Shown piece by piece: positions 1 through 64,000 of a stretch of DNA of 64,000 nt. Made by a program: the position numbers and the translations under genes. How positions within the stretch are numbered: the stretch's first letter is position 1; each line of letters opens with the position of its first letter. The notes beneath the pieces are model-generated. The model ran no database searches. It was not told the DNA's origin and saw nothing but the letters and a program-made list of their open reading frames with translations. Source of the stretch: Eledone cirrhosa (taxonomy: Eukaryota); NCBI GenBank assembly GCA_964016885.1, contig OZ024742.1, forward strand, positions 216,442,001 to 216,506,000, written 5' to 3'.

Positions 1-650
1 TATATATATATATATTTGTCTGGGGGTGTAGATGGGTGGGTGTGGATATCTGTGTATACATGTATATGTATCACACACACACTCACACAGAAAGACACAA
101 ACACACATGTGTATATGTATATATATATATATGTGTGTGTGTGTGCGTGCGAATTCCTCTTCTTTCCTATATTTCCTATCGTTTAAAGTGTATTTATATT
201 CGTTATTTTTTACCACAGAAAATAACGCTTCCTTTTCTCTCCACATTTGAACTATTCTTTTCATAAAATATTTTTTTATTATAATTCTCCTCTTTCCTTT
301 TTTCCTCTCTAAGTATTTGTTTTCTCTCACCGATTTCTTCATGTAGTTTACCATTTCATTCAATTTTTTGTCATCCTTATAGCTTTGATTTGTTCAATAC
401 CTCCCTACATCATATCGCATTTGCCATAAAACAACGTATCCAGAAAAAAGTTTTGCATGTTTTCTATTTTTTTTTTCTTTTCTTTACATATTTATTTCCT
501 TTCTGGTAAGTCCGCGCCTGAAAATGTAGCTCAGTAATTCTTTAAGGGATTTACATAAATACAAACATACACGCGAATGCGCACACACACTTGTACTCAC
601 ACACACTCACAGACACCCACTCACATACACACACACATACACACACGCAC

Positions 651-692
<42 letters not shown>

Positions 693-2351
693 ATCTGTGA
701 GCGTATATATATATGTTTGTATGTATGTATGCATATATAAACATCCAAATATATATATGTATATTTCTTTATGGGTGTGTGTATGAGCATGTGTAGATGC
801 AAGCATGCACATACATATTCTTTTCTCCATTAATTCTATTTCGCTATCCTGAGATCTTGTTCTTTTCTTTAAAAACTCAGAACACAATCAATACTAGATG
901 TAATGTTATCGATCTGACACAGAATGAAATCATACATTTACAAATTATTCAATATTACTTTTCTCCAGCATCTTGCTTTCTAAGCTCTCCACATACATGC
1001 ATACATTTATGCATAATGTATTCATACACAGCCACATATATACAAACACACACGAATGAATGTATATTTGTGTGCGTGTGTGTATGTGTTAGTTTGGGTG
1101 TCAGTGTAATTATACGTGTATATATATATATATATGCATTTACAAGCTTCATTCTATATATGGACACATATATACCTATATACATACATTTACATATATA
1201 CGAAGTATATGCATTTATATCTATATCTCTATATATTGAATATATGCATATATATAAATATATATTGATGCTTTTATGCATATGTGTGTGCGTTTCTACG
1301 TATATACGTATTTATGCATGATTGTATATTATTTATTTCTGTTTTCTTTTTTGGAGGGGGTACACCATTTTTTTTTCTTCTTTCTTGTGTTCTTTTATGT
1401 CATGTGACTCTTGGTATATTTCTTTATATTCTTTTCATCTTGTCTTTATTTTTAATTTATGTTCAGTGTTCCATCACAACGTATATTTAAAAGAATTTCT
1501 GCCCTAGAAAAATATTTGTTTTCATAAAACTTTATGTTTTATCTTCAAGGTTGCCTCTTAATGTTTTGTTGTTTATTTTTTTACATATATTGAAGTTGAT
1601 GTCTATGTTTCGTTACACTTAATATGGAATACATATTCTATTGATATTTGGAGGGGGCTTTGTTGCTGTTTCTTTAAATTCCATATGTTTTTACTATGTC
1701 TATTCTTTGATAATTTTTATCATATTGTTTAGTTCAAGCTTTATTTGCTTTCCACTTATAATTGGTTGTCAATAATTTCGCATGATTTTTCACACTTAGA
1801 GTTTACTTTACTTACTTTAAATCACATTTCGTGAATAAGAGCGTCGTTGTATACATGTTTCAAACAGTATTCTGATGAGTGCAGTATATTTACAATGAGT
1901 GGAATGGCATGACTATAACTGCTTGCAGCTTGGACTCAACTAATATTTCAATGGAAACCACCACTTTATTCATGTTCATGTCTTTGTTTAAAACATATGT
2001 GGATATACAACACCGAAAGCTATACGCTTTACGCATACATACATAATTATATGTATATACATAAATACATATATATATTTACACCAGCATAGTACATGCC
2101 AACATTGTCGATGTTTATTAGGTAAAAAAATATAACTTAATAATATTAATATATTGATTAAAACAATCAATGCAAAGGTGCTTGAGTAATCTATTTTTCT
2201 TGACCCTCTCGCATTGTCATTTCGGCCACCGTCATGTTTCATTTACAATAATTTTCTTCTATATTTTCTTTAATGATTATCGAGCTTATATGCGCTAAAT
2301 TGTCATGATTTTGTTCTACTTATCTATCTATATTCGAGAGTTTATTCGGAT

Positions 2352-2399
<48 letters not shown>

Positions 2400-2994
2400 A
2401 CAAGAACAATAATAACAAAAATAAGCCATAAATCCGAATAAACTCTCGGATAATAAACCACTGTAAGTTCTCGCAGCAGAAAGAACCTATTCTATAAATA
2501 TGGATTAAATAACACTGAGCCTCAATACGATACAATCATTTACTACATCAAACATTCAATACGAATTCATCGTAACATATGTGATGGATGTAAAAACTAT
2601 AACTTCCTTTTTCTGAATGTGAAAATGGTGATGGATGCGAAAACTATAACTTTCTTTTTCTTTTTCTGCACACATACTTTTTTGATCTATACAAAAAATA
2701 CCCTACCACTACAACCACCATAATACTCTTGCTTACCCGCTTAAAGTGCTTGCATTACATGTAACACCTTGCCACACAATACTCGTATATAAATGAGACA
2801 CACTTTCATGCTCTATGTATGACTAACGCATACACTATCTACTAGATCTGATTATCGAACTACCCTCTTGCATTATCTGTGTTATCTGCCGCATGTATTT
2901 TAATTTTGATTTTAAATTTGAATTGCTGTACAAGTATAGTATAGTATAATATGTGTCACTCCACTGTACATCAATATATATATATATATGTGTA

Positions 2995-3130
2995 TCTGTA
3001 GGTCTCTTGCGTTGGAAAGGAGGTCAATTATATGTACAAGCATTGAAAAATGCTCCGAAAACTCCAAGCTTAGGTTTGGATGAAACAATTGTAAGTGAAT
3101 AAATGCTTTGAACAAAGCTTTGATTCTTGC
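2995..3130 (+). mobile_element. Penelope-type pLTR fragment (family C) with degenerate hammerhead motif
   Basis: Reverse-complement homolog of 29342-29470. Contains tgct-CCGAAAA-ctccaagc/gtttgga-t-GAAA-CAATTG-TA-agtg at 3051-3097. Confidence 0.6.
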
Positions 3131-3157
3131 GAATTCTATATAACTGCTCTGTAGAAC

Positions 3158-3344
3158 GTGGATTGGCAGTATCGGTAGAGGGTCGGACGCCATGCTTTCC
3201 AGCATAGTTACGTCCCTTTACGATCTGAGTTCAAATCCCGCCGAGGTTGACTTTGCCTTTCATCCTTACGGGGTCGATAAAATAAAGTACCAGTAATGCA
3301 CTGGATAATTGCTGGCCTTGTGCCTAAAGTAGAAACAGTTATTA
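3158..3344 (+). mobile_element. tRNA-derived SINE (octopus-type family 1)
   Basis: A-box-like TGGCAGTATCGG, B-box GAGTTCAAATCC, and body gactttgcctttcatccttacggggtcgataaaataaagtaccag. Near-identical copies at 38045 and 39657. Confidence 0.85.
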
Positions 3345-3439
3345 CATTGAGCTATTTATCTTACTGGTAATAAGGTAGTAATAAATTACTGACCTTTACT
3401 GTTTATAGTTTAAAATATACATAACTATAAATAGTATCC

Positions 3440-3515
<76 letters not shown>

Positions 3516-3701
3516 TTTCTGAATCTGTTTAGCAAGATTCTTTATCTGAAATCGTTTGTTGAAACCGATATTGTTATACTTTGGGAGGGTCATGTTGCCA
3601 ATAAGAAACACACGCACCAGTGGCTTTCACTTCAATTTATTATATATTTATAAATTTCTGGTTGGGTGGTTGGTTCCACAGCCAGATAGTTGTTTATATA
3701 T

Positions 3702-3746
3702 AGTCATAGTTCTTTCGTCACACACTCTGTGACCTCTTCAGTGACT
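3702..3746 (-). ncRNA. Minimal type I hammerhead ribozyme motif
   Basis: Minus strand: AGTCA-CTGAAGA-G-GTCAC agagtgt GTGAC-GAAA-G aa C-TA-TGACT (helix I AGTCA/TGACT, CUGANGA core, helix II, GAAA, very short helix III, UA site). Confidence 0.75.
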
Positions 3747-3918
3747 GGGGATTCCTTTCTTTGTTTCTGTGCCTCTCCTTTGTTCTGTCCTACGCCATTT
3801 TGTTTCTGTGTGTGTGTTGTGTGCTCAGTCTGCGCATGCGCCACATCCGGGTGTCTGTGTGTGTTTATGTTCATTTATTTATTTGTTTATTTGCACAGAA
3901 ACAAAGAAAGGAATCCCC

Positions 3919-3963
3919 AGTCACTGAAGAGATCACAGAGTGTGTGACGAAAGAACTATGACT
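3919..3963 (+). ncRNA. Minimal type I hammerhead ribozyme motif
   Basis: AGTCA-CTGAAGA-G-a-TCAC agagtgt GTGA-C-GAAA-G aa C-TA-TGACT. Confidence 0.75.
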
Positions 3964-4089
3964 ATATATAAACAACTATCTGGTTGTGGAACCAACCAAC
4001 CAACCAGAAATTTATAAATATATAATAAATTGAAGTGAAAGCAACTGGTGCGTGTGTTTCTTATTGGCAACATGACCCTCCCAAAGTAT

Positions 4090-4138
<49 letters not shown>

Positions 4139-4333
4139 TACACATACATAAATAGATAGCTATAGATTGACATTCAAACAGACAGACACACACGGACTGG
4201 TAGTATGATAGGTAGGTAGGTAGGTACGTCGAAAGACATCTTCGTAGAAAGAAGGATAGGTAGATAGGAAGGTAGGTGGGTAGATAGGTAGAGAGATAGT
4301 TAGATAGACAGATACTTATATACATACACAGAG

Positions 4334-4335
<2 letters not shown>

Positions 4336-4394
<59 letters not shown>
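4336..4394. repeat. (GATA)n microsatellite at the 3' flank of Tx1 copy A
   Basis: Perfect GATA tandem array abutting the element 3' end. Confidence 0.95.
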
Positions 4395-4623
4395 TTCTAT
4401 TTATTTGCCACGAGGGCACAAAAGAAGGGGACAAATACACAGTGGGGGAGTTTACATAAATCGAGTAAAGAAAAAAGGAATAACAATATTAATATAATAA
4501 TAAAAAGTCCTCAAAAGGGAGGGGGCGTGTTGGGGATTGCACATACCCCCGAAAAGTGTGCAACCCTTTTCGCGGGGGAAGCCCAGAGAGGAGGCGCTCC
4601 CCCTTTCCTCTTCACTTCTTCAC

Positions 4624-7600
4624 CTACAGAACAATGTAGAGAGAAGGCCCATTTACACGAGCCATTCTCGCTTCTTTCACCCACCTTTCATAAAACTGTC
4701 TGGGGCCAAACACTTCTCTCTCCATCCTGATCCTTCTTCCGAAGTGGTATCGGAAGAAGTAAACCAGGTGTTGGCCGGAGAGAAAGTCACCCGACCTCAG
4801 ACCTTTCAGGCGCGTCCACCACACAACCTCTTTCATCATGGCTATTACGCACAGAAAGACCGCCTCTGCTTCATTTCTGCAGGGAGGAGGCGGCTTGATA
4901 TTCACCACAGACTCGGGGGCCAATCGAATCGGCGCCACACGCGACAGCAGTTGTTCGACGTAGCCCCACAGATCGGCAACGCCCGGGCAGTGTACCAGTG
5001 CGTGCGCAACCGTTTCCTCGTCGCGCACGCATCTGGGACAGATCTTTTTCGCGGGATCCCTGCCCGGGCGCCCGTGTCTGTAGAGCTTTTCTCGAACGGG
5101 CAGAGCCCCCCCGGTAGCACTGCCAGGCTAGGGACCTCTGGAAGTTGTCCATGGGTCCCAGGCCGAAAGTTCTACCGAAGAGGCTAGCCAGTTCGTCCTC
5201 CTCCATGCCTAGCGACTCTCCAAGGGTGTCGTCGCCCCTGCTAGCCACCAGCCCTCTATAGAATGTCGAGGTGGATTATCCACTGATAGTCGGGTCCGCT
5301 TGCCAGAGAGCCGTGAGCGCCTGGGCACACTCGGTGTGCCAATTGCCCAGTTTTCTCGGTCTTTGCTTCACCGGTGAGCGAGACGAGCTGTGGGAAGGCT
5401 CGCCTCACAAACGGGGCCCACACCGGCTGACCGGTGAGGAATACCTGTAGATGCCGTAGTCTCAATGCGTGCCTACGCATCAACAGCCATGGCATACCAA
5501 GCCCTCCTTTCGAAGGGTGCTGGCAGCAGATGGATCTCCTCACCATGGGAGGCCGCTTCTTCCAGAAGAACTGGAAGTGCATGCGCTCCATGATGGTGAG
5601 CGTTTCCTTAGGGCAAGGCCCGACGGTCAGGCGGTAGTAGATGACGGACGCTATATAAGCGTTCGCCACCTCCGCCTGACCTTTCAGTGATAGTTTGCAC
5701 TTGGCCCACTTCTGAGTCAGCGCAAACACCCTGCTCGTCACCTCGCCCCAATTCTTCTCCACCTGGAGGTCCGGTCCGAACCAGACCCCGAGCAGCTTCA
5801 CCGGGCCCTCCGTCCACCGTCCGATGACACCGTCTAACGGCATCGGTTTGCCCCTCCACGTTCCGAGTTGCAAACCGACTGACTTGTCCCGGTTCAGCCT
5901 AGCCCCCGTCAGCCTTTCGTATTCCTCCAGTAGGGTGGCGCGATCACCCCGATTTCCGAGGCGTCCGCCACCATTACTGTTACGTCGTCGGCATAGGCGG
6001 AGACCGCTTTGTGCAATCACGGTTCCATAGGTATGCCCCGCAGCAACTCCAACTTCCGCAGCAGTGGCTCGAGAGCCAATACGTACAGAAGGGAGGAGAG
6101 GGGGAACCCCTGCCTGATGGACCGGGTGATTTGAAACGGGTCCGAGAGGTAGCCGTTTACTTTAACCCTAGAGCAGACGTTGCCACTGTGCATGGCAGAA
6201 ATCCAGCCCCTGAAAACGGGTCCGAAGCCCGCCGCCACTAGCACCGCATCCAGGTAACCATGGTCGACCCTATCGAACGCCTTAGATTAATTCAAGTTGA
6301 TCAGGGCCCCACCAAAGCCGGGTTCGTTCCCAACCCTCTCTACGATGTATCGCATGAGGTGGAGGCTGTCGTGAATGGACCCGGACGGGATAGCGCATGT
6401 CTGCGCGTCTCCCACCAAGCCACCCACCACAAGCGCCAACCTCTTCGCTAACACCTTGGCCAAAATCTGTAACTCTGCATTCAGCAGAGTTATGGGCCTA
6501 AAGTTACTTAAGTCGTCCTCCTTGCTCTCGTCCTTCCTCACTAGCGTGACTACGCCCTTGGTCACAGAACAGGGAATTCTCCCGTTCTGTTGCCAGTTGC
6601 AATACACAGCCTCGAGGAGTTCGGAGAACAAGACCGGCATAGCTAAATAAAGTTCGACTGGTAGACCATCGAGACCCGGAGATTTGCGTCTGCTGCATTG
6701 GCTGAGCGCTTCCCCGATTTCAGTGGCTGTGATTGGCCTCGAAAGACGCGGTAGACCGTCGAGGTATGGACCGAAGTCCACATCCCCGTCCGGCCCCCCG
6801 CCCCCTCGAACAGTCGAGCAAAGTGCCTTTGAAAGGCCTCGCACATCCGCTCAGGTTCAAGGATCACCCGTCCATCCTGGTCTCGCAAAGACCGAATGGT
6901 GGATTTAATCCCACTCTTGGCTTCTGTCACGTGGGCCCAGCTAACAGTTTTGGTCCCTTTGTTTCCTAAAGCACGTATTTTACTTCGGACAACGCAGCCT
7001 TCGTGCTTCGCGTCAAAGAACAGGCTCAACGCCGTTCTCGACGCTAACACTCTGGCCACGTCTCCGCTCCTAATCGCCTCTTCTAGTTTATCTGTCAACT
7101 CCCTTTCCCTCCTATTTCTATTCGCCGCTAGTTCCTTACTGTAACCTATCGAACTTACTCTAATCTCTCTCTTTAGAGATACCCACCACCTGCTGTTGAC
7201 GATCGCTCCCGTCAACCTTATCTTAACTAAGCTACTAATCCGGTTCCTGTAAGCTTCCTTTGCTGGCAAGGACAAGTTCATCTTCCAGTAACCGGGACCC
7301 TGTCTATGCGTTCTATCAAGGTTGACCACGCAGGTCACTAATTTGTGATCTGAATAGCCAAACATGAGCAATTCTGGACAACTAAATACGTCCCTATCCT
7401 TACTCCTAACCAAAAACCTATCTAGGTACGATCTAGATTGACCACTGCGGTTTGCCCAGGTCCAGGTTGGCACAGTTGGAAAATCTAGTCGAAATCTATC
7501 GACCAGGTCGAATCGAGTAACCCCTTGAGGCTGCTACACCCCCCTCTATCGGGACATGCCCCTGCATAGTCCCAACGCGCATCTAGGATTCCATTCCAGT

Positions 7601-8021
7601 CCCCCACTAAAAGCAGGGAACGCGACGTTCCTAGAAAAGTCTCCAGACCCTTGAAGAAGTCGGCTCTTTCAGCGCCGAAGGGGGCATAAAGACCGACCAG
7701 TCTGAAAGCCCCGCCTTCACCGCCTCCGACGTCCAGCACCAGTAATCGACCCCCCGGGTCCGAGTGAACAATCTGTACGTCGAGAGCCAGACGTTTATCC
7801 AGCTGTACGGCAACCCCACCCCCGCCTCCGGGTTGACAGAGAGATGCGTGCATCTCAAAGTCATCGAAGGCGGGAGCCAGCTGTCGCACGCTGCTGATCC
7901 GACTCTCGCAAAAAACCATCACATCTATACTTCGTGACCTGAGGTCACTTAGAAGCTTTGCTTGCTTCCAAGCTGAGCCCAGGCCACGCGCATTCAAACA
8001 ATCAACTCTCAATTGATCTAT
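4624..8021 (-). pseudogene. Tx1 copy A ORF2 (AP endonuclease, reverse transcriptase, C-terminal Cys/His finger), frameshifted
   Basis: Motifs CLNARG, GDWN, SYLDRF, SDH, GPGYWKMN, KSPGLDG, FRPITLLN, RQGFPLSSLLY, YADD, LLGVWF, CPRC..ETVAHALVHC, spread over several frames. Confidence 0.92.
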
Positions 8022-10025
8022 TTTGGTGTTGAAAGTGAAGAAAGAAAAGCACCTACCTCTCCGGGTTGTGTAATTTCCATGGGGTCGGGTGTGTTGGGTG
8101 GAGGGATGTTTTGTGGTGGTGTGGAGGTATCCGAGTGTGGTGGAGTTGGCGTGTTTGGAGTTGTGTCAGGGAGAGGGGAGGTTATGGGGAAATATTTCAA
8201 GAGGACGCGATTTAACGGTTTTAAACAGAGGGGGGGGGGCTCACATCCTGTTTAAATTGTTCTTTTAAGGAACGATAAAGGTACAGAGGGACCTTTATCA
8301 TTTTTAAATGGGTGAAGTTCTCTGTTGAGATAAAGTTTGGCCCTTCGGTCTGCACCAAAGGGCTATTGTTTATTAATTTAAACAGTTTTTTTGTTTTCTT
8401 TATTTATATATGTGTATTGTAAAGTCTTTTTTTGTGATGCTGTCAATGTTTCGAAGAGGGGAGGCGCAGATTTATTTTTGTTTGTCGAGGGTGGGGTGTT
8501 TTTTATTGGAGTTGGTGTTTGTGTGTGGGTTATTTGTTGTTGTGGTGTGCTGGGTGTGTGCTTTCGTTTTTTTCTTTTAACTTGTCTGAAGGCTTCTCCT
8601 CCTTCTTCTTCAGAAGTTGGGGAAAACTCTTCCGCGCTAGGTGGGAGGGAATGTGGTGTCTGGTTGTTGTTTTTTTGCGGGAGGGGTAGATTTGTTGCTG
8701 TTTTTTTTTATTATTTGTTTGGAATGTGTTTTGTGGTGGTGTTGATGTTTGTGTCGTGCTTGTGGTTGGTGATGGTGGTGGTGATGTTTGTGTTGTGGTT
8801 GGTGATGGTGGTGGTGATTTTTGTGTCGTGCTTGTGTTTGGTGCTGGTGGTGGTGATGTTTGTGTTGTGCTTGTGGTGTCTGTATTTTGTTTGTTGTGTG
8901 TGGTATTAGTGTATTTTTGGAGGTGGATGGTGTTGGTGTACTGTTTGTGGTGGGTGTGGGCAATAGTCCTTTTAGGGGGATACGATTCGGGCAGTTAGCC
9001 TTAACGTGTCACCTTTCCGTGCATGAATAGCATGCTGGTCTTCTCCCCTCTACAATTATATATATTGGGGTGAGGTCATCCAGCCAGATGCGATCCGGGA
9101 TTTGCGCTATTCTTTCGGGCCTCATTTGGACTAGTAGGTCGAGGCCCATTCCCAGGAACGCATCTCCAGATGCCGTCCCCATTGACAGCACTGTGTCCTC
9201 GCCCATGTCTATGAAGCCAGCAATAGCCCACCAGAAGTCCATTGTGGGCAGCATTGTCTGTATTTTGACTCTCTGAGTTCTTCTACCCATGTAGGAGGGA
9301 TAGAAGCTGTATGTTGTTGATGTGAGTGGGCTTAGGGAAAGCCTCTGTGCTGTTTCCTTGTCTTTTGTTAAGACAGAAATGCTGCCATAGGGTCGGTCCT
9401 TTCGTATGAAGAGAATATTCTTCATATGGTCTTTTAGGATCAACTCTATCTCCATTTGGCTGGGCTGTGCTGGCTTTCTTGTGTTGTTTAGGACTGTTCT
9501 AAACAGAACAGTGTTTTCTAGTTTCGTTTTCTTGAATTCTGGGGGGGAATTAATGGAAAACATTCCGTTCTCCACCAAGACTATGTGTTTTTTGGCTTTT
9601 GCCAGTTTCCTTCTGGTGGCAGTTAAGTCTATAGGTGTATATATGATAGATTTGTTTGTTGTCTGTGCGAAAGTTGTTTTTGTTGTGTTTGTGTTATTTA
9701 TGTTGGTGTATTCGTTCACATTTTTTTTTTCAAAATCTTCACTTATATTTTCATTATCCGAGATAGTTGTAGTCACAGCTACTACTTCTCTTTCACCTTT
9801 GCTGGTGGGCGTGGAGCCGTGAAATGTCGAAACGTCATCCATTAATTTTGGCAATTTCTCCGAGTTAATTTTTTTCACATTTTTTTCATTAGGGTTAGGT
9901 TCCATTTTTTCAATGTTTCTAATAATCATTATTCTTTCAGTATGGTGGCTTGTTGCCTCAGCTACCCGATCTCCTTCAGTTTGTTTAGTGGGCGTGTCAT
10001 CGTTACCTGTGGTAATGGCTTCCAT
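8018..10025 (-). pseudogene. Tx1 copy A ORF1 (gag-like, CCHC knuckle, Thr/Pro/His-rich low-complexity tail)
   Basis: Starts MEAITT at 10025. Knuckle EGRRPACYSCTER*HVKANC is interrupted by a stop. Homologous to copy B ORF1. Confidence 0.8.
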
Positions 10026-10488
10026 TACCACTAGCGTAGAGACAATTGCAAGATTTTTAGGATGAAAAATTTCACCCCAAAAGGGGTGAAATAAATTAAT
10101 CCTAATGTCCGAAGACCCAGCAAGGGGGTTAATTAACACAATAACGCAAGAATACAGACAAACACTTACTGTTAACACGTAATATCTCCAATATTCGCGG
10201 AGCCGATGTGAAGCACGTCTATGCCATCCGGAGATAGATAGATAGATAACTTTCTATTTATTTGCCACCAGGGCATCACAGATTGGGACAAACACAGGGG
10301 GGGGGGTTACATACATTTCGAAGGACGTGTAAAAACATATAACAAGTAAAAATCAACAATCGAAGTCCTCAATAGGGAAAGGGCGTTGACGTGGATCGCA
10401 CACACCCCCGAAGAAATGTGCAACCCTCCTCCTCGGGAGCACAAAGAGCGGATGCTCTCTTCCTCTCCTCTTTCTTCTCCTCTCTCAC

Positions 10489-13475
10489 CTACAGGCTGAT
10501 ATAAAGAGAAGGCCCATTCGCTCGGGCCATTCTCGCCACTTTCACCCACCTATCCTAAAACTTGCTGGGGTAGAGCACCTCTCTCTCCATTCTGATCCTT
10601 CTTCTAAAATGGTACTTGAAAAAAAGGACTAGTTGTTGGCCGGAGAGAAAAGTGTCTGACCTCAGCCCTTTCAACCTCATCCACCATACAACCTCTTTGG
10701 CTAGCTCGTCTTCCTCCATGCCCAAAGCCTCTCCGAGAGCGTCGTCGCACTTGCTGCGCACCAACCCTCTATAGAATGTTGAGGTTGAGTCTCCACCGAT
10801 TGCCGGATCCGCTTGCCAGAGGGCTGTGAGCGCCTGGGCACATTCAATGTGCCAGTCGCCCATTTTTCTCAGTCTTTGCTTGACCCAGGATTGCAGCTCG
10901 GTGAGTGAGACGAGTCTCGGAAAGGCTCGCCTCACAAAAGAGGCCCACACCGGCTGACCGGTGAGGAATACCTGGAGGTGCCGTAGCCTAATGCATGTGT
11001 ACGCATCGTCATCCACAGCATCTCCAGCCCTCCGTTCGAAGGGTGTTGACAGCAGATGGATCTTCTCACCAAAGGGGCCCACTACTTCCAAAGGAATCGG
11101 AAGAGCGTGCGCTCCATTTTGGCGACCGTTTTCGCTGGGCAAGGCACGACGATCAAGCGGTAGTAGATGACGGACGCTATATAAGTGTTCGCCACCTCCG
11201 CTCGACCTTTCAGGGATAGTTTGCACTCGGCCCACTTCTGGGCCAGTGCAAACACCTTGCCTGTTACCTCTTCCCAGTTTTTCTCCACCTGGATGTCCTG
11301 TCCGAACCAGGCCCCCGAGCAGCTTCACCGGTCCCTCTGTCCAGCGTTCCGAGTTGCAAACCGACGGACTTGTCCCGGTTCTGTTTGGCTCCTGTAAACC
11401 TTTCGTATTCCTCCGATCTGCCCGATTTCCGAGGCGCACAACACCATTACTGTCACGTAATCGGCGTAGGCAGCTACCGCTTTCCGCAATCCCAGTTCCA
11501 AGAGGATTCCCTGTAACAGCTCCAACTTCCGCAGTAGTGGCTCGAGAGTCAGCACATACAGAAGGGAGGAGAGAGGTTATCCCTGTCGGATGGATCCCGT
11601 GATTTGGAACGGCTCTGAAAGGTAGCCGTTCACCTTGACCCTCGAGCAGGTGTTGCTGCTGTGCATTGCAGCAATTCAGCCCCTGAAAACCGGTCCGAAG
11701 CCTGCCGCCGCGAGCACCGCATCCAGGTACCGATAGTCGACCCTATCGAACGCCTTAGATTGATTCAAGTTGATCAGGGCCCCACCAAAGCCGGGTTCGT
11801 TCCCTACCCCTCTCTACGATGTATAGCATGAGGTGGAGGTTGTCGTGTATGGACCTGGACGGGATTGCGCATGTCTGCGCTTCTCCCACCAGGTTCCCGA
11901 CGACAAGCGCCAACCTCTTCGCTAACAACTTGGCCAAAATCTTTAACTCTGTGTTTCGCAGAGTTATGGGCCTGAAGTTATCTATGTCATCCCCCCTTGT
12001 TCTCGTCCTTCCTCACCAGCGTGACTACGCCCTTGGTCACAGAACTGGGAATTCTCCCGTTCTGTTGCCAGTTGCAATAGACCGCCTCGAGGAGGTTGGA
12101 GAACATGTCCGGCATCGCTACATAAAGTTCGTATGGTAGACCACCGAGACCGGGAGATTTGCGTTTGCGTTGGCCCAGCGCTTCCCCTATCTCAGCGGCT
12201 GAAATCGGCCTTTCGCAGGACTTCGCCTCCCCCTACGAGATCCGCGGCAGACCATCGAGGTATGGACCGAAATCCATGGCCTCACGCGTCCCGCCGCCCC
12301 TTCCGAACAGTCGTGCAAAGCGCCGTTGAAAGGTTCAAGAATGCGCTCGGGTCAAGGATCACGCTTCCATACTGGTCCTTCAAAGACTTGTTTCCACTTT
12401 TTGCCCCTGTCACTTGGGCCCCTCGTTACCCAGAGCACGTATTTTACTCCTGACAACGCAGCCATCGTGCTCGCGTCAAAGAACTGGTCTAGGGCCGTTC
12501 TTGACGCCAGCACGCCGGCCACGTTGCCACTTCTAATCGCCTCTTCTACCCTATCCATCAATTCCCTTTCAGGTCTATTCCTATCTGATGCTAATTCCTG
12601 ACTAAAACTTATCGATTCTATTCTAATTTCTCTCTTGAGATATCCCCACCACCTGCTGTTGACAATTGCCCCCGTCAAACGCTGCTTAACTAGAGTGCTA
12701 ATCCACCATACTGTAAGCTTTGTTTGTCGGTAAGGACAAGTTTAGCTTCCAGTAACCGGGTCCTTGTCTATGGATTCTATCAAGGTTGACCACTCCGGTC
12801 ACCAACTTGTGATCCGAATAGTCAACCATGAACATTCGTGGACAGCTTAATATGTCCTTATCCTTATTTCTAACTAGGTACGAACTAGATGTTCCGCTAC
12901 GATTAGACCACGTCCACAGTGGCACAGTCGGAAAAACTAGTCGATATCTATCGGCCAGATCAAATCGGCCGATTAACCGTTTGAGGCTGTTACACCCCCC
13001 TCTATCGGGACATGCCCCTACATAGTCCCAACGTGCATCAAGGATACCATTTCAGTCGCCCCACTAAACGCAAGGAGCAAGACGTTCCCTGAAAAGTCTC
13101 TAGGCGTTGGAAGAAATTCGGTCACTGTGTCCCAGATGGGGCATACGCCGCTACCAGCCAGAAGGCTCCACCTTCACTACTGCCGACGTCTAGAACCACC
13201 AGTTGGCCCTCCGGGTCCAGGTGTACCTTCCGTGTTGCGAGCCCCAGGTGTTTTCGCAGCAGAACGACCACCCCGCCCCACCCCCCGGCTGACAGAGAGA
13301 TACATAGATCTCAAAGTCGTCGAAGATGTAGCTAGTTGGTGCTCGCTGCTGATCCTGGACTCGCAAATAGCTATCACATCCATTCTGTGCGACCTGAGGT
13401 CATTTAAGAGTTTGCCCTGCTTCCAAGACATCCCCAACCGCGCACATTTAGACATCCAACTCTTATAACAGCCAT
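10489..13475 (-). pseudogene. Tx1 copy B ORF2, many frameshifts, C-terminal finger deleted
   Basis: Starts MAVIRVGCLNVRG. Contains YSDHKLV, GPGYWKLN, AQTCAIPSRSIHDN and AYADY. MEEDELA is joined directly to KEVVWW. Confidence 0.9.
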
Positions 13476-15342
13476 GTTGGTGGTGAAGAGTTTAGAGTGG
13501 AGAAAAAGTAAAATACACCTATCTGTCCTTCTCTTGGGTATCAGGCAGCACAATTTCCATTGGGGTGTCGGCGGGGTTGTTTGGTGGAGTGGTGGTTTGG
13601 GATGTGGTGGGGACATCACTGTGTGGTGAGGAGGGATGTATGGGGTGGTGGGGGGAGGGGTGTTTGGTGGCGGAGGGGTGTATGGGGTGGTGGTGGGGAA
13701 CATTTCAAGAGGACGCGGTTGCTAGGTCTAGTACAGGGGTTCCCCACGTCCTCGGGAAAGTTCTGTTTGAGCATTGCGTAGGTGTCCCTTGGGACCCTAA
13801 TCATTTTTAAATACGGTTTAGTTGCCGCGTTGGTGAACATTTTTCCTTCGGTTTCCATCGAAGGGTATTTGTCTATTGTTTGCACAAGTGTTTTGTTGTT
13901 TGGTCTTGATGTATGTATACTGTTTTTGTTGTGTTGTGTTTGTTTTTGTTTGTTGTTCTTGTGTGTGTTTGCGTTTTGTAGTATGTGTTATGTTTTCGGG
14001 TGGGGTGGGGTTTTTTTTGTTTGTGCTGGTGGCTGTGCGTTTGTTATATTTTTGTTGATGTGGTGCCTTCTTTTCTTTCTTTTTACCGGTTGAAAGGGTT
14101 CTCCCTCGTCGTCACTGGGTGACGTTGATAAGGGGTCCTCATCCGTTTTGTTGGGGAGAGGTATATTTTGGGGTTTGTTGTGGTTGCTTTTGTATTTGTT
14201 TTAGGTGGGGAGGGGTTGGGTGGGACAGTGTCTTGTGTTGTTATTTTTTCGTGTTGTTGTAGTTGTTGTGGTGGTGATGATGGTGGTTGTGTTGTTGTGT
14301 GCGGGGTGGGCAGAAGCGTCTTTTTTTTTTGGGGGGGGGGCATTTAAAAAGGGACAAGAAGCCTTCAGGTGACCACTTCTTGGACAGTGGTAGCATGAAG
14401 GCCGCCTGCCCTAAACAGAAATGTTTATGAAGGCTACTTCCTCCAGGGACACACGCTGCGGTATTCTTGCTATCCGTTCTGGGGTCATTTGGACCAGAAC
14501 TGCAAGGGTTTTGCCGCCGAATACACCTCCGGTGGATTCGTCTATCGAAAGGATTGTGTCCTCATCTTCTAAGAATCCCGTTAGCCCCCACCAAATGCTC
14601 CCATTTGGCCTGATGCCCGAGATTCTTATCTTTTGAGTTCTTTTCCCCAAATATGTCGGGAAAAAGGTGTATGCTTTGGATACAATTGGTGACACAGAAT
14701 ATTTCGGTGCCGCCAATTCATCTTGCATTAAAACAGATATGCTTCCATACAGTTTCCCTTTGTGTATGAAAGCGATATCCTTCCAGGCACTATTTAGGAC
14801 CAGCTCATTTTCGCTTTGGGACAATTGAGCCGGTTTCCTAGTCGTGTTCGAAACTGTCCTCAAAATTACAGTCCTGAGGACTGTGTCCCTTCTAATTTAT
14901 TCGGCGTAGGTAATTGTGAATTCCCCACCTTCCCCGAAACGTACACAATTCCTTGCTTCTTTCAGCAATTTCTTGGCATTCGAGATGTCCAGTGCCTTGT
15001 ATGTCTGCGTTTCTCCAACCGCCTGTGCGAAGGAGACTGCAGCTGTGGGTCCGTTTTCTGTCGAGTTGCTATCATTGTTGTTGTTGTTATTCGTGTTGGC
15101 ATGCTTTTTTCCTTTGTTGGTGTTGACATTATTGCTGTTGTTGGTTGTGTTGTTATTGTCATTGTTGTTCTTGTTTGTGTAATTGTTACTTTTGGGGTTT
15201 TCACCCATTTCCACAATTTTTCTTTTGATTCCGTGGTGTCTTTTGTGGGAGTGAGGAGGGAAGGCTTACAGCGTTGTGCTGCTACCTTCTCTCTATCACT
15301 TTCCTTGGGGGGCGTGGCATGCGTCATGTTAATGGCGTCCAT
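13476..15342 (-). pseudogene. Tx1 copy B ORF1
   Basis: Starts MDAINM. Intact CX2CX4HX4C knuckle GRRPSCYHCPRSGHLKASC near 14350-14410. RKPAQ and YGSISVL blocks are shared with copy A. Confidence 0.8.
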
Positions 15343-15545
15343 TGTCACTAAACGACTTTTTATCGATAACTTATAACTATCAAATTTCGCCCCAAAAAGG
15401 GGCGAAATTTATTTTACCCAACGTCTGCAGGCCCAGGCGAGGGTTAAACACAACAAATAATAAGTAGCTTAAACAAACCTACCGCTTCTCGTAATAAATT
15501 CCGACAAAATGCAGGAGCGAAACAAAAATACGTCTATCTTCTTCG

Positions 15546-15584
<39 letters not shown>

Positions 15585-15585
15585 C

Positions 15586-15673
<88 letters not shown>
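15546..15673. repeat. (GATA)n microsatellite at the 5' flank of Tx1 copy B
   Basis: About 32 GATA units with one GACA variant. Confidence 0.95.
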
Positions 15674-16160
15674 TACCAGATTTTGGCCGCTGGAATTCGC
15701 GATCGTATTCTTTCGGTCATTACGCAAGATACATGACCACGTGTGAGGTTTACCACGAATACCAAATTGAAGATAGCGAGTTTGGCTTTTATACCTACCC
15801 CGCTTATTCTGAATACTGTATGGTGAAGTTGGTGCATTACTACACCAGCTCCTGCAATTACTGCACCTAATTTATTCTCCTGCCTTCTATCACTCGTGAA
15901 AACGGCACAGAAATGCTTGAATGTCTCCACATGCTTCAGAGCAAATTCACTCACAAGTATAGGGCACTCTACAGGGTTATTTGAGAGCACAAGTGCCTCC
16001 ATCATCTCAGCACTGACTATCATTCCTATAATGCAGCACTTGGCAGCAAACCTATCAAGTGCCTGTCGGAGATCACCTTCTGATGAGTTACGTAGACTCA
16101 GGTTATCTGCAAATAGCAACCGACTTCAGGACAATAAGAAGCTGTCCGTGGATTCCATAC
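15674..16160 (-). mobile_element. RTE-clade LINE fragment (RT C-terminal part)
   Basis: [49 protein letters not shown]. Homologous to 19139-19720. Confidence 0.8.
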
Positions 16161-16202
16161 CTATATACATATATATGCATTTCTTTTCATGTATGTGTAT
16201 GA

Positions 16203-16254
<52 letters not shown>

Positions 16255-16280
16255 TCATATATGTGAGTGTGTGTGTGCAC

Positions 16281-16324
<44 letters not shown>

Positions 16325-16325
16325 T

Positions 16326-16362
16326 TCGTTTCTGAATTGGCAACATGACCCTCCCAAAGTAT

Positions 16363-16370
<8 letters not shown>
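16326..16370 (+). mobile_element. 45-bp internally deleted copy of the family A element
   Basis: tcgtttctgaat (as at 3513) fused to tggcaacatgaccctcccaaagtataacaatat (as at 4066-4098), inside (TA)n. Confidence 0.75.
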
Positions 16371-16405
<35 letters not shown>

Positions 16406-16416
16406 TATGTACACAT

Positions 16417-16482
<66 letters not shown>

Positions 16483-16487
16483 ACATA

Positions 16488-16537
<50 letters not shown>

Positions 16538-16542
16538 TATGT

Positions 16543-16638
<96 letters not shown>

Positions 16639-16719
16639 ATATATATATACACATACATATAGATATACATATATACATATATATATATACACATACATAT
16701 ATATATATATATATATGTA

Positions 16720-17139
<420 letters not shown>

Positions 17140-17549
17140 GTATATACATATATACACGGTACTTAGTTTCAATCTATACATATACAATGTATATTGACTA
17201 AGTTACTCAACAAGGAAAGTTCAATGAACATTAAGCTCACACCATAATTTATACAAATTTAAACGATATACTAAAAGTCTCTTTCATATATCTTGTTGAT
17301 AAACAACCAGTATCATGTATGTATATATAGAATGACAAATAATAAAAATGTAATCACTCATAGAAAGAATCAAACCAAAATTGTTTAAACTTCGTATAGA
17401 CAGCCGTTTCATGATACATTCCAGAATATGATAACTGTAATCGATCTGGTGGTTGGGCTCAATCACGAATCATCGACAATAGTAACAAGCATCATCAAGT
17501 AAGTGCTTTAGGTCAGTAGGTGCTTTAGGTCTTACTATATATATCCCAC

Positions 17550-17840
17550 TTTGTACATTAACTAATCTACGAAGTAAGACGATCGAATTAAAACAATGTC
17601 TTCCGAGATACTTGAACTTCTCTACCTGCTTCAGTGGAATTCCATTCACATGTAGCGTGCACTGCGTCGAAGAAGTGTCTCAGTTTTCGAAGCACTGATT
17701 TTCATTCCAACCATGTAGCACTCGGCACAAACCTATTGAGTGCAAGTCAGAGATCACCTAATGCATTAAATGTTTCGGAGGCAAATTTGTTGAGTTTCAT
17801 GAAAAATTTGATCGCGTTCGATATTTTCCTGCATTGAAAT
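17550..17840 (-). mobile_element. Mariner-type transposase N-terminal relic
   Basis: Minus-strand MQENIE..AIKFFMKLNKFASETFNAL resembles the mariner N-terminal HTH start. Frameshifted. Confidence 0.5.
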
Positions 17841-17918
17841 CGTAACAGAGGTCATAACTAACACGCATACATAGATCAACGAAGCATTGCGTTACCATGT
17901 CATACATAGGAATATCAA

Positions 17919-17969
<51 letters not shown>

Positions 17970-19082
17970 GGAGATTCGTGTTGATGCCCCTTATTACTTA
18001 AAGATGATGTCCGTCAAATTCAACTCCTACAGTGTAGTTTTTACATGCTCAAAGTCCTACAATCCTACCGACTTCATTATAATGCAGAGGTATATTTTCT
18101 GGCATATGCGACTAAAATGTCTTTGCCGTGCGTCAAAGGTAATTGAAAAACTGTATATTAGTATGTTTTCGTATATTTGTTGATGTCTGTAAGTATACGC
18201 GTATATTTTGGACGAATTCCTGTGTGAATATGACATATATCTCTATTATGTAGACATTTGTATTCGTGTACCTTTTTACATGAGTATATTTGTCAGTATG
18301 ATTCTATATAAACATACAGATATGTTTTTGTGTATATTATATGGAGATTTTGCAATAAGATGATTGAATATAGTTCACATTCTAGAAAGCTTTGATGTGT
18401 TCATATGAGAAAATCTATCTGCTTTCTTCTCGACCCACTCTCTTTCTGTCTTTCTTTCTCATTATCACTCATTTTAAATATATATACATATGTCTGTAAG
18501 TGTGAATGTCTGTGCATACATATATTTGCGTGTGTTTATATGTATGTACATAAATACTCACAGGCACAGACACACACTCACACTCAGACACACATATTAA
18601 ATATATATACATATAGTCTTATATATATATATACGTGTATTTACGTACAATTGGCCTTCACCGATTCCGATTGTAATTAATTTGCATTTGCTATATTGAT
18701 TATTGACTCTCAAAGGGATACATTATTGATATGTTTTCATGTTTTTCTTCAAATTTAATGTTTGGAAGTCATATTTACATTTCAGAATCTCTTTATTTTT
18801 TTCTTTCTTGTACGCAATTAACGATATAGCCAGCATATAGACTATGCTGGGATTTTACACAGATTTCGTAAATTACTTAAGACAAACTCATACATAGATA
18901 TTCCTCTATACATTTGCTAATATAATAGAAGAGGGAAACGTAACCAGATGAATATATATGTGTGCTTCAATGAAGATATTCCTCATTTGTATTTGTCTTT
19001 CGTATTCGTCTCGAATTTTATATGAGGATGCCACTAGCGATGATTTAATAGGTTACTACTGTTAGCATTTAATATCCACCAC

Positions 19083-19136
<54 letters not shown>

Positions 19137-19138
<2 letters not shown>

Positions 19139-19725
19139 TCTTCTTTGTTCACATATTCCTATGTGGGTCGTGGGGGAAGAGTCCTAAAACAATCCTTCCA
19201 GCGGGTCTTTTCAGAAGCAACCATCTCCAACTGATCTGGCTGGATCCCCAGGCGACACCAGCTAAGCTAGTGGATGTTATGCAGCCATCTTGCTCGGAGT
19301 CTGCCTATGGATCTCTAGCCGGTTGGTTTGGCCCGTAAAATCTGTCCAGCGATTCTTTCCTGAGATATTCTAACCTCGTGCCCGTAGTTCGTTGTTGTGA
19401 GCTCTCAATTCGGAAAAGTAGCGGCTCTACCTTGTGTGAGTTTCTGATCACAGAGCTGTCCAATCGATCGAAAAACGTTACTCCAAAGATCCTTCGGCTG
19501 AACCCCTTTTTGGCCGCTTGTATACGTGATCGTTTTCTTTCTGTTATTACCCAAGACACATGACTATAGGCAAGGATTGGTATGTATACCGAATCGAAGG
19601 TAGCAAGAGTGGCTTTTACACCTACTTCTCTTCTGCTGATTACCGAATGCTGAATCTGGATGAGTGTTGTACCAGCTCCTGCAATTCTTGCACATAATTC
19701 AACCCTCTACCTTCCATCACTGCGA
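19137..19725 (-). mobile_element. RTE LINE 3' end
   Basis: SWVITERKRSRIQAAKKGFSRRIFGVT..VEPLLFRIESSQQR, with a 3' end at gaagaag next to (TA)n. Confidence 0.8.
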
Positions 19726-20376
19726 TTCTTCATGCTTGCTTGTACTATGGCTAAAGTTCAGGCATGGGAGGACTTTGGGGTTAAGCTAGAATCCGACCTC
19801 AGATTCACAAATAAAGAGTTCTGGCAGAACATCCACTGACGTTGTAATAAGAAGCCCTCCTCCACACCTCCTATCAGGTGACTTCTGGAGCTCTCCTCTT
19901 TTCAGAGAGGTGCATACTGAAGAGGTGGAGAGAATACTTTGCTGATCTCCTAAACCCGATCACAACAACATATTCTGATATACAGGATGCGCAAATGAGA
20001 GCAGTGACTAATCTCTCGGAGTTTGAGATTATAAGAGCGGTTAAAGAGCCAACATGTGGCGAGGCTGCTTAGGAAGATGAAATCCGGCCCGAGATGTTAA
20101 AAGCCTTAAATAGAGAAGGTATTCTCTGGGTGACTTGTGTGTGCCAGTTGGCCTAGATATCTGGAAAGGCTCCTTAGCAATGGCAATCGGAAGTGATAAT
20201 CCCGAATTTCAAAAAAGGAGACTAGAGAGATTTTCAGAATTACAGAGGGATCTCCTTGTTCAGTCAACAGTCAACTCTATGCCAAGTGTCTGGCAAAGAG
20301 ATGCTGGGAGATTGTCGAGTCCAAGCTAGCTGATGAATTGTGTGGTTTTCGCCTGCGACGCAGCACGAGAAATCAG
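19726..20376 (+). mobile_element. RTE LINE internal fragment, inverted relative to the adjacent 3' end
   Basis: ILKRWREYFADLLNP, GEAA*EDEIRPEMLKAL, PNFKK, NYRGISL, DE.CGFR..RSTRNQ. Confidence 0.8.
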
Positions 20377-20380
20377 GGGA

Positions 20381-20478
<98 letters not shown>

Positions 20479-22275
20479 AAGTGTAGGTTTGTATTAATGT
20501 ATTTGGCTAATTTTAACACAGCTCTATATCCGAAATGCATTGAAAATTTTTTTCTTAAGAAATATTTTATTAAATAAGGATGATCTATTGGGATATTTTT
20601 CAAAATAATTGAGAATAGAAACTTGTTTTGTTGTAATGTATTTGGCAATCAAAACTTTGCTAAATACTTTAGAATGATTTTTCTTACATGCGTTGGGAAA
20701 TATTTTGACGTATGAGTTGTTGATTATTAGAGTGTTTCACATACTGCTTTTTTCATATCTTCATTTCTAAAACTCCAAAACCCATAAACTATCAACCTTC
20801 TTTACCCGAATGATTCAAAGTATGCACTAAATCATTCCCAAAAATGTTTAAACAAACATTTATTCCCCTCTTCTGTCCTTCACGCGTTCTACTTACTTTG
20901 AAATACAACTAAAAAATCTCCTTTTCCTGCTTCTTCTACACTAAATTTTATTGACATCGTTCACTTCGAAATTTCAAAGGGACATTTACTTTATATCATC
21001 TTTTATCATCCCGGTATCCTTTGTTTGTATATAATTTCTATTTTTCTATTTAGATTGTTTCAACGCAACTGTGTCTTTATAATTGAAGTTATGTGTTATT
21101 GTTTATAAGGAATGTCGAACCTGTAACCTTCTGGGATCATCTTACGAATAATAATTAGACAATTAAGAAAAGTTTTGTATCAGTTGGAAACAGTTAATAC
21201 ATCTTCTGTGCAAAATATACACATTAAGATTATAAAATATAGCCACTACATGAAATAGTCATTAGGTAGATCATTTGTAATTCATTTTTATTATCGAGAT
21301 TTTCAGTAGATATAGCTAATTATTATTTTATGTATAGATCTGTTAGAGATAGGGTCAAAATGAGACAGTAATTAGAAAGGCTGCTTTATAATATCAGAAG
21401 CAATAAAAGGAAAAATAATTTAATTATAATCCGTGAACTAATGGGGATAAATATTTTAGGTCTTGGTAATTAAATAGATAACAACTTTTTTGTTTGTGCA
21501 AATATAAATTTTAGACAATTGGTAATGTGCGAATGCTTCAGTTTCAGAGTTCGCATTACCTTATTGGTAAAACACATTTACCCAATTCGAACTTTATAGT
21601 ATTAGTTTCGTTTAAGAAGTATAATATCAAGACTTATGTTTACACAAGAGAATGAAATAAACTAAGCGAAGAAAAAACCATATATCCGAGAATGTTTACA
21701 ATATTACGACATATTGTATTTTCATGTAGATGTAACGTACGGATTTTTTAATCCAAACTTTCAGCTAGATGTTTCCTTATGAAATTGAATAGATTTCAAC
21801 AGCATCTGTCCTACTTTTATTCGGCTTGACAATGATCGATGTCGACAACATTGAACCGAACAAATTTCGACAATAAATCAGCTTTTCGTTAAGCATACTA
21901 TCATTATGATTTACTCAATCTATTATCTAGATATCAAATCACAAACAATCTTAGCGTTCGGTCAACAGAAAAACAAACTCTGTCAAGTAAATATCAGCAA
22001 GGTACATATGTGTCAACATCTGCAGAAATCAATACAATTTGAAAGAAACTAAGTGCAGCTATTCGTCACAATATGTAATGTTATTTTTCAAGCAATCAAA
22101 AACCATATATTTAATGATGGAAAACTATTTATATAACCATCCCAGACATTTCGACACACCATATTACGGCGACAATACTGTGTGGATGAAATAGCATTCA
22201 TATTTTTTTATACTGAAAAACATCGTATTCAAACATGAACGGTGATTGAATAATTTACATTGCATTAAATATAAC

Positions 22276-22376
<101 letters not shown>

Positions 22377-24859
22377 ATTTGGTTGTATGTATGTGTGTGT
22401 TTGTTTGTATGTATGTGTGTATTTTAGATTTGAAAAGTGCCAATATAATGTAATCAATCAACACAAATGTTGATTACATATGCTATAGAGACAACATCAT
22501 AACGGAACATATAAGAAAACCCAAAAAAGTTGGCATATTTTAAAGATGTGTTTGTTTGATTATATTGGACATAGGATATAATTTAAAAGAAAAAGCAGGC
22601 CGCTAAAAGCGTTCTAAATTTACATTGAGGTACTACTCTTTATGATCATAGAAATCACAAGAGAATAACCACTTCGGTTTACCGATTGACACCATACACC
22701 ATGTACTGATAAGACTGATAGACTAATGGCTGTTGAACATTGACAAGAAGATTGCATTACACCGTATTATTTACAACGTGATATTCGAAACAAAAATGGC
22801 AGCCTTTGTTGGCACTGTGTCTGGCACGCTAAGCCAACGATGTCCGTAAAGGGAAATTTTCGACACTGACATGCATTCATATTTGAATATATATCAGCAC
22901 CGAGTTAATTTACACCATATCTGTGCCAGTAAGTTTGAATTACGTATGTTTACATATGCGCCAACTGCATGTAAAACGGTGTTAGATTCGTGTTTGAAAA
23001 TCAAATCCGCTCTTAATGTAACTTGAATTATACACTCTAGAGTGGCAGTCTACTTCTCCTTACATTGTAACATTGTGTATTTGAACGATAAATTATTTGA
23101 AGACATGTATGTTAAATCCATATATAATTGAATGTCAGACCTCTTAGCTATCTCTGTGTGTATTTTAATGTCATTCGAGGTTCAGTAACCTTTTTTCAAT
23201 TATACAACATTCGAATCAGTTTATAATATATTTAACGTCTTTTTTAAAATATTTTGAACAAAAATAGTAAATACATTCTTTATATAAAATGTTAAAACTT
23301 ATTGTGAATATAGGCGATGTATAATGTAAATGTAATTTATACATATTTCAGCAACCTATGCACTCTATACACATCTACGGTTAGAATAAAAGCAGATTAC
23401 TTAGATTTACATATTCGTAATATTTTTAACATGATGGTAGGGCGAGGGTATTTTCGGTGATCATATTTTAATCAGTTTGTCTAAATATACATTTTCAATG
23501 GATTTCGTATTATATAGTCAAATATTTGTTTATGTAGCGAACTGGTATACTAAATATATATATACACATGTGTTTGTGTGTGTGTGTGTGAGAGAGAGAG
23601 GGGCTAATAATCCAAGAGAGACACGGAACGTTTGAGAGGGTTACACGATAAAGAGTGGAGATTCCCAAACCTATCCATAAGCCCTAGGTGCTGTTAAATG
23701 GGAAGATGTTTTATTTTTCATGTACCATATCATGGTTCTTTGATGAAAAGTAGTTTCATAATCAATTTGATGGGATTACAATTCTAGAGTGGATCCATGC
23801 GAGTGTTATAAATTCAGAATGTAGATTTGTCTTGTAGAATAGCTCGAAGCAACTTGGATCATATTCAGAAGGGTTTCTAGATCTATTTAACATTGTGTTT
23901 AAATTTCTGTATCTATTGTCAGTCTATATTTGATTCTTAATCCGATTATTGTTGCAGTTTCCCTGTCTAGATCGGACTTGAAACAACAGATTTATTGTTA
24001 AAACATGGTTGGGTTAACAAAGAGTTATAATACGTATGTAGATCTAGATGTGCTTATATACTGAACTTCTAGAGAAACACTCCGTGATGCTGTGGTTATT
24101 TTTCTTGCTGTTTACGTACGTTTACTCTGATTAAACACCCCGAAATACTCAAGTCGTGGTCATTCCATCCTTTTTCACACAGAGTTCTCTCATGACCATA
24201 TTATCCAATGATCCTTTTTTTTTTTTTTAACATAGGAAGGTATTATTTGGGGGAGCGATTTCGTAAATATCTCACTAAAATATACAGACATATAATATGC
24301 CTCATATTTATAGTATATTAAATAACATTCAACACACTCTCCTGAGAAGTAACACAAACACATATAGGAAAAATATAAATTCGAATTGATTTTCCAGCTT
24401 CAGCTAGAGAAAACTTTACTTGAAATCCACGAGGTTAACATTTGAACGTCAATCACATTGGAAGCCTGAGGTATATAAAACAAATGTTTCGATTATCTAT
24501 AAGGATCGGTAACGAGTACGGTCTGGGGTTTAAAACAAAATATACCGATTCTACATATAACAAGATAAAATTTAGAAAAATGCTATCAACATACTATATA
24601 GGGCTTATACATTTTTTCTTACACATAGCCACTTTGTAATATTACCATAACTTGTTGTGTTGAGCTATACTGCTCATGTTTGTTCTTTACAGCTAACTAT
24701 ACTGGACAGTTGAATATTTGCTACCTTTGACAAAAGACGAGCATTGTTCCAGTGATGATATAAGAACCATGGATGCTCTTAGGCTAGCAACTGTGCGATG
24801 TTCTTATTCCCAAAGAATATTGACATTGAAAATTTTGCAAGATGGTAATGATATCGACA

Positions 24860-25072
24860 GCAGTGGATTCGCAGTATCGATAGAATGTCAGACAGCATGT
24901 TTTGCGGCATATAGTTACGCCCCTTTACGTTCTGAGTTCAAATCCCGTCGAGGTTAGTTTCGCATTTTGTATTTATGAGGTTGATAAGATAAAGTATTAG
25001 TAACGCAATGGGATCGATTTAATTGATTTCCACCTTCACTTCGAATTGCTGACCTTGTGCCAAATGTAAAAA
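24860..25072 (+). mobile_element. tRNA-derived SINE family 1, diverged
   Basis: gtggattcgcagtatcg...ctgagttcaaatcccgtcgagg...gaccttgtgcc. Confidence 0.75.
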
Positions 25073-25536
25073 TATGACTTGGATAGATTTCACTGTTGAT
25101 AGAAGTTTTAATTGGAATATTCCACTAATATTTCTTATTTCCAAATAAGACATATAGCATTAATATTTCCAAATATTTTGGATATATTCCGCGAGATAAC
25201 GGTATTTCATACTTCTATCTGAGCAGCCTTTTCAAAGCATGTCGCTTTATATTGTTTTTGCAATATCATAATACGTAATAGAAAAGTAATCGTATTTTTT
25301 TCTGTCAGCATCTTTCTATAAGCTTCTATCAAAGAAACAGATTCACAAACATATATATGTATGAATGTATGTATGTATGTATGTATGAATGCATCTATGT
25401 ATGTATTTATTTATTTATTTATGTACATGTATGTACATATTAATAGATAGGAAGAGAGGATAAGAAGGAGGAGAAATTTGCAAAGGGGAAGCTATGAGTT
25501 GCTAAAGAAATGTTATATATATATATATATATGTGC

Positions 25537-25633
<97 letters not shown>

Positions 25634-25677
25634 TAGTAAGTAAATTAATTTTTATAATTTTCTTATTTTACGTCTTT

Positions 25678-25758
<81 letters not shown>

Positions 25759-25810
25759 ACTTATACATATATATGTATGTATACACAAACACACACACAC
25801 ACATATATAT

Positions 25811-25841
<31 letters not shown>

Positions 25842-26031
25842 GTGTGTGTACATATATATATGTGTACGTTCTATGTATATGTATATATATATATGTGTGT
25901 GTGTTAACAGATGTATACATACATGTGCATGCAATTATGTGTGATAATTACAGAAAACGTGCATGAGTTTCTTCATGGATAAATGTAAATATATACATGT
26001 GCGTGTGTGTGTGTGTATGTGTGTATGTGTA

Positions 26032-26064
<33 letters not shown>

Positions 26065-26251
26065 GTGTGTGTGGATGTAATATAGAGATGGAGCGCAAGA
26101 GAGTGGCATCTGTGGCATGTGCGTTTGAATCAGTTCTTTTGCCGTCACTCTATTTTATAATCCTTATCAAATCGAGTAAATCATTTCTCGAAGTACAAAG
26201 GGAAATATTTGGCTCCATATTAGGCTTGTAAAACTCTCTAAAGCGTTATCA

Positions 26252-26342
<91 letters not shown>

Positions 26343-28277
26343 TGTGTGTGTGTGTGTATATGAATGTGTGTGCATGTGTGTGCATATGTTTGTTTGTGTA
26401 TGTGTGTGTGTGTGTGTATGAATGTGTGTGCATGTGTGTGTGTGTGTTTGTGTGTGTTTGTGTATGAGTCTGTATGTATGTGTATTATGTTACTGTGTGT
26501 GTATGTGTTTGTGTGTGAATGTGTGTGTCTGTGTGTGTCCGTGTGTGTGTTTGTGCGTTTGTCTGTGTGTGTGTGTGAGAATGTGCGACTATATAATGTC
26601 GCAATTACATTCTCGGCATAGGTTCCATTAGTTGTGTAAAATTTACATTATACAGAAGACTATCTCTCTGATAAATATCTGTTTCTATTTCAACCAATCT
26701 CCATAGAACATTAAACTGAAACAGAAGGAAAAAAAGAAACGAAGGAATTAAAGTGTCATGGAGTAAAAGATGATGACGTTCTATAAGCAGTAATAAACTT
26801 CCTATGGCATTCAATATCTACCTTATCCAACTATTTCAAATTGAATCGGTCGAAACGATGAAACTTAAAAGGATATAGTCAAACGTAGAATACAGAGGAT
26901 GATTTATGTTAAAGAAGGAATTGTTTTTGTTTGTATCTGTATTTTTAACATTTGTCTTCTTTTTATTTCAATGGAGGTCGCGGGTTTATTGAAAAGTAGT
27001 TTCTATTGTTCTCGTTGCTCTTACTAGTTGTTATTGTTTTTGTGGTTATTGCTGTTGTTGTTGTTTCTTTTGTGTTTCATTGTCGTATCCTTGGGACAAA
27101 TTTTAGAGCCCATGGACCTTAATATTTCAGGGCTTCCGAGGCTAGTGTGAGAAGAGAAAGATAAACTTAAACCGGAGAAAAGGTTTGAATGATTGTAGTA
27201 GAACATGCTAAAGTCACCAGAATGCGACGGATAAGGGCTACTACACAATTAGACCTGGTTGTCTAATTGTCATAGCTACCACCAATCTGCTGTAATTGTT
27301 GTTGTTGCAGCAGACCTATGATATTTCTAGCTATGACTAAAAAGAATTTCACGCATTGCTTTGTAATCAGAACTGCATTATATAATGTATCCTACCATTT
27401 TAAGACATTTCATTGTGATATGAAAGAAATATTTTACTGCTATTTCAGGCAGATTGATCGACCGCGTAGAGAGGCACAGGATATTTTTATTGTTGTTGTT
27501 GATCCTATTATAGATAATGTAACATTTTCTTTTTGGTCTTGTTTAGTATTCATTCAGATTACTATAAAGATCTGCATGACAATGAATCCAGTCGATGGTT
27601 CCGTACACTGATTTCTGAAACAGGTTTTTGCATGCTGTTGTTGTTATTTCTTTGATTTAAGTATATGTGTGTCTGTGTTTCTGTGTGTTTGTGTCTGTGT
27701 GTGTGTTTTTGTTTTCTCGGTCAGCCTCTGTCTATAAGCTTAGCTTTTATTATGGAATTTATCGATAAAACCTGCTGGTCATTGTGATCTTAAGAGTGTG
27801 ATGTGTGCTGACATTCTGACAGGCCATTCACAAGCTTTAACTATATAATAAAAGCAATACTATGTAGTAAAAGAAAATGATGTATTTCTTCATGTTCAAA
27901 TCTGTTTTTCATCACTACTGCTGTACAACCATTGTCTTCCTCTATACCTTTCGTCTTTCTTCTCGTTTTATTTATGTGTATCTTTATTTACATCCAGTCT
28001 TCCACTTTTTCTTACTTACTTATCTCGTTTTTTTGTGATGTTGTCGCATACTCTTTTCTATATTTTATTGTTTTCCTCCGCATTATCCTGTAGTATTCAA
28101 TATTGGGACTTGTGTTGGAAATTTGTTTCTTATACATAATCATACTTACAGTCGTGCGAAAAGATACCTATACACACATAACATTTGTCAGATTTGCCGC
28201 AGTAACACACCGATGGAATATCTATACACATATACATTTATATGTGTACCCATATATATATATATATATATATATAT

Positions 28278-28865
28278 GGTGGCTGCCAACTCGTTTTCGA
28301 GTACGGCCACTACTTTCTATCCATGTAGGAGAACCCCTACCGATGAGCTGAACGAGTGTGACTTTTTAGTCCAGCCAGCGACTTGAAAACTCTGGTACAA
28401 ACACTACACATGTGACAATTATTGACACAGTGCTGGGCCCATGGTACCATGTGACAACAAGTGCAGAGAGATCTCCAGATATAAAGCAATGCCTGTGCCG
28501 TGAAGATTTTATAGTGAGCAAAGGCACTGCACAAAGCCAGTCCCACTCTCTTAACCAAGATGATATTTACCAAAAAGAAGAACAAGTCAACATCATTGGA
28601 TACCATCAGGGTTGCAGGTGTTATATCAGAGTTTTCCTTCTAGAATTCTGCCTTGACAAAGGCTAAGGGGTCATCTCTCCCAGTGATTTTAGATGGCCAT
28701 TGACTCTTAAGAGCTCCTTTGCCCTTTGACAGGTTTTGTTTTTAGTCCTGCAGGATGTCCAAAGTCACCCTCCTCACCAAGAAATTTTGGTGGGGTTGCC
28801 AGTTTAGTCGCCAACGACCCGACCATGGGACAGGTTGTACTGGAATACATGTTACCAGTAGCATA
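28278..28865 (-). mobile_element. Short non-autonomous RTE-like derivative (putative 5' UTR fused to C-terminal zinc finger and 3' end)
   Basis: HMCSVCTRVFKSLAGLKSHTRSAHR* is a C2H2-type finger like RTE/BovB ORF termini. No RT in between. Flanked by (TA)n and (ATAC)n. Confidence 0.55.
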
Positions 28866-28909
28866 TTCATACATACATACATACATACATACATACATAC
28901 ATACATACA

Positions 28910-28942
<33 letters not shown>

Positions 28943-29291
28943 TTATGTATATATTTATAGTTATGTATATATATATGTGTGTGTGTGTAGGGGGGGGGTA
29001 TGTGTGTGTGTATGAATATTAGTGGGTGAGTGCATAAGTAAATGTATCTGTTTATACACACACGCACGCACACACATATTCACATATCTATATGAGGATA
29101 AAAAGGCAGGGATACAATTACACAAAGTGTTATTAGCTCACGCGTGATGTTGATGTTACTACATGGAAAACTTGAGACCAAGTAAAGAAGTTTGGAAATG
29201 AGTACTAGCTGATACACACGTCACGTCCACAAATATATGATTATTTATATAAACGTATGTCTATTTATATAAACATACATACATCGAGTTA

Positions 29292-29341
<50 letters not shown>

Positions 29342-29372
29342 AAGAATCAAAGAACTGTTCAAAACATTATTG

Positions 29373-29419
29373 TGCTTACAGCTGTTTCCTCCAAACCGAG
29401 GTTTGGATTCTTCGGAGCA
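29373..29419 (-). ncRNA. Minimal hammerhead-like motif (family C; CCGAAGA core variant)
   Basis: TGCT-CCGAAGA-a-TCCAAAC ctcg GTTTGGA-g-GAAA-CAGCTG-TA-AGCA. Confidence 0.6.
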
Positions 29420-29651
29420 ATTTATTAATGCATGGACAGTTATATGACCTCCTTTTCAGCCGAGAGACATACCAATACATATTCAAACATTGATACATAT
29501 TCAAACATTGTGGGTCAACATTCATTGAGCTACTTAACTTACTGGTAATAAGGTAGTAATACATTACTGCCTACCACTATTTAGGGTGTGTGTAAAATAC
29601 TTACAACTGCTTAAGGTTTTGTGTTTACATAACCATAAATAGTATAACTAA

Positions 29652-29745
<94 letters not shown>

Positions 29746-29749
29746 ATAT

Positions 29750-29875
29750 ATAGGAACGAGTAGGACCCGACGGCTGTCTCAAGCCGTTTCGACGGCTAAT
29801 TCTGGACAAAAAAAAGTCCAGAATTAGCCGTCGAAGCGGCTTGAGCTCAGCCGTCAGGGTCCTACTCGTTCCTAT
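29750..29875. repeat. GC-rich ~58-bp-stem hairpin containing the 3' half of a hammerhead (family D)
   Basis: Near-perfect arms around an A8 loop. An arm reads GAAAC-GGC ttgagaca GCC-GTC. Confidence 0.8.
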
Positions 29876-30172
29876 TACCCACTCTACTACCCTAAGTATT
29901 GAGTACTTTGGTGCGTTATGGTCCACCTGGTTCCTTACCATATTTCCTTCGTTATATATATATATATATATATATATATGAGTAACTCGATGAATGTATG
30001 TTTATATAAATAGACATACGTTTAAGAGTGTATTTACTTATGCACTCAACCACTAATATTCATACACACACGCACACACACACACGCACATACACACACA
30101 CACACACATACACACACACATATAATGAATATGGTTTTATAAATATAGTTTCCATTTATTTAATATCATTGA

Positions 30173-30210
<38 letters not shown>

Positions 30211-30344
30211 GCAGAGGTTATATTTAATTTGTTGGGATTCAACAAGCTTAAAATTTGTTATAACTGATATAAAGCAGTCAACCGGTAAGTGGAGTAAATA
30301 TTCAATATATTAATAAATGGAAACTATATTTATAAAACCATAAT

Positions 30345-30410
30345 TATTTTATTATATATATTTCAAGGGCAACCAAGGCAAATTTTGGTGCACTTTCATC
30401 AGATAAAATA
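30345..30410 (-). ncRNA. Intact minimal type I hammerhead motif (family E pLTR)
   Basis: TATTTTAT-CTGATGA-AAG tgcaCCAA..TTGGttgcc CTT-GAAA-TATATA-TA-ATAAAATA: perfect 8-bp helix I and palindromic helix III. The downstream part is duplicated inverted at ~30131-30178. Confidence 0.75.
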
Positions 30411-30476
30411 CAAATTTTTTTATAAATATTGACATACCCGCATAAAGACAACCTTAACGGTTGAGGTTCGCCATTT

Positions 30477-30544
<68 letters not shown>

Positions 30545-31379
30545 AAGAGAACAAAGGTTTTCAAATTAATATCATTTTTAATATCATATATATATATATG
30601 TGTGTGTGTGAGTGTATAATAGTGTGCGTTGCCGCAAAAGGTCGCATATGGTATAAATATTGTTATTACTATATTGTATTTAACGTATGAGTGTTTACAT
30701 ATATTTCTCAGCTGTGAATTGCCCTGCCATCATTCAGCAATTCAGTAACTATGTCACTTATCGCTTATGGCTATATAATCTCGAAACGGTCAGATTCGTC
30801 AGAAACGTTAAGAAAGCAAAACCTATATTCTGCATCTTAATCAACTAAACATTCTATGGTGTAAAATTTGCAAAGTGACAGACAATTTAAACTTTATACT
30901 TTAATGTCAATATCAGTAGCATTCTCCACTTGAACATCATTCATGTCATAATAAAAAAATTGGCACATATTCAACTATTCCGACGTCATAGCAGCATACA
31001 CCGCGAATAGACCGTGAATAACCGACATTTTGTATCTATTATACAGTGTCCAGTTGCCAGCGTCATTTGTTTTCTTTTGATGCTATGAAATTGTGAATAC
31101 ATAGCTGTTCAAAATGTTAGTATTGCGGCAGAGTATTTGGCAAGAAAAACATTAGTTTTCTCAGAAACCTTGTCATCATACACAATGAGTCTTTATGACT
31201 AAATGTAATGTTTTTCTATATCCTCTCTGAGGCAAAAAAAAAAAAAAATACTCATTAGAAGCGATTATAAACGGAGAGCCTCACAAAGAATGTAGTAAAT
31301 TTTAGACTCATTGTCTCTTACATACATATATATATATATATACACCAGATACGAATACAAAAGAAACAAACTTCCACTG

Positions 31380-31620
31380 TCACTGCCTCTGTCTCTCCTG
31401 TTCTCCCTATCTCTCAATATTATGAGCAAATGGGGGCCCCGGCGGCCAGAATAGAGAAGGCGTTTCCCCCGGAGGATGGTGAGGAAGACACGCTGGAATA
31501 GCCAATCCAGCTCGCGAGGATTACTTGAGTCATTTAAAGCATATATAATGACAAGCAATTATCTCGTATAGGTGTGTGAGGGGGGTCATTCTGATTTCTA
31601 TTACTTTCGATATATTTTGC
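31380..31620. promoter_or_regulatory. Candidate cis-regulatory / conserved non-coding element
   Basis: Non-repetitive-looking GC-richer island with CCAAT, TGAGTCA and a TATA-like motif. No ORF support. Confidence 0.25.
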
Positions 31621-33340
31621 ACCCGTTTTTATCATTATTTATCAATTTTATTCCTTTAGCAGCTCCTTTTTAGGTGTCGAGAATAACACAGTCATTAATG
31701 TGAACACCATATGGCTAGTGACCCCTTTTACATGCCATGGTGTAAAGCGGAAATACATTTTCTCTTTCCTTTGGAAACTGAACTTTTTCATTTCTTCTGG
31801 AGAACTGACATAACAATCATTTATATAAAGGTTAATTCCAACATTGCAGTCCTTTTTTATCTTCGTGATATTATACCTTCTATATATTATTTGAAAATAT
31901 TATAGAAAATATTATAGAAAACCAAATTTTAATATTGCTGTAGGTGTACAAGTACGTGAGAATTTCGTTGTATTATACAACGCTTTGGTTGACAAATTGA
32001 TGATCGCAATACTTGGTTGACAAATTGATGATTGCAATACTTGCAACGGCACTTTTCGTAAACAGGGTAAAAATCTAGATGAGGTGTTGTTTTATATTTG
32101 GTGTCATTTTGATATGCTACGCCACAGAGCCCACGAATCTGAAAGGTATTTTCAAAATGTCGTTTACAATTTGCTCTGAAACTGTATTTGTTGAGTGCAC
32201 AAACAATATTGTGCATTACTAAAACACTTCAGTCTTATAATGTGACGAAATTATGTGTGTCGGGAAGATCTCGTTTTTCTTTTTTTTTTTACTTGTTCTC
32301 TTTTTTTCTGTTTTTTTTTTGGGGGGGGGGGCTTTTGTTGGGGTGAGAGTTTATTTTTATTCAAGGAAATAACAGAAAGCCAATACGGTTGAGTTCATTG
32401 AACTTCTAATCATATCTTCGAGTAGTAAAACTAAAGTGAGTTTGGATACTAAACAAAATCAGGATTATCTGAGGTACTTCGACACGGAATGGTGTTTGAT
32501 TGTTTTTTAATTTTATTATCAACCTTATGATAAAAAATGTCCATGGAAATTAAAAATCCACTTACCGATAATTTATCTAGTAAATATACTTCTCAATGTA
32601 TAATTATTTCTAGCATATGCGCAAGTCTACATATTTAGGAGAAAAAAAAGTCTATTATATCGACTAACTTAATTAACAACTACATTTTACAGACCCCAAA
32701 CGAAAAAAGTCAATTCGATATTGGTGAAATTTGAACGCAAAACGTGAAGCAATATATACCGCCAAGCATTTTGTCCGTTGTTCTAATGATTTGGTTAAAC
32801 CCAGTTCTGCTATACAAAAGAGAGACAATAGAAATCCAACTTATAACGTAGTTTAAAAGGTATTGAAATAACGATGTTTGTAATAAAACCAGAAGCAATG
32901 GCATATCCAAACTACTTAAGATAAATAATGTAAAGTGGGGTACGTCAGTTATATTGAAGGTTCTTACAATTAGTTTCGCTTGTGCCAGAATGAAACCGAC
33001 ATTAGTTTATAGAAAACATGCTTAAAATAGAATATATGACTAGAACTGAAAATATAGGCATACAATATGAGAATATTCCACAAATAATTAGTTTAAATCA
33101 TCGACATGTAAGTTACCTTCATCATTTCAAATATAATACTATAGACGTTTGCACACTAGTAAGTGTGTTGGTCAGACCATTTATGTCTTTCATGTTTTCG
33201 TATCAGCCATTTGATATATTATATTGCCCGAATAGAAAAATATAGATTATATATGGATATGTCTACAGAAATTGAAAATTACGGACATTGGCTGATGTAT
33301 TATATATTAAAAGAACAGAAAATTGAAAATTCGGTCACTG

Positions 33341-33433
<93 letters not shown>

Positions 33434-33596
33434 CTCTAAATTTTGTTGGATAAGTCTATATCCTGATTCTTTTTGAATTGAGTTTGAATTATTTTTCCCA
33501 CATCTTACGTTAACTATTTTCCAATTTTGACGCTATAGTCGCTTATATATTATGGAATACTGCTCGCTTCTTGCTACAATACTTTCTATACCTTTC

Positions 33597-33647
<51 letters not shown>

Positions 33648-35159
33648 TTAATGAATAATGGCTTGCGGGAGCTGACATTTTCGTGACAATTTATATATGT
33701 GTGTGTTTCCTTAAGAAGTAAAGGTATGCCTGAACGTGTATATATGTATTTGTATGAGCGTGTAGTATTGGTTGTATGTTCATGTTGTGTATTTGTCCGG
33801 AAGTATCACTGGGAATGACTTAAATATGTGTTCGTTGATCATGTAGGTTTCATTGTCACTATGAATGATTATATATATATGTGTGTGGAATACAAAATGA
33901 TTACTAGATGAATATTAAATGACAATATGAATGAAGCAAGAATGCCGCATCGAAATACAAAAGAGCATTACGAATAATAATCTACTTCCATATGTCTAAC
34001 TATTCTAGGGAATGTATCTTAAATATCAAAATGATCCGAATATATTTCCTCCTATATTATTATAACATTACAGAATTTCATGTGAGGTACATTTCAGCTG
34101 CCTGCCTACTTATCACCACATTATTTATCATTGAATAGAATTTTTGACATTATTACTGGTACAAATTATTTTTATTCCTTTCGCAATAGTTCACGCTTTA
34201 AACGTTAAACCAATAGTCAAACGGTTCCCGTATCATTCATCGATTTAAAATCCAAATCTTCCACTAGCAGCTTCTTTTATCAAAAAGCATACTGCAGGAA
34301 TAATTTTCCTCTACAATATATAGTGTTTTATGTTTCAACGATGGCTTTTTAGGAACTCTCATAGAACTTGATGTTTTCTTACCGTTTCACAGCTCTCATT
34401 TGAACCATTGACAGGACAGAATCTTTTGGCCAGGTTATGGTTAATATAAACTGTAACCGCAAAAGTGCCCGGTGTGTTTTTTCTCGGTAGAGTACAGCAT
34501 GAACATCTCTCACTCTTTCTCTCGTCCTCTGTCTATCTATCTCTTTCTTTTTTCTCTATCCATCTCTATAACTCCCTTTCTCACTCTTTCGCCCTCTTTC
34601 ACTCTCTCTTTTCTCTCTTTCCCTCTCGCTAGAAAACAGAAATAGATTAAAAGAACATGGGAGAAGAATCAAGACATCTAATTGCTCTGAGACTCATACA
34701 CACATGCGTACACATGTCAAACACAAACGATTGTTGTCGTAGCAACACACAAACATACACACCACCGAAAGACAAGACGGTTTAAATAGAACAAGATCAG
34801 AACAAAGAAATGACACAGAGGAGGAAGAATAGCCGTTGAAAAGGTTACCAATGTTACGCAACCAACGGCGTTTATATAATATACAATCCTTAAACACAGC
34901 TTATCATTAGACAATTGTGTTTACAAATTGCGAAACAATTCTTAGCCGATGTCGTAACAAAGCGGGTACGATTGATAAATGTATGTGCGTGTATTAGATT
35001 ATTTGTTCTTTTTAAATTTATTATAGCTAGATAAATATATACACGGTTATATATTTATATTCTTTACTTCTATCGTATAGAGTAGATAATCAAAGTAGGT
35101 TATGGTACATCAACAACATAGCCACCAAGAGTATATGTGATATATATATATATATATAT

Positions 35160-35760
35160 ATTGTTATAAATTGGGAGGGTCATTCTGCCAAGAAAAACAC
35201 ACGCACCTGTCGGTTTCACTTCAATTTATTATAAATTTCCGGTTGTTTGGTTGGTTCGATAACCGGATTGTTGTTTATGTATTGTCAAAACTCTTTCGTC
35301 ATACATTCTGTGTGACGAAATGTTATAATTATAACATTTGTTATTTTGTTATACAAAATGCCGAAGAGCAAACTGTGACACATGACTATTTTTAATTCAA
35401 GGACAAACATTTACATTTATAAATGGTCAAATATTTACAGTGAAAAAACAACTTCACTTGCAACTCAGAGAACCTGATCTACGTAATCGCATGCGGTGGC
35501 TGTCGGCAAAACTACATAGGACAGATGGGTGTGTCATTGCGCATAAGAATCCATCGTCAAGAAATCCGAGATGTAAACACAAGAAAAATCACCTTAAGTA
35601 ACCACATTGCAGATTGTGCAGGAATGACCCTACCCAACTTTAAAATCAACCCCCTTTATAAGTGCTCAGATTATTTCACAAAACAACAAAGAATATATAA
35701 AGAAGGACTATTTCTTAATAGATTGAAACCAAGATTAAATATGTAATCACCCCATTAGAT
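35160..35760 (+). mobile_element. 5'-truncated Penelope-like element: inverted family A pLTR followed by a GIY-YIG endonuclease remnant
   Basis: 35160-35320 is homologous to 3570-3730, followed by KCRRANCDT*LF.. and FTCNSENLIYVIACGGCRQNYIGQMG. Confidence 0.85.
35453..35746 (+). pseudogene. GIY-YIG endonuclease domain of a Penelope-like element
   Basis: FTCNSENLIYVIACGGCRQNYIGQMGVSLRIRIHRQEIRD...LSNHIADC...KEGLFLNRLKPRLNM*. Confidence 0.85.
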
Positions 35761-35927
35761 TATTCATACGGACCTATTGATTAAGCTAATACACATATAG
35801 AGAGAGATCGATACATTGGCACACATACACATGTGCGTGAATTTTAGCAAAGAATCGCTGCTTTCACCCTTAACGGGATCTTCTTATCGAGCCCTCTTTG
35901 GATTTTAGTCTTCACATTTATCATTAT

Positions 35928-36020
<93 letters not shown>

Positions 36021-36388
36021 CATATGCACTCTCCCTCTCACACACACCACGAAATAAAATAGAAATCATTCATACAAATATTTTCCAAAAGTAACCCCTC
36101 TCCAAATTCCTGTTTGAAAGCCATCACAAAAAGACCTGTCACACACCACAAAAAGACCTGTGACAAACAAACAAACTAAAACTCACACACATATACACAC
36201 ACATCACTATAAAATCAAACAAATATATATATATGTATATAATATACCTAAAATCCCCTTTTTTTCTTTCTTTCCCTCCAAAATATTTATCTGGCTAAGT
36301 TGCGATCCCATCACCCTTACAATAACACACACACACACATATATATATATAAATGTGTGTATGTACCTACACACACACAGACACACAC

Positions 36389-36429
<41 letters not shown>

Positions 36430-36447
36430 CATATATATGTATATGTA

Positions 36448-36576
36448 TAATTAGAAAGTGAACAACACAATATATAATTACTCCATTACCAAAGGTTTCA
36501 AGACCCTAGACAATAAAGGGTCCAGAAACCTTTGGTAATGGAGTAGTTATATTTTGTGTTGTTCACTTTCTAATTA
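36448..36576. repeat. Palindrome of a pLTR 3' end related to family B (hammerhead 3' half)
   Basis: Arms read GAAA-CC ttt GG-TA-atggag...tgtgttgtt. The centre is the hairpin gaccct/agggtc. Confidence 0.75.
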
Positions 36577-36639
36577 AATAGCTCTGTTCTATACATAGAG
36601 CACTCTTTTTTCCTTTGCTTTTTCTTCGGAAATACCTAA

Positions 36640-36751
<112 letters not shown>

Positions 36752-37316
36752 CACTCACACATACACACTCATACCCTCTAAAACCATATTCCTCAAATAG
36801 AATTTCTTTTACAATCCTATACTTTTGACACTCCCATATAGCAACTGTCTGTAGCTTACATTTCCCCTCTTCGCCACCCCATCTGAACTCTTTAACCGGT
36901 CCTTTAACACTATTGAGATACACACACATATATACAGAAAAATGTTTTCTCACTAAAACTAATTTTGTTCATTGAAAAGACACTACTACTGCTACGACTC
37001 TGACTACTTCTCTCTCTATATATATAAGTTTCCATTTGAAACCCAGTCTTCTTCTCAACAAGATTTCCATTTTAAACAACAGACCTTCTTCAACACTTAA
37101 TTTAAAGTTTTTGATTTTTAATTCTTTTTAATTCTTTTTAATTGTAATATTCAACATTTGATAAGATGGATTACACCGACAGATCGAAACCAGTTAATTT
37201 TTATATATTTTATATACATTATAAAACATCTTTTTTTTTTAAATTGTTACTCTCATTTCTTTTTTTTCAATAATGTAACTTTGATTAATCAAAGAAGAAC
37301 AGAAAAACAGATCCTT

Positions 37317-37379
<63 letters not shown>

Positions 37380-38044
37380 GTATTGAGAGAGAGAGACAGA
37401 TAGGTAGATAGACGCAAAGAGAGGGGGCGAAAGATATGTGAACTGGGGATGTGTAAATATATCAAGCAATTGAGTTTTGCTTTGTGAATTCATAGCAAAC
37501 ATTTTGCTGTGTCTCTAGAGAAGATAATTTCTTTTTCTATTTCATTGCAAGCGTTCGTATAAAAAAAAGCCTTTGAAAATTACGTGTGTTTAAATAGCGC
37601 TCAATGCGAGGGAAGTTTGAAGACAACGAAATCTAGAACTTTCATTAAAAAAATCGATCAAGTATACGCAAAAGTAAATATAAGAGGAACAATTCTCTCC
37701 AGTTGTCTTTATTTCATCTTTAGAAACACAAAAACATCATCTGATTTTAGTGGTTCGCATTGTTGCTTGTATTATTGATGACGATGAGCCAGGAGTCAGG
37801 TTTGTGCCCGAGAACCTATACAAGAGCTTCCAGGATTGATAGTATTAAGAGAGGAAGTTATCATTAAACCGGCATAAAATTGACACTGTTAGAGCCAATA
37901 GAATTCTAAATGCCGTAGTTAAGCCGAGCGTTGTTGTTGTTTAGCAAGTTGCTCATGTCATCCCACATGTAAGCAGACTTGTGTCCTGTTTCACCCATGA
38001 CCATACCATCATATTATCAGACAATGTATCTAAATTTTAATAAT

Positions 38045-38225
38045 TGTTTCTACTTTAGACACAAGGGCAGCAATTACCCAGTACATTACTGGTACTTTAT
38101 TTTATCGACCCCGTAAGGATGAAAGGCAAAGGCAACCTCGGCGGGATTTGAATTCAGATCGTAAAGGGACGTAACTATGCTCGAAAGCATGGCGTCCGAC
38201 CCTCTACCGATACTGCCAATCCACC
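38045..38225 (-). mobile_element. SINE family 1 with 19-bp target site duplication
   Basis: TSD gtatctaaattttaataat at 38026-38044 and 38226-38244. Confidence 0.9.
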
Positions 38226-39462
38226 GTATCTAAATTTTAATAATAACAAGTTGTAGGAGAATTTAGCTGTTATTTTTACCAGGTTGACAATTTCTTTTTG
38301 AGTTCTACTTATGCGTCTCTAAACTATTTTCTTACAACCTATTAAGTCTCTTAATAAATAGAGAACATATATCAAAGTATTTAGGGGATTGTTGCAATTT
38401 CAGTGAGTACAACACTCCTGTAGCATTAAATTGAAACCGTCTCATCTCTCTAATGTCGTCAATTACCAGAATTACAATTCTATCTACTTTATCAAATTTG
38501 TTTACACATATATCTTTAAATCTTCAAACATATGAGCATATGGATGTTTCCAATGGTACGAGTATTGTGTATGTGTCTGCGTATTGCGCGCGCCAGTATT
38601 TTGAACAGTACATAAGTGTATGCGTACGTAGGTGGTCTCTCACGTTAATTCCTCCTCCTCCCCTATTTTACCGTTCCTACTTTATTTCTTTTTTTAACAT
38701 TCTCACTTTCTACCACCCCTTCTCTCTCTCTCTTTCACTCTCTCCATCTCCTCTTGACAATTTAACTCATTCTGTATATACCTACTTATGTCTAAGCCAT
38801 TTTCCTTTCTGAGGATACATTTGTTTGGACTTGAATGTTTTTAAGTAATGCGAAATTTCTAGTTCCTTATGCACACATCTCTCCACCTACACACTATTTC
38901 TCTCTCCTTCCATTTATTTACTCTATTCTTCGTCTCTCAATTTTTCTTATATCCACAGGCCTATCCACATACATTCTATTAGCCCTTGTCATTTGAGCTT
39001 TTTTTATCAATACTATGTTTTAAACATAACGTGCCTAGCTACCTCTATCTTTCTATCCTGTTAAAAATTCATCCGTCAACCAATCTGTAGACATGCCTTA
39101 ATATGGGCATTTCTCAGTGAGATAAGCACATAAGTTATTGCACTCTGGATGTCGTCTTGAATCAGAAGATAAGGTGAGGGCCCTTAAATGTGGGATTGCA
39201 GTTCTATACCCAGATCAATTGTATGATAAATTACCTGACATTATCTAATGCTTCTCTAACTTACGAAAGCGGGGTCAAGTAGTCATTATTTACAATGAGA
39301 GCTTAGTAAGTGTTTATGTACATCCACGCAATCGACCGGTGAAAAAAGTTCGATTCATTTTTGTATAAGATTCTACGCCACAAATTCCTTGGATCCTGCT
39401 ATTTATCTTCTTGGAAGACCTAATATTATAATGTAAGAAATCCTAAAGTATTACTATTCAAA

Positions 39463-39844
39463 AATAATTGTTTCTACTTTTAGCACAAAGCCAGCAAATA
39501 CCCAGTACATTACTGGTACTATATTTTATCGACCCCGTAATGATAAAAGGCAAAGTTAACCTCGGTGGGATTTGAACTAAGACCGTAAAAGGGCATAACT
39601 ATGCTTGAAAGCACGGCGTCCGACCCTCTACCGATACTGCACTATGGAAAAATAATTGTTTCTACTTTAGGCACAAGGCCAGCAATTACCCAGTTCATTA
39701 CTGGTACTTTATTTTATCGACCTCGTAAGGATGAAATGCAAAGTCAACCTCGGCGGGATTTGAACTCAGATCGTAAAGGGACGTAACTATGCTGAAAAGC
39801 ATGGCGCCCAACCCTCTACCGATACTGTCAATCCACCGCCCTTC
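39463..39844 (-). mobile_element. Two tandem SINE family 1 copies
   Basis: Copies at 39463-39640 and 39657-39844. The second is bounded by the 20-bp duplication ctgcactatggaaaaataat. Confidence 0.9.
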
Positions 39845-40347
39845 CTGCACTATGGAAAAATAATGATATTATTTTAATTGCAGGACTGAGATTTAATATA
39901 AAATGTTTGTACCATATTATACTGATACAATTGTCGCTGTACTGGATTTTTGTGATATTAGATTAAATTGCCATTTCAACACTGAATTACATTTTTTGAT
40001 ACTGGTGTCATGATACTGTGATTTTAGATGAAGTAGTTATTGATACATTGGTATGCTTCGTTTTCAATGCTACATACAAAGATATGACTCTTTTCTATAT
40101 CAATGGAAGCATGCTAACACATTTGCAACATTACTGTAAACAACTTCGAAGTTGAAATACTGGAACAGATATATCTGCAATCGTGTATCAAATGACAAAG
40201 CACTAGGTTTAGGTTTTATTTCTTTTATACATGGGAGGCATTTTTTATTCATTAAAAGAGGTTGAAGGAGTCATTCAGTAAATCCAAATCAGTGTAATAC
40301 ACACACAGACACACACAAAAACACACATATATATAATATATACATTA

Positions 40348-40392
<45 letters not shown>

Positions 40393-40737
40393 GAAATCTG
40401 CGTTTTTCGAATATCAATATTAACATTCGATTTGTTTGCAATTATGCAAACAAGCCTCAATTTTATGGCCATGTCAGTAGAATGAACACTTCATTCTTGC
40501 TCTTGTATTGACATGCGAACAGAACTGCAGACACTATGTTTCTAGGTATCACCCTTCATCAGTACAGCTCACTCTTCACCTGCTAAACTGTCAGAGATAG
40601 TGAAAATATATGCTATTTTCAAAAATACACAGTGACTGATCGGCCTAATTTGCATATTATCAGACTGGCTGATCAGTTAGATCTGCATATTAGCAGATCC
40701 ACAGATTTGCAAAGCAGCAGACTGGCCAGTGAATTTC

Positions 40738-40789
<52 letters not shown>

Positions 40790-41639
40790 GAAACTCAATG
40801 TATTTATTAATTTATATATATATATATATATATATGAATTAATGAAAACAAAGAGCAAGTTCCTTATATTAAAAAATTCATCATTTTACGATCATTTCTA
40901 GGATATATATGTGTGTTGGTATGTATATCATATAGATCTATGTAACCATTTTACAAACTATCAGAGGAAATATACATATCTTCACATATATATGCTGTCT
41001 TCAGAAATAATCATATTTGTTTATTGAGAAAAAACAACAAAGATTTAATGTAATAGGTCTGTTTGAATTGACCAATAGAACAGTAGTAAGAGGTCAAGTT
41101 GATAGAATAGTAGTAGTAGAAATTTAATTTAGGGCTAGAGGAATGCAGACTTAAGTTTTGAATCGAAAGAATACTTTGAAACAAAAGAATACTTTGGGGA
41201 TGAAAAGAGGCCAAGCCGGTGAAGGGTACACGAAAATTTGATTGTTATTAAAGAATAATGTTAATGTTAAAACCGAAGGAGAATAACATTTAAGGGTAAA
41301 GGTGTTAGTGAGAAATACCAATCTTATTTAAAACACAAGGACGTTAGATCTATAACAAGAAATTAAATTAATTGAGATAAATTTTGGGATAAATGTAGTA
41401 GTGAGAAATACCAATCTTATATATACTACAAGGAATCGATATTCATAACAGTAAATAAAATTAATTTATATATATACTTTTAGGTATTAATTTTAGGAAA
41501 AGAGAGCTGTAAAAGGGAAATAAAATTATGAAGTTCTCTTTAGTAAAGTACTAATTATAGGTTAACTAAATAAAAAAAACTAATTATAATAATATGTAAA
41601 ATATAAGTGTAAGGTGTATATTAATTAGGTTTATAATAT

Positions 41640-42840
41640 TTGAAAGTTCTTCTAATTCTATGATTGCAAGATATAATTAATTCTTGTCGCTTATTAATAG
41701 GATATCCTTGGATTTCATTATTTCAAAAAGTTCCTGGGAGCATAATCTACACTCATATCTGTTATTTTGATAAGGTTGTAATCGATATTCTTTTTTCTAT
41801 AATTATTAATTGTTTCAGCTAAGGATGTTGTATTAGCTAATGCGGCATTTTTAAAACTATGTTTGTGGGTATTAAATCTTACTTTAAATTGGTTAAGCGT
41901 AGCTCCTATATACGAATAAGTTGAGTCCTTAGTGCTAATTTAAAATTTATATACTATGCTATTAGTAATAGAATTTCCCTTTAATGGGCAATTTCTTTTG
42001 TTTGTACAGTTACAACGATTCGTGAATATTATATCAGGGGAATTAGTCAAATTTGGTGTGGAATTTACTCGACTTGTTATATGTGAAGGAGATGGTGGTT
42101 TGTTGCGGTTTATTTTAGTATTATGGTTGGTTTGATGTGTTGGTGGTATATTCTTGTTTTTTTTTACATTTATATGCATTGTACGCACTTATATTTTGTT
42201 GTATGTTTTTGGTAGTGGAGTAGGAAAATTTGACAGTTGATCTATTTAAAATTTGATGGTATTTATGGTTTGGCGGGAAGTTTTTCTCTAGGATAGTAAA
42301 CAATTTTTGGGGGATATTTTCTTTAATTTGTAGATTAAATGGAGCATTATACCAAGTAACTCGTCTATTACGGTTTCGATGTTGTTTTTTTATATTTATA
42401 CGATGTATCAGGATGTTTACTAAGACAGTTAGTATTAGTGAATTTATTATATATAGATTTAGTTAGATTAACTGATTTAGGTGTTTTAGTCGGATTATTA
42501 GGAATTTTGTTAGTAATGTTATTAACGTATATTGGAGTATTAGGATGAATGGTTTTTTGAAAGTTATATTTTATGTGAGAAGAGGTAGAGAAATTATTTT
42601 TAGGTTGGTATTTTTGGGTGTAGTGTGAGTGGCATGTAGGTGTGTGTTTTTCATTTGGTGTTTGTTGGTAATATTGGGTTGTATGTTTGAAGTATTATTG
42701 GTGCAAGGTATATAGACTAATTTGTTTTTGTGGCCGCTTCTAGCTAAAGCTTCGTTATACAAGGGCGCATTTTTATCGTATACATCCTGGTTAGATGAAA
42801 GGTTAAAAATTCTGAGTGAAATATTATAAGTGTAATTATA
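41640..42840 (-). mobile_element. Penelope-like element relic (Naiad-like C-terminus): RT thumb, linker, GIY-YIG
   Basis: YNEALARSGH, WYNAPFN, FPPNHKYHQILNRSTVKFSYST, CNC..CPLKG, IVYK..YIGATLNQFKVRFNTHKHSF, INKRQELIISCNH. Confidence 0.8.
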
Positions 42841-42849
42841 ATTCATATA

Positions 42850-43935
42850 TAGTTCTAAACATTGAATTTAGGTGATGTTTACAAGAACTAAATAAATTCA
42901 TCCTTACATTAATAGAGTTTAAGTATGAAGAAAATTTCCTTTACACGCAATTTGCAAAATCTAGATAAACTGAGTTTCGGTAGGCGGGTGCTTGTGAAAT
43001 GATTTCCCAAGTTAAAGAATAGTCCATATTTTTGCATTTTAAGTTCCATATCAGGGTTGAAAGGGAAGTTGAAAATGTTTTATCAAGTCTTTAGAAAGGG
43101 CATTTGTGATTATTCCAACGACTTTTAAATTCTGTAGAAATTGCACCTATATAGTTAAATATATTATCACTGGTTTTGACTGTGCATTTATAGACCACGT
43201 CCTTATCTAAACACTTATTTTTTAAAGGACAGTTTAATTTAATTCCATAGTTATATTTTGCGGAGTTGATGTTATTCGGAACGGTACTATTATGTTGGAT
43301 ATTGCTAGAGATATTACTGCTATTTTGGTTATGGTATAAATTTCTATTATTTATTCTATTTATATTTTGAGCTATGTTCATAGTTTTATTGTATGTCTGT
43401 TAAAGATTGAGTGGTATCTGTGGGCTTTAGGAAAACATTTATCTAGTGCTTTAAAGAATAGCTTTGCTAAAGGTGCTTTAACGCTTAATGAGAATGGGGG
43501 TGAGTACCAAATAATATTTCTAGGTCTATTTCTTCTGTTAGTTTTAGAGTTTAAGTTAGATTTTTTTATTGTAATTATAATTAATAGTAGGGTTATTTGC
43601 CTTATCACTGTTGTCGATGTATTTAATCTTATTTATATAGCCTGCTATATTTAAAGCTTCATTATAATATTCTGCCTTATCGTCAAAAATGTTTTTATTA
43701 GCGGAGATGCATGAAATACGTTGTTGGATAGAATTTACAATAGTGTTCTTGATAGATCTAGGATGATTTGAGTTAAAACTTATATAGTTTAGATTCTCAT
43801 TTAGTTTGTGGAATGGATATATTACGTCTAAAAAGTTAACAATTTTATAGTTATTTTCTATTTCTAACTTAAGGTTGTAGCTGTTAAAAAATTGTATTAT
43901 TGATTTTCTTTTTCTATTAATTTCACAATTACTAT
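42850..43935 (-). mobile_element. Second Penelope-like (Naiad-like) relic, tandem with the first
   Basis: VNFLDV, SNHPRSI, RNIIWYSPPFS, FPKAHRYHSIFNRHTIKL, CPLKNKCLDKDVVYKC..YIGAISTEFKSRWNNH. Confidence 0.82.
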
Positions 43936-44045
43936 GATTATATATATATATATATATATATATGCTTATCGACAGTGAAACATATGTAATATGTTATTAA
44001 ATATGTTATGATGCAACACGATTCTTTGTTCTTTTACTCTACTAC

Positions 44046-44089
<44 letters not shown>

Positions 44090-44548
44090 GTGCACGTATT
44101 TATCCGTGATTTTTTCCATTAAATCATGTCCGTTAAGTATAATACTTATACTTTCTGCATGACGTTAGCCCAATATATTGTGTATATATGCACACAGTCA
44201 CATACAAGCGACAATCGTAATGGTATGTCAATATTAGACACCATTACTACTTCTGCTACATAGTAGTAGTAGTAGTAGTATTAGTAGTAGTTGTAGTAGT
44301 AGTAGTAGTAGTAACTGGAGCAGCAGTAGCAGCAGCAGCAACAGTAGCAGGAGTAGTAGTAGTAGTTCAAATGAATATTCTTCACTGACAATATACAGAA
44401 CAACCAAATCATGCGGTCGCTTCTTAGTAGCATAACCTTGTTCAATTACGTTGCTAAAAATATTTCTTTTGCTAAGGCGCAGCGGGCTAAAAACATCAAC
44501 ACATCACAATGTATACGAACAACTTAGAACAGTGTAAATAACACAAAG

Positions 44549-44729
44549 ATTGTTTTAGGCACAAGGCCAACAATTATGGTGACGGGTAAATTTCATTAAA
44601 TAGACTCAACTACGTTGATGTTACTTTATTTTAAAGACGTTGTAATGGTGAAAGGCAAAGCTAACCTCTGCTGGAGCAGAGGTTAGTATATTGTCCGACG
44701 TTCTAAGGATACTGCAAATCCACCGCCCT
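44549..44729 (-). mobile_element. SINE family 1, diverged
   Basis: ttaggcacaaggcc...gaaaggcaaag...gatactgcaaatccaccgccc. Confidence 0.7.
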
Positions 44730-44904
44730 TTAGTGGTGGTGATAATGGGAATGTTTCTCCGTGAGATATGATTGGTGGTGGTCGTCAATATTCGAAGATT
44801 CTAATAATTTGCTGTGTTGCTGCTGCGCTGCTGGTTGTAATGGGTGGAAGTTGTGATAGCATTAATTGTGGTGATGGTAGTAGTTGGGAGATGGCATTTT
44901 CTGC

Positions 44905-44919
44905 AGCAGCAGCATCAGC

Positions 44920-44956
<37 letters not shown>

Positions 44957-45160
44957 ATAGTAGCAGTGGTGGTGGTGGTGGAGGTATTGGTGGTGATGGT
45001 GGTGATGGTGGTGGTGGTGGCGGTGTGGGTGATGGTAGGCGTGGTGGGGGGTGATGGTCGTCGTCATGTTGGTGGTGTTGGTGGTGGTGTTGGTGGTGGT
45101 AGTGCTGTTGGTGCTGTTGTTGTTGCTGTTGTTGTTATCGGTGGTGGTTGTCGACGCCGT
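44905..45160. repeat. Compound trinucleotide low-complexity tract (CAG/TAG/TGG/TTG)
   Basis: Direct inspection. Confidence 0.85.
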
Positions 45161-45527
45161 CGTCGCCATCGTCGTATATGTTTCGGCGTTTGTGGTGGTG
45201 ATTTTTGTATATTGTTGGTGGTGGAAATCATCTCTAATGTTAAAGTAAATATCAGCTAATGTTTTAACGTCTACTCGATATGGCTAATTAATTAAATGTA
45301 AAAATGTTCTATATGAAGGAAATTCCTAAGTAGTAATCCTCAAATCCTCGCCAGATAGGAATTAAGGAAAATATTCTAAAAGTACACGTGGAACTGTAAA
45401 TAGAAAGAAGTAAAAGAAAGTGAGAAATTTTAATATAATAACAGTTAGTCACGAGTAGAGATATGGGAGGGCAAGTAGTTATTATATTATATTCTATTAT
45501 ATTATATTATATCATATTATATATATT

Positions 45528-45558
<31 letters not shown>

Positions 45559-45568
45559 ATATATATGC

Positions 45569-45639
<71 letters not shown>

Positions 45640-45788
45640 AATATATTTAAAGCTACTTGTCCTTCCAGTTCTCTACTCTACTGTTTTAATGATATTAAAA
45701 TATTCTACTTCATGTTGCTTCTTCTGACTTTTTGTCACACACACACACACATATTACCAAGCACACACACATTATATACATATATACA

Positions 45789-45856
<68 letters not shown>

Positions 45857-48185
45857 GAGGGGAGAGAGAGAGAGAGAGAGGGAGAGAGAGAGAGGGGGAG
45901 AGAGAGAGACGCGGGTGAAAGGAGATAGAGAGAGAAAGAGACAGAGAGTAGAGAGAAAGAGAGATAAATAAAGAGATAGATGGGTATTCATATATAGCTG
46001 CAACAACGGCAAGTCGTCAGGCCCGTCTTTTTCTAATATTTAAGCTACGGCTTGGTGTCTTTCCTATTACCAACCACTTTACAAATTCCCCGTTTCGTCT
46101 TAACAAAACGAAAGACATATTGGATAATGTAATTCAATATATATTTTATCTAAAAATATGTGCAGCTGGAATGACTGAAACAACAAAAATGTTGTCATCA
46201 TATTTACATTTTAGTCATCTATATGAATACTATTATGAGTGACGCTTTACACTATCGCTAGACCATCTTACAATTAGTGGTCATATCTTCTTCAAATAAC
46301 AGTCTATAGAAAGGGAATGTAATATTCGTCTGAAGAGGAGACATGTTGATCACTTTAGAATGCTTTTTACCATAGTTCCCTTCGACTAGTTTCAATATTG
46401 AGCTAAGAATCATGCCTTGTTTTTTGTTTCGTTTTGTTTGTTTTCTTTTGGGGTTTTTTGTTGTTTTTATTTTTTTTTTATATGTTACACTTCTATTTGT
46501 ATTCTTTCTTGTGTGCATTTCTTTCATATCTGTATTTTCGATGAGTACACACAATTTGAACTCGAAGTGTTTTGCTTGCAGAAGTTGAACATCAAACATG
46601 ATGAGTAGTAGGAAAATGAAAATATGCCAGTCATGCTTACTGTTATTTGCTCATATGTTCACAATCATGTTGCGATCTTTTCTTGTTTTAATGTAAACAT
46701 GTAAATGTCTCTTAAACATGGAAATGCTTTTAATGCCGGCACTTAATTCTAGTTTAATATCGAGAATCTGATGAGAGATACGGTACCCTCATGAATACGA
46801 TACCCTCATGAATACTATATTGATCTATCATAGTCGCCATTCTTAGATTACGTATAGGAAGTGAAATATTATGGAATAACTTGTTTAATCCTTATAGAGA
46901 GGGAAATATATAAGGAAGATTTGAACTGTCTTCTTATATACCGGTAGATCAGTGCATTACCTACTCGATAAAATAACCTAGATAGCAATCCATCTTCCAC
47001 AAAATTCTGTATATTTGCTGGGAAAACATTTAGTCCTCATTAACACAGGTTTCAGCCTCTGACTCATTGAACTGCAATTTCAACTCTTTGAACATTTTAT
47101 TGCTACTAAAACGAATTCTGTATTTCTGAATTACATAGTTACATACCGCCTCAATCCAAACCCTCTCGAAATACATGATTCTTCTCTAGTCTAAACACGC
47201 GCGTGCTGGTACAGTAAACACTTTTACGAAGCTTCAATGCATTTATCTCGAAAGCCTCCAATACGATGAGTTGTGCATCTCATTTGCTTAATGTTACGGT
47301 AAACTGCTTCCAACATCTAATATACATTGCATGTCTTGTGAACATCAAATAACTTGGAATATTTAAAAGCTACATAAAAATCAAATTCCAATCAAATTTC
47401 GTTGAAGTATTGTTTTATATAACAAATAGTTGTAGTAAATATTAAAATTCTTCAAACCTATCATAAATTATTAAAATTGAAAAAAAAATACAATCTAAAC
47501 ATAAATAATAGTTAGATAATTACATGATGCGTCGTTAAAATGTTTTGCAGAATATGCTACAACTACAAACTATATTGTTTTGTTTTTTTATCTTCTAGAT
47601 TCATCTGAGGTAAAATACATAGGTACTTTATTTTAAGGTTGTAGTATCAAAGAAAATGTTATTTCTTAACATTACACATATTACAATAGTAAAAGCAAAG
47701 AAAAATGAAAAAACTCACAGATAGAAAAAATTCCTTCCGTGCCGGTCTATGTTGAGATATATGCCATCCTCATTCCCCAGACTGCCGCGTTCTTTCATCA
47801 AACTGGGAAGAACACTGCGAGGTGGAGGCGGAATTTTATTAGTTTGTTTTGTGGCAATTCTTTTTTTTTTTGTTATTCAACATAATGTGTGATTTTCTTG
47901 TTTTTCTTATTTGTATGTAATATTTGTTGTTGTGTGTGTAGGCATGTAATCTTCAGAAATAAGATTGCATGCACTTACTCAACGATATACTTAATCCTTT
48001 GATATCATACAGTTATGCGTTATCAAATCTGCGATGAAAGAGGTAATGTTTCTGAAGTATTCTCCGGTAAAACCCAGTAAGACAATCAAATTTACTGATG
48101 TCATCGTTTATCATATCCATTACTGCATCAATCACACATCTTCAGACATCCACCAAATCCTGAGAATTATTGTGAACAGCACCGT

Positions 48186-48231
<46 letters not shown>

Positions 48232-48234
<3 letters not shown>

Positions 48235-48474
48235 ATCCGGGGTTGCTTATTCTTCAGGCAGTTGCTCGTTTATATCGCAACTAGCCTAGCCATCATATCT
48301 GCAGCGCGTACTCATGCAGAATGGCTCTGCTTAGAATATATAAATATATTCTTGGCAGAGCTGTTCTGCATGAGTACGCGCCGCATGTGGCAAATAGTGA
48401 TACGGCCACCAGATATGATGGTTAGTTGCGATATAAACGAGCAACTGCCGGAAGAATAAGCAACCCCGGATCAA
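48232..48474. repeat. ~240-bp imperfect palindrome at the 5' end of an RTE fragment
   Basis: ttgatccggggttgcttattcttc... pairs with ...gaagaataagcaaccccggatcaa. Centre near 48342. Confidence 0.9.
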
Positions 48475-49110
48475 CAGCGGTAAACTTCTAAGGAAGATGG
48501 AGCAATGGGGGACACCTGTATCTCCCAAGAAAGCTTTCACAATCAGGTGACGTAGCTACGATAAGTCGAGAAATCGACGCCTCTAAAAAGCCTTGAGGAA
48601 ACCAAAATCGAACCATAACGTATCGTCTTTAGTGTGTGTTAACATGGCGCGTGTACAAGCATTAGGTAGAGGAGCCTGGTCGAAAAGTATATTGCAGTCA
48701 CAATTTCATGCTGCAAAAACTAGCGACAGACCTGCGACCTGTCCTGGCAGGTGTGGGAAGGGCGCACAATATTTGGGAATCCATGACCCCTAAGAGGGCC
48801 CATAATGGAGAAAAACGTAACACTTAGAACCTGGAACACCACATCCCATACAGGTAAGGAGCAGGAACTAGTGGAGAAGGGTAGATGTTACCGGCTAGAT
48901 TTAGTCGGCGTCTCCTCAATATTTTCATGGCTTTGATACAGTAGATTTGGATGGATGATGGAAACTCCACTATTCAGGTGTGGCGCCAGAAATAACTACA
49001 CTGGTGGGAGTGGGGATACTCACAGATCCTCGTTTGTCAGAATGTGCTATGGGCTGGATGCCATTAGGAAGGAGGGCTTGCCTCGTGATGTTTAGTCTGA
49101 AAGATATGTT
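48345..49110 (+). mobile_element. RTE LINE 5' portion (5' UTR and AP endonuclease start)
   Basis: LRTWNTTSHTGKEQELVEKGRCYRLDLVGVSS, KLHYSGV, GVGILTDPRL. Confidence 0.75.
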
Positions 49111-49144
49111 TATTCCCTCATATATATATATATATATATATATA

Positions 49145-49506
49145 CAGGGTGCAGACGATATTTGTTCGCAAGATTACTGTCTAGGAAAAGGTAATACAGT
49201 AGTTTTATTTTTTTAAGATATATTTATCAAACTTGGGTCAGTTTGTCTTCATGACTTGTTCTTTCGATCTCACTCAATAAACCCGCCATTGGCTTTGATG
49301 ACGGCCTCAAGACGGCCTCGGAACCGGCTACAGGCCTTCGTCCCTGTCCCCCGACTTAGGGCCCTAAAGGTACTTGTGATCCTGGCCTTCAGATCGTCTT
49401 TCGTATTGCACGTAGATCTGTTGCTGTCTCGTTCCACTGCACCCCACACAAAAAAGATTTGCATAAAATTAGCAGTTGAAAATTGCGGACAAATATCGTC
49501 CACACC

Positions 49507-49509
<3 letters not shown>
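49145..49509 (-). mobile_element. Internally deleted Tc1/mariner-superfamily element (MITE-like)
   Basis: 27-bp TIRs CAGGGTG(CA/TG)GACGATATTTGT(T/C)CGCAA with TA flanks. Transposase C-terminus FFVWGAVERDSN...CSRFRGRLEAVIKANGGFIE*. Confidence 0.88.
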
Positions 49510-49598
<89 letters not shown>

Positions 49599-52500
49599 CG
49601 TGATTCCATGATTTTTTCAAAGATATCTTAGTATATAGTGATTCAATTTTTCACTCCTTTTTTTTTTTTTTTTTTCGCTATTTACACCAATTTTTATTTT
49701 CATTTTTCGCAATAAATCATTCTTTATATTTCGATTATCTCCTGTATAGTCTCTCGATACTTTACTCCTCTTGCAACTTCACCAACTCTGTATCTTGCAC
49801 ATTCTCTATCTCTATCCCTCTATCGTTTTGTTCTCAATTTCTTTCTATCATTTTTCAATCCTATCCTACTTATCACATTACAAGGTCTGCTTGCTGAATA
49901 TATTTATGTTACTAACGATTTTGTTCTAAAATATTCTAAAGTAATGTGATGCACATAAAACGCAATTCGATGGATGTGACAAGGTTCACATCCGGATCTC
50001 AATAGGCTTCTATAGAAGAAGCGTCTAAAAAGACACATTGAACTTTTGTAAGGATGTATCCAAAATGAAAACAACTGAATGACTGGCGAACAAAATAATT
50101 GTGTTAGAACCATTCATTGTGTGTGTGTGAGTGTGTATGGCGCCACACCTGAATAGTGGAGTTTCCATCATCCATCCAAATCTACTGTATCAAAGCCATG
50201 AAAATAATTGTGTTAGAACCATTCATTGTGCATGCGTGTGTGAGTGAGTGTGTGTGTACGTACGTGTGTGCGTGCATGTATGTGTATGAGTGTGTGTACG
50301 TACGTGTGTGCGTGCATACGTGTGTGTGTGAGTGTGTGTGAGTGTGTGTGTGTGCATGTGTGTGTGTAGCGGTGTGTGTATAACAATGGATATGCGCATT
50401 TCTAAATGTTTTTGAAAATTACATATGTTAAGAGGTAAATATGTGATCGTGTCGAAGAGCGAATACCATGAAATCCTGCATATGTTTAGATGTATTGACA
50501 ATACACGCTCACACACACACACACACGGACATACGCACACGCACCCCCCCCCCCACACACACACACAGATATGTGTATATATATATATATATGCGTTTGT
50601 GTTAAATATGTTGATTATAGCTCTGTATACAGTTATATATTGATTTCTCTGTATTGGCAAAGAGCCGAAGTCGCGTTATATAATGTGAAACCAAGGTTTA
50701 TAGATAGTCGTATATTATTAGTAGGTATATTTAGCATTGGAAAGATAATAAATAAGTAACACTGGAATAACCATTTTACATCAGTCCACTCGGTTTGTTA
50801 TTTTTTACGAGTAGAAAATGCGGACACTAAGCAAAGAATCAAAGTACTTCTTTACCTTACTCTTGAAAATGGAAGTATACATTGAATTTATGTAGTTGTG
50901 GAGAGCCGAAGCCTGAAAATGAATTGGAAGGTTCACAGCTTGACTGCTTTTTTATTATAGATCTGCTAAAACCTGGTTTGTTTTAAGATTAAATAACAAC
51001 AACGATATTTGCTCTGCTGAAATTACTGTTATGAGTAGAGAAATTCGAAAATGTTATGGGCACAACCCTCTCCCCATTTCCATCTATTTTATATTAAAAG
51101 GTAAAATAATACACTATTTCGTCAACAACACTATAATTTACAATGTATAATCGTGAGTGTCTAAAACTCCTAGTAAATATGTAGTTTCTAAACGCTTGCT
51201 TATACAAGTGCTTCCAGCCACCGCTCACTATTTATTCTTAATGGACATTACATTGAAATCACCCGTTACATTGATTCTTTACGGCTATTATTATTTTTTA
51301 TTATTTGTCATTTTGTTGTATTTGTTTGTTTCTTTGTTTCCTTGTTCTTATTTGATGTATTTAACTGTATTTCTTTTTTTCGTTTCTAGACTTTTTTTTT
51401 TTTTTTTTTTTTAATAGCTACCCAGTTGAGTCGGCTATTTTGTTTTAATTTCTTTTTTCTACTTTATCCTTCTCATTTTTCTTTTTTATTTCTATTTTCA
51501 TTTTTATTTTTGTTTCATTATTTTTTTTCTTTTACAAATAAACCAATACTTCGACCGAGCTTTAATATCTAATAACAATACTTCATTGGAAGCCAGTAAT
51601 TTTTAACACACATAGTATGTTTGTTGATTGCCTTGCAGCACAGTTGGGAAAGGTTTATTGTAGAGAGTAGAGAGAAAATAAAACAGTGTCGTAGCCTTTC
51701 TTTTTAAACACAAGTAATTATATTTCAACCTAGATTCTCTGAGTATCTGGCTTTGTTCCCATTGCACCACTAGTCTTTACCCCATCTGATAGAAAACAGA
51801 ACGATGTTAGACACCTTTTTTGTTTAGCTTTGTGCCATTTGTTTCTTTTCCTTTTTATTTTATTCCCCACCAGTATTCCTATTTCAAAAAGCGCAATTTA
51901 TCGTTATAGTTTGACTTGAATTAGTTAATCCTATTCAGTCGTTTCATTAACTATTATACTTCTTTGGAAATAGAAACAGTGTTCATTCTATTGATCACCG
52001 GTTGAAAATAATGTACGTTTTGGACGGATTGTAATACGATATACAAAACATAGACTGTAATGATATATAAAACAAGACTTACTGATAAATATATTTAATA
52101 GAATATCATTTTCCCATTTAACCAAGACTAACTTAATAATAAGCAGGTTAACGCTACTAAAGTTTTGTCTCTGCCAACTTAGGTAAACTTTTTTTTTAAA
52201 GGTACAACTAAAATCAAAAAGAACAACAACAAACGCCAAATATGGTCGAAGATATAACTTCTGGAGAATTTATATTTTCTCTAATTTATACTTCAGTTTT
52301 ACACATTCAATGAATAACACAAAACTTCAATGGACTTTAAAAGCTTTGAAAGTGGTATCTCATTTCTTTGACTTTACATTATATTCTTTTCTGTCGATAT
52401 TCTTTTAAATAACAGCGTTTTCATGATGAAATTCAAACACTGTCTTTCGGTTTGTGATAATAAAACAACTTAAAGAATAAGATTGGAAAACAGGTCTAAA

Positions 52501-54949
52501 GTTTGAATAGCTAAATTTTCATTACCGTAACGTTCCACTTGATTCCACTGTTCGCTGTGAAGATAAAAAATAGTAATAATCCCATCCTCTCTATACATTT
52601 CCCGACTGTTTTTAACCATTTTATCAGTGTGATACTTAAATCAAGCACTTGTGTATCTGAAGGAAACAAAACGTAAACGTGAAATGTTTGGAAACAAAAA
52701 GAACAACAAAAAGACGATGGAAGCAAAAAGTGGCATTTGTACTTTTCAATACAGAGACATATTTATCCACATCTCACTCTGTCCTAATTTCCTTTTTGTC
52801 TTCTTTGTCTAAGTTGAAGTGCTAACACTAACAGTATTTTTAAGAATACCAAGACTTCTATATATTGATATCTATAGAAAGTGGCAAATATTCAGTTAGT
52901 ATTTTTTGATGCTTTTAATATTTACGTTTATTTCACATGTAATCGTATGTATAATTAAATGAATGACGATATTATACGCCCTAGCTATGGAAGTCTGAGA
53001 TACCTGCACTGATTGTCCTTATGTGTAAGTGGCATATATATATCAGTATGTAGTTGATGGATGAGAGAAAAGAGTACTCAATACCGAAGTCATGTTTGAT
53101 TATTCATTTATTATGACTAAATAGTGAGTCTTGTTACACTCAATTTTCACCTTTGCAAACACAGTCATCAGACAAGACTGAACTTTTAATAGTAGAGACA
53201 GTACAAATGAAGAAAGGGAGAGGAAGCAGGAGGGAAAAACGCTGAAGGGTGCGTGGGGTACTTGAACCAAGGAATTGATAAGGAGAAAAGGATGATAGTG
53301 TTGGGGCAAATAGAGCTATGCCAAGAAGGTGATAAAGGATATTATGGAGGATAGGATAAAAAGGAAAAGAAAGAATAGTTATTAAAAGTTGGTTATCTAT
53401 AACCTCCTTCACATTGTTCTCTTCCCCCACCACCACCACTACTCTCTTTTTCATTCTAATTCTTCTTATTAATTCCTTTTTCCAAATACCCCCTTTATTT
53501 CAGCATCTCTTCCCACATTTTCCCCTCACCCGAGTCTTCCCTCGTTTTAACTGTCTCTACTATTGTAAGTTCAATCTTATCAGGGGAAACTCCAGGGTAA
53601 AAAGACTCACCACTTAGCCATAGTAAATGAATATGTACACACATATATATACGCATACACACAAACACACACGCACATATGTAAATAGATAGATATATAC
53701 AGAGAGAGAGAGGGAGAAGACGAATATGTTCGAAATCTAATCACACTCCGAGGAAGAATTTTGTTTTTGTTCTAATAATTGATTTACTAAGCCAAGAATG
53801 ACACATATCAGGTCTTCTTGTGAGATATAAATGTAGTTGACATCATTGATAACTACATTAAGTAGTCTTCAAACTTTTTTTTCTTTTATAATATTGTTAT
53901 TAAATATTAATATTAATACAATACATAATATAAAACCAATGATGAAAACAGTTATAAATTGATGAATTTATGAAAAGTGTGCTCAGTTTATAAACAAGAG
54001 TATAGAATATTACAGAATAGCTGAATCCATTCCTTAATTACATAATATACTTCGAAGATGAAACACAGTTAATATAAATGACTTGGTTAAGTAATTAATA
54101 CTATATAATTAAAAGTCACGTAACTTCACACTACACACTAACAACTGCTAGCAATTAATGAAAATTGCTTTATTTTCTATTTATTTCTAGTTTTAGTTTT
54201 TTGTGTCAGGAAAAGTTACTGAGGGAGATTGAATTATTTTTGTTATTATTCTTGAAATATATTGTATTTGTATATCTTTTAGAAATATCTGGTTTGTAAT
54301 TGGATAGCAGCTCAGTCATAAATAAGCGTTACTAAACAAAACAAGAATGAGGAGAAACAAAACGAGTTTCATAAATTATACATTATCACGTATATTCCGC
54401 TTCATATAAATCCATGCAACACAAACCACACTTTTGTTATTGGTGATGATGTTTATATAAGTATTAAACATGTATTTTAGGTGATTTGAGTAAAATACGT
54501 AATAGAGTCCTTTATAGCTTTCGAAAATCTCCGGTGAGAATTTTCGTTTTCGAATCTCTCATCTTCATCTCAAAGAAAGTTACATCAGTACCAATAATAT
54601 TCTGAATAGTAGAGACGCTTGACTGCAATCTCCAGTCGAATCATTTAACATAGCCCGATACTGTATCCATAGTCTTACCTGAAGCAAAACCTCATATTTT
54701 ACAGGACAGATGTTCCTTTATAAAGATATCTGTATAATGTTAGGTAATTCATATCATCCTAAGAGACCACCGCGAGTTAGAATCTTACTTTCAACAGATG
54801 TAAGATATATATATATTAATAATGTGTAGGTGTCTACGTATATAATAATTCGAGCGACTAATCTAGCTACAAGTTCACTAGCACTTACCAGGAATCATTT
54901 CACGACTAGTTATATACACTAATAACACTAAAATAACAACGTCATAAAT

Positions 54950-55700
54950 AATTAAAGTCGTGATTAAAGAGGTGGGGAAATCTATCTTCTTAGCAGCAAA
55001 TATCTTAGCCAAAGCAATTTCATATAAATGTAAGATAACATCTCGAGTATGTTGTGCAAATACCAAGGAAGGTTGCATCGATGTGTGAAGGCTGTTTCAA
55101 GAGTCTTTTCCTCAACTTCAGGTCTACTATAAATACTAGAGAGATTCTAAATGATACAGTTTTATCGACACATATTTGCAACCTAAAAGAATTTGCATTC
55201 TCCAATTCGCTATTGTCAAAAGTCAAATGCAGAATATTTCCAAAGTAACATTATCTTTAATTCTTTCTTTCTCCTTTTCTCTTTCTACTCTCCAATCAAA
55301 CTTTACGTCTTTGTTTCTTCAACCATGTTTGTTGCCTGAATACTTACAATCCCATCCCCATTGTAGCGGCTACACAACCGATTTCCACATTCCACAATGC
55401 TTCAAACAAACTACAACACTTAGAATTTTATTTAAATTCGACTATGCCATCTGCGCCTCTGAGATATACCACATTTTAATGAATCAAGGGTGCTTTGCTC
55501 CATTCACTTGATCTACTACAAATAGAACTACACATTCTACCGTGTAAAATTAAGAGGGCATTAGACAATGTATCTGTTGATTCACCTCGATGAAGAAGCC
55601 ATGGTTGCACCGATTTGGAATCTTGGTTTACACGATAAAAACAACCACATCTGAACTCAACATTAAATAAATAGAAATGTAAATGATATCTATATTCTAC
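54950..55700 (-). mobile_element. Possible ancient LINE relic
   Basis: ELENANSFR resembles the post-RT LExVxxFKYLG motif. Highly decayed. Confidence 0.25.
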
Positions 55701-56639
55701 TATAAAAATACGTTTCATTTTGTCAACTATAACATCAGGGTTAAATCCAAATTAAACAATAAGAACTCCGACAATAGACAGACGAAAGTACAAGACGCAT
55801 CCCTAAATTAATTTTTCACTCCAACTAAAGTTCATAGCTAGAATAAAACAATAGTCAAACTAATTAAAATGAAATGTATTATTTTACACGTTTTGAGAAC
55901 TCCTTACTTCCTTTATAACAAACATTCACAAACAAACACACACACACACAGTGGCGCACGTGTTTGTGTGTGTGTGTTTGCGCGTGTTTAAGGATGCAAG
56001 TATATATATATATATATGGGTGCGTGTATCTTTGTTTATGTGTATATAAGAATCAATAAACATACATAACTATGCGCTGCAAGTACAGACCATACAAACA
56101 ATACAATAAAATATATTTTATTGATTAGAAAAAAAAAATAGTATAAGAAAACAAGCTATCATCTCTATATTAGCGTTCGGCAGTCAATGAACTCAAGCTG
56201 GATTTGCGGATATTGCTTAAGCATTTTATATTGATCAGACAATCATGTTCTTTTTTTTTCTATCAAACGTTCTCATTGGATATTTTCTTTGATATTAATA
56301 CGGTCCCACCCAGCTTTATTTATTTTACACACTCATACAAAAATGTACGCACACACATACACGCATATGTATATAGGTATGTATGTAGGTTTCTATTTAT
56401 ATCCATGTGTATATATAGAGAGAATAAGAGACTCAACGATGTTTTTTTTTTAGTTATTACATTCAGCATTGTTGTATCCTTTGAAAGAACACCGTGGACT
56501 GAAACATTTTGCTGCTTGTATCCTAAAATGTCATGTATCCATTCCTTGGTTATTCAACAGAGAACACGTATGTACATTAGATTGTTGTTAGAGCAGTTAT
56601 TAAAGCATACAGATGTATCGCGGATTTAGTTTATCGGTA

Positions 56640-57160
56640 AAGTCATGGGATGATTTATCAAAGAGTAACACATTTAATTTATTAGAGAAAATGATTTCAC
56701 TATGTGAGATTTAGCACATATTCCATACAATTAGAATTTCTCTCACATCGCTTCTACTGCATTATGGCCTTGTATTGAAGTAGCTGCTCAATCGGTCTAA
56801 TGTAAATTAGTGATATTCGACTTCGTGAACGGTATCAACAAAATTGATCACGGAATGATATCTCAGAATCTACGTGATCTCAACACTACTGGTGAACTAA
56901 GAAATAGATACAGGAAATTATAAGATACATCATCAAACTCTTACAGTCAACGCTGTTCTCTCAAAGCATATAATAATACCATCTGTACAAACTCATAAAA
57001 CATTGTTGAGACCAATTATTCTCAGTCATCCCCTTATATAAACAGGTACTCTAACATGGTATGCTGATGATAGCAAAATATCATGGGCAAACAAAAAGCC
57101 TTTTTTATCAAAAAATCCTCCAGAAAGGTTTCAATATAATACACATGATGGCTGAAAAAA
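56640..57160 (+). mobile_element. Ancient CR1/L2-like RT relic
   Basis: FDFVNGINKIDHGMI (cf. LDFAKAFDKVDH) near 56815 and YADDSKIS at 57060, at plausible spacing. Confidence 0.55.
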
Positions 57161-59915
57161 AAAACATTTATTTTAATGCAGAAACATTTCAAGAACTTCT
57201 CCAACAATCGTGTGTTAGTGACTATTAATTGTTTTCTTGTTGAACGGCAATCGCTGGATATTTCCCCCTAGTTATTGTTTAGCCATTAGTTGCCACTCGA
57301 TATTCATTTATTACCACCCTATATACTACTTTAGTCACTATGCACCATTGCTTTCACTATGTTTCTCTGACAAAGTTTAATAAGTCTAAAGAATGTCCGT
57401 AATTGACACTGTTTTCCCAAAGATTAGATCGCTCCTTACTGTATTTTTTATTTAACTAATTCTAATTAACCTTAATCATTAGATTGCCTCCCCTGATTAT
57501 TTGACGAAAATTAATAATTAATAATTGATTTTGTTTTTGTTGTTTGTTGTTTGTTTTTTAATAAATGCAGGTGTAAATTTAATTAAATTTGAATGACTCT
57601 CTACACAAAATATGTTAGCATCCAGTTGAACATTTACTAAGTACAATTTATTAGGTACAATATTTCATAATATGAACATATCCGAACTCTTGCTACTGAT
57701 ATTTGTTATTCTGCTAGTATTGTTATTGTTTTCAATATAGTAATTTTTGTTTTTTTACATACTTTTACTCGTTTGTGTTTTGTTGTTGTTTTTATTGTCT
57801 GCGTTGGTGATGAAGGCAATAAACAGGAAGAAGAAGATAGAAAGGAAGATAAAAGATTATGTTCTGTCAGCCGTCATTGATACAATGCATGTTTTTTTCA
57901 TCGAGTTGCAGCTTCTGGGGTTTATTGTTGGTGTTGCTGTTTTGTTTACAAAAAACAAACAAACTATATTTGAAATATTTCATCAGTAGTTTATGATGTT
58001 TATTGACACTGATAAAGTATTGAGACACAGTCCAGAGCCAGCCGCTATAAGACTTTTATGTTCTTTAGTTTGGCAGTAATTCCCATAAAAAAATGTTTTA
58101 AGCCGATATAACAAACATGCTACATTAAACGGAATTACATAAATGCATAGCAGCATTTTATATTCACTCAAAAAGAAGCAGAAAAATTCTAGAAAATTAT
58201 TGTATCCTTTGAGAAGGAAATATATATATCATAAATCATTATCAAAACTTCCATAGAGTTTTGTATTACGATATGTGAATAGATTGTATGGGCAATGATT
58301 ATAGATAGACATATCAAGTCAGTCTCTTCTGTCTAAGTAATAAAGAATGTTTTTTATCGCACAATAATTGTAACTTATGAAGTATAAAGTAAGCCTTATT
58401 TTAACTTACCCATGTACTGCTGAATTTCATAGCGTGATAAGACAATACTTCACAACACTGTGATTGAAATTTCCGTTCTATTACGTTTTTTATTTCATCA
58501 ATACGAACAACTTAGTTTTATATGAATATACAGCTTTGTCTTTTAAAACAGATTTGTTAACTCATTTCGAACAGATGAAGTGCGTTCGCTTTTTTACTAT
58601 TACTTTGTTGACCGAAATACTTATACTTTTCTCAGAGGTACATGATAGGAACCCATTAGTCTACATCGGAAAGCAAATTCATAACTATTTATGTGTAACA
58701 CAGATATTTATAATTTTTGTATTCATTTAGACCTTTTTCCCGGGCTTGATATTTTCACTCATATTTGCACTTTTAGTCTAAACCTTTGGTTTCATTCATA
58801 GCTGGGAAACCTTTTTCCATCGTTTCCTACTTGAAAGATTTAAATAGAAATTGAGAACAGGTAATGCTTTATAGATAACTTTTAACTAGCGTTTATTTTA
58901 TAATTTATATAGCTGGTTGAATTCTCTAATATCAAAATGTCTCCAAGATCTTGCTAAACTCACTAAACCCACGTAAATATTAGTTTGCATATAAGTGAAT
59001 CAGGCCAATACGATTTGAGAAACATCACAGTAATAATAATGAAACTTGAAATATTGGCTGACTGCTTAAACCAGCTAAGCTTCGCGGAGCATTTATTTAA
59101 GCAAAATGTACGACAATTTTGTAATACATTTATCACACAGTAGTCATCGACATCACAATAATTGAAGAAGTCTCCTAACAAACTTATTTGCCGGAATAGG
59201 TATGTCTGATTAATGTTTTCTATATCAATATTAATTTACAAGAATGCAACACCGCTCAAGCAAGGCTGCTACATAATTTCCAGTGCATAAAAATATTAGA
59301 ATAGGAAACAATTTGTTTGTCCTGTCACTAAGTGATTTATGGTCCGTCGGTTCTGCGAAGAATTTGTCAATAATAGAAATTGCTGAATCCGAAAGAAGCT
59401 AATATATCAAGCCAAGCTGATCTTCCTGACTAATATTTCTTCTACGTAGAATACATATTACCAGATATCTAAGAGAAAAGCATCTATATATGTTCTTAAT
59501 ATATCGTATTTTATTCAGCGTAAACTCAATGAATATCTGTTGTGTAACCGAAGATTATCTCTGATCGGATGGACCTATAGGAATGTAGTATTCAGTCTAA
59601 AGTCTAAGTGGAGCAGATATGTGTTGTTTCGTATATATCGTACTTTTATGCAACTGAAAACCACGCTGCATCTGAAGATAAGCAATTTGGTGTAGTGACG
59701 TAAGAAATTTAAAATTAGAGAATGTTTCTATGAGTTACGATGTGTAATCCGTTACAATAATCAATCAATCTTGCTGATGCATGTACCTCCAAGAACTGAT
59801 TAGTAAAAGAAAAAGCAGAGAACAATAGGTTGTTAAGTTCGTTTATCATACCCCGGAATCAATAAAACAATTACCAGTTATATCTTGGCTCTAATACAAC
59901 TGATTATATATATAT

Positions 59916-60201
59916 ATATATTGGTAAAAGGAAAAGAAAATGCTGACAAATTGTTCCCTCAGAAAATGATGCAGCTAGATAGGCAGTCTGTTTCATCTTC
60001 ACGGTACAGGTACCAGTGTGGCCTACCTAGTAAGATGTTCGACTTGTCACTAAATCTAAGCTGGGACAGCAGTAATCCGCATCATACAAATGCCAAAGTG
60101 GTGGTACCTGTACCATGCAGATGAAACAGACTGCCTATCAAGCTGCATCATTTTAAGAGGGAACAATTTGTCAGCATTTTCTTTTCCTTTTACCAATATA
60201 T
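59916..60201. repeat. Fold-back element with ~100-bp inverted arms and ~86-bp spacer, next to TA tracts
   Basis: 59916-60015 is the near reverse complement of 60102-60201. Confidence 0.88.
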
Positions 60202-60231
60202 CATAACTTGTGTGTTACACCTCTATTCTTT

Positions 60232-60307
<76 letters not shown>

Positions 60308-60924
60308 CGTGTCCTCCGCTGTTCGTTGTTTTGAATATATATATATATACCAAACTATTCTTGCTTGAATGTATCCTTATATCAGAAAGCAATATCATGA
60401 AAGATGTATTTCAGAGTAAGACTGTTAGAAGATATATAACATAAGCTTTCTAGAAGCATATAAATTTCCAGATACGATTTCGATTCTGGGCTATTAACTA
60501 ACCTTGTTAAATATATGAAACCTCTTCCAATTTCCTATATGTTAAGAGACACTCCAGAAGTGTATGCAGTAAACAATATTATGGTATCAAACCGTTTATT
60601 AGTTTTTAAAAATATATATCTAATTTTATAATTGACCACGACATAATAGATAGAATTGCCAGGTGATATATAATCGTAATATGAAGTTAGAAAATTGGAG
60701 GCAGAAAAATGTGGTTGTTTAATTTATGTATTTTGAAACTATTCGAAACCTAATCCCAATTTTAGTTGCTGAGAAGTCTACTTGCTGTGTGGCATGTGTC
60801 ATGTTATATTCTATATAGTAAATTGAAAAGAATTCCAGTAGTTAAGGTGGGTGGTTTATGTTAAAATTTGTGAAACTTCTTAATACAATAGCGATCAGCT
60901 TAAAATAAAATGCTTTCTAAATTT

Positions 60925-61225
60925 GTCTTCATGCGTCTTAAGATAAAACCCACAGGGCACGATTTGATCTTAGAATATAGAGTAAAGTAAATAAATATTT
61001 GAACATAGTTTGTCAGGCACTATACTGATTCAGATTATATAACGTTCATTAGTTTTGACACAAAGCCACAAATTTCGGTAGTTGGTCTTCACTATTCTCC
61101 TGATATCTGAGACAGATACAATGAAATATAAAATTAACACCGAAATGATTTAAGTCCAGAATATGACGTGACGTAAATAAATGTCGGAATATATTTTCAC
61201 CGCTTCACCACTGATTCTGCCATTC
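60925..61225 (-). mobile_element. Decayed SINE family 1 copies
   Basis: ttttgacacaaagccac...agaatatgacgtgacgtaa...ctgattctgcc remnants. Confidence 0.45.
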
Positions 61226-61392
61226 CGAAACCTTTGGATTTTTAAATAATGTCAATGACATTGCTGTTACTAAAGTGATTGTTATAGCTTTGAATAGTAT
61301 TGACATGAAAATCAAATCAAATAAATGTTAATATTCCCTGAACATTAATAGTGGTTTCTTCGATAAAAATATGCACAAACACATGCTCATGC

Positions 61393-61427
<35 letters not shown>

Positions 61428-61541
61428 TGTCTACGAAATTAACCGATGTTGTGTTGGCTTGAAACGACACAATTCGACATATTTACGTTTGACTCCGCTC
61501 CCACAATGTAGCATTAAAAGAATACTTGCGCAAAATGCCTT

Positions 61542-61632
<91 letters not shown>

Positions 61633-62659
61633 TGTTATAAAATTGCAGAGAAATATATAACAAAACACACTCACTGTTTGGCTGGGATTGGTTTTCGCTT
61701 CAGTATATTTTAGCACAGTGAGTCTGTCTGGCAATATTATAACAATACATATATATATTTACATATATACATTTACATATATATATATATAATCATAATT
61801 CTACATATATATATATATGTGAGTGTGTGTAAAAATGAAAGATTATTGTCATTGTAAGATTTTCATGTATTTCTTCTATGGTTAACTTCAAAAGTGGGGG
61901 TGTCGTTATAGATATGTTGGTACGATTCACCGGGAAGTATGTTGAAAAATGCACCCAAGCATAAAGCGTACTTATACAAGCTTGAGAGACGGTGAACTTG
62001 TTGAAAGTAGTGACGAATGGTATGAGGTTATATAACAACACCCGGAGAATCGGGGAATAGAATAAGTATAACGAATGTACTTGAATTAATTGAAATGGTA
62101 TTTTTAGTATTTGGCTTTGTGCCTGTTCAAAGTGAATATATAAGTTCCAAGTTATTCCAGTTTAGATTAAACTTTACAAGAAAAACACTTCCATTTATGA
62201 CTTTAGCAAACTCTTTAAACAAAAAAATATAGATAATATACGTACATAGTCAAAATCATTCATTGAACAGTTAGGCGGAAGATGGTTGCTGTTTCAGTGG
62301 TCTAGAGGTAAGTTATATAAAAATGGCAGAGATTCTGGTCCGGGTTTAAACTAACGGGTGTTACTGAACGACTTATAACGAAGGATTTATGAAAATCTAA
62401 ATATATGGATTGGATCAATAGCTCAAGGCCATACATTTTCAACGAGGTGACTGTCCTTACAATCAACGTGAGTTATTGATCGATATTTATTCTATCGAGT
62501 CTTCAAGTTGATCTCGCCAGGAGTGCAACACAGAACGTAAAATAAAGTAAAAATAATCTAAATACTATGTGATATTCTCAGTGCTTCTCTATATATTTAT
62601 TAACCACTCGCATTTAGTATTATACCTTTTCAAACAGAAAATTATGTTAAAAAATATTG

Positions 62660-62694
<35 letters not shown>

Positions 62695-62715
62695 ACACGC
62701 ACGCATATAGTTTAG

Positions 62716-62872
62716 AGGGGTGCACATGTCTGTGCGGTTAAGAAGTTCACTTCTCGACCTCATGGATACGCATTCGTTCTTACTGCGTGGCCCCTGTAGC
62801 AAGTACATTTTACTAGAGCGCTGGTTTCACAAATACCTTGTGAGTAACGTTTTGTAGACATAAACTGTGTAT
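62716..62872 (+). mobile_element. tRNA-derived SINE, octopus-type family 2, diverged
   Basis: ctgtgcggttaagaagttcacttc...ctgcgtggcc..gcaagt...ccttgtgagt..tttgtagac..aaactg. Confidence 0.6.
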
Positions 62873-64000
62873 AACCTTAAAATAAGCTGTTGTATGTTTA
62901 TGTATGTTATGGGTCTGGCAAATGTAAATCTAGGAAATAAGCACAATATCATAGTAGTTTATTTGGGCTCAATTCTCCCCGTCTCCCTGTTTTTGTGGAA
63001 ATGGGTATAGCTTTCATTATGTTAAATCTCCCCATTTTGCCTTATTGCTAACCATTTTGTGGGTAAGGTCTGTCACGGTACTCCCCGATTGGGATTTTAG
63101 AGGTTGGCATGTCTGCATTACTATTCAACATAAGTTGTATTTGACGTTTTGACCACTGACTCTAAATATATGAACTTCTTTAATGGAGATGCAATGATTG
63201 CTTAAGAATCTACTATATAGACTATATTTTCGTTGATTAATTTACAACATATGTTTCATAATTTCTGTGATCAAATGTTTGTACCTATGTGAAATCTAAG
63301 CAAACTAAAGCAGTCGAGAAAATGTAAAGTTCTGTAAACTCACAAGTAAACGAAATGATTTCCTATTTCATATTCAGTCACTTTTCTGTCCAGAGAATAT
63401 ATATATATATGTGTGTGTATGTGTGTGTCTGGAGTAAAAAGTAGTTTGAAAAGAAGCCCAAGCTTCTTTCATCCCAATAACGTTATTATTCATCATAGTA
63501 AGAACATAAATAGCTAGACATTTTATATAGATAATATATGTAATATACCCATTTATTCTTTCTGATCAGATGTTTAGTGAATATCGATTTAGAAATTTGG
63601 GCAAGTTGGTCTTTTACAAGTTATTAAAATAAATGAGACAAAAGAAACATACTTGATCCGTAGAGAAAATATGAGGTGTAAGACTATAATACAAATATAG
63701 ACTGCTGTGCAACGATGTTTTCGTCTGGCAATTAATGCTTAGTCTATTAATACTTTTAGCTCTGCCAATTATTGTAAAGTGGTTCGATAGGGAGGGAAAA
63801 TAGACTGCATGTGAACGTGCGCATCGCACGATGTCTATGTGTGCTTATTGTGATTTCGCGTGTGGGTAGATGGTGATGGCGTTGGTATATGTGTGAGAGA
63901 AAGAGAGACATTATTAGTTTTAGCTAAACCAATACAATGTGTTCATTTAGTGTACAAAGAAAGAGGAGTTTCGTCAAAATAATACGAATATCTAATATAC

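Follow-up and report, generated by a model that had tools for sequence, protein, structure and literature searches.

Two divergent Tx1-like LINEs stacked within one GATA microsatellite strongly suggest a preference for GATA arrays

The window, meaning the whole stretch of 64,000 bases that was analyzed, contained two minus-strand LINEs, designated A and B, arranged head to tail within one GATA microsatellite. On the element strand, the order was (ATCT)32, B, AGTT(ATCT)4, A, (ATCT)15, and 195 bases of decayed array. In window coordinates, the decayed GATA-type array, composed of GATA, GGTA, and GACA units and likely the old target array, occupied 4140–4334 and was followed by a pure (AGAT)15 run at the 3' end of A (4335–4394). 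Copy A was a 5837-bp L1-group (Tx1-like) LINE with both ends present (4395–10231, minus strand). Copy B was a 5294-bp LINE, also with both ends present (10252–15545, minus strand). The 3' end of B was joined to the 5' end of A, in register, by a spacer of AGTT-(ATCT)4 (10232–10251), and the 5' end of B bordered an (AGAT)32 run including one GACA (15546–15673). The sequence confirmed the order given in the initial annotation, namely, (GATA)n, A, approximately four GATA units, B, and (GATA)n, with both elements in the same orientation. Both copies had also been called full-length, which was true of their ends; however, approximately 350 bp of the C-terminal part of ORF2 was deleted from B, so that this copy was not whole.

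The 3' UTR of A (4395–4623, minus strand) ended in AATAAATAGAA without poly(A), and its terminal stem was common to B according to a fold prediction from these two sequences only. ORF2 of A (4624–8021, minus strand), comprising predicted APE endonuclease, RT, and zf-RVT domains, carried several frameshifts and stops. ORF1 of A (8070–10025, minus strand, lower end approximate) contained one CX2CX4HX4C knuckle interrupted by a stop and had a low-complexity Thr/Pro/Gln tail. In B, ORF2 was broken (10489–13475, minus strand), and ORF1 was frameshifted, with a CYHC-x4-H-x4-C knuckle (13520–15342, minus strand, lower end approximate). Although stops and frameshifts occurred in ORF2 of both copies, the in-frame stops numbered only 3 in 877 codons of A and 5 in 701 codons of B, and the decay after insertion looks modest. 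The pieces of A ORF2 gave weak Pfam matches to the three domains, all below the curated cut-offs; they were 57–73% identical to the relative P0010, and together the ORF2 pieces covered the full length of relatives scoring above the RT cut-off, with P0010 and P0006 exceeding that of RVT_1. The endonuclease of A retained the motifs that correspond to L1 N14, E43, Y115, D145/N147, T192, and D205 together with SDH. A PDB search with the first endonuclease piece of A returned spurious matches only. Atlas searches returned no Tx1 name for ORF2 and, for ORF1, no explanation but weak zf-CCHC leads. Strong hairpins were predicted in the 5' UTRs at 10064–10092 (A, arms TTTCACCCC/GGGGTGAAA) and 15381–15411 (B, arms TTTCGCCCC/GGGGCGAAA); between these two sequences, both partners of one base pair had changed.

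On the element strand, the 5' junction of B read (ATCT)n followed directly by CGAAGAAGATAGACGT; the junction between the 3' end of B and the 5' end of A read GTGGCAAATAAATAGAA, AGTT, (ATCT)4, and CCGGATGGCATAGACGT; and the 3' junction of A read GTGGCAAATAAATAGAA followed directly by (ATCT)15. Thus, A and B both terminated in GTGGCAAATAAATAGAA, and poly(A) was absent at both 3' ends. Their 5' ends had the common motif C(C)G..ATAGACGT..GCTCC. It had been noted that both 3' ends run into TCTA repeats without poly(A); this was correct for A, and for the absence of poly(A) in both, but in B the AGTT comes first. This AGTT reads as a decayed, in-register ATCT unit. When it is counted as such, one register was present at four of four junctions, the 5' flank ending and the 3' flank beginning with ATCT, although the copies are related and these are not four independent events. 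As expected from a fixed cut, the shared register places the insertion point at a fixed position within the target. In addition, ATAGA near the 5' ends (10215–10245 and 15530–15560) can pair with the upstream TCTAT flank, giving a small predicted hairpin across the 5' junction that may be due to chance.

In the 64,000 bases, GATA/TATC runs of at least three units were found at three junctions only, whereas TA, CA, TG, and TAG runs were common in the same window. As GATA runs were limited to the junctions, the adjacency of elements and array was far beyond chance. In the decayed array, 136 of 195 bases (70%) matched pure GATA, and none of 500 shuffles reached its score. Because decay has gone much further in this array than in the elements, the array was probably in place before either insertion, although slippage can inflate its apparent age. 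The proposal of (GATA)n targeting made in the initial annotation is supported in part: the rarity of the runs, the shared register, and the older decayed array point strongly to a preference for GATA arrays, as seen in two related copies at one site. A target preference of some kind for GATA is considered quite likely.

The 5' array of B started in the middle of the coding region of another LINE. The remaining fragment of this LINE, cut off at the array (15674–16125, minus strand), had no significant Pfam match and was 73% alike to a second copy at 19508–19721, which continues for approximately 370 further bases. The fragments at 15674–16125, 17605–17759, and 19140–19721 were taken to belong to an RTE-like LINE; the last of them closed with a short GAA tail followed by (TA)n. 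The remainder of the interrupted LINE was not found on the far side, in positions 1–4400 of the window, and thus the empty site could not be rebuilt.

The start of the B 5' array inside a coding region would also fit repeats borne by the elements, with a (TCTA)n tail and upstream repeats included in full-length transcripts, the sites being weakly specified and the stack formed by landing in an older tail. Both copies are full-ended, the only kind able to carry a 5' repeat. However, the remainder of the interrupted LINE was absent beyond A, and the decayed array appears older than A and B. Moreover, as a repeat tail accounts for nothing but the 3' runs, the 5' run of B and the landing of A, which lies within five units of the end of B, need either a GATA preference or 5' repeats, and hitting a short tail would still require a GATA preference. 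Element-borne repeats are thus considered unlikely, although they deserve more weight than any other alternative to targeting set by the endonuclease.

Other repeats were observed in the window. At 3514–4097, (TA)n runs enclosed a 580-bp element whose inverted arms, each of 205 bp, were 98% alike, and shorter copies of it, also beside (TA)n, were present at 16325–16368 and 35132–35312; it is possibly a second element, targeting TA repeats. A 187-bp SINE-like repeat was present at 3158–3344, 24860–25012, 38038–38224, and 39453–39836, including a head-to-tail pair at 39453–39827.

The ORF2 DNA of A and B was 76.8% identical over 2895 columns, their last 450 bases were 75% alike, and their ORF1s were alignable by blastn in short patches only. 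The ORF2 differences at codon positions 1, 2, and 3 were 157/890, 120/891, and 273/892, i.e., 17.6%, 13.5%, and 30.6% (chi-square p 1e-19), which indicates that most of the divergence accumulated while the two subfamilies were active and under selection. Therefore, the third-position excess indicates two subfamilies and separate insertions, and it rules out that one copy was duplicated locally in tandem and then decayed. Such a duplication would account for the identical orientation and termini of A and B, but not for ORF1s that are nearly unalignable as DNA beside conserved termini, nor for lesions that differ between the copies, and it can be given practically no weight. The earlier statements that the ORF1s are strongly diverged, that the lesions differ, which was seen again on ORF2, and that the insertions were independent rather than a tandem duplication were all supported. 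The private residue changes, compared to obtain the age order, were 50 in A and 51 in B and gave no order.

The ORF1 of Tx1 elements is recognized by a CCHC knuckle, as opposed to the coiled-coil type of vertebrate L1. The CX2CX4HX4C knuckle was found in both A and B, and the ORF1 of a sister lineage, described below, matched zf-CCHC. From their two ORFs and the predicted APE endonuclease, RT, and C-terminal zinc finger of ORF2, A and B are classified as LINEs of the L1 group (L1/Tx1 clades), and Tx1 membership is likely, as it fits the domain layout. When the intact relative P0006 was compared with PDB entries, only L1 ORF2p (251 bits) and R2 (91 bits) were matched, and human L1 ORF2p (PDB 8sxt) was the closest solved structure (E 2e-73 vs 3e-25 for R2). 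Judged from this relative, L1 appears to be the non-LTR group nearest to the RT. Human L1 and A/B each have a nine-residue endonuclease hairpin loop; human L1 differs in its poly(A) tail and its loose TTTT/AA target, and A/B in the CCHC knuckle of ORF1. The Tx1 name itself appeared on no row of a 97-row RT tree and among none of 29 proteins looked up.

That tree, built by a quick method, placed A and B as sisters (SH-aLRT 99) inside a 7-row clade with Argonauta (support 99), which was sister to a 25-row clade (joint support 100). The closest named protein was from Argonauta hians, with 66% identity over the matched part, which makes an octopod the likely host; for the earlier assignment to a cephalopod family, the support consists of this Argonauta relative. 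Another relative, from the limpet Patella caerulea (cluster P0154), had 11 members with near-consecutive locus tags (SNE40_003393–003415), probably another tandem array of intact elements. Separately, three large viral contigs (L084–L086) gave LINE RT-like matches of 28–32% identity.

The sister lineage comprised 36 overlapping loci (L087–L121 and L135) in host-like DNA inside a bacterial MAG record (G001), with 42–45% identity to P0010. It formed head-to-tail arrays of mostly intact, near-identical 6.4–6.9 kb units, in several subfamilies and with some units 5'-truncated. No microsatellite followed AATAAA at the 42 distinct 3'-end contexts listed, and the outer flanks of the arrays differed and were unrelated. 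These could be satellite-like or self-targeting LINE arrays. As the sister arrays lack a microsatellite, stacking alone is no sign of a repeat target. Moreover, a search of 133 loci belonging to more distantly related elements turned up no GATA run of at least five units, a count that a four-unit spacer would escape. Taken together with the sister arrays, this indicates that the wider group did not have the GATA association as an ancestral trait.

These arrays also bear on whether the stack was joined after insertion, either because GATA runs at two separate loci recombined or through a general tendency to form head-to-tail arrays. The arraying of the sister lineage and the near-consecutive locus tags of the limpet relative speak for such joining, as do the outer flanks of the A/B locus, which rebuild no single empty site. 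On the other hand, the sister units are near-identical and A and B differ by 23%, and each 5' end would still require a GATA run of its own. Later joining is therefore regarded as improbable, distinctly more so than element-borne repeats.

Further copies were searched for in contigs, metagenomes, and sequencing reads. The 18-base 3' motif gave three matches in viral contigs, all one unrelated sequence. A metagenome scan with the ORF2 C-terminus gave 190 pattern matches, none of which was confirmed; in a second scan, of which 80 of 386 results were kept, the best segments showed 24–46% identity, and none was close. A genome-contig scan yielded 50 loci with full-length rows at most 45% identical to P0010 and no close copy. 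Part of A ORF2 was present in 12 of the 18 sequencing runs listed and half of ORF2 in none; no RNA run was among the runs listed as holding A ORF2. Related sequence was found in the reads of four runs under three coded organism labels. Reads running over the ends of the stretch, either end being counted alike, amounted to 71, 110, 0, and 1589 records in four runs. Read depth was far higher over ORF2 than over ORF1, and related subfamilies swamped the layout; the excess fits 5' truncation but also cross-mapping of other subfamilies. Loose read ends at a junction were not seen among the 24 rows listed, beside 11,127 others. A family is regarded as target-specific when the same flank type occurs in >20% of its copies (the rule of Kojima 2015); here, a GATA flank was present in two of two copies, both at one locus.

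These results are best explained by separate insertions of two subfamilies, likely from a single Tx1-type lineage, into one GATA microsatellite that was probably there first. An APE endonuclease with an inferred (GATA)n preference would nick the GATA strand, most simply at the T-A step (AGAT/AGAT), although a staggered cut in another register is possible. The freed 3' end would prime reverse transcription from the 3' end of the RNA, whose read-through UCUA repeats likely take the part of a poly(A) tail by pairing with the primer. Because repeats are kept on both flanks, the target would survive and the site would be reusable, so that a later copy could land a few units away and form a stack. 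A probability of roughly 0.68 was assigned to this endonuclease-led targeting, in which a Tx1-type lineage cuts the GATA strand and starts reverse transcription from that nick.

The layout expected of a target set by the APE endonuclease alone would also arise if a read-through repeat tail paired with the nicked strand. In this alternative, the endonuclease is unselective, and the repeat-ended RNA finds its target by pairing with GATA DNA that is nicked or slipped. Neither 3' end has poly(A), each continuing into the repeat, and RNA–DNA pairing is named as a possible additional targeting factor in Repanas 2007 (PMC1950540). However, the choice of target in Tx1 elements is ascribed chiefly to the endonuclease (PMC4494074), and both the conserved catalytic motifs and the loop shared by A and B speak against pairing as the only determinant, which is rated slightly below element-borne repeats and likewise unlikely. 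The endonuclease hairpin loop had 9 residues in A and B, with NRSG common to both, compared with 11 in L090 and L118, which form arrays without spacers; the loop has 9 in L1 and 11 in the Tx1L graft. The L1 loop is described as affecting nicking specificity, more by structure than by sequence (PMC1950540). Nine-residue loops were common among the relatives (18 of 97 proteins scored), and the difference in loop length between A/B and the array formers may serve as a lead only.

Waldo and Mino belong to the R1 clade and Dong to the R4 clade. These families insert into (ACAY)n, (AC)n, and (TAA)n, respectively, and Togen, placed near NeSL, into (TG)n (PMC3812793 and PMC4640811). They resemble A/B in using a microsatellite as a multicopy target, but their clades and units differ. 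Closer precedents are the Tx1 families targeting (TC)n (Kibi), (TTC)n (Koshi), and crocodilian (TTCC)n/(TTTC)n; the precedent of Kibi and Koshi, which had been cited from the outset, was found in PMC4494074. Likened by description, these families and A/B are APE-type, have a microsatellite on both sides, and have a pyrimidine-rich element strand, but the unit of A/B is ATCT/GATA and the host is likely an octopod. The word GATA was absent from the text of PMC4494074, whose target-listing tree figure and supplements may bear on novelty. For Octopus vulgaris, 80 L1-Tx1 families, 13 of them recently active, are reported with no target stated (PMC13282606), and A and B may belong to these catalogued families. 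Octopus surveys likewise list L1-Tx1 families without targets in the sections covered (PMC13282606, PMC8967140, PMC9115989, and PMC10294476). Tandem dimers are described as arising from insertion-site preference and repeated insertion (PMC5932611). The literature searched contained no GATA-targeting LINE; a prior note in Repbase, Dfam, or Kojima and Fujiwara 2004 is possible. Thus, the A/B lineage is probably a new target variant, Tx1 elements in microsatellites and stacking by repeated insertion being already known.

A broader proposal, to be viewed as tentative and somewhat doubtful, is that an octopod Tx1 sub-lineage may have a (GATA)n-specific APE endonuclease, kept in at least two subfamilies 23% apart, and that the sister lineage may have dropped repeat targeting and come to build satellite-like arrays of intact elements. 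If true, the finding would extend the microsatellite-targeting LINEs to a new repeat unit and a new group of hosts and would supply a nickase for one of the commonest animal tetranucleotide repeats. Octopod GATA markers would then often be interrupted by multicopy LINEs. Moreover, the lineage would offer a testable case of change in APE endonuclease specificity, and A/B and the sister lineage would form a natural pair for determining what switches target choice in LINEs.
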